Shown here: positions 1 through 64,000 of the stretch, in pieces | How the letters are laid out: every line of letters starts with the position of its first letter | How positions within the stretch are numbered: position 1 is the stretch's first letter | IMG/VR virus record: IMGVR_UViG_3300009082_000021 | Location: 4,080-68,079 of that record | Strand: one strand, 5' to 3' | Length of the DNA stretch: 64,000 nucleotides | DNA from: a virus | Notes under the pieces: model-generated | The model's input: only the letters and a program-made list of their open reading frames with translations | Told to the model about the DNA's origin: nothing | The model's database searches: none | Made by a program: the position numbers and the translations under genes

Positions 1-371
1 AATTTAGCCTGCTGTGCCTGCACCTGATGAGATCGGCAACAGTAGAATTCCTTCTGCCCTCTCTTGGCTCTCTCCCGATACTTCCTACTCAAAATCTCGA
101 ATTCGTCTGCACACCAAGCACAGTTCAAGCTGATCATAGACGCCGGGACGTGATGATCTGCAACGTGCCTAGAGACTGTCTTCTTCTCCAGATTCCGGTA
201 ACGGTTGTCTTGCTTGTCCGTGTTCTTGTGGTGCACCACGAAGCCTGTGTCTGGCACCTCCCCCGTGTTCCTCCACCAGACCACATGATGCTCGTAGGCA
301 TAGCGTCCACGATACCGCTTTCCAGGGTATTCCTCGGGGGCAACGATCAAGATGTAGTCTCCGTTCTTCAT
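1..371 (-). CDS. HNH endonuclease (HNH_3-like), runs off the left edge
   Basis: Hand translation from ATG 371: MKNGDYILI...YAYEHHVVWW...VVHHKNTDKQDNRYRNL...H..DHH, then a CAWC/YCC Zn finger. No stop before the edge, so it is absent from the ORF track. Confidence 0.85.
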   Translation of the reverse strand, partial: MKNGDYILIVAPEEYPGKRYRGRYAYEHHVVWWRNTGEVPDTGFVVHHKNTDKQDNRYRNLEKKTVSRHVADHHVPASMISLNCAWCADEFEILSRKYRERAKRGQKEFYCCRSHQVQAQQAK

Positions 372-420
372 GTTCTACGCACCTCACCACTAGACTACAC
401 CATCTCCTAAGTCATTGCAA

Positions 421-494
421 TGGCTCTGGGACCCGGATTCGAACCGAGAAGAGGTGGTTAACAGCCACCCATGATACCATTTCATCATCCCAGA
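421..494 (-). tRNA. trnN: tRNA-Asn(GTT), CCA encoded
   Basis: Acceptor TCTGGGA/TCCCAGA, anticodon arm GGTGG-CTGTTAA-CCACC, T-loop TTCGAAT. Confidence 0.92.
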
Positions 495-525
495 ACGGGC
501 GCTACTACCTCTGAGCTACACCGGA
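495..525 (-). pseudogene. tRNA 5' remnant (acceptor strand + D arm)
   Basis: TCCGGTGTAGCTCAGAGGTAGTAGCGCCCGT is a typical tRNA 5' third and abuts tRNA-Asn. Confidence 0.6.
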
Positions 526-543
526 ATGATCTGGGGAGGGGGA

Positions 544-729
544 CTACTGGACGATGGGAGCTGCGTCTACGACCGCGGCCTCTTTGACCACGGATGCTTC
601 CTTGGCCACCGAGGCTTCCACCTGGACAGATGCCTCAACCTTGGGTCCAGCGTCCGGTTTGGGAACGACGGTGTCGTCGCTGCAAGCCACGAAGAACAGA
701 CTGAGAATGATCGCTAGTGTTAGTCTCAT
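544..729 (-). CDS. Small lipoprotein
   Basis: SD GGAGG; hydrophobic signal and lipobox FVAC; low-complexity VEASV/KEASV repeats. Confidence 0.75.
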   Translation of the reverse strand: MRLTLAIILSLFFVACSDDTVVPKPDAGPKVEASVQVEASVAKEASVVKEAAVVDAAPIVQ

Positions 730-765
730 GGATTCCTCCTGTGCCCTGAGGATAGCACAACTCGG

Positions 766-839
766 TCGGGATGAGAGGATTTGAACCTCCGACCCCCTGG
801 TCCCAGGCCAGGTGCGCTACCAGGCTGCGCTACATCCCG
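766..839 (-). tRNA. trnP: tRNA-Pro(TGG)
   Basis: CGGGATG acceptor; anticodon arm CCTGG-CCTGGGA-CCAGG (C33); followed by CCG rather than CCA. Confidence 0.88.
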
Positions 840-842
840 AAG

Positions 843-913
843 ATCCCCCGGCAGGAATCGAACCTGCGTACCTGGGGCCAAAGTCCAGGGCCCTACCATT
901 AGACGACGGGGGA
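843..913 (-). tRNA. trnQ: tRNA-Gln(TTG)
   Basis: TCCCCCG/CGGGGGA acceptor, loop CTTTGGC, T-loop TTCGATT. Confidence 0.85.
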
Positions 914-918
914 AGAAG

Positions 919-991
919 TGGAGAGGACAGGAATCGAACCTGCATGTCGGCTTTTTCAGAGCCGCGCCGTGACCACGTAGGCTACCTCTCC
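919..991 (-). tRNA. trnF: tRNA-Phe(GAA)
   Basis: GGAGAGG/CCTCTCC acceptor, CGGCT-CTGAAAA-AGCCG. Confidence 0.88.
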
Positions 992-1050
992 AGGAGCCCC
1001 ACCAGTCTCCGCTCAAAAGGAACTTCACAGACCCATGGAGCTGCGCGCGG

Positions 1051-1122
1051 TGGGCACGGAGGGAATCGAACCCTCATCACCCGGTTATGAGCCAGGGGCT
1101 TGCACCCTCCAGCTACATGCCC
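1051..1122 (-). tRNA. tRNA-Met or Ile2 (CAT)
   Basis: GGGCATG/CGTGCCC acceptor, loop CTCATAA. Confidence 0.85.
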
Positions 1123-1260
1123 ACGATGTGGCTGGGAGATCATCGCCTTGCGGCTCCTTCCCAGCCTGACCACAACCTCACTATTCTCGTGTCAATCACC
1201 ACCGGAGACGCTGGGGATACGGCCTCAGCTCCCGTCCTGATTCTCCCAGGACGTCTCCAA

Positions 1261-1335
1261 TGGTTCGGGGACGAGGACTCGAACCTCGTAGTGCGGATCC
1301 AGAGTCCGCCGGTTTGCCTGGTAGCCTATCCCCGA
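1261..1335 (-). tRNA. trnQ: tRNA-Gln(CTG), CCA encoded
   Basis: TCGGGGA/TCCCCGA, GCGGA-CTCTGGA-TCCGC. Confidence 0.9.
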
Positions 1336-1336
1336 G

Positions 1337-1408
1337 TGGGTGCGAAAGGAGTCGAACCTTCAACCTCGTGGTTAAGAGCCACTTGCGCTCCCATTGCGCC
1401 ACGCACCC
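1337..1408 (-). tRNA. trnK: tRNA-Lys(CTT)
   Basis: GGGTGCG/CGCACCC, GTGG-CTCTTAA-CCAC. Confidence 0.9.
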
Positions 1409-1409
1409 A

Positions 1410-1625
1410 TTACCATTTCACAGCCTCATCCGCTTCGAACGTGACCTCCATCTCCAGTTCCACCACCCTGTTCAGGAACTTCCTCTTCGGCTTCGTGCCA
1501 CCGGCAGGAGTTGAACCTGCAACCTCGGGAGTAAAAGTCCCTTGCTCTTCCAGTTGAGCTACGGAGGCGGGTCTCTGAGACTCTGCCTCGCGTTTCAACC
1601 GCCAATCGAACTCTCTGATCGTCAT
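1410..1625 (-). CDS. Hypothetical 71-aa ORF containing tRNA-Lys(TTT)
   Basis: Good SD (GGAGG-CAAC-ATG); the frame stays open through the tRNA. Confidence 0.4.
   Translation of the reverse strand: MTIREFDWRLKREAESQRPASVAQLEEQGTFTPEVAGSTPAGGTKPKRKFLNRVVELEMEVTFEADEAVKW
1496..1568 (-). tRNA. trnK: tRNA-Lys(TTT)
   Basis: GCCTCCG/CGGTGGC acceptor (1 mismatch), TAGCTCA D arm, GGGA-CTTTTAC-TCCC. Confidence 0.82.
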
Positions 1626-1636
1626 GTTGCCTCCAG

Positions 1637-1714
1637 TGGAGCGGGGAGGACTCGAACCTCCGCGTGGTGTGCCTGGGTTACAGCCAGGTGCCGTCGCCGC
1701 TGGGCCACCGCTCC
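1637..1714 (-). tRNA. trnY: tRNA-Tyr(GTA)
   Basis: GGAGCGG/CCGCTCC, CCTGG-CTGTAAC-CCAGG, about 10-nt variable region. Confidence 0.88.
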
Positions 1715-1715
1715 A

Positions 1716-1759
1716 TAAAAGAAAAGGCCGCTAGGAATCGCTTCCGGGCGGCCTTTTCT
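1716..1759 (-). terminator. Intrinsic terminator (attenuator) upstream of the tRNA array
   Basis: Inverted repeat AGAAAAGGCCGC/GCGGCCTTTTCT with a minus-strand U tract. Confidence 0.8.
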
Positions 1760-1779
1760 ATCCCTCAGTAGGTGTTAGA

Positions 1780-1947
1780 TCAGCCGCCCGTGCTCCTATG
1801 TGCCTGCTCGGGATTCGGGGCCATCGCTGGCTTTTGAATACCTAGCAGGCACGGATAGGCCACGGCGCACGAATCCGTGCCGGTGCCTGTGGTCCCAAGG
1901 GACCAAAAGCGACTGGACAATGATTCTGTGCGGCGTTTCTGTAACAT
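1780..1947 (-). CDS. Candidate 55-aa attenuator leader peptide
   Basis: MLQKRRTESLSSRFWSLGTTGTGTDSCAVAYPCLLGIQKPAMAPNPEQAHRSTGG*; its last codons are complementary to the terminator arm. Confidence 0.5.
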   Translation of the reverse strand: MLQKRRTESLSSRFWSLGTTGTGTDSCAVAYPCLLGIQKPAMAPNPEQAHRSTGG

Positions 1948-1971
1948 CTGCGTTGGGGTTACCTTTCTCCC

Positions 1972-2000
1972 TTTGTGACAGGGTCGATCATGGATGTCAA
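1972..2000 (-). promoter_or_regulatory. Candidate sigma70-type promoter of the tRNA operon
   Basis: TTGACA-17 bp-CACAAA on the minus strand; the -10 is weak. Confidence 0.35.
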
Positions 2001-2014
2001 GAGGAAAAGAACAG

Positions 2015-2338
2015 TCAGTTCTCGAAGGGACCGGGGTGGGTCTTCTTACTCTCCACCAACAACGGCTGGTCGATCTCCCGGTAACGGAACACGCTGTTAG
2101 CCTTCAGGTATCCCGTGCGGAAGAGAGAGCCCGTCTTGTCCATGCATCGAACGACGAAGACCAGGACATCGTTGGCGTGATCATAAGCGGTGAGCTTGAT
2201 CTCCACCATCCCGGACATGAACTGCATGAGGGGAAGTGAGTCCAGATGGAATCCCACCCGCCAGAGGTTCTGGCCCTCAAACCACAGCTCGGGGTCTATT
2301 CTCCGAGCTTCGTCTGCTGGAAGATCGAGTGATGCCAT
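2015..2338 (-). CDS. Hypothetical protein
   Basis: ORF from MASLDL, in an operon with the upstream gene. Confidence 0.65.
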   Translation of the reverse strand: MASLDLPADEARRIDPELWFEGQNLWRVGFHLDSLPLMQFMSGMVEIKLTAYDHANDVLVFVVRCMDKTGSLFRTGYLKANSVFRYREIDQPLLVESKKTHPGPFEN

Positions 2339-2919
2339 GTCTCGTCCCACGGTTCTCCTGCCGCGAGTAGAACAAGATGCGATAGCTCGTGCAAGAACAA
2401 ACCGTGAACGTAGTCTACCCGCGCAGCCCAGCCAATGACAACGTCCTCTGTCTCCGCGTAGGCCCGAACCCATCTTCCCCAGACACTCAGCTTCTCCTCA
2501 TCCCGGAAGAAGACCGTCTTCCCCTCGATCGCTTCTGAGGGGATGTGATTCCCCACCAGAACCTTGGTCCCATCTGGCCGAGTCCAGGCGGCACCGGCCC
2601 AGTGGTTGAGGAGTTCCACCGTCCAGGCCTCGACCTCCTCCAACTTCGGGCGGTTGACGTTCCCCTGGATGACGTAGAGACCATGGACAGTCTTGTAGTG
2701 GTACTTCCTCAGCCTCGACCGGACGAAGTACCAAATGGGGATCGAGGCCAGAAATACGAGGCCGGTCAGGATCGAGATCGTCCGCGCGACCGCTACCCCA
2801 TCGGCCATCGGCACACCGTAGATCGCAGCAAGAGTGCACAGAACAGCAGCACCAATCCCCGTACCCCAAGGTATGATCAGATCGAGCTTCGTGAAGACCC
2901 AAAGGCGTTCTTTCTTCAT
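2296..2919 (-). CDS. Membrane-anchored zincin-like metallopeptidase
   Basis: Two N-terminal TM helices; C-terminal LFLHELSH (HExxH); SD GGAGG. Confidence 0.65.
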   Translation of the reverse strand: MKKERLWVFTKLDLIIPWGTGIGAAVLCTLAAIYGVPMADGVAVARTISILTGLVFLASIPIWYFVRSRLRKYHYKTVHGLYVIQGNVNRPKLEEVEAWTVELLNHWAGAAWTRPDGTKVLVGNHIPSEAIEGKTVFFRDEEKLSVWGRWVRAYAETEDVVIGWAARVDYVHGLFLHELSHLVLLAAGEPWDETWHHSIFQQTKLGE

Positions 2920-2972
2920 GGTTGCCTCCTCGACCAACGTTATCACCATCGTGAAAAAGCCGCACCGAAAAC

Positions 2973-2980
2973 GGCATAAG
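2973..2980 (+). promoter_or_regulatory. Phage promoter motif GGCATAAG
   Basis: One of at least 11 intergenic copies upstream of plus-strand units. Confidence 0.6.
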
Positions 2981-2984
2981 GAAG

Positions 2985-3088
2985 GTAGAGACGAGGAAGA
3001 AATTCCTCTGTCTCTAGCCCCGAGTCGGAGCGGGGATCATCGCTTCTCCTTTCAAGTGTCTGGAGGGACTCCGACCCCTCCTCTTTAA
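2985..3088 (+). ncRNA. Candidate structured sRNA or leader with kissing loops
   Basis: Three hairpins; loops GTCGGAG (3024-3030) and CTCCGAC (3069-3075) are complementary; ends in a terminator-like hairpin + TCTTT. Confidence 0.5.
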
Positions 3089-3102
3089 CCCAGGAGGCCA
3101 CG

Positions 3103-3486
3103 ATGCAGGTCGAGATCTTGAAGAATGATCTGACCGCACTTGCCGATGCTCTCCACTGGGTGGAGACACGCATCGATAACCAGAGCACGATAGTCCACGG
3201 GTTGAGGGGCACGGGCTTCTTCCACGTACACTGGAAGAACGCCTACCCCCTCGTCGTCCTGGAAGGCGAGGACTTCACGGAACTCATCCGAGAGGCAGAG
3301 GAGTGGTTGGAGGCCCAACACTGGAAGATCGCGGAACTCCGCGCTAAGGCGCGGACTCGGAAGATCGAAAAACGGTGGGCGAAGACGCAGCCCATCGAAC
3401 GATGTCTCCGGGTCCTCCACGCGGCAGTCCGCCCCAAGCCGCGCGGACTCTGGGACCGGCTTCGCATCCGGCTCTTCGGACGGTAA
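3103..3486 (+). CDS. Hypothetical protein
   Basis: SD AGGAGG; terminator follows. Confidence 0.75.
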   Translation: MQVEILKNDLTALADALHWVETRIDNQSTIVHGLRGTGFFHVHWKNAYPLVVLEGEDFTELIREAEEWLEAQHWKIAELRAKARTRKIEKRWAKTQPIERCLRVLHAAVRPKPRGLWDRLRIRLFGR

Positions 3487-3487
3487 A

Positions 3488-3525
3488 GAGGGGAGGCCGA
3501 CCACGCCGGCCTCCCCTCTTCTTTA
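3488..3525 (+). terminator. Intrinsic terminator
   Basis: AGAGGGGAGGCC/GGCCTCCCCTCT + TCTTT between convergent genes. Confidence 0.75.
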
Positions 3526-4185
3526 GCTCGTGTGCCTCTTGCAGATGTCCGAGACCGTCCGGGTCAAGTATTCCCACTCTTGTTCCGTTCGGATGTTCCC
3601 ATCGTAGATGATCGAGTGTGGCTTGACAGAATGGAACCAGGGGACGAGGCCACGCTCGAGCTCCAGGAGAAGCTCCTCGTAGCCAGCCTTCAGTTCCTGG
3701 AGATACTCGAGCGGCACGGCGTTCTCACACGAACGGCTCCGCTCCTTCATCCGAGCGTAGGCGGTTTCCGGCTGGCAGTTGAGGTAGATGAGCGCGGTCG
3801 GCGGGTTGTAGTGCCTGGCCATCGTGTCGTACCAGGTCTCGTAGAGCTTGAAGCCAAGATCATCGATGTTCCCCTTCCTCCAGTGCAACTTGGCGAAGAC
3901 ACGATCTCCCGGCATGCACCGATCGAGGATGTACCCCTTCTCCACGCCCCGCGCGGCTCCGAAAGAAGCCTCCTGCTTCATCACGTAGCGGTTCCGCATC
4001 ATGTGGAGCTGGAGCTGAAGGGCGTACGTCTTGGGGTCCTTGTAGAACGCCTCCAGATACTCGTTGTTGTCCACCGGCTCTTCCAGCAAGCGGAAGCCGA
4101 GGCGCTTGGCGACTTCACGGGCGAAGGTGGTCTTGCCGGATGCAATAATCCCCTCCACCCAGATGATGGGAACATTCTTCTCCAT
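3523..4185 (-). CDS. Deoxynucleoside kinase (dNK family)
   Basis: VEGIIASGKTT P-loop, EEPV, LDRC, RxxERSRSCE, YLQEL motifs. Confidence 0.92.
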   Translation of the reverse strand: MEKNVPIIWVEGIIASGKTTFAREVAKRLGFRLLEEPVDNNEYLEAFYKDPKTYALQLQLHMMRNRYVMKQEASFGAARGVEKGYILDRCMPGDRVFAKLHWRKGNIDDLGFKLYETWYDTMARHYNPPTALIYLNCQPETAYARMKERSRSCENAVPLEYLQELKAGYEELLLELERGLVPWFHSVKPHSIIYDGNIRTEQEWEYLTRTVSDICKRHTS

Positions 4186-4211
4186 GAGCCCTCCTTGTTG
4201 TAGAGGTGATT

Positions 4212-4640
4212 CTACACGTCCTCCAGGTCACCAGCCAAGTCGGCCAGCATCATGGCGTAGTTCGCAAGGTCTGCGGCCTTCAGACCGATTCCCCGCTTCT
4301 TCCCCACCGCTTCCTTCAGCTCCACCAAGATCTTATCGAGGCCGTCCAGGTACTGCTGGGGACCTGCATCGTTCTTCCAGCTCATGCCACCTCGACCAGG
4401 ATCGTGCTTCATGAGCTTCATCTCCATCAGCCCTGCGAACTTCTTGATCTCCGGCCGGATGTGATCGGCACAGAAGTCGCGGACCAGGAGAGCGATGTTG
4501 TGGCGAAGAGGAGAGTTCCCTGCGAGAGCAGTGACCATCTCCTTCAGGTGTGTCGTGTCAGCTTCGCCTCCGATGTTCGCGAGGAGGCGTTCGGCCAATC
4601 GGCTGAGTTGCTGGCGGGCCAGGGTATCGGTCGTCTTCAT
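4212..4640 (-). CDS. Hypothetical protein (all-alpha NTP-PPase-like C-terminus)
   Basis: MEMKLMKHD...W...ELKEA...AADLANYAMML. Confidence 0.6.
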   Translation of the reverse strand: MKTTDTLARQQLSRLAERLLANIGGEADTTHLKEMVTALAGNSPLRHNIALLVRDFCADHIRPEIKKFAGLMEMKLMKHDPGRGGMSWKNDAGPQQYLDGLDKILVELKEAVGKKRGIGLKAADLANYAMMLADLAGDLEDV

Positions 4641-4864
4641 CTTCGCACCACCTTGGTCGAGATCTCGAACTCAACCTTGTCCCGCAGGGATTCGACTCTC
4701 TTCTCCAGCTCTGATTCCGTGAAGAGGGGGCCGTCGTCGTTGTATTCGACTCCGCCGATCGACTCCAACTCCTTGACCAGCACCTGGGCAACGGTGGACT
4801 TGCCGCTCTTCGCCGGTCCGCTGATCTCAATCTTGATTCGGGGCTTCTTGTTCAGCTCGTCCAT
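4637..4864 (-). CDS. Small protein with a P-loop motif
   Basis: IEISGPAKSGKSTVAQ; SD AAGGAG. Confidence 0.65.
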   Translation of the reverse strand: MDELNKKPRIKIEISGPAKSGKSTVAQVLVKELESIGGVEYNDDGPLFTESELEKRVESLRDKVEFEISTKVVRR

Positions 4865-4879
4865 GACAGCTCCTTTCAA

Positions 4880-5188
4880 CTAAGGCACCGAGAGTGTGCC
4901 GATGCTTCGCCTCAGCATGGCCTGATCGTACTCCCGCTTGATGTCGTTGTACTTAGCCATATACTCCTTCCAGTGAAACACATCGATCATGTGAGCGAGG
5001 AGATAGACCCTGTCTTCGGGAGACATCTTCACTCCCGACCTCTCCACCTCTTCGATCATCTCACCAAGCGCCTTCTGGAAGGAGCCGGGCTCCTCGAGCG
5101 TGGGCTCCTTGGGTGGGCCGACATCGAGGAACTCCTTCAGCTTGTTCCAACGCTCCTCCGTGCGAGTAGGCGTCTTCAACGCATCCAT
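4880..5188 (-). CDS. Hypothetical protein
   Basis: Operon packing. Confidence 0.7.
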   Translation of the reverse strand: MDALKTPTRTEERWNKLKEFLDVGPPKEPTLEEPGSFQKALGEMIEEVERSGVKMSPEDRVYLLAHMIDVFHWKEYMAKYNDIKREYDQAMLRRSIGTLSVP

Positions 5189-5550
5189 GGGGGCTCCTTG
5201 TACCAGGGTTTGAAGTTCAAGATCTTCTGCGCCAGCCCTTCCGTCTCCCCCTCGAACCGGAGTGCCCGGTCATCGAGGTAGACGTAGGCTGCGATCTTGG
5301 CGCTGCCATTCGGCGGTTGCCAAGGATTCTCGTTAATGTAATCAAAGGGGATGTCATGCTTCTTGAGGTGCTCTTTGATCTCCCAGGTGTTGGCTCGGAC
5401 GGTCCAGATGATGATCGCCCAACCAGCAGCCCGGAGGACACCAAGCTCTCGCGCTATGCCCGGGATGGGCTCGCCCAGTGGCTTCTCGATGTCCTCGTAC
5501 TTCAGGATGGTACCATCCAGATCGGCGGCTAGGATTCGCGGTCTAGTCAT
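5176..5550 (-). CDS. HAD-superfamily phosphatase
   Basis: ADLDGT, IIWTVR, KI.AYVYLDDRA motifs. Confidence 0.85.
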   Translation of the reverse strand: MTRPRILAADLDGTILKYEDIEKPLGEPIPGIARELGVLRAAGWAIIIWTVRANTWEIKEHLKKHDIPFDYINENPWQPPNGSAKIAAYVYLDDRALRFEGETEGLAQKILNFKPWYKEPPWMR

Positions 5551-6011
5551 TTCTTCTCCTCCAGCCAGACATCACTTCCTTGCTTGACCATCTGCATCCC
5601 ATCCATCTCCGCGATCACCTCCCTTGAGGCCAGCATCCTGGGCATGTCGGAAGCCGCGCTCTGGGGAGGCACAGGATGGAAACTCTGACGGATGTCAGGC
5701 GGGGGAGGACTGGGGAACGTCCTCTTCTTCGAGTCAAAGAAGTCGGGGATGCCGGCGTCTGCCCACATCTTATCCTCCTGCTTGATCAACTCCGCATTGC
5801 ACCTTGGGCAGACTGGGAGGTAGAGAACTTGGGGGGAGGAGAGACGCGCCATGTTCTCCACGAGGGACTGGGAGACCTCCAGTGAAGTCGTAGCCACGAT
5901 TGTCATGAGCTGAGAGACCAGCTCATACTGGGAGACAGCAAGGTGCTGGTACTTCTCCAGCAGGTTCTCGATCTTCTGTTGGGCCAGACAGTAGGCTTCT
6001 CCCGGCTTCAT
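5547..6011 (-). CDS. Hypothetical protein
   Basis: ATGA overlap with neighbours. Confidence 0.7.
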   Translation of the reverse strand: MKPGEAYCLAQQKIENLLEKYQHLAVSQYELVSQLMTIVATTSLEVSQSLVENMARLSSPQVLYLPVCPRCNAELIKQEDKMWADAGIPDFFDSKKRTFPSPPPPDIRQSFHPVPPQSAASDMPRMLASREVIAEMDGMQMVKQGSDVWLEEKK

Positions 6012-6475
6012 TTGCCTCTCCGTTCCTTGTGTTCCAGGGCGGCCAGGTCCCGCAAGATCTCGGACATCTTAGCAGGTTCATCAGACAGCCTCACCAGGCT
6101 CTTGAAGAGCATCCCGTAGGCGGCCTTGTAGTTCCCCTTCCGCGCCTGGGTGGCGGACTTCCGCAGGTAGCCGGTCACGTTCGACTCCGCGGCCTCCCTC
6201 TGCACATCCCTGGTCCCTTTCTCCCGCTCGAGGTCGGCGAGGCGGAGCAATCGCTGGCCATGTTCCTCCGCGACCTGCTGAAAGGCGGGCTTGATCTCTG
6301 CGAGGAGGGCGCGGATGGAGTAGGAGTCGTGGACCTTCCCAATGGCCGCCACGAGACCGTGGAAGGCGGAGAAGAACTGGGCGGGCTTGGCCTTGAGCTT
6401 CTCGATCGAGGAGAGACAGGCTTGATCGATCTCCAGCCATTGCTTGGCGGCTGGGAGCCAGCGGTTGTCATCCAT
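6008..6475 (-). CDS. Hypothetical helical protein
   Basis: Start MDDNRW with SD GGAGG. Confidence 0.7.
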   Translation of the reverse strand: MDDNRWLPAAKQWLEIDQACLSSIEKLKAKPAQFFSAFHGLVAAIGKVHDSYSIRALLAEIKPAFQQVAEEHGQRLLRLADLEREKGTRDVQREAAESNVTGYLRKSATQARKGNYKAAYGMLFKSLVRLSDEPAKMSEILRDLAALEHKERRGK

Positions 6476-6749
6476 GGGGCTTTCCCTCCCAGTCCAGGAA
6501 GTCCGGCGGGGGGCCGTCGTTCTGGAGCTCGGGGTGAGAGACCAGGTGGGTCTCGAAGACGGTGATGTAGCTCGTCTCCGAGATGATGTCCTTGATGTCC
6601 CGCGGCCGCTCGAGGGTCCAGGCCGTGATCGTGGTTTTCCAAAGACGTTGCATCGATTCCTCCGTTCGTGGGTTAGACCTGAGAACGAAGATCTTATACC
6701 CGGCAAACTGATCGGCTTTCTTGGGATAAGGATCATAGTGGAGAACCAT
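6468..6749 (-). CDS. Hypothetical protein
   Basis: First gene of the leftward operon. Confidence 0.6.
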   Translation of the reverse strand: MVLHYDPYPKKADQFAGYKIFVLRSNPRTEESMQRLWKTTITAWTLERPRDIKDIISETSYITVFETHLVSHPELQNDGPPPDFLDWEGKPHG

Positions 6750-7031
6750 GCGACTCTAAATCGCACCATCTCCCGACATACCGCGCCCCACAGGATGGGG
6801 CATGAACGGGCTCTCGCCCGTACAGGCTGCGGCCGCTGGCCAAGGCCGCTCGGACCGGCCGGAGCGGAGAGTTGCAAACGGGAACTCCCGTCTACTCCGT
6901 CACGCCAGGCTCCGGGCAGAGAAAGAGCGGGAAAGAGATCAGAGGCGAACTTGTTGTGACGGACTGCCACGTCCCTAGCAGACCCTCTCCGGTCTCTTTC
7001 CTTAGCCCTTACACAGCCCGCAGGAGCCCAC

Positions 7032-7067
7032 CCTTAACTGCAAAACCGTCCTGATTCCGGGCATAAG
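7032..7067 (+). promoter_or_regulatory. Phage promoter CCTTAACTGCAAAACCG...GGCATAAG
   Basis: Shared with the copies at 7668, 8121 and about 8636. Confidence 0.7.
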
Positions 7068-7088
7068 CATCTTAGAAAGGAGATCGTT

Positions 7089-7643
7089 ATGATCATCATC
7101 GGACTCTGTTTTCTCGTCACCGCCTTCGCTACCAGGGCCATCGGGACGAAAGTCCTACACCCCAACCGCTTCTACGAGGCGTTGGCGGACTTGATCCGCC
7201 AACATGACCACTCCGGGGATCACGTCCCCGGGCAGATGTACGTCCCCTGCTCGGGGATGTGCGAGTTGGTGTCGGGAGGGGTCGGACCGGCGTCAAAGAA
7301 CCCTGACGACTACGTGCTGAGAGAGTGGCGTGGGGATGTCCTGCCCTTCCTTCGCCGGGAGCTCGCCAGCCCGGTGAAGTCCCTCGCGTGCATCGTCTAC
7401 ACGAGGGAAGCCTACCTGGCTGACCCGGAGATCGGACCAGACGATCCGGTCCATCAGCACCCGGAATGGACTCACCTCCTGGTAGCTGTACTGGCCGGCT
7501 CCTCTCCGCCAAGCGCTCATCGTCTTGTGGCCAACCTGGCTGGGGGGAACAAAGAAGCCCTGTCCTGGTCCGCGGAGGAGATCCGCGCGAAGGCTCAGGA
7601 GACCGCCCTCTACTACGCGACGCACTCGATCGTCGCGGATTGA
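7089..7643 (+). CDS. DUF3228-like hypothetical protein
   Basis: IVYTREAY...W.HLLVAV...P..HRLVANL.GG...YY..H resembles DUF3228 (from memory); SD AAAGGAG. Confidence 0.6.
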   Translation: MIIIGLCFLVTAFATRAIGTKVLHPNRFYEALADLIRQHDHSGDHVPGQMYVPCSGMCELVSGGVGPASKNPDDYVLREWRGDVLPFLRRELASPVKSLACIVYTREAYLADPEIGPDDPVHQHPEWTHLLVAVLAGSSPPSAHRLVANLAGGNKEALSWSAEEIRAKAQETALYYATHSIVAD

Positions 7644-7667
7644 TCCCGGCCCACTTCTGGGCCATCT

Positions 7668-7714
7668 CCTTAACCTGCAAACCGGTGAAAACTGGCCTAG
7701 TTTCATGGGATAAG
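7668..7714 (+). promoter_or_regulatory. Phage promoter CCTTAACCTGCAAACCG...GGGATAAG
   Basis: Repeat of the cassette promoter after a hairpin. Confidence 0.7.
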
Positions 7715-7744
7715 CACTGTAGACACCCAAAAGGAGATCGAGCA

Positions 7745-8089
7745 ATGCACATCACCGACGCACAATGGGAAAGGTTCTGCTCCTTGATCAAGGCTGCCCC
7801 GAGGGGCACTTGGGAGCACTGCCACGAGGAATGGTGGAGGGTCAACAACTGCCCCGGGCTGGGGCGGGTGGACTTCCACCAGGAGAGGGGAGGGGAGTAC
7901 CGCCACATCTCGGTGCAGTTCGCGGGCGGGGCAACCGTGATCGAGGGGAGGGATCCGGGGGCGCTTCTCCAGGAAGCCATCATCGGCCCCCTGGAGGAGG
8001 AGGAGGCGCAGAAGAAGGCGGCCGAGGAGGAGGCGGCGCAGAGGAGGGCGCGGGAGAACGAGGAGAAGTTCCTCGCTCTGCTCGGCTAG
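7745..8089 (+). CDS. Hypothetical early protein
   Basis: SD AAAGGAG, start MHITDAQW. Confidence 0.8.
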   Translation: MHITDAQWERFCSLIKAAPRGTWEHCHEEWWRVNNCPGLGRVDFHQERGGEYRHISVQFAGGATVIEGRDPGALLQEAIIGPLEEEEAQKKAAEEEAAQRRARENEEKFLALLG

Positions 8090-8120
8090 GGTCGGGAAGA
8101 GGAACCCAAAGGGGTCTCTT

Positions 8121-8157
8121 CCTTAACCTGCAAACCGACCTGATTCTGCGGCATAAG
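8121..8157 (+). promoter_or_regulatory. Phage promoter CCTTAACCTGCAAACCG...GGCATAAG
   Basis: 17-nt identity with 7668-7684; follows a terminator hairpin. Confidence 0.7.
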
Positions 8158-8234
8158 CTACTTGATGGAGAGAACGGCGAGTATCCATCCATTCCGGGGT
8201 AGGAAGCGATCCTTCCACCCCAGAGGAGAGATCG

Positions 8235-8606
8235 ATGCTGAAGACCCTGAAGGGGATTCTGCGGCCCCAGTCCGCAGCGCAATCTACGGTGGAGAAGGTG
8301 GCCTCGTTGCTGGTGGGGACCGTGCTTGGAACGGCCCTGGGCACCTACCTCGAGACCCGTGATAGGGCCAAGACGATCAAGGAGATCTACGAGGAGGCCG
8401 ACCGGAGGGAGAAGGAGCTTCGGGAGAAGGGGATCGTCTCTGAGATGAGCACCGAGGCCCTTTTCGAGGCTCTCGCGAAAAGGGTCCGAGAGGACCAGCT
8501 CAGGGACAAGGAGTTCGAGGCCCGCCGGAAGATCGCCGCGGCCCTCAAGAAGTCCGTCAGCGGGGGAGCCAACGGCAAAGTGATCGACTGCTCGTTCGAG
8601 GACTAA
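8235..8606 (+). CDS. Hypothetical protein with a TM helix and coiled coil
   Basis: SD GAGGAG; LLVGTVLGTALGTYL. Confidence 0.8.
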   Translation: MLKTLKGILRPQSAAQSTVEKVASLLVGTVLGTALGTYLETRDRAKTIKEIYEEADRREKELREKGIVSEMSTEALFEALAKRVREDQLRDKEFEARRKIAAALKKSVSGGANGKVIDCSFED

Positions 8607-8635
8607 CCAAGCCTCAGGAGAGATCTCGCCTCTCT

Positions 8636-8672
8636 CCTTAGCCCGCAAACCGGTCCCGGAAGCTGGCATAAG
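8636..8672 (+). promoter_or_regulatory. Phage promoter CCTTAGCCCGCAAACCG...GGCATAAG
   Basis: Variant of the cassette promoter. Confidence 0.7.
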
Positions 8673-8693
8673 AGCCTTGAAAGGAGATCAACG

Positions 8694-8900
8694 ATGGCAC
8701 GTTTTCACCTGGGGAACCACAAGAGCCTGGACCTGACTTACGCGCTGATGGAGCAGCGGATAGCGTGGATGGAGCGGGAAGTGTTTGTTCCACTGGAGGA
8801 ACCCCCACCTCCTTATGCCTACGAGGAACTCTCCGAGCTTGAACTCCTCCGGATTGACCCGGGACCTCTGGAAGGAATGCTGAGGTTCGACCGGCGCTAG
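8694..8900 (+). CDS. Hypothetical early protein
   Basis: SD AAAGGAG; hairpin terminator follows. Confidence 0.75.
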   Translation: MARFHLGNHKSLDLTYALMEQRIAWMEREVFVPLEEPPPPYAYEELSELELLRIDPGPLEGMLRFDRR

Positions 8901-9371
8901 GCCGGGAGGAGAGACCCCACCAAGGGGCCCTCTCCTTAGCCCCCAAACCCCCAAGGCCGGGGAGAGTGACCTCCAGAGACCGGCCGGGAGAGAAGACGGC
9001 CCGGAAGAGACCTCCCTCCCCAGCTCCCCCCCAGTACGACAGATGACAGCAGCGATGTTCTAGCTGGCATTGATCAAGGCATACCCAGACCCCCGAAATT
9101 CCACCAGGACGGATCAAGGGGTGGCTTGATCTGATCAACCATCCTGGACCACCCTAAACCCTGGTACTCATGGGACCCCCTGTGCGAAGAACCGCAATCC
9201 ATCCAGGGATATAGCTAACTGGGCTACGCATTGCGTGCCCACGGACAAGAGGCTGGGTGAGAAGGGTCTTTTCTGGGCCATCTCTTCACCGGCCGACGCT
9301 ATGCGTGCATGACCGACCTAAGTCGGCAGAAGCTCTCAAGGAACCGGCCGGGAGAATAGGCCGCTGGGAAC

Positions 9372-9665
9372 CTAGCTGAGTTCCTCCAGCACTGAGCCAC
9401 AAGAGCATACCCAGCCCTGAAGCTCATCAGCCTCCAAAGCCCTTCTCAACGGCTGCATCCCCTCCCCACAGCTCGGACATAAGAGAGCCAACGATGACGC
9501 CGAACCCAGGGACTGTAGAGGAGGGGACTGTAGAGGAGGTTGATCCGAACCCAGGGTATGGGGAGGAAGGTCAATCCGGACAGGAGGCACTAGCTGTAGA
9601 GCTGGTTTCCTTCCTCTTGGCCAGTCTCTCTTAGGGGCCTGTAGAGCGACAGATCGTTCGGCCAT
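9372..9665 (-). CDS. Zinc-ribbon protein
   Basis: SD AGGAGG; CPSC...CSC; tandem PPLQS repeat. Confidence 0.6.
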   Translation of the reverse strand: MAERSVALQAPKRDWPRGRKPALQLVPPVRIDLPPHTLGSDQPPLQSPPLQSLGSASSLALLCPSCGEGMQPLRRALEADELQGWVCSCGSVLEELS

Positions 9666-9839
9666 TTCGGTGATCCTCCTCTCCTAAGAGTGACCTCTTC
9701 TCGCGTTCTTGCAACTCCTTTGTAGAGCACCCTTGCAGTAGCTTGGAATCGTTGGTCTTTTCCGGGGAACTGATCAGGACTGATCATGGCGTAGGATCTT
9801 ACGCCTGCTATGGGGTTCAGGAAGACCTTGATCAATGCC

Positions 9840-9847
9840 GGTATAAG
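9840..9847 (+). promoter_or_regulatory. Phage promoter motif GGTATAAG
   Basis: Upstream of the long plus-strand operon. Confidence 0.55.
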
Positions 9848-9894
9848 AACCCTAGACCCCCTTCCGTCTTTCACACTGGGGGTAGGAGGGTACC

Positions 9895-10314
9895 ATGGGG
9901 ATGGCACATCGATCTCCCGGTTCATCTTCCCGGCATTCCCCCGGCCGGGTCTATGTGAGTCGTCACGCACGGGAGAGATTCAGGGGCAGGGCGCAAGCCC
10001 TGGTACATCTTGGGGAGAGTGCACTGGAAGGTATGCTACAGGAGGCTCTCTTCCACGCACTCTCTTCTTCCCGGCCTGTGGAGGTGCCGGGGCAACAGCT
10101 TGTGGAGCTGACAGAGTTCCTCAACCCCTCGCTTGCAGTTGGGAAGGTGTGGGCTGTCCTCAAACCCGACCTTCACCATCCAGACCGGCCTTGTCTGGCC
10201 ACGGTTCTTCCTGATGCCGTGGTTCAGACTCTCTTCTCCCAGTACTTCTCCGGCCAGGGGCTGAGGGCCCCTCTTGGAGAGCTGGCCAAGAAACCCAAAA
10301 GGAGACAACCATGA
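9895..10314 (+). CDS. Hypothetical protein, DUF4258/RelE-like motif
   Basis: YVSRHARERF...LATVL. Confidence 0.55.
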   Translation: MGMAHRSPGSSSRHSPGRVYVSRHARERFRGRAQALVHLGESALEGMLQEALFHALSSSRPVEVPGQQLVELTEFLNPSLAVGKVWAVLKPDLHHPDRPCLATVLPDAVVQTLFSQYFSGQGLRAPLGELAKKPKRRQP

Positions 10315-11090
10315 ATCTCACGACAGTTCAGATCAAGAAAGCCCAGAGGCGCTTCCAAGAGATGCTCTATCTCGAACAATGGGACGAGATCACGTCAGCA
10401 GTCAACGCGTTGACTGCGCTCTATCCCAAAGCCTTTGGTCAGTGCTGGATGCCAGTCTGGAGAAAGACTCGACAGACATGGCCTAGTGGGACCGAAAAGC
10501 TGATGACACGAGAGGAACTCCAGTGCCTCAGCCGTGTGGCACTCCGCCGACTCTTCATGGAGAATACGGGAGCATCCAACAAAGAGGCGACCGAACAAGC
10601 TAGCGTCGATCAGAGGGAGGCACTGCTCACTCTGGGAGTGAAGCGAGAAATCCCCCCTCCTCCCCGTCCCATGCCTCCGTGCTGGAAAGAATGCGACGTA
10701 TTGATGGATCATCTCCGAGACCTCGCATATCGCACCTACCACGTCCTCCCAGACCACTACCTGAAGGACTGCCTTCAGACTCTCCAGAAACTCCTGGACC
10801 TCTGCGAAGAGTACGCTCTTGATCCATACGAAGAGACTTTTGCGGCGGGTTTCGCATGGGAGGATCACTTTCCCAAGAAGCCGACAGCTCGGAAACTCTT
10901 CAAAATCGGCCCATTCTCCGAGACCTACGAAAGAATGAAGGGTGGGTTGCAGTACAGCGAGCTTCTCCACCCGGTTTTCTTCGACAAGGAGAACGGGAAA
11001 GGAAGCTGGGAAGCAGAATACGCCGAGGAGTACTACAGCCACTTCGTTGACTGCGAGGAGAAGGCATGTACTGGAACTACCAGCGTGTGA
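10311..11090 (+). CDS. Hypothetical protein
   Basis: SD AAAGGAG, ATGA overlap. Confidence 0.8.
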   Translation: MNLTTVQIKKAQRRFQEMLYLEQWDEITSAVNALTALYPKAFGQCWMPVWRKTRQTWPSGTEKLMTREELQCLSRVALRRLFMENTGASNKEATEQASVDQREALLTLGVKREIPPPPRPMPPCWKECDVLMDHLRDLAYRTYHVLPDHYLKDCLQTLQKLLDLCEEYALDPYEETFAAGFAWEDHFPKKPTARKLFKIGPFSETYERMKGGLQYSELLHPVFFDKENGKGSWEAEYAEEYYSHFVDCEEKACTGTTSV

Positions 11091-12214
11091 AGGAAGCTCT
11101 TGATCCTGACCGCCGGCGCTACCACTTCGATGGTCTTCCCATCCCTCTGATCCGAGACATGGAGAAGGAGGTTTGGGAACGGCTGGAGATAGACGGCGGT
11201 CCCCTCCTCATAGATCCCTCTGTCCGGCAGGTCTTTGTGAGTGAGCTAGTAGAACGAACGCTCACGAATCTACCCGAGGGCTTGCCTCTTCGTCCCGGCC
11301 TGAGTGAGGGCCTGACCAACTACATCTGGGACATCGTACGCACGCTCATCGGGCACTTCGCAGTGAGTGGCATCCTCAGAGTCCCGGGCTGTCCCAAGTT
11401 CTTCCTCGAGCCCTTGATCTCCGAGGCGTTGCTCTCGACCTCTGTGAAGGGTCTCACCACCGCCGACCTACCAGAGATCCCTACTCCTTTGGCCATCTTC
11501 CTACCTCCAGAGATGCGCGCTTACGAGGCGGACGACGAGTTCCACACGAAGATCAAACTCGAGGCGCTCTACCTGGCCTACCCCTCGGTCAACGAAGAGA
11601 CTGACCAGACAGGCTACACGATGATCGGGCAGTCCAACTACCAGGCGTTCGAAGGTCTACCCGACTCCATAGATCATGGCTTCTCGCTTGGGCTGATCGC
11701 AATCCCCCGCACCCAGCCCAGGGCGCTCGAGGACTACATGAGCGGGGACTACACCGTGCTTGACAAGACCCAGCTCAAGCCGAGGCGAGAGAGCGTAAAG
11801 AACCTCACGCCTCGGCTCCTCTTGAACCTCCTGCTCTACTGGAAGAGCACGGATGCCGATGTCTTGAGGCAGCTCAACCCCGAGTGGGAGAAGGTGAATC
11901 AGAAGGCACACTCCACGAAGGGCAAGCAGCACCAGAAGGCTGTGAAGGCTCTCCAGCGCATCCCGAAGACCGAGTACCTGCATCTCGGGAGTCGGCTGGA
12001 GATTCTCCAGCGGCGCAAGCCAGAGGACAAGCTTACAGAGCCCCAAGAGGCTACCCCCACCGGCCGGCATCAACCGCAACACCTGAGAAGAGGGCACTGG
12101 AAGTGGCAGCCCTGTGGTCCACAGAGCCGCGAGCGCAAGCTCATCTTCGTGGAGACGTACACTGCCGGCCAAGCCCCGCCTGTTGAGAAGGTAGGCTTCA
12201 GCGTAAGGAGCTGA
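11066..12214 (+). CDS. Conserved phage hypothetical protein
   Basis: 382 aa; C-terminal HLRRGHWKWQPCG motif. Confidence 0.8.
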   Translation: MYWNYQRVKEALDPDRRRYHFDGLPIPLIRDMEKEVWERLEIDGGPLLIDPSVRQVFVSELVERTLTNLPEGLPLRPGLSEGLTNYIWDIVRTLIGHFAVSGILRVPGCPKFFLEPLISEALLSTSVKGLTTADLPEIPTPLAIFLPPEMRAYEADDEFHTKIKLEALYLAYPSVNEETDQTGYTMIGQSNYQAFEGLPDSIDHGFSLGLIAIPRTQPRALEDYMSGDYTVLDKTQLKPRRESVKNLTPRLLLNLLLYWKSTDADVLRQLNPEWEKVNQKAHSTKGKQHQKAVKALQRIPKTEYLHLGSRLEILQRRKPEDKLTEPQEATPTGRHQPQHLRRGHWKWQPCGPQSRERKLIFVETYTAGQAPPVEKVGFSVRS

Positions 12215-12217
12215 TCA

Positions 12218-13570
12218 ATGAAAGTACCGCATGACTTCCAGAAGAACGCGATCCGCAGAGCTCGGCAAAAGATGCGGACGGGCCGCGTACTCGTCGTATC
12301 CCCACCAGGCAGCGGCAAGACAGTGATGATTGCAGAACTGACTCGGCTAAACTACCCGAGACGTACCTTGATCATTGCACAACGCCGAGAGATTCTTCGG
12401 CAAACCATCTTGCACCTTCGGGACTGCGGCATCCGGCGAGAAGACATCGGAACGATCTATCCAGACAGCCCGAAGATGGATCTTTCCCTGCCCATCCAGA
12501 TCGCAAGCGCCGCTACGCTCCTCCGACGTGAGCTCTATCCGACCACAGATCTCGTGCTCCTGGACGAGGCCCACCATGCTGTGGCAGACGGGCATGCCAG
12601 CATCCTGGAACACTACCTCCGAACCTCTGTCGTGGGCTTCACTGCCACACCTATTCGAATGGATGGGCGCGGTCTTGGAGACATCTTCGATCACCTCATT
12701 CTGGCCGCCAAGCCCAGTGAGCTCATCAACCGACAACTTCTGGCGAAGCCTCGTAGCTTCAGTGCACCCGAGGAATTTCTGCCAGACCTCCGCAACATCC
12801 GGAGAGCGATGGGCGATTATGTTCCACAGGCCCTGGAAGATCGAGTCAACCGTGAGGAGCTCGTGGGAAATGTTATTGAGCACTACCAGCAGCGAGTGAG
12901 GGGACGCACCGCATTGGTGTTTGCCACCTCCATCCTCCATTCTCAGAACCTGGCCAGGCGTTTTCGAGCCGCCAACATCCCCGCACAACACCTCGACTCC
13001 ATGATGTCCACGATCGAGCGCGATGCACTCGTGACCCAACTGAGGAGTGGGGCAGTACGAGTAGTGACCAATGTGGGGATCTTGCAAGAGGGTTTTGATC
13101 TACCGCGTACCTATGCAGTGATCATGGCCCGCCCCACGCTTTCACTAGCACTCTTCCTCCAGCAGACGGGAAGAGCTCTCCGCCGCTACGGCAACCGACA
13201 GCCGTTGATCTTGGACCATGCCAAGAATTGCGTACGGTTTGGGATGCCAGAGGCAGACAGAGACTTTCATCTCCAGCCCACGGTCGAGAGAGAGCCGGGC
13301 GAGGCCCCAGCCAAGGTCTGTCCCTTCTGCCACGCCATCATTGCAGCAGGATGTCATGTTTGTCCGGAATGTCAGGCGCAAGTTCAAGATTCCCCGGGAT
13401 CTCCCGCAGAGAACCAGCGTCTCCTCACAGAGATCGCCACACAAGAGAAGCGGATGATGGAGGAACGACTGCGAGCCTTCTTAGCCACCAAGGGAAACGA
13501 TCCTGAATGGCTGGCTTGGGGAGAAAAGGTCGTAGAGATCTGGACAGGGTACAACAGTGCTGAACTCTAG
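12218..13570 (+). CDS. SF2 DEAH helicase (RadD/YejH-like) with C-terminal Zn finger
   Basis: PPGSGKT, DEAHH, GFTATP, EGFD, QQTGRALR, CPFC..CPEC. Confidence 0.93.
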   Translation: MKVPHDFQKNAIRRARQKMRTGRVLVVSPPGSGKTVMIAELTRLNYPRRTLIIAQRREILRQTILHLRDCGIRREDIGTIYPDSPKMDLSLPIQIASAATLLRRELYPTTDLVLLDEAHHAVADGHASILEHYLRTSVVGFTATPIRMDGRGLGDIFDHLILAAKPSELINRQLLAKPRSFSAPEEFLPDLRNIRRAMGDYVPQALEDRVNREELVGNVIEHYQQRVRGRTALVFATSILHSQNLARRFRAANIPAQHLDSMMSTIERDALVTQLRSGAVRVVTNVGILQEGFDLPRTYAVIMARPTLSLALFLQQTGRALRRYGNRQPLILDHAKNCVRFGMPEADRDFHLQPTVEREPGEAPAKVCPFCHAIIAAGCHVCPECQAQVQDSPGSPAENQRLLTEIATQEKRMMEERLRAFLATKGNDPEWLAWGEKVVEIWTGYNSAEL

Positions 13571-14252
13571 GCGAAAATACGTGGCAGGCGACGTACTGGG
13601 TATCCATAAATTGATCCGGTGCGTCGATACAACAGGACCTCAGTGGCGCCGTAAGTGGAGTTGGAAATGCGTAAAGTGCGGGCGCAAGAGCATAGCTGTG
13701 CTTCAGAACATTCGACGCGCGATCAGTTGCTCAGAGTGCGGAGCTCGAACTGCCGATGCTCCAAAAGCAGGAGGTAACTACCCACCAGGCGAACATGTGG
13801 GAATCTGGGAAGTGATTGGTACCGCTGGGCACACCAACGATTCTCACAAGAATCGACTGTATCGCGTGAGATGCCGGCGTTGTGGAACGGAGTCCATCCT
13901 CAAGCTCTCCAACTTCCGCGCGAGCGCCAAGTACTGCCGGGCCTGCCGCTACAAGGTGATCTTCGCAGGCAAACTCGTTACCTATGACGAACTCAGTGCG
14001 CTCTTTGGGATCAAGAAGAGCTTACTCATGGATAGGACAAGCCGGAGAAGAATGTCGATCGAGGACGCTGTTCTCACTCCGGTACAGATCCAAGATCCAC
14101 ACACTAAGACACGCCGCTGCACGGTCTGCAAGATCCCGAAGCCGCTCGATCAGTTCTCTCGGAAGATGGGGCGCTGCAAAGCCTGCCGAAAGATCGAACG
14201 TCTGCGAAAGAGAGATCCCCACGAAGGACTTGGTAATGCCCAAAAAGGATGA
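13557..14252 (+). CDS. Homing-endonuclease-like Cys-rich DNA-binding protein
   Basis: Repeated G...W.C..CG modules, HTH-like ELSALFGIKKSLLMDR, CTVC..K...F...CKAC finger. Confidence 0.7.
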   Translation: MLNSRRKYVAGDVLGIHKLIRCVDTTGPQWRRKWSWKCVKCGRKSIAVLQNIRRAISCSECGARTADAPKAGGNYPPGEHVGIWEVIGTAGHTNDSHKNRLYRVRCRRCGTESILKLSNFRASAKYCRACRYKVIFAGKLVTYDELSALFGIKKSLLMDRTSRRRMSIEDAVLTPVQIQDPHTKTRRCTVCKIPKPLDQFSRKMGRCKACRKIERLRKRDPHEGLGNAQKG

Positions 14253-15312
14253 CAGGCCCGGAGACGTATTCGGCGTTCGTCAGTTGATTCAGCGTGTCGG
14301 TGAAATCACAGGTAGCACGTACCGACAAAAGTGGCGGTGGAGATGCACGAAATGTGGGCACGAGGACGTGGCTCGATGGATTTCTATAATGAAGTCGGTC
14401 ATCTGCCCAAACTGCCAAGCTCGCGCCTCTGAGTTGCGAGAAAGAGGAAGTGATCTCACCGGTCTAATGTTTGGTGCCCGAACAATTATAGGCCCAGCTC
14501 CTTCGAGACCCGGTATGCGGATGTGGACGTGGCGCTGCACATGTGGGCGCGAAGGAGTAAGTGATCTCAAAAGCTTGCGCGGCTCACGAAACTGCGTGGC
14601 CTGCACAACGAAGTACAAGGAGGCAGAGCTGACAGGCACTCGGATAGGGACCTTCACGATCTTAGGACTGGGAGAGCCCGCTAAGAATGGATTGAGAAGG
14701 TGGCGATGGCGATGTGATTGCGGGAAAGAGGGGAGCACCAACATCCACAATCTAATGAAATTGAGGTCCCACCGACATCAACATTCGAGGCCGTTTCAGC
14801 CGGCTCACGTGGGAGATCGTCTGGGAAGACGCACACTCATCGAGTCCTTAAATGATCCATCAGCAAAGTCGGATGGTAGATGGCGATGGCGATGTGATTG
14901 CGGGAAAGAGGGCGTTGGAAAGCTTGGTGGATTGCGGACGTCCAAGGGTGAGTGCCAAAGCTGTAGTCGCGCAGTCTTCCCAGAAGACCTGACAGGTAGA
15001 CGGTTCGGTTCGATCGTCATAACGGGACGGACGATCAAGCAGAAACAAACATGGTGGACATGGGTATGCGACTGCGGCACCGTTGGCTCTTCTGTAGGCT
15101 GGCGACTACAGAAACTACGACGCTGCAAACGCTGTCGCGGAAGTACAGAGGCATTAGGTAAGCGTATCGGGATCAGGGAGTTGGCCTTTATCCTCAACGT
15201 AAACACACGACGAATCGAAAAGTTGGTTGAAGAAGGATCCGACTTCGAAGAGATCTTGCAGAAACTACGAAGGAGGGCTTCCGCTAAGAGGCCGCCCGGA
15301 GGAAAACCGTGA
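14236..15312 (+). CDS. Protein with five L.G.RFG...W.W.CDCG repeats and a C-terminal HTH
   Basis: Repeats typical of the N-termini of phage AP2/HNH endonucleases; no catalytic motif seen. Confidence 0.75.
   Translation: MPKKDDRPGDVFGVRQLIQRVGEITGSTYRQKWRWRCTKCGHEDVARWISIMKSVICPNCQARASELRERGSDLTGLMFGARTIIGPAPSRPGMRMWTWRCTCGREGVSDLKSLRGSRNCVACTTKYKEAELTGTRIGTFTILGLGEPAKNGLRRWRWRCDCGKEGSTNIHNLMKLRSHRHQHSRPFQPAHVGDRLGRRTLIESLNDPSAKSDGRWRWRCDCGKEGVGKLGGLRTSKGECQSCSRAVFPEDLTGRRFGSIVITGRTIKQKQTWWTWVCDCGTVGSSVGWRLQKLRRCKRCRGSTEALGKRIGIRELAFILNVNTRRIEKLVEEGSDFEEILQKLRRRASAKRPPGGKP
14701..14912 (+). repeat. 32-bp exact direct repeat (14701-14732, 14881-14912)
   Basis: TGGCGATGGCGATGTGATTGCGGGAAAGAGGG twice, 180 bp apart. 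Confidence 0.9.
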
Positions 15313-15566
15313 GGAACCCACATCAGAAAGCGCCAGTCGTGACCTCAGACCCCGCCGTGCTCTTCTTCTACCTTCTCCTCCGCGGCGTGACGTGCGCGGA
15401 CCAGGTGGAGGAGATCCTCGCAAGGATCGAGGGCGCGATCTACGAGGGTGGGGCGGACAAGTTCACCTTGGCCAACCATCACCTGGCGAAGTACGCCCAG
15501 GAGCTCTCAACCCGCCTGAGTATCGCGGAGGATGCGATGCTCGCTTTGCCCAAGGAGGAGCCATGA
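15309..15566 (+). CDS. Hypothetical protein
   Basis: GTGA overlap, SD GGAGG. Confidence 0.7.
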   Translation: MRNPHQKAPVVTSDPAVLFFYLLLRGVTCADQVEEILARIEGAIYEGGADKFTLANHHLAKYAQELSTRLSIAEDAMLALPKEEP

Positions 15567-15895
15567 ATCACCGGAACACCCTGAAACGGTTCGAGCAACT
15601 TCAGGCCCAAATCGAGGGCCTGCTCGTTGAGATGCGTCTACTCCTGGAGTGCCCAAGGAATGATCCCAGCCTTTGCTCCCAAGCACGAGACTGGCTCCAA
15701 AAACAGTGGGACAGAGGTGACGCGGGGGAGAAGGACATTCGAGACCTGTCCTACTCCGAATTCATCCGTCTCAGTGGGATCTATATCTCAGGCCCTGTCT
15801 TCAGCAGATGTCGGAAAGAGGTACTCACGAAAGCCGGCTATGTGAGAGTTTCCAGATCATGGGGGGACTGGCAACCTCGTAAGGAGGATCTATGA
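15563..15895 (+). CDS. Hypothetical protein
   Basis: SD AGGAGGAG, start MNHRNT. Confidence 0.75.
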   Translation: MNHRNTLKRFEQLQAQIEGLLVEMRLLLECPRNDPSLCSQARDWLQKQWDRGDAGEKDIRDLSYSEFIRLSGIYISGPVFSRCRKEVLTKAGYVRVSRSWGDWQPRKEDL

Positions 15896-16254
15896 AGCCG
15901 AGAGCCTGGACCCAGAAGGAGGTCCAAGAGAAGTTCCTGCACCACTGCTGGACGATGGTGAAGTACTGGGCAGAGGACGCCCGTACCCCCAGCACCAACG
16001 ACAAGCTCGAGGGCCTGATGCACAGCTTCCTCGCACTCCTCGATGGGATGTGTGTGGGCATGCCCGCCTATGAGGTCATCCCCAGCCCACACTCAGACGA
16101 CAAGGACTTTCACATTGAGCAGGGAGAAAACTACTACAAGCCCTTCAGGCTTCCAAAGGGTGCGATCACAGTCCACGGGAGCGACATCCTGAACGACATC
16201 ATGCACGACTTCGGACGGAAGCACGGATTCCTTCCGCTACTGGAGAAGTCATGA
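15892..16254 (+). CDS. Hypothetical protein
   Basis: SD AAGGAGG, ATGA overlaps. Confidence 0.8.
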   Translation: MKPRAWTQKEVQEKFLHHCWTMVKYWAEDARTPSTNDKLEGLMHSFLALLDGMCVGMPAYEVIPSPHSDDKDFHIEQGENYYKPFRLPKGAITVHGSDILNDIMHDFGRKHGFLPLLEKS

Positions 16255-16511
16255 GCGTCACTCACCAAGTTACGATCTGGTGCGACCTCTGTAGCCGCTG
16301 GGAGCAGGCAACAGCCACTGCGGCCCAGCTATGGAAGGAGCTGAGAGGAAAAGGCTGGACACAGATCAGACACTACTACGTCCGGCATTACTGCCCGGAG
16401 TGCTCCAAGAAGAAAGCAGAGATCTTGGAGCAGATGAAGGCGATGACACCGAAGGAGATAGAGGAGATGCAGACCAAGAGAGGTGAGAAGGATGATGGCC
16501 TACAGTCCTGA
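16251..16511 (+). CDS. Small Zn-finger protein
   Basis: CDLC...GW...HYCPEC. Confidence 0.75.
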   Translation: MSVTHQVTIWCDLCSRWEQATATAAQLWKELRGKGWTQIRHYYVRHYCPECSKKKAEILEQMKAMTPKEIEEMQTKRGEKDDGLQS

Positions 16512-17322
16512 CCTTCCCAAGTGGGCACAGAAGAGGGGCTGGAAGATCCAATATGAGGATAGTCCAGGTGGCGTCTACATGCGCCACCTGGATACCCTCC
16601 GCTACCTCTTCGCAGAGGTAACGGACATGGACGACGCCTGTGGCCGGGACAACGAGGGACATGACCGGTTCATCTGGGAGACCTCTCTGGTCGATCTGAT
16701 CGAGGTTCCCCCGGTAGAGTTGGGGCAGGCCATCCGCTCCGGCATCGGGTGGAAGGGGATTCAGGAGATGCAGGACAGGGCCAAGAGCCGGGAAGAGGGC
16801 ATCCAACTGAGAATGGCCCTGATGGCTGAGGCCTGCCACAGCTACGGTATCAAGGCCCCATTGGACCAGGGCTCGGTCGATGGTGACCGCTTCGACTGGG
16901 CTCGTTCCAGGGGCATGAAGGCCGGGGATGCGGCTGTGGCGACAGAGGAGGCCCTGGACGAGAGACTGGACCGAACCGTGAACAAGATCGGCTCTACTGC
17001 ACGGGACTTCCTCAGGGGAGACGGCGAAGCGGGTCTTCGCCGCTCTGCTGTGGAGATCGCAGAGGGGAAGAGGGAACCTACGATGGAGGAGCAGGTCTTG
17101 ATGAAGATGTATTCCGTGTGCAAGGGGCAGACCTTGGGTGGGAAGACCACAGAGACCGTGGCTCTCTCAGATCTCTGTTCTTCCGCGCTCAAGAAAGCAG
17201 GGATACCTGATGGACGAAAAGATGATGCCGGGGCAGAAGCCGTACACCCCGGAGGAGAGGGAGAAGAAGGACCGCCTGCTCCGGGAGGCGATGGAAGCGG
17301 AGGAGACCATCCCCCTGGATGA
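16492..17322 (+). CDS. Hypothetical protein
   Basis: Long ORF with phage-like codon use. Confidence 0.75.
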   Translation: MMAYSPDLPKWAQKRGWKIQYEDSPGGVYMRHLDTLRYLFAEVTDMDDACGRDNEGHDRFIWETSLVDLIEVPPVELGQAIRSGIGWKGIQEMQDRAKSREEGIQLRMALMAEACHSYGIKAPLDQGSVDGDRFDWARSRGMKAGDAAVATEEALDERLDRTVNKIGSTARDFLRGDGEAGLRRSAVEIAEGKREPTMEEQVLMKMYSVCKGQTLGGKTTETVALSDLCSSALKKAGIPDGRKDDAGAEAVHPGGEGEEGPPAPGGDGSGGDHPPG

Positions 17323-17446
17323 GCTGGAGAACTACGCTCGGACCCACTGCCCACACGGGAAGAAGCTGGGTGAGTGCCAGGAGTGCGATGTGGCCGGTGA
17401 CCTCGCCTTTGATGCCGCGAGGGAAGACAGCAGGAGGAACTTCTGA
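17210..17446 (+). CDS. Hypothetical protein (CPH...CQEC)
   Basis: TGATG overlap with the next gene; overlaps the upstream ORF tail. Confidence 0.6.
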   Translation: MDEKMMPGQKPYTPEEREKKDRLLREAMEAEETIPLDELENYARTHCPHGKKLGECQECDVAGDLAFDAAREDSRRNF

Positions 17447-17691
17447 TGACCTACCTCAATACCAAGGAGGAGCTCGAGCGTTTCTTCGCCGGCCAGAAGG
17501 CGCGGGGAGAGATCATCGACTACTGCTTCGACAAGAGGTTCAACGGATTCTGGGTGGAGCCGAAGATCTACAACTACAGCTCCCAGTTCGCCCAGGCCGC
17601 CGGCTACGTCAGCAAGGACATCTGGTGGCCGAAGGAGATCTCTCATGAACGAGCAGAACAAGGAGAAGAAGAGGAAGTACCTAGCGGATAA
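17446..17691 (+). CDS. Hypothetical protein
   Basis: SD AGGAGG. Confidence 0.7.
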   Translation: MTYLNTKEELERFFAGQKARGEIIDYCFDKRFNGFWVEPKIYNYSSQFAQAAGYVSKDIWWPKEISHERAEQGEEEEVPSG

Positions 17692-17920
17692 GCGCCACGC
17701 GGAAGTCATGCCCATGATCAACTGTCTGGAGTGTGAGCACTGTCAATACCGGCGGCAACTCGATGCTGCCACGACAGGGGTCTGGTGGTGTGGGCACCCA
17801 GACGCAGAGTCGCTGCGAGGACGGGCTCTACTTGAGAGCGTGGGGCCAGAGTCCATGGACTTCATCAACGCCCCCGCCCAATGCCCGCTTCGCATGGGGG
17901 TAGTCTGGAGGAAGACATGA
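17645..17920 (+). CDS. Cys-rich hypothetical protein
   Basis: CLECEHC...WCGHP...P..CPL. Confidence 0.7.
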   Translation: MNEQNKEKKRKYLADKRHAEVMPMINCLECEHCQYRRQLDAATTGVWWCGHPDAESLRGRALLESVGPESMDFINAPAQCPLRMGVVWRKT

Positions 17921-18105
17921 CCAAGCGCGAAGCACTCGCTCGGTTCAAGAAGGAAGTCCTGCCGGGGATCAAGCAGCAGTACGAGAAGGATGGCGTCCCA
18001 GACATCCCAGCTCGCTGCGAGGCATGGAACGACTGGACGGATGGACTGATGAAGAACAAGGAGATCTCCCTCCGCCAGTACGAGGGCTGGGAGAATCCCT
18101 TCTAG
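17917..18105 (+). CDS. Hypothetical protein
   Basis: SD GGAGG; EAWNDWTDGL motif. Confidence 0.75.
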   Translation: MTKREALARFKKEVLPGIKQQYEKDGVPDIPARCEAWNDWTDGLMKNKEISLRQYEGWENPF

Positions 18106-18113
18106 GAGGTAGG

Positions 18114-18416
18114 ATGGACAACCGGAAGCACCTAGATCAATGCGACTTCTGCGAAGGGGCCATCCTCCCGGACGAAGCCAGCACCTGCCATAACCCCGCC
18201 TGCCCCGGCAAGCTCACCAAGGAGGAGCTGGCCCTCCTGAAGAACGCTCGACTCTGCCTCCATGTCTCTGCCGTCTTCCACCGGCCCGAGTATCGTTCTC
18301 TCAGGGAGAAGGGGCTAATCGATCTCGAGGATCAGGGACGGGTCTGGTGGAAGCCTTCCTACTACGTCGTGCGAACCCAAGCGGGCAAAGACCTGCTGGC
18401 GAGGCTAAAGAAATGA
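18114..18416 (+). CDS. Hypothetical protein (Zn finger + wHTH-like tail)
   Basis: SD AGGAGG; CDFC...CHNPAC; LREKGLI. Confidence 0.7.
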   Translation: MDNRKHLDQCDFCEGAILPDEASTCHNPACPGKLTKEELALLKNARLCLHVSAVFHRPEYRSLREKGLIDLEDQGRVWWKPSYYVVRTQAGKDLLARLKK

Positions 18417-18781
18417 TCATGAAAGTCAAGCCCTGCATCGGCTGTGGCTACTGCTGTACGACCGCAACCTGTGTCCTGGGCATGCTGCGGTATGGAGCTG
18501 ATCGCCCATGCCCAGAACTTCAGTTTGACGGAAGGAGATTCTGGTGCACTCTAATCACCGGGGCGGTTGCCCCAGAGAAACAACGGCTCTCGAGCGAGCT
18601 CGCCATCGGGGCGGGCTGTTCGAGCAGCCTGTTCAACACCCAGAGAGAAGCGTGCGAGAGGGGGAAGCTGGGGGAGTATCTCCAGGCCCAGCGTTCCTCA
18701 TCGCCTTCGTTCGATCTCTTCTGGGGACACTCACCTCCGACCAAGTCTTCCTCGCCGTTGGACGGGCAGCGAAAGAAGTAG
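18413..18781 (+). CDS. YkgJ-like Cys-cluster protein, possibly frameshifted
   Basis: CIGCGYCC...C...CPEL...C. Confidence 0.7.
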   Translation: MIMKVKPCIGCGYCCTTATCVLGMLRYGADRPCPELQFDGRRFWCTLITGAVAPEKQRLSSELAIGAGCSSSLFNTQREACERGKLGEYLQAQRSSSPSFDLFWGHSPPTKSSSPLDGQRKK

Positions 18782-18869
18782 GTCTACCACGCGAGATGGC
18801 CGAGCTCGCTCTCTCCAGCCTCCTCGGCTTCAAAGACCGCAACAACATCTGGCCGAAGGACTTCATGCC

Positions 18870-19106
18870 ATGAGCAAACGAAAGACCGTTTGGTTCGCTC
18901 GAGGCGGTGGCCTCGCCAAGAGTGGGCCATACAAAACTCAGATTGAGGCAGTCAACGCCATGCGCCTAGTGAAGAGAGAAGCCGACACGAAGATCGTGGG
19001 CGACTTCCGGGACGGTAAGGCTGATATCAAGCTGGTGCATATCCCAGCGCAAAGGGCTGAATTCCCCGACGACGTGTTCGTGTGGCCAGAGGAGATCGAG
19101 AAATGA
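18870..19106 (+). CDS. Hypothetical protein
   Basis: Start MSKRKTVW; overlap packing. Confidence 0.7.
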   Translation: MSKRKTVWFARGGGLAKSGPYKTQIEAVNAMRLVKREADTKIVGDFRDGKADIKLVHIPAQRAEFPDDVFVWPEEIEK

Positions 19107-19282
19107 CTAAGAAGGAGATGATCAAACAGATCGTGGATAACCACGTTGAGGACATCCGAGAGTGGGTGATCCGAGACGAGGCGTCTCTTCGTGCCTGGAT
19201 CAAGGAAGTGCTGAGACTGAGGGAGATGACCAAGGAGCAACTGAAGGGGGAGTTCAGCCTTTACATGGAGGAAGGGCAATGA
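19103..19282 (+). CDS. Hypothetical protein
   Basis: ATGA overlaps. Confidence 0.7.
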   Translation: MTKKEMIKQIVDNHVEDIREWVIRDEASLRAWIKEVLRLREMTKEQLKGEFSLYMEEGQ

Positions 19283-19497
19283 GCTACCGATTAGTGATCT
19301 GCGTCGATGTCGATGCGTCCTCGCTCGAGGAGGCGTATGGCAAGGTCTACGAGGCTATGGGGAAGATCACGGGGGTAGGTACAGGCCTGGACTGGTCGTC
19401 AGATGATGAATGGTACGATCCAGAGGGTAACGCGGGTCTGAGCATGGACCTTGATAACGCAAGGTGGGAGTTCCTCAAGAAGAGGGCACTGCCATGA
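19279..19497 (+). CDS. Hypothetical protein
   Basis: ATGA overlaps. Confidence 0.7.
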   Translation: MSYRLVICVDVDASSLEEAYGKVYEAMGKITGVGTGLDWSSDDEWYDPEGNAGLSMDLDNARWEFLKKRALP

Positions 19498-19718
19498 GAA
19501 CCTGCCACTGCCCGATCTGCGATGGCCCACCTGTGGTCCTTGGCCAGCTTGGTAACCTGCTCTGGATGCGCTGCCGGAACTGCGGGATGGAGTACAGCCT
19601 GAAGCAACTGGCCAGGAAGGCCCTCAAGATCGGCCCCAAGAACGTGCGACGTGTCTCCTCCCAGCCGCTCTGTGAGCGGTGTGGGAGCGGGCCATGCTGC
19701 TGCAAGGAGACCTACTGA
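19494..19718 (+). CDS. Small Zn-ribbon protein
   Basis: CPIC...LGQLG...RCRNCG. Confidence 0.7.
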   Translation: MRTCHCPICDGPPVVLGQLGNLLWMRCRNCGMEYSLKQLARKALKIGPKNVRRVSSQPLCERCGSGPCCCKETY

Positions 19719-19939
19719 TGTTCATCATCACAGCTATACTCATGATCTGCCTCTCTCTCCTCCTGCGCGTCATCGTCACACTACCACTGGCTGTCATTAT
19801 CATGTGGTGCTGGGACGTCTGCATGCCCGCCCTCTTCAATCTCCCCCGCGCCACCTACTGGCAGAGCTTTGCCCTCTGTATGATCGTAGGTCTACTACTT
19901 CATCTCGATGTCACGGTGAGCCGGAAGGAGAAAGAGTGA
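19718..19939 (+). CDS. Small membrane protein
   Basis: Hydrophobic; W...MPALFNLP..TYWQSF. Confidence 0.75.
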   Translation: MFIITAILMICLSLLLRVIVTLPLAVIIMWCWDVCMPALFNLPRATYWQSFALCMIVGLLLHLDVTVSRKEKE

Positions 19940-20343
19940 TGCAGAAGTTGATGGATCAAGTACGAGAGTTCGTGAAGGCTACTGGGCAGAAGATTGGCTC
20001 AGAACCTGGAGATGCCTTCCGAAGGGATGTGAAGCTCGGTCTCCAGCTCATCCACCTCATCCGCGAGGAATTGACCGAGTTTGAAGGTGCTCTTCTCGTG
20101 GAAGATCCTGAGGGCATCCCGGACATCGCTTATGGACTAGGTGACCTTCTCTATGTCATCACCTGGACAGCTCTCGTCTTCGGGTTCCCGATGGTGGCGA
20201 TCATGGACGAGATTCACAGGTCTAACATGACCAAGTTCGGTCGAGGCGTCTTGCGGGATGAGAACGGAAAGGTCGTCAAGCCGCCTGGCTGGGAGAAGCC
20301 GCATATCAAGGCGATCCTACAGGACGCAAAGGAGGAACCATGA
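19939..20343 (+). CDS. MazG-like / PRA-PH nucleoside triphosphate pyrophosphohydrolase
   Basis: VREF...LIREELTEF...GLGDLLYV...EIHRSNMTK...RDENGKVVKP. Confidence 0.88.
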   Translation: MQKLMDQVREFVKATGQKIGSEPGDAFRRDVKLGLQLIHLIREELTEFEGALLVEDPEGIPDIAYGLGDLLYVITWTALVFGFPMVAIMDEIHRSNMTKFGRGVLRDENGKVVKPPGWEKPHIKAILQDAKEEP

Positions 20344-20609
20344 TGCAGATGGTAAATCACAACGTCCACATCTGGTTGGACAAGAGACCTATGCAGGTCG
20401 TGATCATCCACACCAACTTCACCACCGAGATTTACGAGAAGGAGGCGGACGGGACTCTGGGGGAGTTGCTTTTCCAGTCCTACCGCGAGGGGGTGAAGAT
20501 GTGCCCTGCTCTCGGACGGCTCTTCAAGGATGTACCGGGGTATGAGCCAGGCTACGGCTGTCCGATCTGCAAAGGGCTCTCGTATCACCTGCCAGTGGAG
20601 GAACCATGA
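20340..20609 (+). CDS. Hypothetical protein
   Basis: SD AAGGAGG. Confidence 0.7.
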   Translation: MMQMVNHNVHIWLDKRPMQVVIIHTNFTTEIYEKEADGTLGELLFQSYREGVKMCPALGRLFKDVPGYEPGYGCPICKGLSYHLPVEEP

Positions 20610-20857
20610 TCGAGAGATTCATGAAACGGCCGGGAGAGAGCATCCTCCCATCCACGGATGACCCCACGATGCTCCTCATCATGGATGGGGCACCCGATGA
20701 TGTCCGCCTCCCTCAAGAGCTGGGCGGGCATATCGAGAAGGTGACGGACGCCTTCAAGGCGCCCTGCCCTCACTGCCAGGCACCCGTCCGCCACCTCAAG
20801 CTCGAGACAGTCTACGTGGCTGAGTGTGATCAGTTTTACTGGTACAGGAGACGCTGA
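20606..20857 (+). CDS. Hypothetical protein
   Basis: SD GGAGG; CPHC. Confidence 0.7.
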   Translation: MIERFMKRPGESILPSTDDPTMLLIMDGAPDDVRLPQELGGHIEKVTDAFKAPCPHCQAPVRHLKLETVYVAECDQFYWYRRR

Positions 20858-21111
20858 TGGACGATCCAGTCAAGGCTTTCCACGCACACCTTGACGTCTG
20901 CAAGTGGTGTGACGAGCACTGCTTCGAGCTCTGTCCGGAAGGGCAAAAGCTACTGAAGGCCGCAGCCGAAGATCCTCGGATTGTTAAGATCATGGGAGGC
21001 CGTCTTGCTCCGACTCTCAGTGGGCGGTTTTCTTCAGAGCCGCACTACCAGAACATGCCCGTTACCTCACCACTGGCTGAAGAGATCATAAACGCTTTCA
21101 GGAGACGCTGA
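20857..21111 (+). CDS. Hypothetical protein
   Basis: FHAHLDVCKWC...LCPEG. Confidence 0.7.
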   Translation: MDDPVKAFHAHLDVCKWCDEHCFELCPEGQKLLKAAAEDPRIVKIMGGRLAPTLSGRFSSEPHYQNMPVTSPLAEEIINAFRRR

Positions 21112-21320
21112 TGAGCTGGGAGATGCAAGTGCTCGTGAAGGACAAGTGGCGGTCTGTGCACCCCTCCTGTCGAGAGGAACCCTACCGCTACGCAGACCGC
21201 GCCTCGGCAGAGAAGATGCTCAAGATCTGCTACCCAGATCAATGTCGAGACATCCGACTTGGGGGAGAACCTGAAGTGCGGGTGATCGAATCCTCAGAAC
21301 CAACAAATACGGAGACGTGA
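21111..21320 (+). CDS. Hypothetical protein
   Basis: TGATG overlap. Confidence 0.7.
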   Translation: MSWEMQVLVKDKWRSVHPSCREEPYRYADRASAEKMLKICYPDQCRDIRLGGEPEVRVIESSEPTNTET

Positions 21321-21547
21321 TGCCTAGAGTCTTTAGCGACAAGGAAGAGCCCCTGCCGCAGCTCAAGAAGAAGACGTCGGAGGAGAGACTCCGGGAGATT
21401 CGCAAGATAACCAACGAAACGGATAATGCCATCGAGAGTATGAGGACCGACTCGGCGGAAGATCAACTCGACATCCTCCGAGATGCGATGGCTCGGATAA
21501 CGATGGCCCTTGGACCGGCCATTGACCCGAAGAAGAACAGGAGGTGA
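21317..21547 (+). CDS. Hypothetical protein
   Basis: Overlap packing. Confidence 0.65.
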   Translation: MMPRVFSDKEEPLPQLKKKTSEERLREIRKITNETDNAIESMRTDSAEDQLDILRDAMARITMALGPAIDPKKNRR

Positions 21548-22203
21548 ACATGCTGCGGATTCCTCGCCTTCCCTGGAACGAGTTCTTCATGCTCCAGGCT
21601 CACTTGATAGCTACCCGGTCCACCTGCGACCGTGGACCGGAGCTTCTCTTCGACCCCGGACGGCATGGCGTGGGTTGCGTGCTGGAACGCGACCACCGAG
21701 TGATCGCTGGGGGCTACAACGGCTCTCCTCCCGGCCACGTGCACTGTGATGAGATCCGGTGTGTCTCTCGGAGGGATGGGTTCGAAGCTGCAACTGGGTA
21801 CGGATGCCCTGACGACCGGGCTGGGTGTGGCTGGAAGAAGGATGGCCCAGTGTTGATCGATGGTGTACTTCCTACCATGCGGTGTCCCCAGTGTAGTGGG
21901 GAAGTGGAGGGAGGACATCTCATGGTGGAGGGTCATTGCCGGAGGACGATCCATTCGGAAGCCAATGCCCTGCTCCAGTGTGCCTTGGATGGAACGAGCC
22001 CGGAAGGAACAACCCTCTATACTACCGCCAGTCCGTGTCATGACTGCGCCAAGCTCATCATCCGGGCAAAGATCTCTAAGGTCATCTGGGGCTCTGCCTA
22101 TCAGTCCAGGTACGGTCTCTCCGATGATGTCCAGAAGATGCTCACACGAGCGGGGATAGAGACGAGCTGCCTCGCCATGCGGAGAGAGGAGCTGGAGAGA
22201 TGA
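21544..22203 (+). CDS. dCMP deaminase (ComEB family)
   Basis: ATRSTC, GYNGSPPG, HSEANA, SPCHDCAK. Confidence 0.93.
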   Translation: MNMLRIPRLPWNEFFMLQAHLIATRSTCDRGPELLFDPGRHGVGCVLERDHRVIAGGYNGSPPGHVHCDEIRCVSRRDGFEAATGYGCPDDRAGCGWKKDGPVLIDGVLPTMRCPQCSGEVEGGHLMVEGHCRRTIHSEANALLQCALDGTSPEGTTLYTTASPCHDCAKLIIRAKISKVIWGSAYQSRYGLSDDVQKMLTRAGIETSCLAMRREELER

Positions 22204-22388
22204 AACTCTGCGTCGTCTGCATGGAACGCCCACGCTCAGGTTCCGTCTTCTGTGAAGCGTGTCGGAAGAGTTGGGAGCAAGACGCGGAGAAGGATGAGAC
22301 CTTGGCGGCTGCCATCATCTGGACCGCCAAGCGGGCGCGCAAGTTCGAGAGAGCCCGGAAGGAGAGGAAGCGATGCCAGAGGCAATGA
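22200..22388 (+). CDS. Small Zn-finger protein
   Basis: CVVC...FCEAC. Confidence 0.7.
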   Translation: MKLCVVCMERPRSGSVFCEACRKSWEQDAEKDETLAAAIIWTAKRARKFERARKERKRCQRQ

Positions 22389-22717
22389 ATTGGGATGACG
22401 ACCTTATTCAGTTCTCTCGTCTCCTCTGTGAAATCACAGCGGCACTGGATGAGAGCCAGATGAAATCACTCATCAAAGATCTCAGTTCTTCGATGGACCT
22501 GAGCCACGATGACGTGAATGCCCTATTCGACAGAGCCGAGAAAACGTGGGAGGGGATCAAGACAAAAGCAGGCTGCACCGCGATAGACACGGTCAAGCTG
22601 ATGGGGTGCTCGTTGGAGAATCTCGAGCGTCTGGGACGGCTAGAACGGTACAAGAACATGACCCCCGAAGAGATTGAGAAGCTGGACTGGGAGGTCGAGG
22701 AAGAGGACCCGAGGTGA
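22373..22717 (+). CDS. Hypothetical protein
   Basis: WDDDLIQFSRLLCEI...SMDL...LFDRA. Confidence 0.7.
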   Translation: MPEAMNWDDDLIQFSRLLCEITAALDESQMKSLIKDLSSSMDLSHDDVNALFDRAEKTWEGIKTKAGCTAIDTVKLMGCSLENLERLGRLERYKNMTPEEIEKLDWEVEEEDPR

Positions 22718-22815
22718 AACGATGAACGACCTGAAACTTCCCCTCGATCATCCGCTGCGTGGGTTCCCGGATGACTTCAAGCTCTACCTCTTGGAAGAAA
22801 GACAGGGGCGAAACA

Positions 22816-23055
22816 ATGATCACCAATGACTGGCTCAGGTTGCACATCAAGAAGGCCAATGAGGATGGTGCGGGCATCATAGCTAGCGGTGATGGCAGAA
22901 TCGAGTGGCGCCACCACATGGCCACGGTGGATGAGTGTCCTGGTGGGGTTATCGTAGCCTTCGATAACAAGACTGTCACCGTCTGCACCGAGGAGCAGCT
23001 CAGTCAGGTGCTTCTTGTTATCGGGCGGGAACTCGTAACTGAGGTGGATCGATGA
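22816..23055 (+). CDS. Hypothetical protein
   Basis: Start MITNDW. Confidence 0.6.
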   Translation: MITNDWLRLHIKKANEDGAGIIASGDGRIEWRHHMATVDECPGGVIVAFDNKTVTVCTEEQLSQVLLVIGRELVTEVDR

Positions 23056-23261
23056 CCTTTCAGAGACAAGCTACTGAGAGTCGGGAGGAGTGCCAATTCC
23101 AACTGTGGTGGAAGCAGGACCACTCAAACTGCCGATACAGATTCCGGCCAGATCAAAGGTCAACGCTGTCGCGTACGTTCCTCTGTAGCCGGTCGTTTAG
23201 GGCGCACCGCTGCTTGAATAGACTCTGTCCCCTACGCTTGGACAAAAGAGGACGAAGATGA
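23052..23261 (+). CDS. Hypothetical protein
   Basis: ATGA overlaps. Confidence 0.55.
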   Translation: MTFQRQATESREECQFQLWWKQDHSNCRYRFRPDQRSTLSRTFLCSRSFRAHRCLNRLCPLRLDKRGRR

Positions 23262-23536
23262 GAGTTGGATCGAAACTACAGTTTGAAGTCCCGGACAAAT
23301 GCCCACCAACTTGCGCCTACCGCCACGACATCCGCAACTTCGGACAGAACGCCATCTGTCGCTACTGTCCCATCTTCGCATGCTTTCCCTTCCCAGCTCC
23401 CGAGGGGGAGGACACCATCTGCATGGTCGAGCCAGAGGAGATGCGGGATGACTGGGCGGAGGAGTGGATGAGGTACTTCAAGGATGGAACACCACCCACA
23501 TTGCGGTTTGAGATCGCTAAGAAGGAGGAAGCATGA
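23258..23536 (+). CDS. Cys-rich hypothetical protein
   Basis: ATGA overlaps. Confidence 0.65.
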   Translation: MRVGSKLQFEVPDKCPPTCAYRHDIRNFGQNAICRYCPIFACFPFPAPEGEDTICMVEPEEMRDDWAEEWMRYFKDGTPPTLRFEIAKKEEA

Positions 23537-23676
23537 AGACCGACATTGAAAAGAAGATCGAAAAGCTTGAGCAGAATCCCAAGATCTTCGCCTATGGGTA
23601 TGACCTGGAAGAGGCCCTCAAACGGGTGGAGGTGAAGATCTACGACCAAAGGCGATACGCTGGTGAGAAGGGGTGA
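23533..23676 (+). CDS. Small hypothetical protein (47 aa)
   Basis: SD AAGGAGG; MKTDIEKKIEKL; below the ORF-track cutoff. Confidence 0.6.
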   Translation: MKTDIEKKIEKLEQNPKIFAYGYDLEEALKRVEVKIYDQRRYAGEKG

Positions 23677-23680
23677 CTTG

Positions 23681-24061
23681 ATGTGTACCATCATCAACGA
23701 GAACGGGGTCAAGATCTCTTACGATCTCGTCCGGCAAGCCATGAAGAACGAGCCCTATCCCATGACCGTGGTAGGCGAGGACATCGATTCGGTGATGGGG
23801 GCAGTGAACCAGGGGATCGATGCCCACCTGGAAGCGTGCTTCGTCCCGGACAGGGGAGACCGCTACGAGCATGGAGATCGGCGGGTGAAGGACATGATCA
23901 TAACTCGCACCCTCAAGTGCAAGGTCTCCGAGGAGTCTCTCCCCATCCTCATTCGCCGGCTGTTCGAGGCGGAGGACGAGAACTCCAACAACCTGGCTTC
24001 CAACATCCTCTCCAGCATCGACATCGAGGATGATGGGAAGTGGGAACCGGAGGAAACATGA
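23681..24061 (+). CDS. Hypothetical protein
   Basis: AVNQGIDAHLEAC motif. Confidence 0.75.
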   Translation: MCTIINENGVKISYDLVRQAMKNEPYPMTVVGEDIDSVMGAVNQGIDAHLEACFVPDRGDRYEHGDRRVKDMIITRTLKCKVSEESLPILIRRLFEAEDENSNNLASNILSSIDIEDDGKWEPEET

Positions 24062-24399
24062 AACACGAAGCCACACTCCAAGTCCCTGCATGTTGGAAGG
24101 AGCTCATCAAGGTCGAGTTTCCGGAAGATCTGGTAGGGATCACTTCCGAGAAGCAGTGTACTGGAATTGACGATCCCAAACCACACTACGATGATGATCG
24201 TTGTGTCCACTTTGCCTTCTCAGATGGGATGGTCTTCGCATTGAGTCTCCTGAGTGGGCAGCACAACTACTACGGGAAGTTCTGGTGGGCGAAGAAGCTA
24301 TCCTCCTTCCAGCTACAAGAGATGGAGACGTTCGACTCCGAGTACCACTACTTCTGCTTCGGGGATGAGTACCACGTCAAGATCAACTGGATTCCCTAA
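24058..24399 (+). CDS. Hypothetical protein
   Basis: SD GGAGG. Confidence 0.7.
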   Translation: MKHEATLQVPACWKELIKVEFPEDLVGITSEKQCTGIDDPKPHYDDDRCVHFAFSDGMVFALSLLSGQHNYYGKFWWAKKLSSFQLQEMETFDSEYHYFCFGDEYHVKINWIP

Positions 24400-24404
24400 A
24401 CCTC

Positions 24405-24815
24405 ATGGCGGACCATTGGAGGAAAAGAATGATCAGAGAGTTACGCACCGAACCTCTACCCGGACACATCGTCCACATCGCTCAACAAGACCCCTTCACC
24501 ATCCTCCTCAAGGCCTATGTCAGGGCGGCGTGGGAGTTGCCAACTCAAAAGCAGCTCGAGGATGTCGCCGCCCAGAGGCTCCTCTCTCTTCCCCACCTGG
24601 ACGAGGGGGCAGATTGGGACGTGTCCTCTGTCATCATCCCCGACCAGGAGTCCCTCAAGAGCCTGCTCGAGCTAGCCATCCAGGTGAAGGGTCGGATGGA
24701 CGACGTCTTTGCTGTGGTCGCAGGGGATACGGAAGAGTTCGTACGAAAGGCCCAGGACGCCCTCTTCGTTCTCATCGAGAGCATGAAGGAGGTGCTCGGG
24801 CTGGAGGAAGCATGA
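24405..24815 (+). CDS. Hypothetical protein
   Basis: Operon packing. Confidence 0.7.
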   Translation: MADHWRKRMIRELRTEPLPGHIVHIAQQDPFTILLKAYVRAAWELPTQKQLEDVAAQRLLSLPHLDEGADWDVSSVIIPDQESLKSLLELAIQVKGRMDDVFAVVAGDTEEFVRKAQDALFVLIESMKEVLGLEEA

Positions 24816-25111
24816 AACTTCAGATACAAGATCCGGACAGCCCCATCCAGTTTGATAAGGAGATCGATGACGGTATGACGATTCACCTCAGTGGATTTGA
24901 AGGGGCGGAAGATGTGGAGTTCGTAATCCACGAGGAGGACGTGGGTATCGTCATCTATAGCAAGCACAAGAACGAGCAGGTGCTGATTAGTCCACAGGAC
25001 GATGGGATGGTGCTATTCCACGTTCTTCGGGAGGGAGGCGAGCGGAATAAGTGGAAGAGGAATCTGAGAGCTCGTAGGCGTCGTTCCCGTCTCTCAAAGG
25101 AGGGGCCATGA
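24812..25111 (+). CDS. Hypothetical protein
   Basis: SD GGAGG, start MKLQIQ. Confidence 0.7.
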   Translation: MKLQIQDPDSPIQFDKEIDDGMTIHLSGFEGAEDVEFVIHEEDVGIVIYSKHKNEQVLISPQDDGMVLFHVLREGGERNKWKRNLRARRRRSRLSKEGP

Positions 25112-25479
25112 GGGTTTCTCGAAGACCCTGTGTGAGCTGCGGCGTCCAAGTTCCTGAGACTCAAGCCCCACCCTATCCCGACCACAAAGCTAGTTGCACC
25201 TTGGTGAAGACCTGGAGGAGATCACTCTGCACCCAAGTGATTGAAACCAAGGTCCCAGGTTGGGGTACTGTCCGGCATTTGAAGGTGTGGCGAGAGAACG
25301 GGAAGGACGGCATCACCTGGGATGAACTCCAAGTGCTGAAGAACGAACGGCTTGGCCGAAATACGAGGGCCATCGAGGTCTACCCAGACCAGGAAGACCT
25401 CGTGAACTCAACCAACATGCGCCACTTGTGGGAAGTTCCCCCTGGCGTACCTCTGCCGAACTTGGCGGAGAGGGGGTGA
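25108..25479 (+). CDS. Conserved phage hypothetical protein
   Basis: HL.V...TWDELQ.LKNE..G...AIEVYP...LVN..NMRHLW motif. Confidence 0.8.
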   Translation: MRVSRRPCVSCGVQVPETQAPPYPDHKASCTLVKTWRRSLCTQVIETKVPGWGTVRHLKVWRENGKDGITWDELQVLKNERLGRNTRAIEVYPDQEDLVNSTNMRHLWEVPPGVPLPNLAERG

Positions 25480-25490
25480 CGGAGGACCAG

Positions 25491-25937
25491 ATGAAGGAGC
25501 AGACCATCAAGGCCGGGCAGTACTACGCTGCCAAGTACCAGGGGGACAACGGCGACCTGATCGTTGGAAAGGTGAAGAGCGTTCGCACCACTGGGGAAGT
25601 CATCCTAGAGAATCTACTCTCCGGCAAGATTGCCACCAAGAAGGTGAGCGTGCTTCAGGTGCGGAACAAGAGGATCACGAAAGCCCAAGCAGCCGAACTG
25701 GTGGACCTCTACGAACAGAACAGCAAGGCGGAAGTGAGGGCGTTGGCGGTGCGGATGAAGCCTTACGCCAACGGAGAAGAACCAGCCCAGCAGAAGCTGA
25801 AGTTCGACACCGAGAAGGCGGTCAGCGAGCTCGTGGACTCCTACTACAACGATCTCCGCATGTATGCTCAGAGGCGAACGAACCAGTTCATTGTGGCTGT
25901 GGTGAACCTGCTCACGAAGAAGGCGGGACAGGTATGA
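25491..25937 (+). CDS. Hypothetical protein
   Basis: SD GGAGG. Confidence 0.75.
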   Translation: MKEQTIKAGQYYAAKYQGDNGDLIVGKVKSVRTTGEVILENLLSGKIATKKVSVLQVRNKRITKAQAAELVDLYEQNSKAEVRALAVRMKPYANGEEPAQQKLKFDTEKAVSELVDSYYNDLRMYAQRRTNQFIVAVVNLLTKKAGQV

Positions 25938-26143
25938 TCAAGAAGGGCACACCCATCCTCTGCGAGAAGTGTGGGGCCCACATCCTTACGGCCACGGAGG
26001 ATATTCTTCCCCACGCCTACATGGCGTCCAAGCTGTTCACCCTGCCGGACGGAACGCCCCTCCCTTTCCAGGCGCAGATGATCTGTACGGCCTGCAGGCT
26101 GCCCTTCAACACAATCTTCACTGACACCGCCAAGACGGATTGA
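25934..26143 (+). CDS. Small Zn-ribbon protein
   Basis: CEKC...CTAC. Confidence 0.7.
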   Translation: MIKKGTPILCEKCGAHILTATEDILPHAYMASKLFTLPDGTPLPFQAQMICTACRLPFNTIFTDTAKTD

Positions 26144-26152
26144 GGAGGAATC

Positions 26153-26410
26153 ATGAAGTGTGGAGTCGTACCCGGCTCTGCCTTGTCCTTCGGATGGGAG
26201 GCCAAGGTTCAGCTTTTCGCATCCGAGCACGGCATCAAGATCGACAGCAAGGAGAAGTACCAGCAGGTTCGGGAGCTGATGGCACTCATCAAGCAGATCG
26301 ACAAGCTCACTGCCAAGCACGTAGACATCGCCCTCGAACTCGGGTCAGCCCGGCAGAAGAGGGACAAGCTCAAGCTCGCTCTGGACTGGAACAGGAAGGA
26401 AGAACCATGA
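26153..26410 (+). CDS. Hypothetical coiled-coil protein
   Basis: SD GAGGAGG. Confidence 0.7.
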   Translation: MKCGVVPGSALSFGWEAKVQLFASEHGIKIDSKEKYQQVRELMALIKQIDKLTAKHVDIALELGSARQKRDKLKLALDWNRKEEP

Positions 26411-26754
26411 GCCCCACGTTCACCACGACAGGACTCGACTTCTCCGCCCAGGACGTGGATAAGACCATCCAACTGAACGTGTCCTGGTGGCAGCGTTTGA
26501 AGTACCTCTTCCTCCGCCACATCCTCCGCCGGGATGTGGACCCGCCCGGTCTGTTCATCATCACCGAGGTGAAGACCTGGAGCGTGACGATCGAGCCCGC
26601 CTACATCTGTCGAGGTTGCAAGAGAACAGTCCCTTGGAGCATGGGTGCCGCAGATCACCACCCAGAGCTCTGCGATGACTGCTACGCTGCCCTCGACTGC
26701 CCCACCTGCAAAGCCCGCTCAGGATCACCATGCGATGGTGGTCTCCACGGATAG
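26407..26754 (+). CDS. Hypothetical Zn-finger protein
   Basis: CRGC...VPW..GA.D...LCDDC. Confidence 0.7.
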   Translation: MSPTFTTTGLDFSAQDVDKTIQLNVSWWQRLKYLFLRHILRRDVDPPGLFIITEVKTWSVTIEPAYICRGCKRTVPWSMGAADHHPELCDDCYAALDCPTCKARSGSPCDGGLHG

Positions 26755-26762
26755 CCCCACCT

Positions 26763-26790
26763 GAAGAGATCAAAACTTGATCTCTTCTTT
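26763..26790 (+). terminator. Intrinsic terminator ending the early operon
   Basis: GAAGAGATCAA/TTGATCTCTTC + TTT. Confidence 0.8.
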
Positions 26791-26791
26791 A

Positions 26792-26799
26792 GGTATAAG
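26792..26799 (+). promoter_or_regulatory. Phage promoter GGTATAAG driving the non-coding array
   Basis: ATAAGAGCCTTG is identical to the promoter copy at 8668. Confidence 0.65.
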
Positions 26800-27184
26800 A
26801 GCCTTGCCACGAGATACACACTTATTGATCTGGGAGACGCTAGATAGCGTGTGGTGTCGGAGGGTAATACGACGGAGGTCCTGGGTGTAGGGGCCGAGCA
26901 ACGTCCGGCTGCCTTGGTACTGAACAAGGGGCGGTCGGTGGAACATGGTGGCGTCAGGACTGTGGGTATGCGGCGCGGGACAGGCTGTGGGTAGCAGCGG
27001 CCGATAGGAAGTCTGGGGTGGCGATGAACAGTCCATCGGAGCAATCGGGGCGATGGAAGATGTGGGGTAGAGCAAGCCTGTTGGATCTATCTGGCACATG
27101 GCCTTGCTCATTTCTGGGGATCTGTGGGTACAAGAGGCCGAGGGACATGTTGTCTATTGTGCGGCGGGCTGGTGGGAAATGATC

Positions 27185-27243
27185 TTCAGCGGTTCGTCCG
27201 CGTGTCTCAGGTGTTCCTCGACCTGAGAAGAATCTCGAGAGGG
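27185..27243 (+). repeat. Structured repeat, copy 1
   Basis: TTCAGCGGTTCGTCCGC + stem TCTCAGGT/ACCTGAGA + AGAATCTCGAGAGGG. Confidence 0.9.
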
Positions 27244-27608
27244 CAGCCTTCCTGTCTGTGTTGGAGGAGGTCTGAACGCCGAAGTGTTCAAAGTCTGGGG
27301 AAGGGCAAGCCTGTTGGAAAGAAGCGTCGAGGTAGCTGCGATCTCACTCAGGTGGGCCAGAGTATCGCTGCGAGGGAGGGGCGTATGGAAGGCAAGAATG
27401 GATGCATGACGGAAAGTCTTCTAGGGAGCATGTCGAGGCGCATTGGCGCGAGTCGGTCTGATGCAAGGTGGGAGAGTAGATGCCTTGCTTGTCTGTACCG
27501 TCAGAGGGCGGGTTATGGAATGGTCAGGTGGTGGAGTCGGTAGGCACTGCTGGGTGGATGCAGTCCAGTGGGTAGTCAGTTTCGGATGGATGCACGCGTG
27601 GCATTTGT

Positions 27609-27669
27609 TTCAGCGGTTCGTCCGCGCGTCCTGGGAGACCCCTCGGACCCAGGAAGAATCTCGAGAGGG
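27609..27669 (+). repeat. Structured repeat, copy 2
   Basis: TTCAGCGGTTCGTCCGC + stem TCCTGGG/CCCAGGA + AGAATCTCGAGAGGG. Confidence 0.9.
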
Positions 27670-27924
27670 ATCATGTTCGTCTGAAGGCAGGTAGGGAAGA
27701 TCGTGGGTAGGGAGGGGATGGCTTCCGCACGAAAGATTGAACTCAAACTGTCTATAGAATTGGGGCGACGGTAGGAGAGAAGGTGGTCCAGGGAGGAGGT
27801 AGTAGGATCATAGCTACCTTCGGCATGTCGGGGCGGCGGAGATAGAGTAGTGGCGGGCGTGGGTGGAGACGAGGGTCGTAGTTTCCTGGGGGTGGGTATC
27901 AGATCGGGATTGCTCGATCTTTTC

Positions 27925-27941
27925 TTCAGCGGTTCGTCCGC
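27925..27941 (+). repeat. Structured repeat, copy 3 (17-mer core)
   Basis: TTCAGCGGTTCGTCCGC followed by a different hairpin (27955-27985). Confidence 0.88.
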
Positions 27942-28012
27942 ATTCCTTTCACAGGCTTGGGCACTCACTGGGGAGTTGTCCAAGCTACAACAATGATCAG
28001 TCGGAGGATCAG

Positions 28013-29203
28013 ATGCAACCAGCTACGCCCGAAGGCCGGCAATCCGCTGGCAAACCGAGTGGAACCAACAAGGAGACGAGGCCGGGTGGGAATGGCCACG
28101 GGGTGAGGGTGGAAGGCATCAAGTTCACCAAGAAGGACAACTGGCTCGACTTCCTCCTGGTCCTGGCCTACGACATCGGCTCTAGGGGCCAGGCCACCGT
28201 GAGCGATGTGCTCCACGATGTGGAGATCAAGTTCAACTGCACCTTCCACGGCAACCGGGGGCTGAACATGGTCTCGGACGGGCTCGAGGCCCTCCGCAAG
28301 CAGGACCTCCTCGCAGAAGCCCAGAACGCTGACGGGCAGGGCGTGTTCTCCCTGAAGCGCATCAAGTTCAACTGCAACCCGGCCCTGGTCTCCATGAAGG
28401 CCATGATCGAGGAGCTGAAGTCGGACTCCACGGGCATGCTCATCATCGAGCGGTTCACCGCGGGGGAGGGAGCCAAGCAGGTCAAGGAACGGCCCGAGGA
28501 GCCGGCGGACTTCCTCATCGAGTACCTGCTGCTGTGGCCCATCCTCGGCTCCCAGGTCTGGGCTGGGAACCTCTACCTCCAGGAGATGTACTTCGCCCTG
28601 GGGAAGTACCTCACCCTTCACGAGACCAACCCGGACGGCACCATCAAGCTCGACAAGAACGGCAACAGAGTCATGAAGGAGGAGTTCTCTGATCACACGG
28701 ACGTCCCCCTCATGTTCGAGCGTGGAACGGATTGCATCGTGGCGGCTCACACTGCCACCATCTCCGGCTTCCTCGAGAAGGCGTTCGAAGCCTTCCCGCC
28801 CTCCACCTACGCCAAGAGGGGTTATCAGGCGAGAGAGTTCATCGGCAGCGCCCCCATCGTGATCAATCCGCCATCCATCACCATCGAGAAGAAACCCGTC
28901 ATCCGCAATGAGAAGGGTGTGGGGCAGGGAGGGCAAGCGTGCGGCCTTCGCAACTACGAGGTGATCAAACCGGGGGTTCAGCTCACCCTCGAGATCGCGT
29001 GCTGCACCAAGAACTTCATCACCCCGCCCGAGATGTACAAGTGGCTCAAGCGTGTGCTGCGGATGCCGATCCGCTCCATGTCCCCAGCCAGAGGCAAGCA
29101 GACGGGCGGAGCCAAGCTCTTGAGCCTGAAGTATCGTCCCTGGTCCTCCGACAGCGACGACTACCAGGAGGTTCCCGATCCCAGAAACGGGGCCTCCAAG
29201 TAG
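28013..29203 (+). CDS. Solo RAMP/Cas7-like RNA-binding protein with an N-terminal wHTH
   Basis: SD GGAGG. RAMP-like motif order: YLLLWPILGS; FER...HTATISGFLEKA; YEVIKPGVQLTLEI; G-loop SPARGKQTGG. Confidence 0.65.
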   Translation: MQPATPEGRQSAGKPSGTNKETRPGGNGHGVRVEGIKFTKKDNWLDFLLVLAYDIGSRGQATVSDVLHDVEIKFNCTFHGNRGLNMVSDGLEALRKQDLLAEAQNADGQGVFSLKRIKFNCNPALVSMKAMIEELKSDSTGMLIIERFTAGEGAKQVKERPEEPADFLIEYLLLWPILGSQVWAGNLYLQEMYFALGKYLTLHETNPDGTIKLDKNGNRVMKEEFSDHTDVPLMFERGTDCIVAAHTATISGFLEKAFEAFPPSTYAKRGYQAREFIGSAPIVINPPSITIEKKPVIRNEKGVGQGGQACGLRNYEVIKPGVQLTLEIACCTKNFITPPEMYKWLKRVLRMPIRSMSPARGKQTGGAKLLSLKYRPWSSDSDDYQEVPDPRNGASK

Positions 29204-29485
29204 GACTGCGTAGGGGGTAGGAAGGGTATTCTGTGGGACGGGCCTATGGTCGGGATGCGTTGTAGCGCGGATGAATGTGGGTGATGGGACTTGTTGGGCT
29301 GGATGGATCCCGGAGTAATGGAGGGGCGGCTCGCTCGGCAAGATGATCGGAAGAGGGAGTTCGTCTTGAAACGATGTGCCGATGGACATGCCCAGTGCCG
29401 GGAGGCGGGAAGGATGGAATGAGTTGCGGCTTGGATTCTAGTGACTACCGCTCTTCGGAGCGCACTCACGGCTGGCGCCCGTGAG
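29204..29485 (+). ncRNA. Fourth G-rich non-coding unit with two terminal hairpins
   Basis: G-skewed like the upstream units; CGCTC-TTCG-GAGCG, then CTCACGG/CCGTGAG. Confidence 0.55.
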
Positions 29486-29497
29486 GAAGTCTGAGCC

Positions 29498-29524
29498 AAG
29501 CCGGGGATCATCCCCGGCTTCTTT
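29498..29524 (+). terminator. Intrinsic terminator
   Basis: AAGCCGGGGA/TCCCCGGCTT + CTTT. Confidence 0.8.
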
Positions 29525-30575
29525 AGCCCTGATCCAGACGTGACCAACCCACCTTGTTGATCCAGTTCACCACATACTTCATCTTGATCTCTGCTGTGTC
29601 CTCTCCGGTCATCCGGTAGGACTCGATGAGGTCAGCCTTCTTGAGCCCCTCCAGGAACATCTCGTACTGAGACGGCCCTTCCAGCCCTCGACATCTCTCT
29701 TGCAGTTCGTTCCAACACTTGAGGCAGTAAGGCTCCGGCTTGCTTGTCTTTGGGTTCATCTTCTTGATGGGGGCTACCCCAGACTCTCCATGCTTCTCAC
29801 AAATCACGGTGCCTTTCCTTTCTGGATGCAGAGTCATCGTCTCTGCCTCTTCCGCCCTCTGTCCCGGCTCACATGGGGATTGGCAGGGCATGTGGCCTTG
29901 GACAGCATAGATACTGAAATGGGGGCCGCGCATCAGTCCATAGATCTTCCCCGCCTTCAGGAGCTTCTCTCGGTCCCTTGCTGTAGAGGTGAAGGACTGG
30001 ATGCTCTCCAGCACCGCACCATCAGCAGTGACGAGGGTTACCCCATTCATCTCTGTCCCCGGCTTGGCCTTGTCCACGTGGAGCTTATGCGTGATGTCCT
30101 CAGTGATGATGCACTGCGGGCAGTAGACATCTCCGTTCGTATTGGGCTCGGCTGTGACCTCACCATGCTTCTCACACTTGATGATCATTGCGCGCCTCCA
30201 TTCGTAGTCCTTGCAGAACGCTTCTTGCTCCGCGAGACCCCACCTGAGCACCGCCTGGTTGGCCTCACGGAACAGCTCCAGTGGGATGCCGCCGCTTTCC
30301 CTCTCCAGCAGCAGTCGCTGGCGATCAGCGTTCTGGTAGCTCATCATGCGCTGCTCGTGGTTCACCGGGATGGCCTCTCCGTACTTCCAGCCAGTGCAAG
30401 CAGCACGATCGAAACGCTCAGTCTGAGAATGGTAACGAGCCCAGAGATAGAGGGCTCTTTCCCAGAGCTCATCTGGCACTTCGTAGAAGCTCTTCGATCT
30501 GAAGAGGCTGTTCTTCAGATACTCATCGGTCTCCTCACGTGAGGTCAAGATCTCTCCTTGGAATCGGCGCGTCAC
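29523..30575 (-). CDS. Hypothetical protein with two CEKHGE...YCxxC Zn modules (possible internal start at 30188)
   Basis: GTGA overlap with the upstream gene; internal SD GGAGG before MIIKCEKH. Confidence 0.65.
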   Translation of the reverse strand: MTRRFQGEILTSREETDEYLKNSLFRSKSFYEVPDELWERALYLWARYHSQTERFDRAACTGWKYGEAIPVNHEQRMMSYQNADRQRLLLERESGGIPLELFREANQAVLRWGLAEQEAFCKDYEWRRAMIIKCEKHGEVTAEPNTNGDVYCPQCIITEDITHKLHVDKAKPGTEMNGVTLVTADGAVLESIQSFTSTARDREKLLKAGKIYGLMRGPHFSIYAVQGHMPCQSPCEPGQRAEEAETMTLHPERKGTVICEKHGESGVAPIKKMNPKTSKPEPYCLKCWNELQERCRGLEGPSQYEMFLEGLKKADLIESYRMTGEDTAEIKMKYVVNWINKVGWSRLDQG

Positions 30576-30763
30576 CTCGGGAACCTCCTCTCGATGAAGT
30601 CGATCAGGATGATGAAGAGGGCCGTGAAGATGCCCATTGTGTACCACCAGGTCGATGGCAATCCCCACATGATCTCGGCTGGACGGAAGAGAAGACTGTA
30701 GAGCGCCCAGATGATCACCAAGTAGGGCGTCAGACGTTGAAGGAAGTTCAGGATGGGCGTCAT
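30572..30763 (-). CDS. Small two-TM membrane protein
   Basis: ATGA overlap; hydrophobic. Confidence 0.7.
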   Translation of the reverse strand: MTPILNFLQRLTPYLVIIWALYSLLFRPAEIMWGLPSTWWYTMGIFTALFIILIDFIERRFPR

Positions 30764-31515
30764 GGAAGTGACCACTGTGGTGTAGGGTCTGGGCTCGCCC
30801 AGTCCAGCGGTTCTGAGAGAGCCAAGATCTGTGCGTACTCCTCCAGGTACTTCTGAGCCACCTCCATGCTCTCGATGAAGACAGCGTTCTCGAACGAGGC
30901 GCCAGAGTTCCTGGTGATGTTGAATGAGCCTGTCCAGACCGCCACGGGATGGAGATCGCAGAGTGTGCCGGCCGCCCCCGTGCGGTTCCACTGGCAGAAC
31001 ACGAGGAACTTGTTGTGTGCCTTGGGAGCCACCGTCTTCTTCTTGGACTGGGCATGAACACCCAGACACCGAATTGGATCGATGAGGCTGGCGCCGGTCC
31101 CCATGTCGCAGATGGGCGGGCACATCCAGCGGTGCTGGATGACAGGCTTGATGCTAAGGTAGGTAGCCCTCATCTTCACCTTCCAGTCCGTGTAGCTCGT
31201 CCTGACCCCACGATCTGGTCGCCAGAGATCTTCTTTCTGAACCACCAGGCTTACTCCCTCTCTGTGCCGAAGCTCATACAAGAAGTCCCGTGAGGTCAGC
31301 CATGCGATCGAGCCCACCACCACGGGGTACTGGGCCGTGATGTACAGCAACTCCTGCTCGATGTTGCGGAAGAAGACGGAGACAGACTTGATGCCTTGTA
31401 CATCTACGCTCCCGTTCAGATTCCGGAGGGGACGACTGGGACCGCTTCGGCTGGAGATGCGAAGTTTGTTGAGGTCCGTGTCGCAATCCCAAGAGGGGTT
31501 GTTGCTGTAGGTCAC
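30760..31515 (-). CDS. Phospholipase D-like nuclease domain protein
   Basis: IAWLTS...HNKFLVF...VWTGSFNIT...ENAV. Confidence 0.85.
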   Translation of the reverse strand: MTYSNNPSWDCDTDLNKLRISSRSGPSRPLRNLNGSVDVQGIKSVSVFFRNIEQELLYITAQYPVVVGSIAWLTSRDFLYELRHREGVSLVVQKEDLWRPDRGVRTSYTDWKVKMRATYLSIKPVIQHRWMCPPICDMGTGASLIDPIRCLGVHAQSKKKTVAPKAHNKFLVFCQWNRTGAAGTLCDLHPVAVWTGSFNITRNSGASFENAVFIESMEVAQKYLEEYAQILALSEPLDWASPDPTPQWSLP

Positions 31516-31760
31516 GCCCTCTTCTCCCAGTAGGTGAGCATCTTGCCGATGTACTGGCCCGACACTCCCAGGTAGATTCCGATCTCTCTGAGTCGGAATC
31601 CCTCCTTCAGCAGGGCCTCCACTGCCCGCTGGAAGGACTCGTTCCGTGCCCGGATGAAGGTCATTGTCTCCTTGCGATACTTCGTGGCCTTCGCCACCAA
31701 CTCTTTGGCCTTCTTGGAAGGCTCTCTCTTGCGGATCGTCATGGGTCCATGATAAACCAA
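31512..31760 (-). CDS. HTH DNA-binding protein
   Basis: GFRLREIGIYLGVSGQYIGKML. Confidence 0.7.
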   Translation of the reverse strand: MVYHGPMTIRKREPSKKAKELVAKATKYRKETMTFIRARNESFQRAVEALLKEGFRLREIGIYLGVSGQYIGKMLTYWEKRA

Positions 31761-31783
31761 GGTTTCAAAAAGTCAACCACTCG

Positions 31784-31791
31784 GGTATAAG
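31784..31791 (+). promoter_or_regulatory. Phage promoter motif GGTATAAG
   Basis: Lies at the divergence, upstream of 31820. Confidence 0.6.
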
Positions 31792-31819
31792 AAAGCCGAA
31801 GATCAAACAGGAGTTACGC

Positions 31820-32302
31820 ATGAGCTGGCGCATTGATCCCGACAACCCCGACAAGGTCCACGTCGCCCTGACCGAGTTCCATACACTCACGGTCACCCAT
31901 CAGCCAGATGAGGGGATCGTCTTGGATGTAGTGGACTCGCGCTTCACCGCGCGGGGAGAGAACGACGTGGTCCACACCCAATGTGAGGACTTCGAGACTC
32001 TCAACTGCTGCATGGATGACGAGTGTCTCTACGACGACTCGGAGGATAAGAAGGGAGGGGTGATGTCGAGGCGCATCCCTAAATATGAGCGGGACGAGTC
32101 GTGGGAGCATCAGCAAGATCTCAAGGCCCATGTGATTGCCTTGAAGGAGTGTGATATTGACGGCAATACCCTGATCGATCCACGAACCGGCATCCGTTAT
32201 ATGGAGTGCATAAGTTGTGGGATGATCATGGACATGGACATGGATGAACGTCACAGCGGCGGGGAGTGCAACATCTGCCATGCCATCAACAAGGATGACT
32301 AG
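31820..32302 (+). CDS. Hypothetical protein (two modules fused in frame)
   Basis: SD AGGAG; internal SD GGAGG before MSRRIPK. Confidence 0.7.
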   Translation: MSWRIDPDNPDKVHVALTEFHTLTVTHQPDEGIVLDVVDSRFTARGENDVVHTQCEDFETLNCCMDDECLYDDSEDKKGGVMSRRIPKYERDESWEHQQDLKAHVIALKECDIDGNTLIDPRTGIRYMECISCGMIMDMDMDERHSGGECNICHAINKDD

Positions 32303-32312
32303 GAGATAGAGC

Positions 32313-32531
32313 ATGACCGATACCATCCGTTCCAGCCCCATTGGCTGGTGGCTCTGCTACAACGAGAGACACTGGTCCGGCCCGTACGAGTCGGCAGATG
32401 CTGCGATGAAGGCCGCGGAAGTCCTTGTGGCCAAGACTCGTAAGACCTTCGAGCTTCTCCAGACCGCACCCTGGGATCGCAGGACTATCGAAATCGAGAC
32501 CATGACCGAGACCAAGCGGTCACGAATCTAG
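32313..32531 (+). CDS. Hypothetical protein
   Basis: SD AGGAG; WSGPYESADAA. Confidence 0.7.
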   Translation: MTDTIRSSPIGWWLCYNERHWSGPYESADAAMKAAEVLVAKTRKTFELLQTAPWDRRTIEIETMTETKRSRI

Positions 32532-32540
32532 GAGGACTCA

Positions 32541-33518
32541 ATGAGCGTGATTTGTTTCTATCACATCGGCGATCTGGACGGGAAGTGCAGCGCCGCCATC
32601 GTGAGATTGTCCCACGATCAAGAGGTCGAATTGGTGGGCATCGACTATGGCTGGAAATTCCCCTGGGAGAAGATCACGAAGGACACCCACGTGATCATGG
32701 TGGACTTCTGCCTCGAGCCGTTCGAGGACATGCTACGCCTTCGAAGGGAGGCCAAAAGCTTCATCTGGATTGACCACCACAAGACCGCCATCGCGGAGTA
32801 CGAGTCTGCGAAGGAGGGCCTCTTCATCAGCGACCGCATCAGCCTGAGCATCGATGGCAGGCGGGAGATCGGGACGGCTGGGTGCGAGCTCACCTGGGAT
32901 CACTTCAGGGGTGGAGAACGTCCGCTGGCTGTGAAGCTCCTGGGCCGCTACGACGTCTGGGATGAGTCCGCCCATGGTTGGCATGATGAAATCCTACCCT
33001 TCCAGTACGGCATGCGGAATCAAGACAACGGCCCAGAGGCTCCCCTTTGGATCGAACTTCTCACCCCCCAGTATGAGGACTACGAGTCGATCGCGATTCA
33101 GAAAATCATCGAGAAGGGAAAGATTATCCTGGCCTATGAGGAGAGGCAGAACGAGCTCTACGTCAAGGTCTGCTCCTTCGAGACCATCCTGGCCGAGCCC
33201 CTTGTGGTCGGTAAGCCCTGCCGGCAGTTGAGAGTCATCGCCTGCAACAAGGCTCTCGCCAACAGCAAGCTCTTCGACTCGGTGTGGGACCCGGAGAAGT
33301 ACGACCTGATGGCCACCTTCTACCTCCAGAAGAAGGGAACCTGGAAGGTCAGCCTCTACACCACCCGCGCGGATGTGGACTGCTCAGCCATCGCCAAGGC
33401 CCGCGGCGGGGGAGGCCACCAGAAGGCTGCCGGGTTCATCTGTAGCAGGCTGCCCTGGACCATCCTGGGAGTCCCCCAGAGCCCCCAGGAGGCCGGGAAG
33501 GGGGTGGAGGGTGCCTAG
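32541..33518 (+). CDS. DHH/DHHA1 phosphoesterase
   Basis: YH.GDLDG, MVDF, WIDHH, YDVW, GGGGHQKAAGF. Confidence 0.92.
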   Translation: MSVICFYHIGDLDGKCSAAIVRLSHDQEVELVGIDYGWKFPWEKITKDTHVIMVDFCLEPFEDMLRLRREAKSFIWIDHHKTAIAEYESAKEGLFISDRISLSIDGRREIGTAGCELTWDHFRGGERPLAVKLLGRYDVWDESAHGWHDEILPFQYGMRNQDNGPEAPLWIELLTPQYEDYESIAIQKIIEKGKIILAYEERQNELYVKVCSFETILAEPLVVGKPCRQLRVIACNKALANSKLFDSVWDPEKYDLMATFYLQKKGTWKVSLYTTRADVDCSAIAKARGGGGHQKAAGFICSRLPWTILGVPQSPQEAGKGVEGA

Positions 33519-33906
33519 TACTACCCCAGAGGAGAAGGTCGCTCCTGAGGCCCTACAGGCGATGAGAGAGGCCCTCAAGACCTACCCCAAGGCCCGCTGG
33601 GCAGCCTTCCAGAATATGGCCATGGATTCCGCCAGTTTCGGCCACCTTCAGTTCCTGGCCATTGGACCTACCAATACCTACAAAGTCCCACCGCAGCGGA
33701 TGCCTGACACTCAGGCGGGGACGGGTTGGAAGTACCTCTTCGCCGGCTGGGTGGACCTCGAGACCGGGGAGGTCAGGACCGACCGATGCCGGCGGTGTGG
33801 AGGAGACACGCCGGCGGGGACCTACCATGCGTGCGGGGAGCCCAACGGCTACTGCTCAGTCAACTGCGAGAAGAACGATGCCGAAGAGATCAAGGAGAGA
33901 CCATGA
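33511..33906 (+). CDS. Hypothetical protein
   Basis: WAAFQNMAMDS...GHLQFL; C-terminal Zn finger. Confidence 0.7.
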   Translation: MPSTTPEEKVAPEALQAMREALKTYPKARWAAFQNMAMDSASFGHLQFLAIGPTNTYKVPPQRMPDTQAGTGWKYLFAGWVDLETGEVRTDRCRRCGGDTPAGTYHACGEPNGYCSVNCEKNDAEEIKERP

Positions 33907-34697
33907 AGATCGAACGAGTTCGTGTCTTCGGCTTCGAACCCGCTTTCTTTGGAATGCGAAACCCCAAGGAGAGCTGGGATCGAAGCGACAGCACCTTCTA
34001 CGAACACGCCCCGCACTGGCCCTACCCCATCGATCCGCTGGACCGTGGGAAGGTGTACAACTCTCCGCACTGGCACCCTAGCGTGATCGTTCCTGAGTTC
34101 CCCGAGATCGGTCCGAAAGACATGGACCTTGCCTGCTCCCTCATCAAGGGTGGGAGTGAGCACCGCAAGTTCCTCCGCCAGATCATGATCTGGGTGAACA
34201 TCACCATCCCCCGCTACTGCTGGCAGGAGCTCGACACCTACAAGGTCGCGACCGTGCGGATGTCCTGCTCCACCATGCACAAGCTCGGGCACCGCCTCCT
34301 CGTCCAGGAGGACTTCGAGCAACCCATCGAGGAGCAAGCCCTGAAGCACCTCAACGAGCTCGTGGGCCTTTTCCAAGAGGCCACCGACGTGAGTAAGACA
34401 GCCACTCGTGTCATAAGGAGAAAACTGAAGAACGATCTGCCCGAGGGTTACCTTCAAATGGCCACCTACACGTTGTCCTATGAGACAGCCCTCTCGATTC
34501 TCCGACAGAGGCACAACCACCGGCTGGACGAATGGCACTGGGAAGTGACCGGCTCGATCTGCAACTGGCTTCTCACTCTCCCATACCTGAGGGAGTTCGC
34601 GCAGGCGCTGCTGGGAGCATTGATCGCGCCAGAAATACCTGAAGGCATCTCCTCCGCCGATCTCGGCAGTGAAGCGCCAGCTTCTGATGGCAAGTAG
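33903..34697 (+). CDS. ThyX-like (flavin-dependent thymidylate synthase fold) protein
   Basis: GMRNP..SW..SDS, HRKFLRQI, ELDTYKV...SCSTMH, LPEGYLQ, QRHNHRLDEW. Confidence 0.6.
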   Translation: MKIERVRVFGFEPAFFGMRNPKESWDRSDSTFYEHAPHWPYPIDPLDRGKVYNSPHWHPSVIVPEFPEIGPKDMDLACSLIKGGSEHRKFLRQIMIWVNITIPRYCWQELDTYKVATVRMSCSTMHKLGHRLLVQEDFEQPIEEQALKHLNELVGLFQEATDVSKTATRVIRRKLKNDLPEGYLQMATYTLSYETALSILRQRHNHRLDEWHWEVTGSICNWLLTLPYLREFAQALLGALIAPEIPEGISSADLGSEAPASDGK

Positions 34698-34782
34698 GAC
34701 AGGGCGATTTGAGTGGAAGGGCGTTGAAGGTCTGAGTAAGATCCTCTAGTTGCTTCTTCTGCTCTTCCGTCAGCTCTTTCAT
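34573..34782 (-). CDS. Hypothetical protein
   Basis: SD AGGAG; overlaps the convergent gene end. Confidence 0.4.
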   Translation of the reverse strand: MKELTEEQKKQLEDLTQTFNALPLKSPCPTCHQKLALHCRDRRRRCLQVFLARSMLPAAPARTPSGMGE

Positions 34783-34817
34783 GGGGTTTCTCCTAGCGAA
34801 AGATTGATCCGAAAGAC

Positions 34818-34825
34818 GGCATAAG
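34818..34825 (+). promoter_or_regulatory. Phage promoter motif GGCATAAG
   Basis: Upstream of SD AAGGAG and ORF 34846. Confidence 0.65.
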
Positions 34826-34845
34826 AACTCAACAAGGAGAACCCC

Positions 34846-35040
34846 ATGTTATCACTCGTGTACAAGCTGTCGAAACAAGGTTTGCCACCCGTACGAAACG
34901 GAAAGGAGTTGCACCGAACCGAAGCTCGGGGGGACGCTGCGCTCAAGTGGATCAGAGATCACCGGCAGTTGGTGGTCGAACGATTCTCGGGAGCGTTCGT
35001 GGGCGAGGAGTTCCGGTTCACCGCCTACTACTACGCATAG
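34846..35040 (+). CDS. Hypothetical protein
   Basis: Promoter + SD. Confidence 0.7.
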   Translation: MLSLVYKLSKQGLPPVRNGKELHRTEARGDAALKWIRDHRQLVVERFSGAFVGEEFRFTAYYYA

Positions 35041-35050
35041 GAGCTACTGC

Positions 35051-35245
35051 ATGTCCGAGGAATTGTATCATTGCCAAGCCAAGGCCATCGCCGAGTCGGA
35101 GAAAGCAATCAAGGTGGTGATCGATGGCGAGGCGCACTGGATCCCCCAATCCCAGATCCACGATGACTCGGAGGTCTGGAAGAAGGGGGACGAGGGCGAG
35201 CTGGTCGTAACCCAGTGGATCGCCGAACAGAAGGGTCTGGTCTAG
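35051..35245 (+). CDS. Small beta-barrel hypothetical protein
   Basis: AESEKAI...WIPQSQI...WIAEQKGL. Confidence 0.8.
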   Translation: MSEELYHCQAKAIAESEKAIKVVIDGEAHWIPQSQIHDDSEVWKKGDEGELVVTQWIAEQKGLV

Positions 35246-35260
35246 GCCCGGAGGAATCAC

Positions 35261-35464
35261 ATGCCGGATACGACAATCAAGTGCAAGGGATGCAACACAG
35301 ACTTCATCTTCACGGAGGGCGAGGAGAGCTTCCTCCGTGAGAAGTTCGGCGATGACTTCTCCCCGCCCAAGTACTGCAAGCCGTGCCGTCAGGCACGGAA
35401 GGCCGAGAAGGCCAAGGGTGGGGAACGAGAAGACCGACAGCCCCCCCGCCAGAACCGCCGCTAG
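35261..35464 (+). CDS. Zinc-ribbon (zf-trcl-like) protein
   Basis: D.TIKCKGCNTDFIFTEGE..F...PKYCKPCR. Confidence 0.82.
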   Translation: MPDTTIKCKGCNTDFIFTEGEESFLREKFGDDFSPPKYCKPCRQARKAEKAKGGEREDRQPPRQNRR

Positions 35465-35742
35465 TCTTCGCCTACCTCATCAGGAAGAAGGTCCTCATCG
35501 GCCTTCTTCTTTAACTCCCCATCCAGTTCTCGAAGCCGTTGAGGTGAAAGCCGGCGAGAGAGGCAGGTTGATAGATCTGGGCAAGCCGGATAATCTGAGA
35601 TCCCGTAGCAGAGAATGCCGTGCTTGTGTGGGGGATTCTGGTAGAAGAGGCAGTAGGTCTTGAGTTTCTTGATCTTCCCGTCAATCTCCGCCTGGGGGAC
35701 ACGGCCACCAAATCGTATTGAGAGGATTGGGGCGTGAGTCAC
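35461..35742 (-). CDS. Hypothetical protein
   Basis: GTG start with SD GGAG. Confidence 0.45.
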   Translation of the reverse strand: MTHAPILSIRFGGRVPQAEIDGKIKKLKTYCLFYQNPPHKHGILCYGISDYPACPDLSTCLSRRLSPQRLRELDGELKKKADEDLLPDEVGED

Positions 35743-35835
35743 TTCTTTCTCCAATCCCACCAGTGTTGGATCATTCTTAGCTCCATACGATCCAACCACG
35801 GTATCGCGTAGACCGGCAAAGTCAAGTGGGAAAAC

Positions 35836-35843
35836 GGCATAAG
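35836..35843 (+). promoter_or_regulatory. Phage promoter motif GGCATAAG
   Basis: Upstream of 35890. Confidence 0.65.
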
Positions 35844-35889
35844 AACACTTGATCAAGAACCACAACTAGCCTTCAACAGGAGGTGTTCT

Positions 35890-36441
35890 TTGAGCGAGAA
35901 AAGCTACGAGTTGCGCGTACGGATAGTTCTGGAGGAGGACGCAGATGGAGACCTGCCTGACCACGAAGACCTTGGCGAGATGGTGGAAGAGGTGGTGTGG
36001 GCGAAGCTGAAAAAGCGTCTAAAAGCCATGATCGTGGAGGAAGATGCTCTCTCCAGCGATCTTTCCCATCCGCGAGCGGTCGTCAAAGCTTTGGACCGCA
36101 TCAGTGAGTACGTCACGATGATTGGGGCGCGTTTTGAGGAGGGCTCTTTCAATGACGTCACGAAGAAGGGACTTGAGAAACTCACCGTGGGCGTCTCCTA
36201 CCTTCAGGGTTGCATGGCTGTCATCATGGACGTCGCCGATCGTATGGCGGCCTCTCACCACCATCTCGAGGTCAAGCACCTCACACCAGAGACCTTGTCC
36301 GAGGCGCCAGAACCCCTGCTTCATTTCGTGGCCCATGAAATGGGATTGGAGAACTGCGCGGGCATGGACAAGCCAGCCCTCGTGGAGTGGATCAAGGCCA
36401 AGATCGAAGAGAAGAAGCAGAGCATACCCAAGCCGAACTAG
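35890..36441 (+). CDS. Hypothetical protein
   Basis: SD AGGAGG, TTG start. Confidence 0.75.
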   Translation: MSEKSYELRVRIVLEEDADGDLPDHEDLGEMVEEVVWAKLKKRLKAMIVEEDALSSDLSHPRAVVKALDRISEYVTMIGARFEEGSFNDVTKKGLEKLTVGVSYLQGCMAVIMDVADRMAASHHHLEVKHLTPETLSEAPEPLLHFVAHEMGLENCAGMDKPALVEWIKAKIEEKKQSIPKPN

Positions 36442-36449
36442 GAGGATGA

Positions 36450-36653
36450 ATGGACCCCAATGTCGCACTTGAGCGACTGCGTCGCTTGGCCGCTCAAGTG
36501 CTGAAAGACATCGACCACGAGTCGCATAGCCACATACGAACTACCCGGGACACGACAGGCGATGAGCTGGCCCAGCTTTTCGATGTCCTGGACAAATGGA
36601 TCACTGGTGGGGGCTTTCTCCCCCGTGACTGGAGAAAGGAATGCGGCCACTAG
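36450..36653 (+). CDS. Conserved phage hypothetical protein
   Basis: MDPNVAL...LDKWI..GGFLP.DW. Confidence 0.8.
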   Translation: MDPNVALERLRRLAAQVLKDIDHESHSHIRTTRDTTGDELAQLFDVLDKWITGGGFLPRDWRKECGH

Positions 36654-37189
36654 ACGAAGAGACCATCAAGAAAATCAGGAAGCTACGGAAAGAGGCTGGC
36701 GACTCCGAGAGCTTCCCACCCGTGCTCATACACAACCAAGATCGGGTCATCGTAACTGATGGCTCGATGCTCTTCGACTGGCCGGTGGAGTCCGTAGACC
36801 AGGAATGCTCGGGATACCACAAGCTTCTCAGTGTCCAGCAACATCCCCACTTTGGCCCGAGACTCGGACGTCTGAAGGACGAGTCCTGGCAGAGCTTCTT
36901 CATCAAGCCGGGCGTGAGGTTGGTACCGGCGGTAGAGGTGGACCCTACGGAGGTCGAGGTACAGAAGATGAAGAAGGAGGGCTGTCCCTTCCACATCTTC
37001 GTGCCCAAGAAGGGTAAGACTACCTGGTACTATAACTGGTCGATGATCGCCCTGGCTGAATTCCTCATCGAAGAGCCCTCCTATCAGATGGTAATCCCAG
37101 CTAACGCCACCAATGTAGATATCAAGAGAGCGATGATCGTTACCGAAGGTAATGCGACCGTGGGTATCTTCGCAAACCGGCTGAAGTAG
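36641..37189 (+). CDS. Hypothetical protein
   Basis: Operon packing. Confidence 0.75.
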   Translation: MRPLDEETIKKIRKLRKEAGDSESFPPVLIHNQDRVIVTDGSMLFDWPVESVDQECSGYHKLLSVQQHPHFGPRLGRLKDESWQSFFIKPGVRLVPAVEVDPTEVEVQKMKKEGCPFHIFVPKKGKTTWYYNWSMIALAEFLIEEPSYQMVIPANATNVDIKRAMIVTEGNATVGIFANRLK

Positions 37190-37197
37190 GAGTTCGC

Positions 37198-37488
37198 ATG
37201 GATACATGGAAAGTGGAGATCATCAAGCAAGATGACATGACTGACCAAATCGTGGACTGGGTGGAGGGGCCACCGACCCCGAATACACGCCACAAGGTAT
37301 GCCACCTATTTGAGCCCGGTTTCCGCGTCTTCCTGATCGTCAAGCATCTACCTTCAGGAGACTATCGCCGGCTGGAAGTCGAAAATCACGGAGGTCTCTG
37401 CAGGATTCAGCGGCGGTTCTACGCTCTGTCATTGGGACAGGCGGCCAAGATGCTTCAGAGGGAGCTCGAAGAGCGACATGGCGCGTAA
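37198..37488 (+). CDS. Hypothetical protein
   Basis: SD AGGAG. Confidence 0.7.
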   Translation: MDTWKVEIIKQDDMTDQIVDWVEGPPTPNTRHKVCHLFEPGFRVFLIVKHLPSGDYRRLEVENHGGLCRIQRRFYALSLGQAAKMLQRELEERHGA

Positions 37489-37705
37489 AACCCACCTGAA
37501 GCGGGAGGAGGATCGAAAAGAAACCATCGAGCGCAGCTTCACGCTCTTCCTCTCACCTGGGATGCACGAGTTCCTGGAGATCGAAAGTAAACGCCTGACA
37601 GAGAAAAAGGGGAAACGGGTGTCCCCCAGCATCATTGTCCGGGCGCTCATCACGGCGTATTATGAGAAACGCGTTGCCGGACTACTGGTAGATCCCGATG
37701 ACTGA
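37478..37705 (+). CDS. Ribbon-helix-helix-like DNA-binding protein
   Basis: FTLFLSPGMHEFL...SPSIIVRALI. Confidence 0.65.
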   Translation: MARKTHLKREEDRKETIERSFTLFLSPGMHEFLEIESKRLTEKKGKRVSPSIIVRALITAYYEKRVAGLLVDPDD

Positions 37706-38183
37706 GTGCCTGTTCTGCAAGGGTCCACACGAGCACAGCAAGTGCCCGCTGTTTGGATCGACCAAGACCTACCTTCAGCAGTTCGCCCCCAAACCACCCA
37801 GCCCACCGAGGTTGGGGTTCCCGCCCAAGGATGAACCTCGTCGTTCATCCTTACCTACCACACAATGGGAACGGTTCTTCGGGCCTGGGCAAGAAGGTCT
37901 TCTCCAAGACGTCGTAGATCATCCCGATCTCTTCACCCACGATGAGGTGAACCTCGCATGGGCCATCCTGGGCGGGGTCAAGAAGGTGAAGGCACTGGAC
38001 GAAGACGACAGGGCGCTCCTAGATCACATCGCCCAGCTCCTGGCTGAAGGCACCACTGCCCAGCCCAAGGTCAAGAACGAGCCTCCGCGCGAACGTCCAC
38101 TCGAAGCGGACGAAGGCCCACCTCGAGACGAAGACTACGAGACGTTGGTCGCCAAGGGTCAAGTCGATCCATCTGACGGATAG
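37698..38183 (+). CDS. Hypothetical protein
   Basis: CLFC..PH....CP knuckle. Confidence 0.7.
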   Translation: MTECLFCKGPHEHSKCPLFGSTKTYLQQFAPKPPSPPRLGFPPKDEPRRSSLPTTQWERFFGPGQEGLLQDVVDHPDLFTHDEVNLAWAILGGVKKVKALDEDDRALLDHIAQLLAEGTTAQPKVKNEPPRERPLEADEGPPRDEDYETLVAKGQVDPSDG

Positions 38184-38287
38184 AAACCCCCGACGCAGGG
38201 GCCGAATCCTGGTCGGGGATGGACTGTAGCTGGAGGCGTGAGGTTTCCCTCACGGTGGCTGAGACACGTGGAGGACCAGCTACAGGA

Positions 38288-38872
38288 TCAGCCTCCGTAG
38301 CCCATCGATGCTTGCCCGGGACCCCAGGGAGTGGAGCCGTAGCCGTAATCGACCGGGCTCCAGCCCATGGAGGGGGCCATCGTTTGGCTACTGGAGTGTT
38401 CGAGCTGACGTGCTGCCCAAGGAACACCCTTCATCAGACCGTAGGTGAGACCAGCGCCAGCAACCCATGGCGCCACCTTTCCGAACGTCGCGAGGCTCCT
38501 TCCCACGCCCGCCAGAGCTCCGGGCTTGGCCACGGCTTGAGTAGCCTTGGAGACAGTCTGGGTAGCCTTCTGAGCCAGTTCTGGATGAGTCTTCAGGTAG
38601 CCCCGGCCGTAGGAAACCTGTGGGCTAGCGCCCCATGAACGGCGTATCCCAGAGATGCCCTGTTGGATGGCTCCTCCGATTCGGCTGAAGATTCCAGCCG
38701 ACTTCCGGAACTCCCATTCCTCCGCGCTCAGACTTCCGGAAAGGGCAGCTCCTGCAAGCTCAGCTAGCTTTTCCACACCCAGTTCTCGTGCCTGCTCGCG
38801 ACCCATGCTGTCCGCGGCTCGAAGAGCGGCTGCCTTCGCCAGGAGGGCTTGTTGTGGCACCAGGTGCGGCAT
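38288..38872 (-). CDS. Virion-associated protein
   Basis: TGATG overlap with the tube gene; K-x-A motifs. Confidence 0.7.
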   Translation of the reverse strand: MPHLVPQQALLAKAAALRAADSMGREQARELGVEKLAELAGAALSGSLSAEEWEFRKSAGIFSRIGGAIQQGISGIRRSWGASPQVSYGRGYLKTHPELAQKATQTVSKATQAVAKPGALAGVGRSLATFGKVAPWVAGAGLTYGLMKGVPWAARQLEHSSSQTMAPSMGWSPVDYGYGSTPWGPGQASMGYGG

Positions 38873-39603
38873 CAGTCGGTCGTCCCTACTCCCAGGGCGC
38901 TGCCGGAAGCTCCGGTGATGAGTGAAAGGGCGCTGACGGCCACCGGAACGACACGCTCGAACTGGATGGCCACGCTCTCCTGGATGATCACGCCCTGAGC
39001 GTCCGTTGCCCAGGTGTGGTTCGGGACGTAGCAGCCTTCCATGTAGACCGCACCGTAGGTATCGAGGTTCGAGTCCCTCATGTACATCAGGAGCCCGATC
39101 GGCTGGTTGAACAGATCGGACGCCAGGTTGATGAAGAGATTCTCGTAGCCCGGCGGGATGATGACGTCGTGGGGGTTGGCCACGGTCGCGATGCCGGCGT
39201 TCGAGAAGATGGGGGCTACGATGGTCGGGGGGATCGCGTCCTCGTAGTAGGCGTAGATCACGCGGAGGAGCGAGGGGCCATGGTAGAGGATGCGCGCGAT
39301 GGCGAGCTGACCGATGGTCCGGCCGGAGATGAAGTAGGACCGCTCGGACCCGATCTCGAAGATCCGGTTGAAGGTCCTGTTGTGACTCAGGTTGACGTTC
39401 TGGACAACGCCAATGGGCCATACCATCTGGTCCGCGCCTGTTCCCGTCGCCAACGCACCCGCCACGGCTGTGGCTCCGCCAAGATTGGCCAGCCGCGGGG
39501 GACCAGCAGCGATGACCGTGAACCCGGCATTCAGGAACTGCCCATCAACCAGTCCGCCCTGAACGAACTTGCTGTATGGTTCCCACTCGGAAAACTTGGC
39601 CAT
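38872..39603 (-). CDS. Tail tube protein
   Basis: GVVQNVNLSHNRTFNRIFEIGS..SYFISG; downstream of the sheath. Confidence 0.75.
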   Translation of the reverse strand: MAKFSEWEPYSKFVQGGLVDGQFLNAGFTVIAAGPPRLANLGGATAVAGALATGTGADQMVWPIGVVQNVNLSHNRTFNRIFEIGSERSYFISGRTIGQLAIARILYHGPSLLRVIYAYYEDAIPPTIVAPIFSNAGIATVANPHDVIIPPGYENLFINLASDLFNQPIGLLMYMRDSNLDTYGAVYMEGCYVPNHTWATDAQGVIIQESVAIQFERVVPVAVSALSLITGASGSALGVGTTD

Positions 39604-39612
39604 GGATGCCTC

Positions 39613-40773
39613 CTATGCAACCAGCGCGGCGGCCACTGCTGACCAGTGCTGGTCTGACGCTAGTTTCTCATGTCTCAGGTCGAGAACTCCAGCGTTCTTG
39701 GCGATCTCGATCACGCGTTTGTAGTCCGTGCTGCCAGGATGAAGCCCCGCAGCCCGAAATTTCTCTGCCGGCACGTGTTTTATGGCGATTTTGCCCGTTA
39801 CCTTCGAAAAAGCACCCCCAAGACGCTCTCGCACCTTCTGTTTGGCGGTTGGGGGAAGGGAAGCGTAGATGATTGGGGCTGCCACACCAAGTGAAAGTGC
39901 TCCCAAACCCAGCTTTTTGACCAATCTGTGACTGAAGGGCTTCCGTTCTGGTTCCTTTTTCGCCTCGGCAGCTTTCTTGAGGGGTTTGAGGGGTTCAAGA
40001 AGTACCCCACCGCGGTTGACGATGTCCTGTCCGACCTCCGGAGTGCCCTTGTGGACGATCTTTCCGAGCTCGGCGATCTCTTTGTCAGAGGGAGTGTGCA
40101 GACTTTCAGGATCGAAGCGAGCGTAGGCGGACCCAATCGCCTTCGAACCGACTGGCCCTAGCCTATGGAGACCGGCTTTAGCTCCCATCGCTGTCCGCAT
40201 TTCCTCTGCTTGCTCGGGAGAGATCAGCGATCCACCGCGCATGTGCTTCTTGAGGCCAATGTGGGGCAATCCAGAACCCAACGAGAGTCCAGCGAGGGGC
40301 AGAGCGGCCGATATCGCGCCAGAACCCTGAGGATCGAGCCTGGCCTTCCGTAAAGCGGGCCAAAGTTTCGCCGCTCCAGCCGCGCCCGCAGCTTCCCCAA
40401 GTGCCCCCCCCAGGTAAGTTCCGCCCGCGTGGAGTAGGAGATTTCGTGCCGACTTGAGCTCTTCAGGAGAGTACTGCCCGGACTCCTTCATAGCCTTGAG
40501 TCCCCGCAAGCTGGCTCCAGCCTCTTCCACCAGAGTAGGAAGATGCCGAAGACCAGCCATGCCGGCAGCCATGAGAGGACGTCCAGTTAAAACTCCCGCG
40601 ATCTCCCCACCTAATCCACCCAGTGACACACCAGACTCCAACGCTTCTCGAAGACGAGGGTACTTGCGTCCCTCGTATCGTGTGGCATGCCCGAACTCAT
40701 GAGCCGTCACAGGAGCTGAAAAGAGAGGTGCCCCTCTCTTCTCGATCTCCTGACGTGGAATGAGACGTGTCAT
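39613..40773 (-). CDS. Virion zinc metallopeptidase
   Basis: AHEFGHA...LVEEAGASLRGL...L..AGGTY (neutral Zn peptidase pattern). Confidence 0.75.
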   Translation of the reverse strand: MTRLIPRQEIEKRGAPLFSAPVTAHEFGHATRYEGRKYPRLREALESGVSLGGLGGEIAGVLTGRPLMAAGMAGLRHLPTLVEEAGASLRGLKAMKESGQYSPEELKSARNLLLHAGGTYLGGALGEAAGAAGAAKLWPALRKARLDPQGSGAISAALPLAGLSLGSGLPHIGLKKHMRGGSLISPEQAEEMRTAMGAKAGLHRLGPVGSKAIGSAYARFDPESLHTPSDKEIAELGKIVHKGTPEVGQDIVNRGGVLLEPLKPLKKAAEAKKEPERKPFSHRLVKKLGLGALSLGVAAPIIYASLPPTAKQKVRERLGGAFSKVTGKIAIKHVPAEKFRAAGLHPGSTDYKRVIEIAKNAGVLDLRHEKLASDQHWSAVAAALVA

Positions 40774-40786
40774 GCGACCCTTCTGA

Positions 40787-43700
40787 TCATACGACGAGTG
40801 TCAAGCGGATGTAGTTGCAGGGGTAGGGAACGTCGAGGGTGACGTCGATGAGCACCGTGTCCGGAGCGTCCTCGTCCTGGACGATGTTGTTCAGGTCACC
40901 ACCGATGAGCACTCCCGACTCCGTGAGGAATGAGAGCTGTCCCTGGATGACCGTGCTGAGGGTATCCAGGAACGGCTGGGTGATGTTGAACTTCCCGATG
41001 AAGTTCCGTAGGCCAGCCCGCATGAACTTCGCGGTGAAGTCCACGACCTTGGTGATGGACAGCTCACGGGTCTCGATGCTCGTGAGGTCCGTAGTGAGCT
41101 GATGCCGACAGGTGAGGGCCCCACCGGTCACCTCCTGGATGACCCAATACGTCCCACCGGCTGCACCGATGTTCATCTGCTTGTTGCTGAAGACATCGTT
41201 GGAGCCGAAGGGCCGGGTGAAGCCGATGATCGGGAAGTTCGTGAAGCCCTGCTGCGGAGGCTGCTGACCACACATGCCGGCGATGGCCGCGCAGAGGTAG
41301 TACCCCTTGATCTTCTGCTCCGTGCTCTCGATGTTGGCTCCCACGTACTCTGGGGCCACCATGACCACCCGGCGATTCGCGTAGGTCTTGCCGAGATCCT
41401 GGTACGCCTGGGCGATGGCGTCGTAGTCCGGGTCACCATCGCTGTCCACCAGCGCCTCGCCCCTCACGTAGAGGGTAAAGGCTTCGCTGATGAGGGTGAG
41501 CGGAAGGTTGGTCTCGGAGTAGAAGTCGTCGTCGTTCTCGCCGGCGCTGAAGGCCACCCGGACCGTGACCTTCGTCCCGCTGATTGAGGCGACGCTGTAC
41601 CGCTTCGTGTTGGTCGCGATGTCGAGGTACAGCCCCGCGCTCGCCGTCAGGTTTCCTGGATCCAGGCCCGCGGCCACGATGTCGGCCGAGAGGCTGGCGA
41701 GCTTGGTGTCGAACTCGTTCGTGACCGGAGTGCTATCCCCGTCCGTGCCGCTGTTGACCATCGTGGGGACGGCCTCGCCCGGCATCTCGGGGTTGATGAA
41801 GACGATCCGTTCGCCCTTGGCATCGGGATCGCTCATCTCATCGACGTGTGCGATGCAGACCTGGTGGACGTTGGGGTCCTGGCTGGAGGGCGCCAGAGCG
41901 TAGACCTCCTGGGCCTCCAGGAAGGTTAGGGCGCGGGTGAAGCCATCCACCGTCCCATCCGGGTTGCTGGAGCTGGTCTCGTCCACGCCGATTCCCGACA
42001 CCGTGATTCCCGGAGCGTTGATGCTCATGAAGTACAGCATCAGGCCCAGGGGGTTGTCCGTGGTGATGGGTGCCAGTGCACTCTCGAGCTCGGTCGTGTC
42101 ATCGATGCTCAGGAGGCTGGGGGTCGTGGCCCTGGCAGTCACGTCCAGCCGGAGGGCCTTGTAGGCGATGATGATCGCGGCCGAGGCGTAGATCGGGATG
42201 CCCTCGGAGTCGCGGAGGATGTCCTGCTTCAGGTTCAGGGCCCCCGTGGAGTCGATGACCAGGTCGGGAGTCGGCCTGGAAGAAGACGACACGATGTTGA
42301 GGGCCTCGATGTAGTAGGCGTAGCCATAGAAGCTGGTCGAGACCTCCCGGTCGAGCTTCAGACGGTTGGTGTACCCACTGGGGGAAACCACCGTGATGTA
42401 GCCAACGAGCTCACCGTCCACGTAGACGCCATCACCCACGACCGGGGCGAAGGGAGCGCCCTCATCGTACTGGGCCGAGGTGAAGCCGAGCAGCGTGTTG
42501 GCCGACCCGGCGCCGATGGAGACCTTCGATTCCGCTCCCGTGATGGAGGAGAGGAGCTTGAGGTAGTTGCTGGAGTTCGAGGCGAAGCTCGCGCCGAAGG
42601 TCGCGTTGATGAAGGTCACGATCTCAGCCAGCGTCATCGTCTGGTAGATATCGACAACGCCTGTGAGACCGAGGTCTGCCCAAGCGGTACCCGTCGCTCC
42701 GCTGTAGTCCAGCCAGATCTCTCCGCCCTCGACTGCCGTTGCCCCGCCGACCTGGAACGAGATGTAGGTTCCAACCGGGTCGGCCACGCCAGAGGCGTTC
42801 GAGCGGTAGCAGACCGTGAGGCCGGCGGCCGCATTGATTTGGCTGATGGCCGAGCTGATGGAGATGGGATCGGTTCCGCTGAAGGTGCAGGTCTTGGTGG
42901 TCCCGTTCACGACGAAGACGAGGGCAGAAGTGTTGAGTGTGTTGCTGGTGTTGAAGACCGAACCCGGGATGATCGGGCCAGCGTCGAAAGTGAGCGTCTG
43001 GGGTGTGCCACCATCGAGGGAAGCGATGAAGGTCTTGTTGTGGATCTGGACGGGGCTCGAGAGGAGAGCCGAGCCGGTGAGGGTGGCTGCGTCGGCCGGG
43101 ACGTTGAAGTCCTCCTGATCCATGACGATGTAGGGGGTCTTGGCGTCCCCGTCACCGTCATCCACCGGCTCCACCGTGTATGCCTTGTCCCCGTCCGTCC
43201 AGCCCAGGCTCGTGTGAGCGGAGGTCGCGGAGGGCTGCACGACCTCGAAGTAGCCGTAGGTGGACTTCGCGTCCAGGTACGTCCCATTCACCACGAACGT
43301 GATGCCGGTCAGGGCCGAAACCAGCGTGTTCATCGCGCTGGCGAGGGCGGAGATGGTAGCGGGCTCACTGGCGAAGGTGAACTCGTGGGTGGTGTCGCCC
43401 TTCTTGTACTTGAAGGCGAACTTCTTGGTGTTGAAACTGCCATAGGTGATCGTCCCGCTGGTGTAGGTGGCACCCTTCAGCCGGCGGAGGAAGGACGCGT
43501 CGTCCAAGATCTCTGTCAAGATCGGCGTCCTGGTCGTCCCGCTGACTTCCACCCGGCCGGTGTTCACGAACACGCGGATGGAGGACTCGTCCACGTCCAG
43601 CTCGTCCTCATCGAGGTCCCGCGGGTCGGGGAAGTTCGCCTGCTCGATGTGGACGTCGTAGTTCTCGTAGGTCGAGACGCCCTCGGCCGTGAAGTTGTCG

Positions 43701-44185
43701 GGGAACCCGAGGATCGAGTTGGCATCCCCATCCAGCACCGTGAGGAGCTGACCCGAGCCTGCATTGGTTGAGCGGAGCTGGAGGTAGTAGTCGGTGCCGT
43801 CCGTCACCACGTAGGGGCTGAAGCCACTGGGGGCCGGTTCGGTGGCGTTGATCTGGTCCTTGAGGTCGGACGCGCTCAGGCCGAGCGAGGTCGGGTCACT
43901 GAACTCGAACTCCTGAGTGGCTCCGCCATTCACGCTCACCTTCAGAATCAGGCCGTCCAACCCGGCGTAGTCGCCGGCGATGCTGGCCGTCAAGACCGCG
44001 GGGACGGAGGCCAAGGCATCCGAGTTCACGGTCTTGTTGCCAGTGGAGTCGGTCTCATACGCCTCGAGCACCTGGAAGGCGGGCGCAATGGAGCAGGGGA
44101 CCAACGTCGGAGTCACGATCGTCGGGCTGACAGTTCGAAACTCCTGGATGACTGATACGCCAGGTTGAAGCAACTCGGTAGCCAT
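40787..44185 (-). CDS. Contractile tail sheath protein
   Basis: N-terminal QPGVSVIQE; C-terminal RHQLTTD...RELSITKVVDF...VPYPCNYIRLTL. Confidence 0.9.
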   Translation of the reverse strand: MATELLQPGVSVIQEFRTVSPTIVTPTLVPCSIAPAFQVLEAYETDSTGNKTVNSDALASVPAVLTASIAGDYAGLDGLILKVSVNGGATQEFEFSDPTSLGLSASDLKDQINATEPAPSGFSPYVVTDGTDYYLQLRSTNAGSGQLLTVLDGDANSILGFPDNFTAEGVSTYENYDVHIEQANFPDPRDLDEDELDVDESSIRVFVNTGRVEVSGTTRTPILTEILDDASFLRRLKGATYTSGTITYGSFNTKKFAFKYKKGDTTHEFTFASEPATISALASAMNTLVSALTGITFVVNGTYLDAKSTYGYFEVVQPSATSAHTSLGWTDGDKAYTVEPVDDGDGDAKTPYIVMDQEDFNVPADAATLTGSALLSSPVQIHNKTFIASLDGGTPQTLTFDAGPIIPGSVFNTSNTLNTSALVFVVNGTTKTCTFSGTDPISISSAISQINAAAGLTVCYRSNASGVADPVGTYISFQVGGATAVEGGEIWLDYSGATGTAWADLGLTGVVDIYQTMTLAEIVTFINATFGASFASNSSNYLKLLSSITGAESKVSIGAGSANTLLGFTSAQYDEGAPFAPVVGDGVYVDGELVGYITVVSPSGYTNRLKLDREVSTSFYGYAYYIEALNIVSSSSRPTPDLVIDSTGALNLKQDILRDSEGIPIYASAAIIIAYKALRLDVTARATTPSLLSIDDTTELESALAPITTDNPLGLMLYFMSINAPGITVSGIGVDETSSSNPDGTVDGFTRALTFLEAQEVYALAPSSQDPNVHQVCIAHVDEMSDPDAKGERIVFINPEMPGEAVPTMVNSGTDGDSTPVTNEFDTKLASLSADIVAAGLDPGNLTASAGLYLDIATNTKRYSVASISGTKVTVRVAFSAGENDDDFYSETNLPLTLISEAFTLYVRGEALVDSDGDPDYDAIAQAYQDLGKTYANRRVVMVAPEYVGANIESTEQKIKGYYLCAAIAGMCGQQPPQQGFTNFPIIGFTRPFGSNDVFSNKQMNIGAAGGTYWVIQEVTGGALTCRHQLTTDLTSIETRELSITKVVDFTAKFMRAGLRNFIGKFNITQPFLDTLSTVIQGQLSFLTESGVLIGGDLNNIVQDEDAPDTVLIDVTLDVPYPCNYIRLTLVV

Positions 44186-44200
44186 TGCGGGCCTCCTTCA

Positions 44201-45064
44201 CTAGACCTTGTGCTTTGTCACAAGCGAGACCGATCCCGATCCCGGCTGTGAGTTTTCTCTGATCACCCGTCCTCGGATGCGGGCGGGCTTGAGCTTGTTG
44301 TACTTCGCGGCCAGTTGACTCGCGTGAGTACGAGCAGCTTCTTCGCCCCACAACATCGGCCCCGCATCCTGGGCATGAGTGAGATTCGATTGCGCTTTTC
44401 CCATACGTGTTTGGAAGTTGAGCATGATCTTCTGCAACGAATGGATCGGTCTTCCGTTCCAGTCGTGCGTCAATGGAGTCACGCTATCGGTCCACTGGAG
44501 AAAGAATGGGCAAGACACGGAAACTGCGTGCCACTCACCCTCGGTGTCCCCCGTTACCAGCGCACCAGCCGGGGACACCGATCCCACTGTGATCTTCCGT
44601 CCGACCTCGTGGAAGAGGGCCTCACGGATGAAGATCTTGCGGAGATTCCAGATGGTCCTGGCAGAAAGCCAGCCGATGAAGCGGGCCTCCTGAGGCACCT
44701 TGCTCATGCAGGCTAAGGTCATCGTGCCGGGAAGAAGGTCGGTGTGGATCTCTTGTGCGTTTGAGCTCTTCACGGTCAGCAAGTCATCCAGGGACGAACC
44801 GTTGAACTGGGTGGGCCCAAGGATGACTGAGATCACCGGCTTGCGCTCGATCGTGTCCACCTTCACCGGGTTCTCTTCCGTGATCACGATTTCGGTCTCT
44901 TCGAGCTGTGGTCTCCAGTGGAAGTACCCTATCGGGGCGATCTCGTAGATGGTCTGGAGGAACGCAACGAAGCACTTCACCGCATAGTTCAGCGGATCGT
45001 TGGTCCAGTCAGCATCGAGCGGACCGGCGCTGTAGACTGAGCTACTTGGGTCGCTTGCTTTCAT
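44201..45064 (-). CDS. Tail completion/terminator-like protein
   Basis: Position just upstream of the sheath; KPVISVILG. Confidence 0.55.
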   Translation of the reverse strand: MKASDPSSSVYSAGPLDADWTNDPLNYAVKCFVAFLQTIYEIAPIGYFHWRPQLEETEIVITEENPVKVDTIERKPVISVILGPTQFNGSSLDDLLTVKSSNAQEIHTDLLPGTMTLACMSKVPQEARFIGWLSARTIWNLRKIFIREALFHEVGRKITVGSVSPAGALVTGDTEGEWHAVSVSCPFFLQWTDSVTPLTHDWNGRPIHSLQKIMLNFQTRMGKAQSNLTHAQDAGPMLWGEEAARTHASQLAAKYNKLKPARIRGRVIRENSQPGSGSVSLVTKHKV

Positions 45065-45380
45065 CGCCGTGCTCGATGTAACGATCTGTCTTGTGCCGGA
45101 GGAGCTTGTGTGCGATCACACCACCGCCTGCTAGGCCACCGGCTACTGCTGGACCGTACTTCAGAGCCCAGGGCGGTAGCTTCTTGAGCTGATCGACACC
45201 CCTCTTGCTCTGAAGGTAGTCCCCAACCAGCTTCCCTGCCCCCACTCCCAAGCCAGTCCCGAGTCCAATGGCCCCGACAGTCTTGAGATGCCGCTTAAAC
45301 TTCTCGCGGTCCACGTACTTCTGCTCTTCTTCCGCGATCTTCGACAGCTCATCGAAGAGCGCGGGATAGCTAGCGTCCAT
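45042..45380 (-). CDS. Internal head protein
   Basis: LFDELSKIAEE motif; Gly-zipper helices. Confidence 0.65.
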   Translation of the reverse strand: MDASYPALFDELSKIAEEEQKYVDREKFKRHLKTVGAIGLGTGLGVGAGKLVGDYLQSKRGVDQLKKLPPWALKYGPAVAGGLAGGGVIAHKLLRHKTDRYIEHGDESKRPK

Positions 45381-46278
45381 AACCGTAGACCGCGAAAGCA
45401 TTCTTGACTGCCTCGAGCTCGAAGCTCTCAAGGTTCTGCGGGTTCGTGAAATTCCGACCCGGGCTCGGTTCAAAGTCTCGCAGATTATCCAACCGTATGG
45501 GAAGCTGGAATTCTATGTCTCCCTTGACGATCTCGTGCAGACGCAGCTCTTGATGCACGACATTCCTCAGACGCTCGGTCTGGCTCACCTGCACTACACG
45601 CCAACGTCTGTTCTCAGCCTCCACAATGATATCCCGTGGTTTCACCAGTGGGAAGTTGGGTAGTCGTGCGGTGGTGTCGTTCTGCTGTCTCTCCGCGATG
45701 GGCAGCGTCTGGATCGACTGGGGAGAGGGATCGAACTGCATGAAGATCTCGATCGGATCGAAGTATCCCCGGACGTAGCCCGTGTCGTAGCAGGTGAGAC
45801 ACTGACTGCGCCTCCGCTGCATGGTGAACCCCTTCCCCTTGTCCGGTCCATCCATGCAGGACGGGCAATGCTGACCGAAGGTACGGACGGGGAAGATGAA
45901 GCAAGCGCGGCCAGCGAACTCCTCCCAGAGCATCCTCTCCAACCGCTGGATCTCTGCGGAGACAAGATCTGGTTCGGCGGTGAAGGTGAATGGCTCGGAC
46001 TCGTAGACGTTGGTTGCGTCCAGCTTCTGGATGTACCGGATGCGGTAGTAGAGCTGCCTCCAGCGATGCTGGAGGTTGACCCGGTTGTCCACGAAACGGT
46101 AGCGGTCCTCGAATGGGCCGGCGACCATGTCCCATGGCCCCATCGGGGATTCACTGCGATCGATGTAGCCTACGAAATCGTGGGGATCACGAGGAGTGTT
46201 CTCGATCTCCCAGGTGATCTCCAGGAAATCGAGAGAGAAGCTCCTGACGAGCGGGCTCTTGACGACGAGGTTGGCCAC
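45370..46278 (-). CDS. Neck/head-closure protein
   Basis: CPSC...CLTCYDTGYVRGY, P.VKPRDIIVE..NRRWRV. Confidence 0.65.
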   Translation of the reverse strand: MANLVVKSPLVRSFSLDFLEITWEIENTPRDPHDFVGYIDRSESPMGPWDMVAGPFEDRYRFVDNRVNLQHRWRQLYYRIRYIQKLDATNVYESEPFTFTAEPDLVSAEIQRLERMLWEEFAGRACFIFPVRTFGQHCPSCMDGPDKGKGFTMQRRRSQCLTCYDTGYVRGYFDPIEIFMQFDPSPQSIQTLPIAERQQNDTTARLPNFPLVKPRDIIVEAENRRWRVVQVSQTERLRNVVHQELRLHEIVKGDIEFQLPIRLDNLRDFEPSPGRNFTNPQNLESFELEAVKNAFAVYGYGR

Positions 46279-47996
46279 TATTCACTCGGCATCGCCACCG
46301 GAGCTCCCCCATCTTCGGCGCCTCCCCCTGTCAGGGCCATGCGACGTTGCTGTTGCTTGCGTGCAGCCATGATTCCACTCAGTGCCCCAAGACCAGCGCC
46401 CCCGAGTGCCCCGATACCCGCTCCAAGACCGGGATGACCGTAGTCTGCCCCCACTACGTTCCCCAAACTGGCACCGCCGATTCCACCAAGGATACCGTGG
46501 ATGATGCCTCTTCGCGGCACGCTCTCCCCTTTCCTCTGAGTCTCCAGCGCTCCGGCCATAGCTGGTGTGATCTCTCCTCCCTCTGTCGCCGCTCGGAGTG
46601 CTGCATGATGCTGTCTCGCTCTATGGGCACCAAATGCACCGATCCCCGCTCCCAAAGCCCCCCCGGCGAGGGCCCCCGGGATTGCGCCCCCAAGATGCCC
46701 GGCCATACCCGCTCCCGCCAGCCCACCCAGAAGTCCGAACGGTATCCCACCCGCGAGCATCTGGCGAGGAGTTGACTCCAGCTTCGCTTGCTGTGCCTGC
46801 ATCGCAGCCGCTTCGAGTGGGCTGGGCGGTTCGGCCTGAGAGATGCCTGCGAGTTTGGCAATCTGCACACCCGTCATGGCCGCCGCGATCTTCCGGATGT
46901 GGTCCGGAGCTCCCCTCGTGGAATGAAAGGCTCTAGCAGCGAGCTTCGCCTTCACGTGAGCGATCGTGGTCTTGTCCGTCCCGACTCCCGTATCCCCAAG
47001 GCCACCGAGGGATTCGATGCCTTGGCCCGCGCCCTGACCGGACAGGCCCATACCGGCGGAGTCACCAACGCCCTGGGACTGCTTTCCCTTCCCAGCCATG
47101 TACCGCTTGGCCGCCCGATGCCCACCGATGGCGGCGCCGATCGGAACCCCGATAGATCCGAGAGATGTACCAAGAGCGGCTCCAGGGCCGGCCAGCCCGT
47201 ACCGGCGGCCGAGAAGGGCTCCCAGACCAGCACCCACTCCCATTCCCCCAAGTCCCCCCGCGAGCATTCCCTTTACACCCCCCAGTTGAATGGCCCGGTC
47301 GTATCCAGGATCGTATCCCGGCTCATCCTCGTACTCGGAGATCGGGGCCCCGCCCTGCTTCTTCATGTTGGAAGCGACCGCGCTGACGAGCTGCTTCCTT
47401 TGGGCCTCCGGCTTACCATCGCCGGCCTTCATGGCCTTTGCCATGACGCCCGCCTTCTGCTTGGCCTCGGGGGTGGTGAACTCGGTCTCCTTGCCCATGC
47501 AAGCCGCTGCGAGCTTCTTGCCCATCCGGTCAGCCCAGATCATGGAGCCTTTCTTCTCAACCTCTTTTGCCGCCACACTGGGGCCATCGTAGTTGACCTT
47601 GCCCGCCGTCTCGGCCTGTTCCCTGGTCGGGGGCGTCTCGAGCCGCGCCTTGGCGCTGTACTCATCGATCGCCTTCATCTTCGCGTCCAGGGCCCTGCCG
47701 GGCTTGGAGTCGGGAAGCTGTGCCTCAGCTCCGCCCGGCTCAGCTACTGCCTTTTTTTCTTTCAGCATGTCTCGTCGTTCCTTGCTGAACGGGCTACTGA
47801 GAGGATGCTTCATCTTCTTCTGGGCCCACTCCTTGACTGCACCCAACGCTTCATCGGCAGATGCGGCCTTTTTAGTCAGTCCCAAGAAAGCCTCGAGCTC
47901 CTCGAGAGGCTGCTGGGCGAGGAAGTTCTCGAGCTCGGCAGCCGCGGTCTTTTCCTGCTCTTCGCGGTACAGATTGGCCAGAAAGCGTTCCATCAT
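46278..47996 (-). CDS. Internal head / ejection-like protein with Gly zippers
   Basis: Many K-x-A motifs and three Gly-zipper blocks. Confidence 0.7.
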   Translation of the reverse strand: MMERFLANLYREEQEKTAAAELENFLAQQPLEELEAFLGLTKKAASADEALGAVKEWAQKKMKHPLSSPFSKERRDMLKEKKAVAEPGGAEAQLPDSKPGRALDAKMKAIDEYSAKARLETPPTREQAETAGKVNYDGPSVAAKEVEKKGSMIWADRMGKKLAAACMGKETEFTTPEAKQKAGVMAKAMKAGDGKPEAQRKQLVSAVASNMKKQGGAPISEYEDEPGYDPGYDRAIQLGGVKGMLAGGLGGMGVGAGLGALLGRRYGLAGPGAALGTSLGSIGVPIGAAIGGHRAAKRYMAGKGKQSQGVGDSAGMGLSGQGAGQGIESLGGLGDTGVGTDKTTIAHVKAKLAARAFHSTRGAPDHIRKIAAAMTGVQIAKLAGISQAEPPSPLEAAAMQAQQAKLESTPRQMLAGGIPFGLLGGLAGAGMAGHLGGAIPGALAGGALGAGIGAFGAHRARQHHAALRAATEGGEITPAMAGALETQRKGESVPRRGIIHGILGGIGGASLGNVVGADYGHPGLGAGIGALGGAGLGALSGIMAARKQQQRRMALTGGGAEDGGAPVAMPSE

Positions 47997-49537
47997 CCTT
48001 CTCCTTGGGCTACCGATTGCTGCGGTTTCTCCGACTTCGGTGCTTTCACGTTGACGGTCACTCCCGCTCCTCCACCGGCCGGTGGGGGAGTTGGAGGAGC
48101 ACCTGCCGCCTCTGGTGGCATCCCTTCCGGGGGAGCCCCACCCTCAGCTCCTGGGGGTGGACCACCCTCTGCGCCAGCTTCGGCTCCCGGAGGCCCTCCC
48201 TCAGCTCCTGGAGGGCCTCCTGGGCCCGCTTCTCCACCTGGGCCGGCTGGTGGGCCTGGAGGTCCCGGAGGCGGCCCCTGAGGCACCTGGGGAGGCCCGG
48301 CGGCCATAGTCGGGTCCTGGGCCAAGAGGTCCATGAGCTGTTGCCGGTACTGGGTAATGGCCTGCCGCAGGGCGATGTTTTGTTGCTGGGCGTTCAGGCT
48401 CTCGTCCCGGGCGGTCACGGCATCCTGCTGGGCCATTTGGGATTCCTGCTGAGCCTGCTGCGCCTGTTGGGTGGCCATCTCTGCTTGTTGCGCGCCCTCT
48501 TGCTGAACCTGCTGGCTCTGCTGTTGGAGCTGCTGGTTCTGCTGCTGGAGCATCTGCGTCTGCTCCTGGAGCTGTTGGGCCTGAGCCGAGGCTTCCTCTG
48601 CCTGCTGGCGGAAGAACTCAGCCTCGTTGGCCTGCTGCTGGGCCTGAAGGAACTCCTGGAGCTCCGAGGGATTCATCTCGCCCTCTCCGCCCATTCCATG
48701 CCCCATTCCAGGCTGTGCCGCTTCCGGCTGAACAGGGATGGTAAGATCGTCATCCGCGGCCCGTTTCCGAATGGACGCTTTCTTCCGCAACATCTCCAAG
48801 ACAGCGGCGACCTTGGGCTCGCCCTCGTAGGAGGTCCATTTGCTGAGCCAGCTAGTCTTCTTGGGTAGGTCGGCAACCTTCTTGGATGCCGCCGCGCTGG
48901 TACGCTTGATGATGTCCAGCAAGCCGGCGCTGCCCTCATTCATTGGAGCGGCAGCGACCTTCGCGTTGGGGTGGGCGAGAGCCATAGATGGGTTCGCCGT
49001 TTCCTTCTCCAACTCGGCTTCCTTGGAGGCCGGGAGAGCAGACATCATGCGGCTACGATCGATTTCCTCCCCGATCGTCTTGCCGGTCATGTGCCCGCCC
49101 AGCCCACCAGCAGCCATGCCCAGAGCTGTCCCCGCCAGACCATGGGAACGCCCAGCTAGGCCGCCCGCAGCCGCACCACCCAAGGTACCCAAGAGCTTCC
49201 CGAAGTGCTCTCCTCTCTTCCGCCGCACGCCCTCGGCCCGGGCCATATCCCCCGTGGTCTTAGATCGGAGACCAGAGAGCATCGCACCGTGAAGAGCTCG
49301 CTGCTCCTCTTCTGGCGTGATCGGCTTGTCGAGGACCGCCTGGCCCTCCTTACGAAGGTGCATGCCGATCCGGTTGGCGATGGCGAGCTTGTGCCCGAGC
49401 TTGCGGAGCTGCTCTTTCTCCTCCGGTAGGAGACCACCGGACGCGACCTTCAGCTTGAGGAACTGCTCCGCGCCCTCTACCCAACTCGCCTGGGTTTGAG
49501 GCCCGCGCAGCCGCTCGTATAGTTCGTCGTCACGCAT
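47993..49537 (-). CDS. Internal head protein (Gly zipper, Q-rich coil, P/G-rich tail)
   Basis: Composition, K-x-A motifs. Confidence 0.7.
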   Translation of the reverse strand: MRDDELYERLRGPQTQASWVEGAEQFLKLKVASGGLLPEEKEQLRKLGHKLAIANRIGMHLRKEGQAVLDKPITPEEEQRALHGAMLSGLRSKTTGDMARAEGVRRKRGEHFGKLLGTLGGAAAGGLAGRSHGLAGTALGMAAGGLGGHMTGKTIGEEIDRSRMMSALPASKEAELEKETANPSMALAHPNAKVAAAPMNEGSAGLLDIIKRTSAAASKKVADLPKKTSWLSKWTSYEGEPKVAAVLEMLRKKASIRKRAADDDLTIPVQPEAAQPGMGHGMGGEGEMNPSELQEFLQAQQQANEAEFFRQQAEEASAQAQQLQEQTQMLQQQNQQLQQQSQQVQQEGAQQAEMATQQAQQAQQESQMAQQDAVTARDESLNAQQQNIALRQAITQYRQQLMDLLAQDPTMAAGPPQVPQGPPPGPPGPPAGPGGEAGPGGPPGAEGGPPGAEAGAEGGPPPGAEGGAPPEGMPPEAAGAPPTPPPAGGGAGVTVNVKAPKSEKPQQSVAQGEG

Positions 49538-49546
49538 GGAGATCTC

Positions 49547-49963
49547 CTACTCGTGCACGACCGTGAACCGGTTCGTGAATTCCGTGATCGAGATGATGTC
49601 GGCCTTCGCCACCGCCGTGGCTCCCACAGTTACATCGGCTGTTGTGGAAAGGCCCAGAAGGCTGTTGGCGGTACCGTCCTTGTCGATGACCTGAGCCGCC
49701 AAGATGAAGGCCAGCTTGGACCTCGGCGGCGCGGCCGTTCCATAGTTTCGGATGGATGCGGCGCCCCCCACGATAGCGTTGATCTGCGCCACGATCTGAT
49801 TAGGCGTGAGCGCCGTTCCCACAAACGTCGTTGTCCCCCCGGTAAGGATTAGCGTCAACCCATCCAGATTGAGAGTCGGCTCAAGGTCCCTGGACAGCAC
49901 GACCCCATTGAGGTAATCCACGAGCTCCGCAAGGTGACTGAACTGACGTGCGGTGATGGCCAT
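49547..49963 (-). CDS. Virion structural protein
   Basis: GLTL...QIVAQIN...GTANSLLG module shared with the sheath. Confidence 0.7.
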   Translation of the reverse strand: MAITARQFSHLAELVDYLNGVVLSRDLEPTLNLDGLTLILTGGTTTFVGTALTPNQIVAQINAIVGGAASIRNYGTAAPPRSKLAFILAAQVIDKDGTANSLLGLSTTADVTVGATAVAKADIISITEFTNRFTVVHE

Positions 49964-49972
49964 GTGCTTCTC

Positions 49973-50488
49973 CTAATATACCCCGTACCAGCCGTTCACG
50001 AAGAAGTACTCGGAGTGGCTGCCGGTGAAAGTCCCCAAGAGCTGGGCGATGTTCAGGCTCACCTTTCGGGCAACCTTCTCTTGCTCGTACTTGCCCTGGA
50101 AGTCCCGGATCCACTGCATCCACATCGGGCCCTTGTCGCTGGCGTTGACGTTGATTCCCCCGTCCGAGAACTGGAGGAAGTTCCTGGTCTGAAGAATACC
50201 GACAGACTGAAGGAGCGACACCACCGTGCCACGAAGCGCGAAGCTCTGGTAGTGCATGTTGAAGAGCTGGTCCAGGGAGTAGTACCCCAGGCTCGGCGGA
50301 GTGCCTGCGAAGTCGCTGAGGAAGTCGAGGATCGCCCAGGCAATCATCCGATCAGAAGATTCCTCGCCCTTGATGAGCCGGTTGAGTTGAGGATGATCCC
50401 GCATGAAGAATCGGACAGTCTGGATGAACGAGTTGAAGATGTCGCTCACCCCCGGAATACCAGAGAGACCTTGAAGCTGTGCTGTCAT
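49973..50488 (-). CDS. Head-tail adaptor/neck protein
   Basis: VRFFMRDHPQLNRL...RNFLQFSDGG; located after the MCP. Confidence 0.65.
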   Translation of the reverse strand: MTAQLQGLSGIPGVSDIFNSFIQTVRFFMRDHPQLNRLIKGEESSDRMIAWAILDFLSDFAGTPPSLGYYSLDQLFNMHYQSFALRGTVVSLLQSVGILQTRNFLQFSDGGINVNASDKGPMWMQWIRDFQGKYEQEKVARKVSLNIAQLLGTFTGSHSEYFFVNGWYGVY

Positions 50489-50985
50489 CCAACCAGTCCC
50501 TTTACTCCGTGGCGCTGGACCTGATTCTTCAAGGCCCTTCCCACATCCCCGAATCCCCTCTTCAGCCTCGGTAGGAGAGGGCCGTATCCTGGTGTGATGT
50601 CTGTGGAAAGCGCCTTCATGATGCCTCCACCTCCGATTTTCTCCAGCTCGTCAAAGAGGCCATGGACCATGGCCTCTTTGTACTTGTCCTCCATCTCTTT
50701 GAGATGGGTGTAGTACTTCCGGTCCTCATCCAGATGGTCGGAAGCAATGCTGCGGGTGGCGGCCTCCAAAGGAGCATCGGGGTTCTTCTTGAGCCAGCCG
50801 ATTGTGTCCTTGTGTTCCTTCTCCACCTCCTGGCCCTTGAGAAGCTGTCGCCCATAGGGAGACTGCTGATCAGGGTTCTTGATCCCTGGAGGTGCCTCAG
50901 GAGAGCTGTACTTCAAGGCTGCCCTCTCCCCCTTGGCCACGTCTCCTATCTCATCAGCGAAACTGGAGACCGTTCCCGCGTCCAT
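50485..50985 (-). CDS. DUF5661-like internal virion protein
   Basis: KGQEVEKEH...IASDHLDEDRKYYTHLKEME; FDELEKIG. Confidence 0.75.
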   Translation of the reverse strand: MDAGTVSSFADEIGDVAKGERAALKYSSPEAPPGIKNPDQQSPYGRQLLKGQEVEKEHKDTIGWLKKNPDAPLEAATRSIASDHLDEDRKYYTHLKEMEDKYKEAMVHGLFDELEKIGGGGIMKALSTDITPGYGPLLPRLKRGFGDVGRALKNQVQRHGVKGLVG

Positions 50986-51257
50986 TACTCGTCCTTGGCC
51001 TTCTTCTTCCGGATGATGGGGTCTACGGAAGCACGTGGCGCCTCAGCCTTGACTGGAACCGCCTTCTGGGGATGGTACCCCTCCAGCTCCAGGACACCCT
51101 GATCGGCCAGGTGCTTGGCGACTGAACTGTAGGCGATCTCAGCCGGCATCAGTTCCCTCTTCGCCCCACGCGGATCGCGGAGCACAGAACTCTTGGGCAT
51201 GACCCTCCAGTGCAGAAAGCCCGCTACCCGATCAGTGAGATTGGTGACTTTCACCAT
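50985..51257 (-). CDS. Hypothetical protein
   Basis: VKVTNLTD start; operon packing. Confidence 0.65.
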   Translation of the reverse strand: MVKVTNLTDRVAGFLHWRVMPKSSVLRDPRGAKRELMPAEIAYSSVAKHLADQGVLELEGYHPQKAVPVKAEAPRASVDPIIRKKKAKDE

Positions 51258-51260
51258 TGG

Positions 51261-51887
51261 CTATCTCCGTTTCTTGGACTTGTGATGCGATCTCGTTGGC
51301 TCAGATGCGGCTGCTGACTCCTCATCTGCGACCGACATCTCTTCCTCAGCTTCCTTCGCCTCTCGAGAAAGCTCGGAGAGCTTGACGGACCCGAAGACAG
51401 ATTCCGTGACCGGCTGGTCTTTGGGTAGTGGGGCGACCTCGACCACCTCCGGCTGGACCTCTTCCGCGATCTCCTCGAGAATCTCCTCGGCCTTCTCTAC
51501 CTCTTCCGGGGTGGTCGTCTCCGGGGTGGCAGGGATTTGATCTTCCGGCTTGACCTTCTGGAAACACTCCGGCAGCTCTCCCTTGGGGAGTGCCTTGAAC
51601 GCCCCGTCCGGTCGGCTGAGGATGAACTCACCCGTGGAGGCGTAGGTGATCCGCAGTCGGCCTGGAGCGGTGAGAACGATCATCCCCTCCTTCAGCATCC
51701 ATAGGAGCTTGGCTGCCTCACGCTGGAAGATCTCCTCGGAGAAGGTGATCTTCTTGCCTGGCAGGGTTCGTCTCCCGGCGATGTATTGCTTGTTACGCCG
51801 CACGCACGCGGACCTGTGACGGTGCGCTCTCGTGCGGGCATTCCCCACGATGTTCTCGACCGTGTAGAACGACTGTGTCTCGGCCAT
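51261..51887 (-). CDS. Hypothetical protein
   Basis: SD AGGAGG; acidic C-terminus. Confidence 0.7.
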   Translation of the reverse strand: MAETQSFYTVENIVGNARTRAHRHRSACVRRNKQYIAGRRTLPGKKITFSEEIFQREAAKLLWMLKEGMIVLTAPGRLRITYASTGEFILSRPDGAFKALPKGELPECFQKVKPEDQIPATPETTTPEEVEKAEEILEEIAEEVQPEVVEVAPLPKDQPVTESVFGSVKLSELSREAKEAEEEMSVADEESAAASEPTRSHHKSKKRR

Positions 51888-51903
51888 TTGTCTCCTCCTA
51901 AGA

Positions 51904-51940
51904 AAAAGCGCCGGCGCCTACAGCGAGACGCCGGCGCTTT
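51904..51940 (-). terminator. Terminator after the major capsid gene
   Basis: AAAGCGCCGGCG/CGCCGGCGCTTT with a U tract. Confidence 0.8.
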
Positions 51941-51971
51941 CAGCCCGTACGTTCACCCCGAAGGGCCGGGG

Positions 51972-53096
51972 CTAGTAGACCTCGATGCCCGGGTAGACCA
52001 GGCCGGAGTCCACGCGGTTGTTCTCGGCGCCGAGGTCCTCCTCCGCCTTCGGGCTCTTGGCGGTGAGGATGCTGTCGGTGTCGATGGTCGTGGCGTCACC
52101 GGAGTAGAGCTCCAGCTTCCGCACCGATGCGATGTTGATGACAGCGACCGCGATGTCCTCCCAGGACTGCCAGGTGATCAGGTTCGCGATCTTGTCGATG
52201 TAGAACTTGGTGTTGTTGAGGATGTAGAAGCGGCCCAGGAAGTCCGGGGCGGTGAAGCAGTAGACGTTGCCCGGCCGCAGGATGTCGGTCTTGATGGTCC
52301 GGATGTACTGCCTGCCGAGAAGCAGGTTGTACTTGTATCCGTCCACCGTGGTCTCCGACTGGAGCTTGTCGCCGAAGTCCTCGAGCGTCCACTGGAGGAC
52401 GTCGTCCCAGTCCACCTCGGTGATCAGGATCTGCTCGGCGCGCAGCCTGTTGCCATCGATCAGCTTGAAGAGGTTGACGAAGTCCGGCCTCTGAACCGGC
52501 CAGACGGTCGCGTCGTCCGTGGTGGCCTCGCGGGCGAGCTCGCCCTTGCGGACGGAGAACTCGACCGGCGGGGTCGCTCCCTGGAGCGCCGAAGCGTTCA
52601 GGGCGGTGACCGAACCACCGTTGGCCTCGGCCTGGAGGGCCTGGACAGCGGCCTCGATGTGGATGGTCCACTCGCGGTCCTCGATCTCCTGGATGTCCTT
52701 CACCGAGTTGTCCTCGATGACCTTGGTGATCGGCATTTCGTAGGCCAGGAGCTCCTGCTCCGTCTTCTCGAACTTCTCCGAGCTGACGGTCCAGAAAGCC
52801 ACCTCGGCACGGGGCGCGCGGATGAAGCGGGCCTCGGGCTGACCGCGGAAGGTCAGGGCCATCGCGCGGCTCTTGGGCTCCACGTCCACGATCTTCACGA
52901 GCGTGTCGTGGTTGACGGACCGCTGGCAGTCCGCCCTGGTCACCATCTGGGGCGGCTGGACCTTGCGGGCGTAGCTCACCTCACGGAGACGGTCGCGGAC
53001 GTAGGTGCCGGCGTACTCGGCGATCTTCTCTTTCCCCTCGGCCGTCCCCACCTTGTTGGTGAAGAGGTCGTTCAGGACTCTTGCGGGAACGCTCAT
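51972..53096 (-). CDS. Major capsid protein
   Basis: RDRLREVSYARKV.PP, KDIQEIED HK97-like features; strong codon bias; terminator downstream. Confidence 0.85.
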   Translation of the reverse strand: MSVPARVLNDLFTNKVGTAEGKEKIAEYAGTYVRDRLREVSYARKVQPPQMVTRADCQRSVNHDTLVKIVDVEPKSRAMALTFRGQPEARFIRAPRAEVAFWTVSSEKFEKTEQELLAYEMPITKVIEDNSVKDIQEIEDREWTIHIEAAVQALQAEANGGSVTALNASALQGATPPVEFSVRKGELAREATTDDATVWPVQRPDFVNLFKLIDGNRLRAEQILITEVDWDDVLQWTLEDFGDKLQSETTVDGYKYNLLLGRQYIRTIKTDILRPGNVYCFTAPDFLGRFYILNNTKFYIDKIANLITWQSWEDIAVAVINIASVRKLELYSGDATTIDTDSILTAKSPKAEEDLGAENNRVDSGLVYPGIEVY

Positions 53097-53126
53097 CGTG
53101 ATTCTCCTTCGTGATCCTCTCCTGGC

Positions 53127-53579
53127 CTAGACCAGGGTCTGGATGAAGCGCAGCTTGTTGCCGTTGTCGTTCGGGTGACGGGTGACGTAGCCGATGACCT
53201 CGCCGGACGAGTAGTTCGCCAGGCCGGACTTCGTTTTCCCATCCGGTCCGGTGACGCTCGCGCTGATCTGGAGCTTGCCCAGGAGCGTGAGGCCAGCGGC
53301 GGTGAAGATCAGGGTGTCGGCTTCGTAGGTCATGCCGAACAGCACCGTCGTCTTCCCAAGAGCCTGGACGTCGAAACGCCCCTTCTCCGCGAAGACTGCC
53401 CAGCCGATGCTTCCATCGACGCCACGGATGAGCTTGTAGCTGCTGTTGAGGTTCATGAACTCGCCATCCAGTAGCGGGTTCGTTCCGTTCGGATTCGCCA
53501 GGGTCCGGTCGTTGAGGGGGAAATCCCTCCGGAGGACCGGAATGAGTTCCGTGATCAGAGTGAAGTTCGAAACGGACAT
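53127..53579 (-). CDS. Capsid decoration/cement protein
   Basis: Directly upstream of the MCP; EKGRFDVQALGK.TV. Confidence 0.65.
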   Translation of the reverse strand: MSVSNFTLITELIPVLRRDFPLNDRTLANPNGTNPLLDGEFMNLNSSYKLIRGVDGSIGWAVFAEKGRFDVQALGKTTVLFGMTYEADTLIFTAAGLTLLGKLQISASVTGPDGKTKSGLANYSSGEVIGYVTRHPNDNGNKLRFIQTLV

Positions 53580-53609
53580 TGAAGTTCTCCTTGGTTTTCC
53601 GGTTGGCTG

Positions 53610-54002
53610 CTACTCGGAGAGCCCACCCAGGATGTACGCCGTGAGAGCATCCGCACCGTTACCCGGCGCCTCCGCTCCTGCCAGCTTCCCGAGAGCCCCA
53701 TTGGGGGCCGACATCTCGATCGCCTCTTCGATGACGTCGAGCTTCCGGCCACGAGTCTCCGCCTCCTTGATCCGCTCGACCTTCTCCTCGAAGGTGGTGC
53801 CAGGGTCGATGCCCTTGGTCTCCATCGTGCGAGCGATCTTCTCGATTCGGTCGGATTTCTCGTACTCCCGCAGCTTGGTCTCCACACCCGCCAGCTTCGT
53901 GCGCAACTCGTCCCTCTCGGAGACGAGTGCCCGAAGAACACCTGGAACCTCGGCGTAGACCTGCGCGGCCTGGGCAGCACTGATCTTGGTCTGGCTCATC
54001 AT
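53610..54002 (-). CDS. Scaffold-like coiled-coil protein
   Basis: Coiled coil, K-x-A motifs, position. Confidence 0.65.
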   Translation of the reverse strand: MMSQTKISAAQAAQVYAEVPGVLRALVSERDELRTKLAGVETKLREYEKSDRIEKIARTMETKGIDPGTTFEEKVERIKEAETRGRKLDVIEEAIEMSAPNGALGKLAGAEAPGNGADALTAYILGGLSE

Positions 54003-54008
54003 GTCCTC

Positions 54009-55106
54009 CTAGTACCCACCCGAGATGGGCATTGCGCTGCTACCGAAGGCGGCTTCCTTCTTCTCTTCCTGCTTGGCCTTGAGGGCTTCGTGCAGCTTCG
54101 CAGCCCTCTCCTTCTCCTCGGGCGAAGCATCGTCCTTCGCCCCCTCCTCCGCGATCTTGCGGAGGAGAGCCCTTGCCGCCACCGCTGATGAGAGCTTCAC
54201 GCCCGCGCCGGCAGCAGAGTCGAGGTTTTCATGAAGCACCGGATCCGTGGACTTCTTCTGGGCTGGTTCGTCGATCACCTCACCCATCCGTTCCTTGGGT
54301 ACGGCCTTCGCCTGCTGCTTGGTGTAGTCCCTTGCAGCTTCGTTGGAGTTGATCATGCTCTCCTGCCGGCTGGCTTCGCCGGGAAGAGAGGGGACGTCCT
54401 CACCGCTCTTGGACGCATCCGGGGGGACGTCATTGTGCGTGGCCTTGATCTGGGCGGCGGATACGTCCTCGCCGGCCATCTTGCTCATGATACCCAGGAC
54501 GCGGTTGACCTGCGCTGTCTTCTGCTTCCTGCTGATGAGGAGAGCAGCCGACTGTTTCATCTTGTCCTGGTGCGTCCAGTTCTCACTCCCGCCGGGAGGA
54601 GTGGTGGCGTCGGTCTTGAGGGAAGTTCCGGGGTTGGTCTGGCCGGGAGACTTGGTGTCCGACCCCGTGGCCATCGGCGGCTTGCCGGTCTTGGCCTCTC
54701 CCGTCTCCTCCGACTGGACGCCGGGGGTGGGGGAGTTGACGTTGGTCTCCAGGGACGTCTGGCCGATGCCAGGTCCGATCCCCGGGGTGACGGTGTGGGG
54801 CGGGGGCGGCATGGTCTCGCCAACCGCTTCCTTCGTCAGGAAATGGTTGTTGAGATACTCCACTGCCGACGCGAGCTTCTCCACGAACACGGAGGAGGTC
54901 TTCTCCCCATAACTCTCGTAGTTCCGCTCGGGGGTGTTGCCCGTCTCCTTGGGAGCGCCCTTGTTTTCGAAGCCGCTCTCTTTTTCCTTCTCGTCTTTCT
55001 TCTTGGACTCGTCCCGATCAGGCTCCTGCTGAAGCTGCGCGATCTTGACCCGCTCCTCAGCTTCGGCAAGCGACTGCCGGACCATGTCCTGTAGAGAGAA
55101 TCGCAT
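54009..55106 (-). CDS. Prohead core/scaffold protein
   Basis: SD GAGGAG, start MRFSLQ; many K-x-A/S motifs. Confidence 0.7.
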   Translation of the reverse strand: MRFSLQDMVRQSLAEAEERVKIAQLQQEPDRDESKKKDEKEKESGFENKGAPKETGNTPERNYESYGEKTSSVFVEKLASAVEYLNNHFLTKEAVGETMPPPPHTVTPGIGPGIGQTSLETNVNSPTPGVQSEETGEAKTGKPPMATGSDTKSPGQTNPGTSLKTDATTPPGGSENWTHQDKMKQSAALLISRKQKTAQVNRVLGIMSKMAGEDVSAAQIKATHNDVPPDASKSGEDVPSLPGEASRQESMINSNEAARDYTKQQAKAVPKERMGEVIDEPAQKKSTDPVLHENLDSAAGAGVKLSSAVAARALLRKIAEEGAKDDASPEEKERAAKLHEALKAKQEEKKEAAFGSSAMPISGGY

Positions 55107-55129
55107 CTGATTTCTCCTCTCGTGTCCCA

Positions 55130-55441
55130 TCATCGTACCCCAAAGACCACATTGGGAGGCGGAGTACTTCGCTCCGCCGCACCCTGAGCAGGGTTGGCTG
55201 ATGGGGAGGTGTCGATGTTCGGTTGCGCGTAGTCTGGTGGTCGCTTGCCGTACTGCGACGCTGGACCAACCAGCTTGGGGCTGAGAGAGGCAGGAGGTGT
55301 CGGCGCTCGGTCTGCCTGGATCGGTGGGGTCTTCGCCCGTGGTGCACCCACGGTCTTTGACGACCACACGCTCGAGGAAGATCGAGCTTGTGCCCCGATC
55401 TTCTCCAGCTCATCCCAGAACGCCGTCATCATCTCTTCCAC
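55130..55441 (-). CDS. Small internal head protein
   Basis: AFWDELEKIGA motif. Confidence 0.65.
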   Translation of the reverse strand: MEEMMTAFWDELEKIGAQARSSSSVWSSKTVGAPRAKTPPIQADRAPTPPASLSPKLVGPASQYGKRPPDYAQPNIDTSPSANPAQGAAERSTPPPNVVFGVR

Positions 55442-55466
55442 GCTCAGTCACCCAAGCTGTTCGGAC

Positions 55467-56306
55467 CTACTGCTCCCACTCCACCGGAATGCCGGACTCT
55501 TCGCAGATCTGGAGGGCGCGGAGCTCGAGCGCCTGGTCGAGAGCCGATGCCTGCTTCTCCTGAGTCTGGACCAAGAGGTTGCCCTGCTCGTCCACGTACC
55601 CGGCCTGCTTCGCCATCTCGAACGCCCTCTGCTGGGCGAGGGCTTCGAACGCGGAGCCTTCCTTCGTCGCCTCGGGTTCCTTCTTGCCCTTGACGGCGCT
55701 GTGGACACCCTTGGTTGCGAGCGCGGTCGCCCCGAGAGCTGCGACTGCCCCTTCCGGCGACGACTTGATCGCCCGACCTACCTGCTTCGCCCTGTCCGCG
55801 AGGGAGGTACCTTTGCCAACGGCGCCCTTCAGGTGGCTCACTGCCTCACGCGCGGCTGCCCCACGGCCGCCGGCGAAGTTCTTCAGCTTGTTCACGAGCC
55901 CCAGCCCCTTCTCCGACATCGCCTGCTTCTCGATGTCGCGGAGCTCCTGCACCATGGAGTGCGCCATCACGCGCCCCAGGAAGTCGGCCTCGGCTGCCTT
56001 CTCCTTGGCCTCTTCTTCCTTCTCTTCCTTCTCCTTGGACTCGCCCTTCTCGTGCTCCTGGCCGAACTGGCTGTCCTTCTCCTTGGCCTTGGCCTCTTCC
56101 TTCTTCTCCTCCGCCGGGGTCTCTTCCGCTGACTTGTAGAGGTTGCCGATCATCTCGGCGATCTCATTGTCGTTGAACCGAGCGAGGTCCACACCCTCTT
56201 CCTCCGCGAGCTTCACGAGGAGCTCCGCGGCGGCCATCTTCTCGATGTCGTTCTGCTCGGGCTCGTAGTTGCCGGTGCCGTAGATTGCGGCGAGGTCACG
56301 ATCCAT
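55467..56306 (-). CDS. Prohead core/scaffold protein
   Basis: EKAAEADFLGRVMAHS...ELRDIEKQA. Confidence 0.75.
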   Translation of the reverse strand: MDRDLAAIYGTGNYEPEQNDIEKMAAAELLVKLAEEEGVDLARFNDNEIAEMIGNLYKSAEETPAEEKKEEAKAKEKDSQFGQEHEKGESKEKEEKEEEAKEKAAEADFLGRVMAHSMVQELRDIEKQAMSEKGLGLVNKLKNFAGGRGAAAREAVSHLKGAVGKGTSLADRAKQVGRAIKSSPEGAVAALGATALATKGVHSAVKGKKEPEATKEGSAFEALAQQRAFEMAKQAGYVDEQGNLLVQTQEKQASALDQALELRALQICEESGIPVEWEQ

Positions 56307-56392
56307 TTGAAGATCTCCTTTTCGGTTGCGTTCGTTCTGTTGCCTTCGATGATCCGTTTCTTCGAGGTCTCAGCCCCTCACGCTCACCGAAG

Positions 56393-58393
56393 CTAGACAT
56401 CCGGCTTATCTGCGAAGCCTGCGATGCCTTGGACGATCCTACGGGGGATCGTTGACCCTTGTTGGTGCAATGCTCCCATGCCCGCCAGGAACATGAGCAG
56501 CTTTGGATACTCCGCTGCGAAGTTCGTGATCGGGCCGACTGGCTCTTGTACACCCATCCGAGCTCGTTCCCTCTGCCACCGTGCGTATTCACTGAGAGCG
56601 TAACCACCACCGATTGCACCTAACAACACCGCTGGATTAACCTTTGCGCCAGCGGCGTTTTTCTCGAAACCGGTTGCCAGTCCCTCTCGGAAGACCGTTT
56701 CCCAAAGATCGGAATGGCTGCTCACAATATCTGCTGCTTGCTTCAGGCAGTCAACTGCCCGATCTAGGTAGCCATTATAGGCTGCCGCGATCTTGCATAG
56801 GAAGGGACTTTCTGCTGTCTTCAACTTCTCCACCTTCAAGGTGTTACCCCAAGGCTCCTTGTGCAGCTCTGGAGGCTCACCCTCACCACCGATGGAGGTC
56901 GGGATCATACGACGCTTGGCGATCGGCTCCAACATGCTGCGCCCTTCCAAGAACGGCATCAGGAGTCTCTTGATGATATCGCTGAAATGTTCAGGACCCA
57001 TCGGCACGGTCGTGTCACGTTCCCCAGACTGGGGAATGACCATGCTATCGCGATCCATCTGATCTGCCAGATCTTTACGACCCAAGCTGATGATGGTGAT
57101 GCGCTGGAATTCACGGGGCCGGAGGAGCATGCCCATAGAGGTGGGTGTAGATAGGGCCTCGTGTAGGGGACACTTTCCGAGTTGATCGAGAATCTCGTTT
57201 GGAAGATCGGGAGTTGAATGTTCTGTGGGCACTGCCTTACCGCCAAACTGCGATGGCACGACCTCTTTTGTAATCTCCGCACCCTTGTGATGGGAAGCCT
57301 TTTTTTCCCGCAATCTCGCACGCACCAGGTCCAAACCAGCCTGCTTCTCCTCCGGCATCTCGGACTTGGCCACGCCCTTCCGCGCCATAGTGATTGCACG
57401 GTTGAGACTCATCTTTTCGGGATGGTATCTCTTCCCCGTCGCACGGACTACCTCACGCAGCACTTGCCGAACTGGGACGGCCGCGACTTTCTCGAAATCC
57501 TTCTCGATCTCCGGCTGATACCCTAACTCCTCCGCGAGATGCCATGAAGGCACGACCTCGGAATGATAACCCAGGGTCACGTGAGCTAGCTTCGCCATCA
57601 CCTTTGCGGTCTTGTCGGCTCCGATGAAGACGAAACTGATGTCGAAGAACCTGGGGAAGTCGTTGATCGCGTAGATCTTAGTCCCATCCGACAAGATCTT
57701 GTTGAGCTGAGTCTTGAGGTGCTCGCAATAATCATTCCTCGTGACCGACAATCCACGGATCGGATTCCGGCGATGGAAGACAAGAACAGCCTGCCCCACC
57801 GACTGGTGGAGGGAAGGATCGTAGGTGGACTGGGCATCACGGTATTTCGCCCAGTCTGTACACTTGGAGCAGAGGTCGTAGGGCACCTTGCATCCCATAC
57901 TGACGTCGGGGAAGAGACCGTGATCGAGCTTGTCGCAGATGTCCTGAGCACCGAACTTAGCCGCCAACTCGCGATCTATGCAGACCACGAGCTCGACACG
58001 CTTCATCTCATCATGCCAGGCACTGATCTTCACCTCGCCGAAGGACCGGCTGGGATCTTTGTTGACGTGGTGCTTGTAAGGATGGGCCTGGTAGAAGGTC
58101 TCGTAACCGTAGATTGGGCCACGATGAATCAGCGACCCTTCTGGGAAGTAGTCGCCGTTGATGTTCGATCCCCAGTACTCTCCCGCGCCCAGGGCGTTGA
58201 CCAGGACGTAGATCTTCGAGGGGTCCGGCATGAGATGCTGGAGGAACTGCTGAACCTCCGGCAGCATCGGCTGAGCCGTCTTGCCCATGGCGAAGAAGGC
58301 AGCCGCCTTCTCGATCTCACCAGGTCGGAAGACCTCGACTAGACGCTCACCCTGATCGCGCCGAGCGCGAAACTGGCAGACCTTGATGATCAT
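56393..58393 (-). CDS. Prohead maturation protease
   Basis: N.NGDYF, YKHHVN, DVSMGCKVPYDLCSKC, FFDISFV..GAD. Confidence 0.7.
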   Translation of the reverse strand: MIIKVCQFRARRDQGERLVEVFRPGEIEKAAAFFAMGKTAQPMLPEVQQFLQHLMPDPSKIYVLVNALGAGEYWGSNINGDYFPEGSLIHRGPIYGYETFYQAHPYKHHVNKDPSRSFGEVKISAWHDEMKRVELVVCIDRELAAKFGAQDICDKLDHGLFPDVSMGCKVPYDLCSKCTDWAKYRDAQSTYDPSLHQSVGQAVLVFHRRNPIRGLSVTRNDYCEHLKTQLNKILSDGTKIYAINDFPRFFDISFVFIGADKTAKVMAKLAHVTLGYHSEVVPSWHLAEELGYQPEIEKDFEKVAAVPVRQVLREVVRATGKRYHPEKMSLNRAITMARKGVAKSEMPEEKQAGLDLVRARLREKKASHHKGAEITKEVVPSQFGGKAVPTEHSTPDLPNEILDQLGKCPLHEALSTPTSMGMLLRPREFQRITIISLGRKDLADQMDRDSMVIPQSGERDTTVPMGPEHFSDIIKRLLMPFLEGRSMLEPIAKRRMIPTSIGGEGEPPELHKEPWGNTLKVEKLKTAESPFLCKIAAAYNGYLDRAVDCLKQAADIVSSHSDLWETVFREGLATGFEKNAAGAKVNPAVLLGAIGGGYALSEYARWQRERARMGVQEPVGPITNFAAEYPKLLMFLAGMGALHQQGSTIPRRIVQGIAGFADKPDV

Positions 58394-59053
58394 CTACGCG
58401 TACTCTTTTTCAGTACGTCCAAGTTCTTCCCCGCCCGGCCCAAAACGACGTTCGCCGATCAGACGTGGCTGGGGAGACTGGACCTGCGCCGGTGCCAGTG
58501 CGGGCAGGGGGGAGAACTTCATCGAATCCAGGAATGGATGGCTCCCTCGAGCTTGAGACAGATTCCTCGTGGTCTCGCTCAACAGCTTCGACGTCTCGAT
58601 CGGGATCATGGGTCCACCCTCGGGGGCCCGTTCCATCATCTGGTGAACGAAAGAGCCCGCGATGAGCGGATCCTTAGCCATGTCCGGTGACATGGCACGA
58701 AGGGAGTTGTAGAGGGACTGGATATGCCCAGCGTCCTCTTTGTGCAGGCGAGGATTGGCCTCCATCATCTGCTTGAAGTCACGCGCTTTCGCGAATCGTT
58801 CTCGGATGGCGCCGACTCCTTTGCCAGCTCCCGCGAAAGCAGCGCCCAGGAGTCCTGTGCCGATGGCCCCCGGCAGGATCGAGCCCGTTCCTCGAGCTAT
58901 GACCTGCCCCAGACTTTGAGCTGCCTCCGACGTGGGCGGATGTTGCTGTAATCCTTCGGAGAAGGCGTGCCAGAGGTTCCCCAAGAAACCCGCTTCCTTT
59001 GTCTTAGGGGCCTCCTGAAGAGCAAGAAACTCCTCGACTGGATTTTTCGACAT
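58394..59053 (-). CDS. Virion protein
   Basis: Start MSKNPV; SPDMAKDPLIAGSFV. Confidence 0.7.
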   Translation of the reverse strand: MSKNPVEEFLALQEAPKTKEAGFLGNLWHAFSEGLQQHPPTSEAAQSLGQVIARGTGSILPGAIGTGLLGAAFAGAGKGVGAIRERFAKARDFKQMMEANPRLHKEDAGHIQSLYNSLRAMSPDMAKDPLIAGSFVHQMMERAPEGGPMIPIETSKLLSETTRNLSQARGSHPFLDSMKFSPLPALAPAQVQSPQPRLIGERRFGPGGEELGRTEKEYA

Positions 59054-59055
59054 GG

Positions 59056-59346
59056 CTAGTACCCGTAACCTTGCTGGGCCTGGCGGAGAGCCCTCTCGTA
59101 CTTCCACTGCTGGTACTTGTTCTTCAGGGCCTGCCCCGTCTGAGTCTGAAGGGCCTTGTGGATGCCGTAAGCGCCCGCCGCAGCCGGAAAAAGGCCAACC
59201 GCTGTCCCCGCAATCGGGTGACCTGCTTCCGCCAGTTCCTTACCGGCCTTGCGAGCTGTCTGGTGCAAGGCTCTGAGAACTCCTACCTTCTCCGCGATCT
59301 TCTCCCGGCTCAGGAGTGCCATCGCTAGGGCAAGCTTCGGTGTCAT
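59056..59346 (-). CDS. Small virion protein
   Basis: ATGA overlap; EKIA motif. Confidence 0.7.
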   Translation of the reverse strand: MTPKLALAMALLSREKIAEKVGVLRALHQTARKAGKELAEAGHPIAGTAVGLFPAAAGAYGIHKALQTQTGQALKNKYQQWKYERALRQAQQGYGY

Positions 59347-60284
59347 GCCATCGCCTCCAGCCTGCGATTCACATCGTGGAGCTGGTCATTGACGATCTCG
59401 ATCGCCTTCTCCAGTTTGGCGTGCTCGTGGGAGATTTTCGTGAGGGCGATGAAGCGATCGACGACTGGATGGTTGGTGTTGGGAATCCTCTGGCCAGCCA
59501 GCTTGGCGATCGGGGTGAAGGACAAGCTGGCTTCCTTCGTCATCCCACTCGCCTTCAGATGCCCGGAGACCATCAGCATGGCCTCCTTCCACATCTGGGT
59601 CGGGGCGTAGCCATGCCAGGCCTTTCCGATGTCCTCCAGAGCCGTCCCGGCCAGAACTTCCCGGCGAACGGACTCGCAGAGGTCGTGGCGGACGTCGTGG
59701 AGGAGCACGCCGGAGGAAGCGTACTTGCTCCTCAGGTCGTCCCGGACACCTTCCAGACGTACGCGAAGGTCTGCGATCTCCTCCCCCGGGTTCGCCCGGA
59801 TGGCGTGATCGAGCTGGGCGGTCTTTTCCATCTCCGACTTGATGCCGAATGCCTCGGCCAGGATCGAATCGGAGGCCATCGCGGTCTTGTAGTGACCGAT
59901 GGGCGGCTGGTATCCGGCGGTCTTGACCTGCCTGGGCGGGGGGGAGGAACCATCGTTGAGATCTTGGAGGACGGCGGCTGGGTTGGCTGGCCCACCATCG
60001 AAGGTCACGTTCCTGACCTCACCGCCCTTCTCGAACTCCATGAGGTAAGCAGCGGTGTTGGCGAACTCGCACACGCGCTTCACCTGCTCGGGAGCCAGCC
60101 GGGCTTCCTTCACGATCTCCACCACCGCCTCGTTCAACGGCGTACGCTGTTCTGCGTAGAGAGCCGCTGCCCTCTTCCCCATCACCTCGAGCTGTTCTGG
60201 ATCGACGTTCTTAGCGGCCTGCTGCTGGGCAAGACCGAGAGGAATGGCACCGGCCTGATCGCTCATCGTGTCACCTTTGGTCAA
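59343..60284 (-). CDS. Head assembly protein
   Basis: LNEAV...L.PEQVKRVCEFANT motif; K-x-A motifs. Confidence 0.7.
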   Translation of the reverse strand: MTKGDTMSDQAGAIPLGLAQQQAAKNVDPEQLEVMGKRAAALYAEQRTPLNEAVVEIVKEARLAPEQVKRVCEFANTAAYLMEFEKGGEVRNVTFDGGPANPAAVLQDLNDGSSPPPRQVKTAGYQPPIGHYKTAMASDSILAEAFGIKSEMEKTAQLDHAIRANPGEEIADLRVRLEGVRDDLRSKYASSGVLLHDVRHDLCESVRREVLAGTALEDIGKAWHGYAPTQMWKEAMLMVSGHLKASGMTKEASLSFTPIAKLAGQRIPNTNHPVVDRFIALTKISHEHAKLEKAIEIVNDQLHDVNRRLEAMA

Positions 60285-60387
60285 TCATAGGTTCGTGATT
60301 CCCGTTCTGTCAATCACGGCGGGCTTGTACACCGTGTGCGCGGTCTCTAGTATAGGTAGCATGCACCCCAGGGAGATGGGAAGTCCA

Positions 60388-60882
60388 ATGGAAGATGAGT
60401 TCAGGATCAGGAAACTGGAAGCACGACTAGCGAATGCGGAGAAGCAGATTCAGTTCCTCCTCCACATCAACGGTCTTGACCTCTCCGCCATGCGAGATGC
60501 GCCGGATGAGGAGCTTCTGAAGTACTACCGGGACGCTGTGACCCTCCTAGGACTACGAAAGGAGCAACTCGCGCCGGACGTGATATCGGTCTGGGGCGAG
60601 CTCTTCCTCCAGCTCTCCGAATACGAGATGGTGCGCCTCCAGGAGCTGGTTGGGTGTGATCATACCTGGGAGCCGTTCTATCTCCTAGTCGTCCGGATGA
60701 TGACCTCCGTCCGCCAGCGGAAGAACTTCGCCAAGACTCCCGTCCTCAAGAACCTCTATGCGCTCCTTGATCGTGGCCGGAAGAACATCCGCGACTCCGC
60801 GATGATCATGATCCAAAATCACCCCCAGAATGTCCCCCAGGCTGCAAAAGCCCTCCTAAATGATCGTTCCATTGCTGTTTAG
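60388..60882 (+). CDS. Hypothetical protein antisense to the morphogenesis operon
   Basis: ORF with phage-like codon use. Confidence 0.7.
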   Translation: MEDEFRIRKLEARLANAEKQIQFLLHINGLDLSAMRDAPDEELLKYYRDAVTLLGLRKEQLAPDVISVWGELFLQLSEYEMVRLQELVGCDHTWEPFYLLVVRMMTSVRQRKNFAKTPVLKNLYALLDRGRKNIRDSAMIMIQNHPQNVPQAAKALLNDRSIAV

Positions 60883-60913
60883 CCCTCCAGACTGAAAATC
60901 CAGGGGGTTTCCT

Positions 60914-60921
60914 GGCATAAG
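60914..60921 (+). promoter_or_regulatory. Phage promoter motif GGCATAAG
   Basis: Upstream of 60979. Confidence 0.6.
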
Positions 60922-60978
60922 ACCTTTGAAGACGAGAATGCCAACTTGTCCTCGTAAACCCTTGCAAGGAGATCGAAA

Positions 60979-61191
60979 ATGGCAGACCCGAAGGTCAAGG
61001 CCGAAGCCCTGGCCGGTGAGCTCACCAACACCGGCGAGCCCTCCGCTCCCCTCCTCACCCCCGGCCGGACCGGCTTCATCGCCGGGCTCGGCACCGCCGG
61101 GCTCGGCTACCTGGTCTACAGAGGAATCAGGTGGCTGGCGACGCCCCGCGTTGTCGCCGAGGCGTTCTCCCGGGCGATCGGCATCCGCTAG
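60979..61191 (+). CDS. Small membrane protein (moron-like)
   Basis: Own promoter, SD AAGGAG, single TM, hairpin after it. Confidence 0.7.
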   Translation: MADPKVKAEALAGELTNTGEPSAPLLTPGRTGFIAGLGTAGLGYLVYRGIRWLATPRVVAEAFSRAIGIR

Positions 61192-61228
61192 TCCCTCCCT
61201 CCCGAAGCGCCCCGCCAGGCGCTTCTCT

Positions 61229-64000
61229 TTACCCCTGATACACGGGCACCCCAGACTCTCTCATCGGACGGATGATGTCGGGGCGTGGCTGTTGGATCAT
61301 TGACGCCAGAAGACAGTACAGAATCGAGTGGAAGGCGTCGTCCGTCTTCCCATGAGCGTGCTTGAACTCCTCCATCCTCAGCCGGTTGTTGTACTCGCTG
61401 AAGATGTTGAGGATGTCCTGACCGTAGGGATCAAAGAACTCCTCCCAGTTCGGCAGGTCCACCAGCTTCTTCTTGAACGCCGTGAAGAGGTCGCTCATCA
61501 CCTCTGATCGATGGCACATGTAGCGAAGGAGGTTCTGCTCCCAGTAGATCTTCTTCCTCTGCCGCGGGTTGTACTGGTACTTGATGACCTTGTTGGGTCC
61601 GAACCGCTGGATGAGGATCTTGTTGTTGTGGAAGCCCCCACCGTAGTCCACGCCCACGAGCTGAACGTGAAGCTGAGTGATCATCTGGGAGATGAGGTCG
61701 AGCTGTCTGTCCGGCTCAAGATCTGGCCCGGTGAAACGGTGCACCCAGAAGATGGTGAAGTTCCCGCCACCAAGATAGCCGCCGAAGCTGATCACGGTGT
61801 AGGTGTTCTCGCCCGTGTTGCCCTGATAGGCGATCGATCCATTCCGTTCCGTCACGATGTAGCCGGAAGGGACCTTGCAACAGTAGACCTTGCCATTGTA
61901 AGGAACACGCTCTACTCGATCTTTGAGAGCATTGAACTGGAAGTCCCGACCGCTGGACCAGAGAGCCCTCCATCGGGTCTTCCGGTTTCCAATAGCTTCC
62001 TTGTGGAGGCGAACCACGCAGCGTAGTCCCAGTCGGATGCAGAGTTCCTGGAAGTCCTCGCAAAGACCCCTTGAAGTGGAATAATAAGCGCCGTTATTGC
62101 AGTCCTCTCTCGGATCAATGTACCCATCACCCAATGTCATGGCATCAAAGAGAATCTGAAGTTGTCGTTTGGAGAGTCCCAGCACCCAACGTGGCAGGCG
62201 TTTAGTATCGCCCGTCCTTCCCACATTGAAATAGAACCAGTGCCAGAATTGCTTCCCTTTGATCGTCCAATTCAGATCACCCGTCTCTTCGTTTGGGAAC
62301 TCGGTGAAGGGGATTCCTAATCTTTCCATGCATTCCTTAATCCGAAGCGACTTGATTGGGGCAGCATCCTCGCGCTGAGACATCTTCAGGGAATAGGGAA
62401 ACATGACAGTCGGGTCGGCTTTGCTGGGACGGAGGCAGACCCCACCTTCGGACACCACGTATCCAAGGAACTCCAGCCAATCATCCATCCTGAAGGTGCG
62501 ATGATCACACCCCACATATCCGGGGCTCTTCGGTAAAGCTGGCAACTGGAATAGTTCTTCCTCCCGGCCATGCCAGTCCACGTGACCAACGAACTTGACT
62601 ACACTTCTTTCGGCAGTTTCTTCCGCCGTCTCCGTTGTCCATCGCGTGGCGTTTGGGCCAAGTACACGCATACGGTGGACATGATTCAGCATCATGTCCA
62701 AGCCCCGTGCTTTGAAATGCAGGAGTGGTTGATCCCAGTCCCGAACGGTTCTTTCTAGGGGCCGAACTAGCATCATCTCCCGGGTCTCAGGATCCCATTG
62801 GGCCACCAGATCATCGTCGGTGAGGTCACGGAAGTAGACGAAGCCACGCTGGGTGAGGATGCGGGTTTCCTCATCATGGCAACCCCAGTCAATCCCAGCG
62901 TACACGCGACGGCCTTGGGCGAGCTCCTTGAACTGCTCGATGTCACCCATCCGGATGTGAGACTTGCAGCAAGACTGAAGTTGAGCCCTGGTGATCGGGC
63001 GGACACCAGAGTCATAGGACATCCCCAGCTTCTCGTTCATGAACTGGGCACGAGGATAATGCTCCTGCGCCTCCAGAACCTCCTGCCAATCAACCCAGGG
63101 GACCATGAGTTGAGGGATTCGATAACCCTCGAAGGCCACCTTGTTCTCATTCGAGGGCGTTCGGGGGTTCATGCTAGCCCACTTGGCCTGTGGATGGGCA
63201 GCACTGATCAGCTCTCCGCACTTGTCACAGACCAATCCTTGCTTGCCGATGTTCTTCTCCCCCAGCACATTCCAGTGCCACGAGCTGGGGTTGTTCGGCG
63301 TCCCGTGCCGCTCGCAGGGGACCACCCACTCATTCTGGGTGGAGAACTCCTGCCAGTAGTGTTCGATCGTGTTGTCCTCCGACTTCGGCGTGCCGGAGTA
63401 GAGGAACAACTTGTAGCTGGAGTGGAAGGCGCACTGCTCGATGATCGGGATGTTGTCCACCAGGATGTCCTGGAGCTCATCGATGCAGACCAGGTCGGCT
63501 GGGATGCCTCGGACTCGGTCGGCGGTGAGGTAAGCGTACCGCAGACGGATTTGGGAGAAGTTGATGAACTTCTTAAAGAACACGGCCTGGCTGATCTTCG
63601 TGGTGGTGTACGCCTTGAGGAGTGGAGAAGACTCCACCACGTCCTTGATGCGGTCCACCGAGAAGACCTTAGCCTGCTCCGCGGAAGGGGCGACGTAGAG
63701 AGAACGGAAGTTGTTGGTCAGCGCGGAGTAACAGAGCAGCCTGTTCCCCAACGTCGTGCTCTTCTCCACCTGCCGTCCGCACTTCAGAAGCACCTTGTCC
63801 GAGGCGGTATCGTAGATCCTACGGAGATACTCTCTGCCTTCGAAGGAGAACTGACTGACTCGGCCAGCTTCTGGGACCTGGATAGCTGTCTCAGCAAACT
63901 GGGAAGGGGAGACGTCGTAGATCAACAGCTCAGGGTTGAGGGCCAGCAGGTCTTCAGGAGTTGGATCTGGCGGCTCCTCATCGAACCCGAAGTCGGTGGG
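61229..64000 (-). CDS. terL: Terminase large subunit (gpA-like) with intein; 5' end lies beyond the window
   Basis: KCGRQVEKST, CIDELQD, SGTP, YAGIDWG nuclease motif, DDAFHS; frame open to 64000. Confidence 0.9.
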   Translation of the reverse strand, partial: PTDFGFDEEPPDPTPEDLLALNPELLIYDVSPSQFAETAIQVPEAGRVSQFSFEGREYLRRIYDTASDKVLLKCGRQVEKSTTLGNRLLCYSALTNNFRSLYVAPSAEQAKVFSVDRIKDVVESSPLLKAYTTTKISQAVFFKKFINFSQIRLRYAYLTADRVRGIPADLVCIDELQDILVDNIPIIEQCAFHSSYKLFLYSGTPKSEDNTIEHYWQEFSTQNEWVVPCERHGTPNNPSSWHWNVLGEKNIGKQGLVCDKCGELISAAHPQAKWASMNPRTPSNENKVAFEGYRIPQLMVPWVDWQEVLEAQEHYPRAQFMNEKLGMSYDSGVRPITRAQLQSCCKSHIRMGDIEQFKELAQGRRVYAGIDWGCHDEETRILTQRGFVYFRDLTDDDLVAQWDPETREMMLVRPLERTVRDWDQPLLHFKARGLDMMLNHVHRMRVLGPNATRWTTETAEETAERSVVKFVGHVDWHGREEELFQLPALPKSPGYVGCDHRTFRMDDWLEFLGYVVSEGGVCLRPSKADPTVMFPYSLKMSQREDAAPIKSLRIKECMERLGIPFTEFPNEETGDLNWTIKGKQFWHWFYFNVGRTGDTKRLPRWVLGLSKRQLQILFDAMTLGDGYIDPREDCNNGAYYSTSRGLCEDFQELCIRLGLRCVVRLHKEAIGNRKTRWRALWSSGRDFQFNALKDRVERVPYNGKVYCCKVPSGYIVTERNGSIAYQGNTGENTYTVISFGGYLGGGNFTIFWVHRFTGPDLEPDRQLDLISQMITQLHVQLVGVDYGGGFHNNKILIQRFGPNKVIKYQYNPRQRKKIYWEQNLLRYMCHRSEVMSDLFTAFKKKLVDLPNWEEFFDPYGQDILNIFSEYNNRLRMEEFKHAHGKTDDAFHSILYCLLASMIQQPRPDIIRPMRESGVPVYQG
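61817..62881 (-). mobile_element. LAGLIDADG intein (355 aa) in the terminase
   Basis: GIDWG|CHDEETRILTQRG...ERNGSIAYQGN|T; FLGYVVSEG and LFDAMTLGDG. Confidence 0.92.

Follow-up and report, generated by a model that had tools for sequence, protein, structure and literature searches.

A candidate terminator/antiterminator attenuator at the head of a viral tRNA array

The minus-strand segment 2014-1716 of the window (the whole stretch of 64,000 nucleotides analysed here, positions 4,080 to 68,079 of the IMG/VR record IMGVR_UViG_3300009082_000021) is best read as a terminator/antiterminator attenuator gating a tRNA array. This leader element stands directly before the array, which is headed by a tRNA-Tyr gene and for which at least 25 tRNA genes were counted in the record. 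Upstream lie two genes encoding proteins of 217 and 107 amino acids; the stop codon of the 107-aa gene occupies 2017-2015 and the 5' hairpin of the element begins 3 nt after it. At the other end, 2 nt lead from the end of the terminator to the start of tRNA-Tyr (1716 to 1714). The order proposed in the initial annotation, namely an ORF, then a terminator, then the first tRNA, all on the minus strand, can be read directly in the letters. The architecture of terminator, antiterminator and anti-antiterminator is real and unlikely to have arisen by chance. As to what sets the switch, we tentatively favour a ribosome moving along the 55-codon ORF. The features of the element are collected in Table 1.

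Table 1. Features of the leader element and of the first gene of the tRNA array (coordinates in the window)
Feature	Coordinates	Strand	Description
5' hairpin (D1)	1958..2012	minus	pyrimidine tract with TTGACA (2000-1995) pairs with purine tract AGGGAGAAAGG; MFE fold
55-codon candidate leader ORF	1780..1947	minus	ATG at 1947, TGA at 1782-1780; ORF list
Arm A	1866..1932	minus	67-nt irregular hairpin, apical palindrome UGGUCC-CUUG-GGACCA
Arm B	1788..1865	minus	78-nt hairpin, 9-bp helix GUGCCUGCU/AGCAGGCAC, GCGA tetraloop
Antiterminator 5' strand	1782..1790	minus	last bases of codons 53-55 (CGGGCGGC) and U of the UGA stop
Shared strand	1745..1753	minus	antiterminator 3' strand, also part of the terminator 5' arm
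Intrinsic terminator	1716..1759	minus	12-bp stem, inner 4-bp stem, GCGA loop, U tract UUUUCUUUUA
tRNA-Tyr (GTA), first array gene	1636..1714	minus	ARAGORN and Rfam

The terminator hairpin proper spans 1759-1720, with GGAA/UUCC as the inner stem within the 12-bp stem and its GCGA loop, and is followed by CUUUUA down to 1716. Its folding energy of -25.7 kcal/mol (z -5.6 against shuffles) bears out the strong terminator that had been proposed at 1759-1716; few other sites in the 68-kb record combine a strong hairpin with a T tract. The best Rfam match of the hairpin was ctRNA_p42d, a ctRNA terminator hairpin, with 21.1 bits against a gathering threshold of 50, a weak resemblance. The U tract ends at 1716 and the tRNA starts at 1714, which leaves no space for a promoter, and a scan for further terminators within the tRNA array found none. 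Therefore, at least the first tRNAs of the array need read-through of this terminator.

In a reading without any switch, the hairpin would be a plain, perhaps leaky terminator, or a hairpin protecting a 3' end, to which the upstream complement and the ORF were added by chance. It would then end either the transcript of the 217-aa and 107-aa genes or a structured, stable RNA some 240 nt long. The tRNAs would come from leak-through transcripts cut by RNase P, or from transcription that starts weakly within the region of the hairpin. We judge this explanation unlikely. It accords with the strong and canonical terminator, which is terminator-like on the plus strand too, and stable RNAs of the T4 tRNA cluster provide a precedent. 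A weak promoter-like pair, CTGATC-17-TAGAAA, was seen by eye at 1783-1755 and would place an RNA start near 1747; however, this internal promoter agrees with the consensus at 7 of 12 positions and fails the criteria of our scan. An RNA-library contig also ends at about 1745, although contigs cannot show starts.

The properties of the antiterminator speak against a chance complement. The initial annotation had pointed to an 8-nt complementarity between the end of the ORF and the terminator 5' arm. This complementarity is exact, CGGGCGGC (1790-1783) being the reverse complement of GCCGCCCG (1752-1745), and a ninth pair, U1782 with G1753, extends the helix. The antiterminator strand has the stop codon of the ORF precisely at its edge. 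When dinucleotide shuffles of the 198 nt upstream were searched for a perfect complement of at least 8 nt to the terminator 5' arm, 4.4% contained one (P 0.044); the same search in the nearest 60 nt upstream of the terminator gave 1.1% (P 0.011). None of the nine other terminator-like hairpins in the record has such a complement, the longest found there being 7 nt. Folded alone, the antiterminator hairpin (1792-1743) reaches -26.7 kcal/mol against -25.7 kcal/mol for the terminator, so that the two are equally stable, and they are mutually exclusive. The low P values, the absence at the nine other hairpins and the matched energies all argue against a terminator devoid of a switch, as do the preserved frame in homologues and the high codon diversity of the ORF described below. 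In an equilibrium fold model of the nascent RNA cut at 1742, the MFE structure is the antiterminator, with a probability of about 1. At full length, the terminator state is favoured by 4-8 kcal/mol at equilibrium, which counts against the switch; because the terminator wins there, the switch would hinge on kinetics.

The RNA upstream of the terminator is also strongly folded. The 299-nt element was calculated at -124.6 kcal/mol, compared with -92.2 ± 5.4 kcal/mol for its shuffles (z -6.0; 0 of 200 shuffles as good), and in a genome-wide folding background D2 ranked 10th among 347 segments and the segment 1673-1868 ranked first among the 347. The two main contributions measured separately were arm A (-32.0 kcal/mol, z -5.1) and arm B (-41.1 kcal/mol, z -6.7), while the 5' hairpin D1 containing TTGACA is not significant alone (z -0.3). 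The long alternative hairpin that had been noticed beside the last codons is present in the MFE fold as a 9-bp helix, in which GTGCCTGCT (1852-1844) pairs with AGCAGGCAC (1808-1800). The base of arm B, formed by CCGUG/CACGG, ties up a portion of the antiterminator strand and acts as an anti-antiterminator; masking the 5' base of arm B frees the antiterminator strand in the equilibrium model. At about 240 nt, the element is both small and self-contained. If no switch existed, arms A and B might serve as sites of RNase III-type processing or stabilise the RNA: long hairpins with nearly all Watson-Crick pairs fit processing sites, the strand not being indicated by this property.

The folded arms also bear on an attenuator that would work independently of translation. 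In such a device, the switch would be set by a molecule binding or stabilising a sensor made of arms A and B and their closing stem (1957-1762), in the manner of riboswitches, T-box leaders and protein-dependent antiterminators, and the ORF would be incidental. Conceivably it is a small molecule, a protein encoded by phage or host, or an RNA, for example a tRNA. We hold this to be possible, if doubtful. The layout is typical of riboswitch platforms, the 3' strands of the closing helix and of the base of arm B overlapping the antiterminator strand, and the stability of both arms, far above that of their shuffles, points the same way. Against it, Rfam searches of 1-4000 and 1700-2030 with E up to 10 returned no family, T-box included, and gave sub-threshold matches only; the best of these in the sensor region was ar35, with 17.5 bits for a gathering score of 45. 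No candidate for a ligand or a binding protein was found, and ARAGORN detected no tmRNA. An incidental ORF would moreover need three coincidences, namely a kept frame, a stop codon bordering exactly on the antiterminator strand and a codon diversity in the top percentiles.

The 55-codon ORF reported at 1947-1780 was recovered with the start and stop codons listed in Table 1. Its mere presence is not significant, 68 ORFs of at least 30 amino acids being found within positions 1-5000. No canonical Shine-Dalgarno sequence precedes it: 14 nt separate the end of the purine tract from the ATG, and the poor spacing admitted in the initial annotation is thus confirmed. By comparison, a GGAG/GAGG/AGGA core at -8 to -12 was present in 13 of the 23 gene starts inspected. 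The ORF contains two hairpins (-32 and -41 kcal/mol), which is unusual for leader peptides. The codon score was -0.225 per codon, against +0.338 ± 0.187 for 55-codon chunks of real genes, 0% of which scored as low, and the GC content by codon position was 0.53/0.60/0.64 against about 0.6/0.4/0.72 in genes. The lack of a canonical Shine-Dalgarno sequence and a codon usage resembling that of non-coding sequence are both in favour of the translation-independent attenuator.

The codon content of the ORF was examined further. Counting gave 40 distinct codons and all 20 amino acids, as had been stated previously. Among 521 chunks of short ORFs, 0.4% reached 40 distinct codons and 1.0% all 20 amino acids; the corresponding shares were 0.5% and 1.9% among 417 chunks of long ORFs, and 4.1% and 3.1% among random ORFs of matched composition. 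The accompanying caveat that this diversity is close to random expectation was wrong, since it falls in the top 0.4-4%. No run or cluster of regulatory codons was detected in the ORF. The 25 phage tRNAs could read 37 of its 55 codons, compared with 35.8 ± 4.8 in real genes, which corresponds to no enrichment.

A search of 1.84 billion representatives and 5.8 billion clusters retrieved only two homologues of the ORF, P0004 (52 aa) and P0008 (88 aa). The window's own ORF is absent from the proteins predicted in the collection searched, a point against the ribosome-set switch that we favour. Two other proteins, P0005, visibly a repeat protein, and P0006, each matched over 6 short stretches and were set aside for low complexity. 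The frame, ATG and stop position of the ORF are retained in both homologues, P0008 being aligned via an internal methionine. All the net length differences are whole codons (3 between the homologues and the window, 1 between the homologues themselves). The argument from frame preservation carries an ascertainment bias, because a protein search finds in-frame homologues only. When neutral substitution was simulated to the same divergence, the ATG was kept and stops were avoided in 13% of 3000 runs. The two homologues are close kin, with 43 of 51 residues identical, and therefore represent effectively one independent lineage. The conservation in related phages that the initial annotation had suggested checking was thus found, within the scope of a protein search, for the frame, start and stop in two closely related homologues. 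Each of them also contains all 20 amino acids in 51-52 residues. The use of the antisense 94-aa ORF as a bait for out-of-frame homologues yielded no candidate.

Since frame, start and stop are conserved in the two homologues and gene callers called both of them as genes, the ORF might simply encode a small protein of 52-55 aa and carry a terminator of its own, the RNA structure then being secondary. We find this very improbable. The codon score is below that of all the real-gene chunks, the GC content by position is un-gene-like, and a Shine-Dalgarno sequence is lacking. No Pfam family was found for the ORF, P0004 or P0008, and no PHROG family matched the ORF. The AlphaFold2 model of the peptide, which is weak evidence given its shallow alignment of 3 rows, was mostly coil (pLDDT 59.9, pTM 0.16). 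The substitutions in the ORF, 3 of 22 of which are BLOSUM-positive with a mean of -1.09, look like neutral drift (-0.80 ± 0.28 in the neutral simulation) and not like protein selection, a neighbouring real protein at 57% identity showing 29 of 89 BLOSUM-positive substitutions with a mean of -0.04. An open frame with neutrally drifting residues is what would be expected of a regulatory leader ORF, and the comparison of the homologous sequences supports such an assignment.

The homologues can also be read in terms of RNA structure. The conserved peptide blocks RTESL/DSC, W.LGT and NPEQAHR map to strands that form helices in arms A and B, and the two one-codon deletions located in arm A fall on opposite strands of one helix segment. 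Both observations favour a sensor acting independently of translation, but the mirrored conservation across pairs was not significant, 31 of 59 pairs agreeing while 23 of 54 circular shifts were equal or better. When the predicted pairs were compared with the homologue residues through the protein alignment and by parsimony, 13 of 51 pairs needed a change and 3 were kept, no more than the 3-7 kept in slid controls.

At the nucleotide level, a distant blastn search with 1600-2100 matched 89 of 50,697 phage records, and among the matches listed only the tRNA-Tyr part was involved. Compared with cultured phages, the helicase reaches about 34-36% identity at best and TerL 31.8%. Scans of viral contigs with the 107-aa, 217-aa, dNK-like and helicase proteins, with alignments A1 and A2 and with a tRNA-junction pattern identified no relative, nor did a scan of genome contigs with alignment A3. 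The scan of metagenome contigs with alignment A1 recovered one contig of 1526 b, L003, carrying both upstream genes. After these two genes, L003 has a different hairpin and a convergent ORF, and the element was not seen in the 215 nt that the contig offers there, which tells against the favoured attenuator.

A promoter with a TTGACA box had been proposed ahead of the ORF. The hexamer is indeed present on the minus strand at 2000-1995 and is a perfect -35 box, but the promoter is weak: within 2000-1972 no usable -10 box follows, the CACAAA found at 17 nt matching 3 of 6 positions by eye, and the consensus promoter scan did not list the site. In two RNA-library runs, X8 and X9, contigs of low depth matched neighbouring genes and the stretch 1500-1745. 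The latter contig (0 mismatches, depth 2.8) joins tRNA-Tyr to the terminator 3' arm, which is weakly in favour of the attenuator, DNA carry-over being a possible origin. The contigs of the two runs cover no part of 1746-2014, from which neither expression nor silence follows. Pieces from the DNA run X4 were identical to the window, and run X7 showed one change, at 2069, outside the element.

In the ribosome-set attenuator that we favour, transcripts coming from the 217-aa and 107-aa genes or from another promoter would meet the terminator before reaching tRNA-Tyr. The 9-bp antiterminator could capture the terminator 5' arm, and the base of arm B together with the closing stem could hold the antiterminator strand as an anti-antiterminator. 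A ribosome located at the last codons or at the stop while the polymerase makes the terminator would cover the antiterminator strand, so that the terminator would form and the tRNAs would be off. If translation lagged or stalled earlier, the antiterminator would form first and the polymerase would read into the tRNA genes. When a 30-nt ribosome mask was applied in the fold model, the predicted antiterminator probability was 0 with the A site at codons 50-56 (56 being the stop), and earlier positions left it unblocked; this model describes geometry at equilibrium only, without kinetics. We infer that the ORF is translated, that the terminator is active in the host and that the response runs in this direction. 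For the stall-responsive attenuator of the initial annotation, the architecture, the mask geometry and the kept frame are on the positive side, and the missing Shine-Dalgarno sequence, -10 box and codon run as well as the two very stable hairpins inside the ORF on the negative side.

A broader proposal is that the element is a sensor of general translation capacity, in which an ORF sampling 20 amino acids and 40 codons would let ribosome occupancy set the read-through into the tRNAs. We rate this as rather improbable. Phage tRNAs would be switched on when host tRNAs are short and off once translation recovers, and one may speculate, purely as conjecture, that the shortage is caused by anticodon nuclease attack. 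In the portions of the literature that our search made available, we met no account of such a feedback loop on tRNA supply, either in a phage or in a tRNA operon.

Phage tRNA arrays are seen as counter-measures to tRNA-cleaving host defences in the available parts of PMC10264068, PMC11555353 and PMC11464382. The control of their expression is hardly addressed in the literature as far as these portions go, and the words promoter, terminator and transcribed do not occur in the available text of PMC10264068. A conditional terminator at the head of the array, if true, would mean that a phage meters its tRNA supply. If the trigger were the progress of a ribosome on a codon-diverse ORF, the phage would possess a sensor of translation stress both simple and general, and leader-peptide attenuation would be extended to RNA genes.

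The element can be compared with several known systems. The trpL, hisL, pheL and pyrBI leaders have 14-44 codons, a good Shine-Dalgarno sequence and runs of regulatory codons; the trp case is also described in PMC4191407. The element shares with these leaders the 1:2 / 2:3 / 3:4 logic, in which a ribosome at the end of the ORF covers the antiterminator strand, but it differs by its 55 codons, the absence of a codon run and of a canonical Shine-Dalgarno sequence, and the presence of two stable internal hairpins. Riboswitch and T-box leaders resemble it in having a structured sensor (about 200 nt) that stands before an intrinsic terminator and overlaps the antiterminator through its closing strand. 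Unlike them, it has no Rfam match at E up to 10, and unlike the T-box its antiterminator helix has no bulge to hold a tRNA 3' end.

Among phage systems, the put RNA of HK022 acts in cis and consists of two stem-loops located ahead of terminators. As far as the accessible descriptions of lambda N/Q, HK022 put and P7 go, these systems time phage genes through read-through of intrinsic terminators, as the element would; they modify the polymerase processively, with no competing helix, whereas here a helix of equal energy competes with the terminator. Stable RNAs of unknown function occur in the T4 tRNA gene cluster. These too are structured non-tRNA RNAs beside phage tRNA genes, with a possible release by RNase P from a shared precursor; in contrast, the element precedes the array, and the terminator at its end faces a competing antiterminator.

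The B. subtilis bmrB leader of bmrB-bmrCD, according to the available parts of PMC4191407, is a 53-aa ORF that senses ribosome-targeting antibiotics through attenuation folds, with rare codons slowing a ribosome whose translation of the ORF was shown by experiment. It provides a precedent for a leader ORF that is long and not specific for one amino acid. The bmrB ORF and the element have no sequence similarity. The bmrB terminator lies inside the ORF, whereas here it comes after the stop codon, and bmrB regulates ABC transporter genes instead of phage tRNAs; the present ORF is a candidate leader ORF. A run of regulatory codons, absent here, is a feature of the amino-acid operon class and is not required in the bmrB class. 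Within the same portions of the bmrB account, the likenesses are a long leader ORF (53 aa, against 55 here), a codon usage that is un-gene-like here and includes rare codons in bmrB, and the presence in both of terminator, antiterminator and anti-antiterminator folds. Finally, both would sense a general slowing of translation and not the supply of one amino acid.

The window covers bases 4080-68079 of a virus record (68,079 bases, 37% complete according to CheckV). Its gene products include a large terminase, a protein resembling tail sheaths, a helicase and a nucleoside/thymidylate-kinase-like protein, and cultured phages are distant, with top identities of about 34-36% for the helicase and 31.8% for TerL. 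The terminase ORF (61229-63925, minus strand, 898 aa) has two regions of terminase similarity, residues 4-350 and about 677-794, and may carry an insertion or intein. In a 1132-aa ORF (40787-44185, minus strand), the tail sheath match is confined to residues 928-1132. Using ARAGORN, 9 tRNA genes were detected in the window and 25 in the whole record, a possibly incomplete count as the array comes within 700 bases of where the contig stops and may extend further. They form a single array, entirely on the minus strand, which also carries every gene near the element. The element occupies the 5' head of the array, between the stop codon of the 107-aa gene (2017-2015) and tRNA-Tyr.

Several features were observed within the array. 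One of its genes is a tRNA-Ile whose anticodon, AAT, is unusual (G000:C1:691-766, in coordinates of the whole record). Two ORFs interrupt the array: an HNH_3 endonuclease ORF (window 3-371, minus strand, Pfam E-value 3.2e-12) and a 61-aa ORF (window 544-729, minus strand) whose product starts with a hydrophobic, lipoprotein-like segment and which has a strong Shine-Dalgarno sequence, AGGAGG. By eye, the stretch at 496-523 (minus strand), which immediately precedes tRNA-Asn, resembles a tRNA 5' half (acceptor strand and D arm) without its 3' half; it may be left over from a tRNA that was lost or split.

Features of the element and of the tRNA array (window coordinates unless stated)
Feature	Position	Strand	Description
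5' hairpin with TTGACA	2014-1958	minus	z -0.3 versus shuffles, not significant
Candidate leader ORF, 55 codons	ATG 1947 to TGA 1782-1780	minus	from ORF listing
Arm A	1932-1866	minus	z -5.1 versus shuffles
Arm B	1865-1788	minus	z -6.7 versus shuffles
Alternative 9-bp helix	1852-1844/1808-1800	minus	present as initially annotated
8-nt antiterminator strand CGGGCGGC	1790-1783	minus	exact complement of 1752-1745
Terminator domain	1759-1716	minus	z -5.6 versus shuffles
Terminator hairpin	1759-1720	minus	12-bp stem and inner GGAA/UUCC stem closed by GCGA loop, then CUUUUA to 1716
tRNA-Tyr	1714-1636	minus	adjoins 3' end of element
tRNA array	G000:C1:691-5793 (whole record), i.e. window 421-1714 plus the 4,079 bases preceding the window	minus	25 tRNA genes, 16 outside the window

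The initial annotation had proposed a leader-peptide attenuator switching the array on when translation stalls. The features it listed (TTGACA, 55-codon ORF, terminator hairpin, 8-nt complement and 9-bp helix) were all read in the sequence. The whole 299 nt fold at -124.6 kcal/mol, compared with -92.2 +/- 5.4 in dinucleotide shuffles (z -6.0), none of 200 shuffles being as stable. Among 347 non-overlapping 196-nt minus-strand windows of the record, adjusted for GC, the one at 1673-1868 was the most structured and the sensor domain (1957-1762) ranked tenth. No Rfam family matched the element.

The antiterminator is better than initially described, since it reaches 9 pairs once U1782 pairs with G1753. 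Its hairpin (1792-1743, -26.7 kcal/mol) is level with the terminator (-25.7 kcal/mol), and the two are mutually exclusive because they share 1753-1745. When the upstream 198 nt were shuffled, 4.4% of the shuffles contained a complement of at least 8 nt to the terminator 5' arm; with only the closest 60 nt considered, the share was 1.1%. No such complement accompanied any of the 9 other terminator-like hairpins found in the record (arms 12-21 nt, longest complement 7 nt), two more candidates having been left out as their parsed arms were only 2 and 4 nt. For an RNA ending at 1742, before the terminator 3' arm, the MFE fold contains the antiterminator, whereas at full length the terminator state leads by 4-8 kcal/mol because the arm B base and closing stem take the antiterminator strand. 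This competition therefore yields three alternative folds: anti-antiterminator, antiterminator and terminator. We consider it probable that the element is a genuine terminator/antiterminator attenuator gating the phage tRNA array; a plain terminator with structured 3' RNA, which would leave the chance-rare complement a coincidence, is unlikely.

The U tract ends 2 nt short of tRNA-Tyr and a scan of the array found no further terminators, so that the first tRNAs, at least, would have to be made by read-through. Consistently, an RNA-library contig covering 1500-1745 (0 mismatches, depth 2.8) connects tRNA-Tyr to the terminator 3' arm, DNA carry-over being another possible source.

The TTGACA at 2000-1995 (minus strand), previously taken as a promoter candidate, did not hold up: it is followed by no acceptable -10 and is absent from the consensus promoter scan. 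In the window this hexamer occurs 8 times, a threefold depletion relative to shuffles (24 +/- 4.7), and just one copy, at 60313 (minus strand), precedes a good -10 (TATGAT at 18 nt). Within the array, the minus strand has just one more TTGACA (1195-1190), in the spacer of 138 nt that separates tRNA-Gln(CTG) from tRNA-Met (1123-1260, minus strand). Short inverted repeats, GGAGACG/CGTCTCC and GGCTGGGA/TCCCAGCC, were also seen there by eye; the spacer could serve as a further promoter or as a processing element.

By itself the 55-codon ORF is unremarkable, 68 ORFs of at least 30 aa overlapping 1-5000. A canonical Shine-Dalgarno is lacking: the purine tract stops 14 nt before the ATG, bearing out an earlier caveat, while 13 of 23 gene starts inspected have the core at -8 to -12. 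Its codon usage resembles that of non-coding sequence: the score per codon is -0.225, lower than in any real-gene chunk (+0.338 +/- 0.187), with off-frame chunks at -0.443 +/- 0.182. Pfam and PHROG searches with its product gave no match, and AlphaFold2 predicted coil with low confidence. A small protein gene, for which the preserved frame would speak, is accordingly very improbable. The codon diversity, initially judged near random, proved rare in all three comparison sets: 40 distinct codons were reached by 0.4% of 521 short-ORF chunks from the record, 0.5% of 417 long-ORF chunks and 4.1% of composition-matched random ORFs, and all 20 amino acids by 1.0%, 1.9% and 3.1%, respectively. Both homologues of the ORF also contain all 20, with the caution that most rare residues lie in the conserved blocks.

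These homologues were P0004 (52 aa, 29/50 identical), the one true hit when 1.84 billion representatives were searched in full with HMMER, and P0008 (88 aa), added by searching 5.8 billion clusters with a profile; being close kin (43/51 identical), they count as about one lineage. Conservation in relatives was found in both, which keep the ATG, the frame and the stop position (...GG*). The kept ATG is no start-calling artefact because it is internal in P0008. Three separate one-codon gaps distinguish them from the window ORF, and one further gap separates them from each other. Under neutral substitution to equal divergence, 13% of 3000 runs kept the ATG without a stop, and net length differences all in multiples of three add an estimated factor of at most about 1/27. 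Only in-frame homologues are detectable by a protein search, a bias that is probably modest because the collection seems poor in relatives of this phage (for the neighbouring 217-aa protein, 5.8 billion clusters yielded only two with homologues). Residues matched the neutral simulation rather than protein-like conservation: 3/22 substitutions were BLOSUM-positive (mean -1.09; simulation -0.80 +/- 0.28), versus 29/89 (mean -0.04) in a neighbouring real protein of the same divergence. An open frame with a freely varying peptide is what a regulatory leader ORF predicts. Against our initial expectation, preserved frame, neutral-like residues and codon diversity speak for a meaningful ORF.

In the upstream 207/217-aa protein (2296-2949, minus strand), hydrophobic segments lie at the N-terminus and an H-E-x-x-H motif (H177, E178, H181) is invariant. 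Pfam and PHROG searches gave no match, and it may be a membrane metallopeptidase-like protein. L003, a short metagenome contig of 1526 bases, was the single match of the metagenome contig scan and the sole relative with readable DNA; scans of viral contigs and genome contigs found none. It carries both upstream genes, then, at 1312-1526, a terminator-like hairpin that differs from the one here, together with a convergent ORF, and neither element nor tRNAs, so that the link of these genes to the array is not fixed. A GC-rich hairpin at 3487-3519 (-26.7 kcal/mol in 50-nt context, T-rich tails on both strands) separates a convergent kinase-like gene (3523-4185, minus strand) and a 127-aa ORF (3103-3486, plus strand), and is likely a bidirectional terminator.

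To model ribosome geometry, a 30-nt footprint was masked along the ORF in the fold computation. In nascent RNA, the antiterminator probability was about 1 at every position up to codon 49 and 0 from codon 50 to the stop. A ribosome keeping up with the polymerase would therefore favour termination, and one late, stalled or absent would favour read-through. At equilibrium, the antiterminator was favoured only with the A site at about codons 25-37, the ribosome covering the arm B 5' base. The modelled geometry is the logic of ribosome-mediated attenuation. The initial proposal is partly supported, by competing folds, a chance-rare complement and a modelled geometry compatible with it, and is weakened by poor initiation signals.

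We hold it as the leading, though tentative, possibility that the switch is set by a ribosome on the ORF, whose translation is putative. We stop short of calling it probable because of these signals and the two very stable hairpins inside the ORF, and because a translation-independent sensor would fit the same RNA equally well. Such a switch, set by a factor or ligand, agrees with the coincidence of conserved peptide blocks with helix strands and with two arm A deletions opposite each other across the helix; we judge it somewhat unlikely. Pairing-compatibility and mirrored-conservation tests, on the protein alignment only, did not discriminate between the readings.

A literature search at abstract level and a word search of PMC10264068 returned no description of regulated phage tRNA arrays. 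The element is outside any described family and represents a familiar type of control at a new location. The nearest precedent is bmrB, whose leader ORF is described as sensing ribosome-targeting antibiotics (PMC4191407): it encodes 53 aa, compared with 55 codons here, and terminator, antiterminator and anti-antiterminator folds are found in both.

What the first reader, a model, noticed from the sequence alone, without database searches (positions are those of the whole stretch)
27185..27985. Conserved repeat with a covarying hairpin and possible pseudoknot punctuates the array
TTCAGCGGTTCGTCCGC (small GCGG/CCGC hairpin) occurs exactly at 27185, 27609 and 27925, spaced 424 and 316 nt apart. 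In copies 1 and 2 the next stem changes sequence but keeps pairing (TCTCAGG/CCTGAGA vs TCCTGGG/CCCAGGA). Both keep CCTCG in the loop and end in an identical AGAATCTCGAGAGGG, whose GAGGG can pair with the loop (U/C)CCUC. Compensatory changes point to selection on RNA structure, such as a processing site, RAMP loading handle or nuclease-resistant cap. The spacers are far too long for CRISPR.
Basis: partly seen in the sequence, partly recalled or inferred. Interest (0 to 1): 0.82.

Follow-up and report, generated by a model that had tools for sequence, protein, structure and literature searches.

The report
Hairpin module bounding phage RAMP-linked RNAs
A short two-hairpin element repeated in a large phage marks the boundaries of G-rich non-coding stretches with a four-base rhythm that flank a gene for a Cas7-like RNA-binding protein, so the locus looks like an undescribed variant of the recently reported viral VIPR guide-RNA systems.

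Summary
The 17-mer occurs exactly three times, and copies 1 and 2 share a 59-61 nt module whose 7-bp stem differs by three compensatory pairs. I found a diverged further module at 29446-29500 with the same architecture. Across the three full modules, 7 of 11 stem pairs change on both sides and all 33 cells stay Watson-Crick. The proposed pseudoknot is not better than chance.

Three of the four stretches have a significant 4-nt G periodicity (GNNN). They have no 5-nt periodicity. A related, complete 192-kb phage with one family member carries four cleaner GNNN tracts.

The closest known system is VIPR (2026 preprints): a phage RAMP plus pentanucleotide-repeat guide RNAs with a structured 3' tail. 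My best reading is that the repeat is the structured boundary element (cap or processing signal) of RAMP-bound guide-like RNAs in a VIPR-like system with a tetranucleotide unit. No binding, RNA ends or targets are shown.

The parts
26763..26790 (+). Intrinsic terminator of the upstream 115-aa gene (GAAGAGATCAA / TTGATCTCTTC, then TTT)
   Evidence: Perfect 11-nt inverted repeat I25; sequence
26792..26800 (+). Promoter-like motif GGTATAAGA at the head of the array
   Evidence: GGTAYAAGA occurs 6 times in the window against 0.19 expected. It occurs 5 times in L030, upstream of genes, and 22 times against 4 control matches in G001. Promoter function is inferred.
26804..27184 (+). G-rich non-coding stretch g1, with weak 4-nt G phasing. 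Its last tract, 27036-27184, has G at unit position 1 in 20 of 37 units and C in 0.
   Evidence: G 39%, C 19%. No codon periodicity. Period 4 is not significant here (56 of 500 global, 107 of 500 local shuffles). Unit table.
27127..27135 (+). Second promoter-like motif GGTACAAGA, 50 nt upstream of module M1
27185..27243 (+). Module M1. Hairpin A is GCGG-UUCGU-CCGC (27189-27201). Linker GUG. Hairpin B is UCUCAGG / CCUGAGA (27205-27228). Tail is AGAAUCUCGAGAGGG.
27244..27608 (+). G-rich non-coding stretch g2 with GNNN phasing. G at unit position 1 in 23 of 35 units (27312-27451) and 18 of 27 units (27500-27608).
   Evidence: Period-4 G power is reached by 1 of 500 (global) and 0 of 500 (local) shuffles. 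Unit table.
27609..27669 (+). Module M2, with the same architecture. Hairpin B is UCCUGGG / CCCAGGA.
27670..27900 (+). G-rich non-coding stretch g3 with GNNN phasing. G at unit position 1 in 17 of 25 units (27670-27773), C in 0.
   Evidence: Period-4 power is reached by 0 of 500 (global) and 11 of 500 (local) shuffles. Unit table. In the 99%-identical relative L011, 88 nt of this stretch are replaced by 27 other nt.
27901..27924 (+). Terminator-like hairpin AGATCGGG-ATTG-CTCGATCT followed by TTTTC
   Evidence: z -2.76. It is not conserved in L011.
27925..27941 (+). Copy 3 of the 17-mer. Only hairpin A is present. It forms the start of the 5' leader of the RAMP gene.
   Evidence: Model R1 gives E 0.008, owing to the 17-mer alone. 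Conserved in L011 from GATCTTTTC onward.
27954..27986 (+). Leader hairpin upstream of the ribosome-binding site GGAGGA (28003-28008)
   Evidence: z -2.85. L011 carries two changes that weaken it, so it is not supported by covariation.
28013..29203 (+). Gene for a 396-aa protein. Residues 1-35 are basic and disordered. Residues 44-152 form a PadR/BlaI-like winged helix. Residues 162-391 form a Cas7-like RAMP domain with a conserved SPARG..G loop.
29204..29445 (+). G-rich non-coding stretch g4. One phase-coherent GNNN tract at 29205-29424, with G at unit position 1 in 39 of 55 units.
   Evidence: Period-4 power is reached by 0 of 500 (global) and 0 of 500 (local) shuffles. Unit tables. Identical in L011.
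29446..29500 (+). Module M4, diverged. Hairpin A is GCUC-UUCG-GAGC (29450-29461). Linker GCA. Hairpin B is CUCACGG / CCGUGAG (29465-29485). Tail is GAAGUCUGAGCCAAG.
   Evidence: An architecture scan finds only 27189, 27613 and 29450 in 64 kb on both strands, and 0 hits in 40 shuffles. Pair table. The two-sequence covariance model did not find it.
29500..29522 (.). Terminator hairpin GCCGGGGA-TCA-TCCCCGGC followed by TTCT, between the array and the convergent minus-strand gene that ends at 29523
   Evidence: Sequence; ORF list

Best explanation
The repeat is the structured boundary module of an array of guide-like RNAs that belongs with the adjacent gene.

The locus (26792-29522, + strand) is transcribed from a phage promoter. 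It contains four G-rich, C-poor stretches built of 4-nt units with G at the first position (GNNN). The first, second and fourth are each followed by a two-hairpin module. The third is followed by a terminator-like hairpin and the first 17 nt of the module.

The gene in the middle encodes a winged-helix plus Cas7-like RAMP fusion. By analogy with Cas7 backbones and with VIPR filaments, I infer that RAMP protomers line up along the phased tracts, one per unit, holding the phased G and presenting the other three bases.

I further infer that the module either caps and positions the end of the filament while protecting the RNA end, or marks where the long transcript is cut into units.

Shown here: the repeats, the covarying stems, the periodicity, the protein fold, the presence of fragments in RNA libraries, and the same kind of tracts in a related phage. 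Inferred: protein-RNA binding, one protomer per 4 nt, processing, and any target recognition.
For: 1. There are three exact 17-mers, confined to this locus.

2. Three full modules share one architecture. A 4-bp stem closes UUCG(U), followed by a 3-nt linker, a 7-bp stem and GAA.UCU.GAG. This architecture is found nowhere else in 64 kb on either strand and in 0 of 40 shuffles.

3. Two of 4 pairs in hairpin A and 5 of 7 pairs in hairpin B change on both sides. All 33 cells are Watson-Crick.

4. The flanking stretches are non-coding, G 39-40% and C 15-20%. They have period-4 G power that is reached by 1, 0 and 0 of 500 shuffles in g2, g3 and g4. Period 5 is not significant.

5. Seven of the 8 strongest period-4 windows of the whole record lie in this locus.

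6. The gene product has a Cas7-like RAMP fold with a conserved glycine-rich loop, plus a PadR-like winged helix.

7. An independent complete phage, G001, holds one family member. All 12 of its strongest period-4 G windows fall in four non-coding tracts 6-12 kb downstream of that gene, on the same strand. G sits at unit position 1 in 51 of 61, 31 of 36, 25 of 31 and 34 of 46 units, reached by 0, 0, 0 and 18 of 1000 shuffles.

8. Modules are kept while neighbouring tracts differ. A DNA contig of run X8 matches only 27183-27243, with 2 differences and unlike flanks. L011 and X8 replace 88 nt of g3 but keep copy 3 and the gene.

9. Fragments 26919-27190, 27432-27764, 27151-27296, 27463-27613, 27656-27914 and 27928-28076 occur at 100% identity in contigs of two metatranscriptome runs of one study.

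10. Published VIPR systems have the same logic. They pair a phage RAMP with G-phased tandem-unit RNAs carrying a structured 3' tail and pseudoknot, with one protomer per unit. Some arrays have structured ribozymes between units. I read the Results and parts of the Methods of 10.64898/2026.04.26.720920 and passages of 10.64898/2026.04.26.720927.

11. The distance in phase from the upstream tract to the module is the same in 3 of 3 modules. This is my arithmetic; chance is about 1 in 16.
Against: 1. No experiment or read-level data show that the protein binds these RNAs, or where the RNAs begin and end. RNA-run contigs give no strand, and DNA carry-over is not excluded.

2. Three RNA-contig ends (27190, 27613, 27928) lie 3-5 nt inside the 17-mer. 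That fits a cut 5' of hairpin A, so the module may be a 5' leader of the next unit rather than a 3' tail. Other contigs bridge M1 and M2 whole.

3. The defining pentanucleotide repeat of vrRNAs is absent.

4. g1 has no significant periodicity.

5. The family shows no sequence similarity to either protein of the SUSP1 VIPR locus.

6. In G001 the tracts are not next to the RAMP gene. They have their own promoters and terminators, and model R1 finds no M1/M2-like module there. The module is therefore lineage-specific.

7. The two phages are related (shared promoter motif; about 70-74% nucleotide identity in some genes). They count as little more than one observation of the association.

8. The covariance model built from M1 and M2 did not retrieve M4 among 42 matches at E <= 10. 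M4 was recognised by eye, and the scan that confirms it was defined afterwards.

9. M1 and M2 do not fold more stably than shuffles.

10. The pseudoknot is not supported.
Confidence: 0.58

Rival explanations
1. The modules are general RNA stability or processing elements of a phage non-coding transcript, with no functional tie to the RAMP protein. They could be stable UUCG-type hairpins that stop exonucleases, or sites where a host RNase (E, III or similar) cuts a polycistronic small-RNA precursor. On this view the G-phased RNAs act in some other way, for example as sponges or decoys.
For: RNA-contig ends fall at the 5' base of hairpin A in all three copies. A U-rich single-stranded stretch lies just upstream of each 17-mer. 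In G001 the phased tracts lie 6-12 kb from the RAMP gene as separate genes. Copy 3 would give the RAMP mRNA a 5' hairpin.
Against: This does not explain why the tracts flank the RAMP gene on both sides here. It does not explain why phased G-rich tracts were found in both phage genomes examined that carry a family member. It also does not explain the close formal parallel to VIPR RNAs.
Confidence: 0.2
2. The module is a small self-cleaving RNA that separates the units. It would be the functional equivalent of the hammerhead ribozymes that lie between vrRNAs in some VIPR arrays.
For: Hammerhead-interspersed vrRNA arrays are reported (10.64898/2026.04.26.720920, Results and the legend of fig. S19). 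The module has two conserved helices plus a conserved single-stranded motif (GAA.UCU.GAG). RNA-contig ends lie at one fixed place in the module.
Against: No Rfam family matches at gathering score in the window, and none of the ribozyme families matches at E <= 10 in 26600-29700. CUGA is present in M1 but not in M2, so a hammerhead core is not conserved. Some contigs bridge whole modules.
Confidence: 0.08
3. The 17-mer is a DNA site: an operator for the winged-helix domain, or part of a phage promoter. The hairpins would be incidental inverted repeats.
For: GCGG-N5-CCGC is a palindrome of the kind bound by dimeric winged-helix proteins. Copy 3 lies 88 nt upstream of the gene's start codon. The protein has a PadR-like domain.
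Against: M4 keeps the pairing but not the sequence of both inverted repeats. That is the signature of a folded single strand rather than of a protein-DNA site. All copies lie on one strand. Sequences upstream of the three 17-mers share no promoter-like element. The promoter motif of this phage group is a different one.
Confidence: 0.07

Closest known systems
VIPR systems (Vipr RAMP protein plus vrRNAs), e.g. type II of Escherichia phage SUSP1. Sources: bioRxiv 10.64898/2026.04.26.720920, 10.64898/2026.04.26.720927 and 10.64898/2026.10.15.759431.
   Same: Both are phage-encoded. Both have a RAMP-fold protein outside any CRISPR-cas locus. In both, the gene is flanked by long non-coding stretches on the same strand. 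In both, the RNAs are made of short units with a fixed G and variable bases, are C-poor, and adjoin a conserved structured element. The SUSP1 locus shows all this in its own sequence.
   Different: The unit here is 4 nt (GNNN), not 5 nt. The texts I read list YNNGG, NNNGG, YNNNG and NNNNG only. Tracts here have about 25-60 units, against 9-16. The RAMP here is fused to a PadR-like winged helix (396 aa, against the 195- and 146-aa products of the two SUSP1 locus genes; which of the two is Vipr was not determined), and no separate accessory gene stands beside it. There is no detectable sequence similarity to the SUSP1 proteins. The structured module has two hairpins, and its pseudoknot is unproven.
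Class 1 CRISPR-Cas backbone proteins (Cas7 family: Csm3, Cmr4, Csf2, type VII Cas7, Cas7-11) with crRNA repeat-derived handles
   Different: There is no CRISPR array. Module spacing is 316-424 nt and Tandem Repeats Finder reports nothing. Pfam, PHROGs and PADLOC find no other cas gene among the neighbours tested. The intervening RNA is itself periodic. Cas7 proteins bind 6-nt units.
Hammerhead-interspersed vrRNA arrays (VIPR types I and V; legend of fig. S19 of 10.64898/2026.04.26.720920)
   Same: A conserved structured RNA lies between adjacent guide units of one transcript.
   Different: There is no match to any Rfam ribozyme model. Self-cleavage is untested.
Type IV-B Csf2 filaments on heterogeneous non-CRISPR RNA (PMC7937560; abstract seen in the listing)
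   Same: A Cas7-like protein is thought to coat RNA that does not come from a CRISPR array.
   Different: In that case no dedicated RNA genes or periodic sequence are known. Here, dedicated phased tracts flank the gene.

Membership tests
VIPR | RAMP-fold protein (RRM core, glycine-rich loop, thumb) encoded outside a CRISPR-cas locus | tested here: met
VIPR | Encoded by a virus or provirus | tested here: met
   IMG/VR virus record. Tail sheath, large terminase and major head protein are present.
VIPR | Protein belongs to the Vipr clade (PSI-BLAST or phylogeny from X1U2U4) | tested here: inconclusive
   hhalign of the 72-sequence family profile against the two SUSP1 locus proteins gives probabilities of 0.4 and 0.1. 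RAMPs are known to lack sequence similarity. The seed sequences and Data S4 could not be obtained.
VIPR | vrRNA made of tandem pentanucleotide units (YNNGG, or NNNGG, YNNNG, NNNNG) | tested here: not met
   No lag-5 GG autocorrelation. Period-5 power is not above shuffles in g1, g2 and g4, and marginal in g3 (23 of 500). The same scan gives 3.8 on the SUSP1 vrRNAs as a positive control. Period 4 is found instead.
VIPR | Invariant structured tail at the 3' end of each guide tract | tested here: inconclusive
   A conserved two-hairpin module follows g1, g2 and g4, in constant register. However, RNA-contig ends suggest it may stay with the downstream RNA. No read-level ends are available.
VIPR | Pseudoknot in the tail (SUSP1 clade) | tested here: inconclusive
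   Loop-tail helices of 4-5 bp exist in all three modules. Equal or longer ones arise in 264, 174 and 887 of 2000 shuffles.
VIPR | Accessory vap gene in an operon with vipr | tested here: not met
   No second ORF lies between the flanking tracts. A winged-helix domain is instead fused to the RAMP.
VIPR | RNA-guided double-stranded DNA binding by a gapped code | not testable with these tools
   Only own-genome and L030 searches were possible. The best match was 18-22 of 30 positions, the same as controls.
CRISPR-Cas (class 1) | CRISPR array of short direct repeats with spacers of about 20-70 nt | tested here: not met
   Module spacing is 424 and 316 nt. Tandem Repeats Finder reports 0 rows.
CRISPR-Cas (class 1) | Further cas genes (cas5, cas6, cas10, cas11, cas1, cas2) beside the Cas7 | tested here: not met
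   No such Pfam or PHROGs hit in the 8 neighbouring products tested, and no PADLOC hit in the 4 window products tested. Only one family member per genome. Distant RAMPs could be missed by sequence.
Rfam families, including self-cleaving ribozymes and CsrB/Rsm-type RNAs | Match to the family covariance model | tested here: not met
   Only 9 tRNAs reach gathering score in the window. At E <= 10 in 26600-29700 there are only two sub-threshold matches: SorX at 18 bits against a gathering score of 46.6, and sR42.

The most novel reading that the evidence does not exclude
A third register of RAMP-guided recognition. A winged-helix plus Cas7-like fusion would polymerise on long (GNNN)n RNAs at one protomer per four nucleotides. 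It would hold the phased G and present three contiguous programmable bases per unit. That code is distinct from CRISPR class 1 (5 paired, 1 flipped) and from VIPR (2 paired, 3 held). The two-hairpin module would act as the assembly or processing signal that divides one transcript into several guides.
Probability: 0.33. Interest if true: 0.9.

Novelty: new variant of a known kind. Interest (0 to 1): 0.74.

Why it matters
VIPR was described only in 2026. It is proposed as the viral ancestor of CRISPR effector proteins and as a new way to program DNA recognition.

A second family would show that the unit length of such codes is evolvable. This family has at least 102 clusters at 50% identity, all from metagenomes. 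It combines a RAMP fused to a DNA-binding domain with a four-base unit.

It would also give a second natural design for gapped guide RNAs to compare with VIPR, and would widen the set of phage RAMPs that bear on the origin of CRISPR.

The boundary module itself would be the handle needed to define, express and reprogram such guides.

Tried and rejected
**CRISPR-repeat mimic (RNA anti-CRISPR idea).** I searched for two exact copies of the 13-nt hairpin at 40-70 nt spacing in 185,579 prokaryote genomes. This gave 17 loci. All are tandem repeats in G+C-rich DNA that look like coding repeats, with no shared flanks. None is a CRISPR array.

**Motif searches in IMG/VR.** The exact 17-mer gave 7 loci, all chance matches without shared flanks. 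The hairpin plus the tail motif gave 0.

**Rfam.** Nothing relevant.

**CsrB-like GGA sponge and R-loop replication origin.** I considered both because of the G-richness. I dropped them once the 4-nt phasing and the RAMP fold were found. Neither was tested directly.

**Pentanucleotide vrRNA repeats.** Absent.

**Simple tandem repeat or microsatellite origin.** Tandem Repeats Finder found 0 rows.

**Covariance model from M1 and M2.** It does not find M4 or any module in G001.

**Homologous loci.** IMG/VR scans with the protein, A1, A6, P0010 and P0014 found none. A4 and A5 were too diverse for the tool. tblastn against GenBank phages gave only E >= 0.3, and blastn gave none.

**Shorter stand-alone forms of the RAMP domain.** None by the word-based search.

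**PADLOC and NCBIfam.** No hits. Pfam on 72 family members gave only two single-member weak hits.

**Self-targets.** Skip rules 0, 1 and 2 in the phage's own genome and in L030 gave no match above controls.

**First fold with 6 sequences.** It was poor (pLDDT 59).

**The 412-aa convergent neighbour.** The protein atlas gave no usable hit.

**Parts of the locus without cover in the RNA runs.** These show nothing either way.

Full report
**Observation**

The 17-mer TTCAGCGGTTCGTCCGC occurs exactly at 27185, 27609 and 27925 on the + strand. None of 100 shuffles gave as many matches, and the whole 68-kb virus record holds no further copy.

Copies 1 and 2 extend to a 59-61 nt module. It consists of:
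- a small hairpin A, GCGG-UUCGU-CCGC;
- a 3-nt linker;
- a 7-bp hairpin B, which differs between the copies at three pairs, each changed on both sides;
- an identical AGAATCTCGAGAGGG.

Copy 3 shares only the 17-mer. Taken singly, M1 and M2 do not fold better than shuffled sequence (z -0.41 and -0.09).

**Setting**

The window is part of an IMG/VR phage record estimated to be 37% complete. It encodes a tail sheath, a large terminase, a major head protein, a helicase and a tRNA array.

The repeats lie in a gap without codon periodicity that is G 39-40% and C 15-20%. The gap starts directly after a terminator at 26763-26790 and a promoter-like motif, GGTATAAGA, at 26792. That motif occurs:
- 6 times in the window against 0.19 expected;
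- 5 times in L030, upstream of genes;
- 22 times against 4 control matches in the related phage G001.

The gap ends at a gene (28013-29203) with unusually high third-position GC (0.81-0.95). A fourth stretch of the same composition follows the gene (29204-29445) and ends at a terminator shared with a convergent gene.

**A further module**

At 29446-29500 I found, by eye, a diverged copy of the module:
- hairpin A, GCUC-UUCG-GAGC;
- linker GCA;
- hairpin B, CUCACGG/CCGUGAG;
- then GAAGUCUGAG.

A covariance model built from M1 and M2 alone did not list it among 42 matches at E <= 10. I then scanned for the bare architecture: a 4-bp Watson-Crick stem closing UUCG or UUCGU, 2-4 nt, and a 7-bp Watson-Crick stem with a loop of 5-13 nt. 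This finds only 27189, 27613 and 29450 in the 64 kb on both strands. All three are followed by GAA.TCT.GAG. The scan found nothing in 40 block shuffles. The scan was defined after I had seen M4, which weakens it as a test.

Across the three modules, 2 of 4 pairs of hairpin A and 5 of 7 pairs of hairpin B change on both sides, and all 33 cells remain Watson-Crick.

However, helices of that length arise in 264, 174 and 887 of 2000 shuffles. I treat it as unproven.

**The gene**

The 396-aa product has no Pfam, PHROGs, PADLOC or NCBIfam match. It belongs to a family of at least 102 cluster representatives (E <= 0.001) in a library of 1.84 billion proteins. All 20 representatives looked up are known only from metagenome assemblies.

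With a 72-sequence alignment, AlphaFold2 gives pLDDT 90.9. With 6 sequences it gave 59.
- Viral RAMP-annotated models come up in BFVD.

The most conserved residues form an SPARG..G loop between the last helix and the last strand. That is the position of the RAMP glycine-rich loop; this placement rests on general knowledge of the fold.

**The 'spacers' are periodic**

The literature search led to the VIPR preprints. They describe phage RAMPs (Vipr) that polymerise on vrRNAs. These RNAs are made of 9-16 pentanucleotide units (YNNGG, with NNNGG, YNNNG and NNNNG variants), followed by a conserved structured 3' tail. In the SUSP1 clade the tail includes a pseudoknot that caps the filament.

I therefore tested periodicity.
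- A period-5 signal is absent here. The same scan scores the SUSP1 vrRNAs far above the rest of that genome.
- Period 4 in G is the top spectral peak of g2, g3 and g4.
- It is reached by 1, 0 and 0 of 500 dinucleotide-preserving shuffles in those three stretches, but by 56 of 500 in g1.
- It accounts for 7 of the 8 strongest windows of the whole record.
- In register, units read GNNN. G at position 1 occurs in 39 of 55, 23 of 35, 18 of 27 and 17 of 25 units, with C nearly absent there.
- Tandem Repeats Finder sees no repeat, so this is a phased composition and not a microsatellite.

**Independent genome**

One distant family member, P0049 (21% identity), lies on a complete 192-kb phage with terminal repeats, G001. 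That phage shares the promoter motif and has about 70-74% nucleotide identity in some genes. It holds one family member.

All 12 of its strongest period-4 G windows, and 11 of its 12 highest GC-skew windows, fall at 90.7-96.8 kb. That is 6-12 kb downstream of the gene on the same strand, in non-coding stretches that end in terminators.

G at unit position 1 occurs in 51 of 61, 31 of 36, 25 of 31 and 34 of 46 units. These are reached by 0, 0, 0 and 18 of 1000 shuffles.

There the tracts are separate genes, and no M1/M2-like module is found. This suggests that the module of the present phage does the work that promoters and terminators do in G001: it divides one transcript.

**Variation and expression**

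A DNA contig of run X8 matches only 27183-27243, with 2 differences and unlike flanks. L011 and X8 keep copy 3, the gene, g4 and M4 but replace 88 nt of g3 with 27 other nt. Modules are therefore conserved while tracts turn over.

Contigs of two metatranscriptome runs from one study hold six fragments of the non-coding region at 100% identity. This does not prove transcription, and it gives no strand.

Three of their 12 ends (27190, 27613, 27928) lie 3-5 nt inside a 17-mer. By my own rough arithmetic that is unlikely by chance (order 1e-3, post hoc). It fits a cut at the 5' base of hairpin A. Two contigs span whole modules.

**Reading**

The most economical account is a VIPR-like system in which the repeat is the structured boundary element of guide-like RNAs for the adjacent winged-helix plus Cas7-like protein.

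For a 3' tail: each of g1, g2 and g4 is followed by a full module in the same register (3 of 3), g3 is followed by the 17-mer, and VIPR has a 3' cap.

For a 5' leader or cut site: the contig ends fit this, and in G001 one tract is directly preceded by a UUCG hairpin.

I cannot decide between these two. Protein-RNA binding, one protomer per 4 nt, and target recognition are inferences. A search of the phage's own genome and of L030 under three skip rules found nothing above controls.

**Novelty**

The kind of system is in print (three preprints, 2026). In the main texts I read or searched there is no tetranucleotide unit, no PadR mention and no fusion mention. The supplements that list all types were closed. 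No sequence link to the SUSP1 proteins could be shown.

I therefore file this locus as a new variant of a known kind. It fails the pentanucleotide criterion for membership in VIPR as defined, while working, as far as can be inferred, like it.

Noticed in passing
window 424-1714 (- strand): An array of 9 tRNA genes at the start of the window (Rfam tRNA, 47.7-65.1 bits).
   Followed up: no
window 6692, 9840, 22647, 26792, 27127, 31784; L030 1988, 2437, 4449, 4946, 6344: GGTAYAAGA is strongly over-represented: 6 against 0.19 expected in the window, 5 against 0.11 in L030, and 22 against 4 control matches in G001. It mostly lies 30-60 nt upstream of start codons, often just after terminators. It is probably the -10 region of a promoter class shared by this group of large phages.
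   Followed up: partly
window 28013-29203: Third-codon-position GC of the RAMP gene is 0.81-0.95, against about 0.66-0.79 in neighbouring genes. This hints at high expression or a separate origin for the module.
   Followed up: no
window 26962, 26987, 27124, 27568, 27703, 27892: GTGGGTA occurs 6 times within the G-rich stretches, against 2 other + strand copies in 64 kb. One copy overlaps the promoter-like motif at 27127. The others are unexplained.
   Followed up: partly
L035 14544, 14748, 15199, 16239 (G001 94.5-96.2 kb): A palindrome CAACAG-NN-CTGTTG recurs 4 times beside the GNNN tracts and promoter motifs of G001, and is absent from the window. It may be an operator or a hairpin at the start of those RNA genes.
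   Followed up: no
L035 16500-16735 (G001 96.5-96.7 kb): This is the most G-rich stretch of G001 (G 41%, C 15%). It has no period-4 signal (551 of 1000 shuffles) but contains repeated GGTGTATCC and GGGTGTATG motifs. It is a different kind of G-rich non-coding RNA, lying next to the phased ones.
   Followed up: no
window 30760-31515 (- strand) and 29523-31061 (- strand): The convergent operon next to the locus encodes a weak PLD-like domain protein (PF13091, E 2e-5, below the family cut-off). It also encodes a protein of about 412-512 aa with no detectable family. Whether they belong to the system is unknown.
   Followed up: partly
window 26407-26754 (+ strand): The 115-aa product just upstream of the array has paired Cys motifs (CRGC ... 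CDDC ... CPTC) that suggest a zinc ribbon. There is no confident family match (only one weak PHROGs hit of unknown function, E 0.007).
   Followed up: no
window 29459-29525: There is a sub-threshold Rfam match to SorX (18 bits against a gathering score of 46.6, E 0.57) over module M4 and the terminator. I take it as chance.
   Followed up: no
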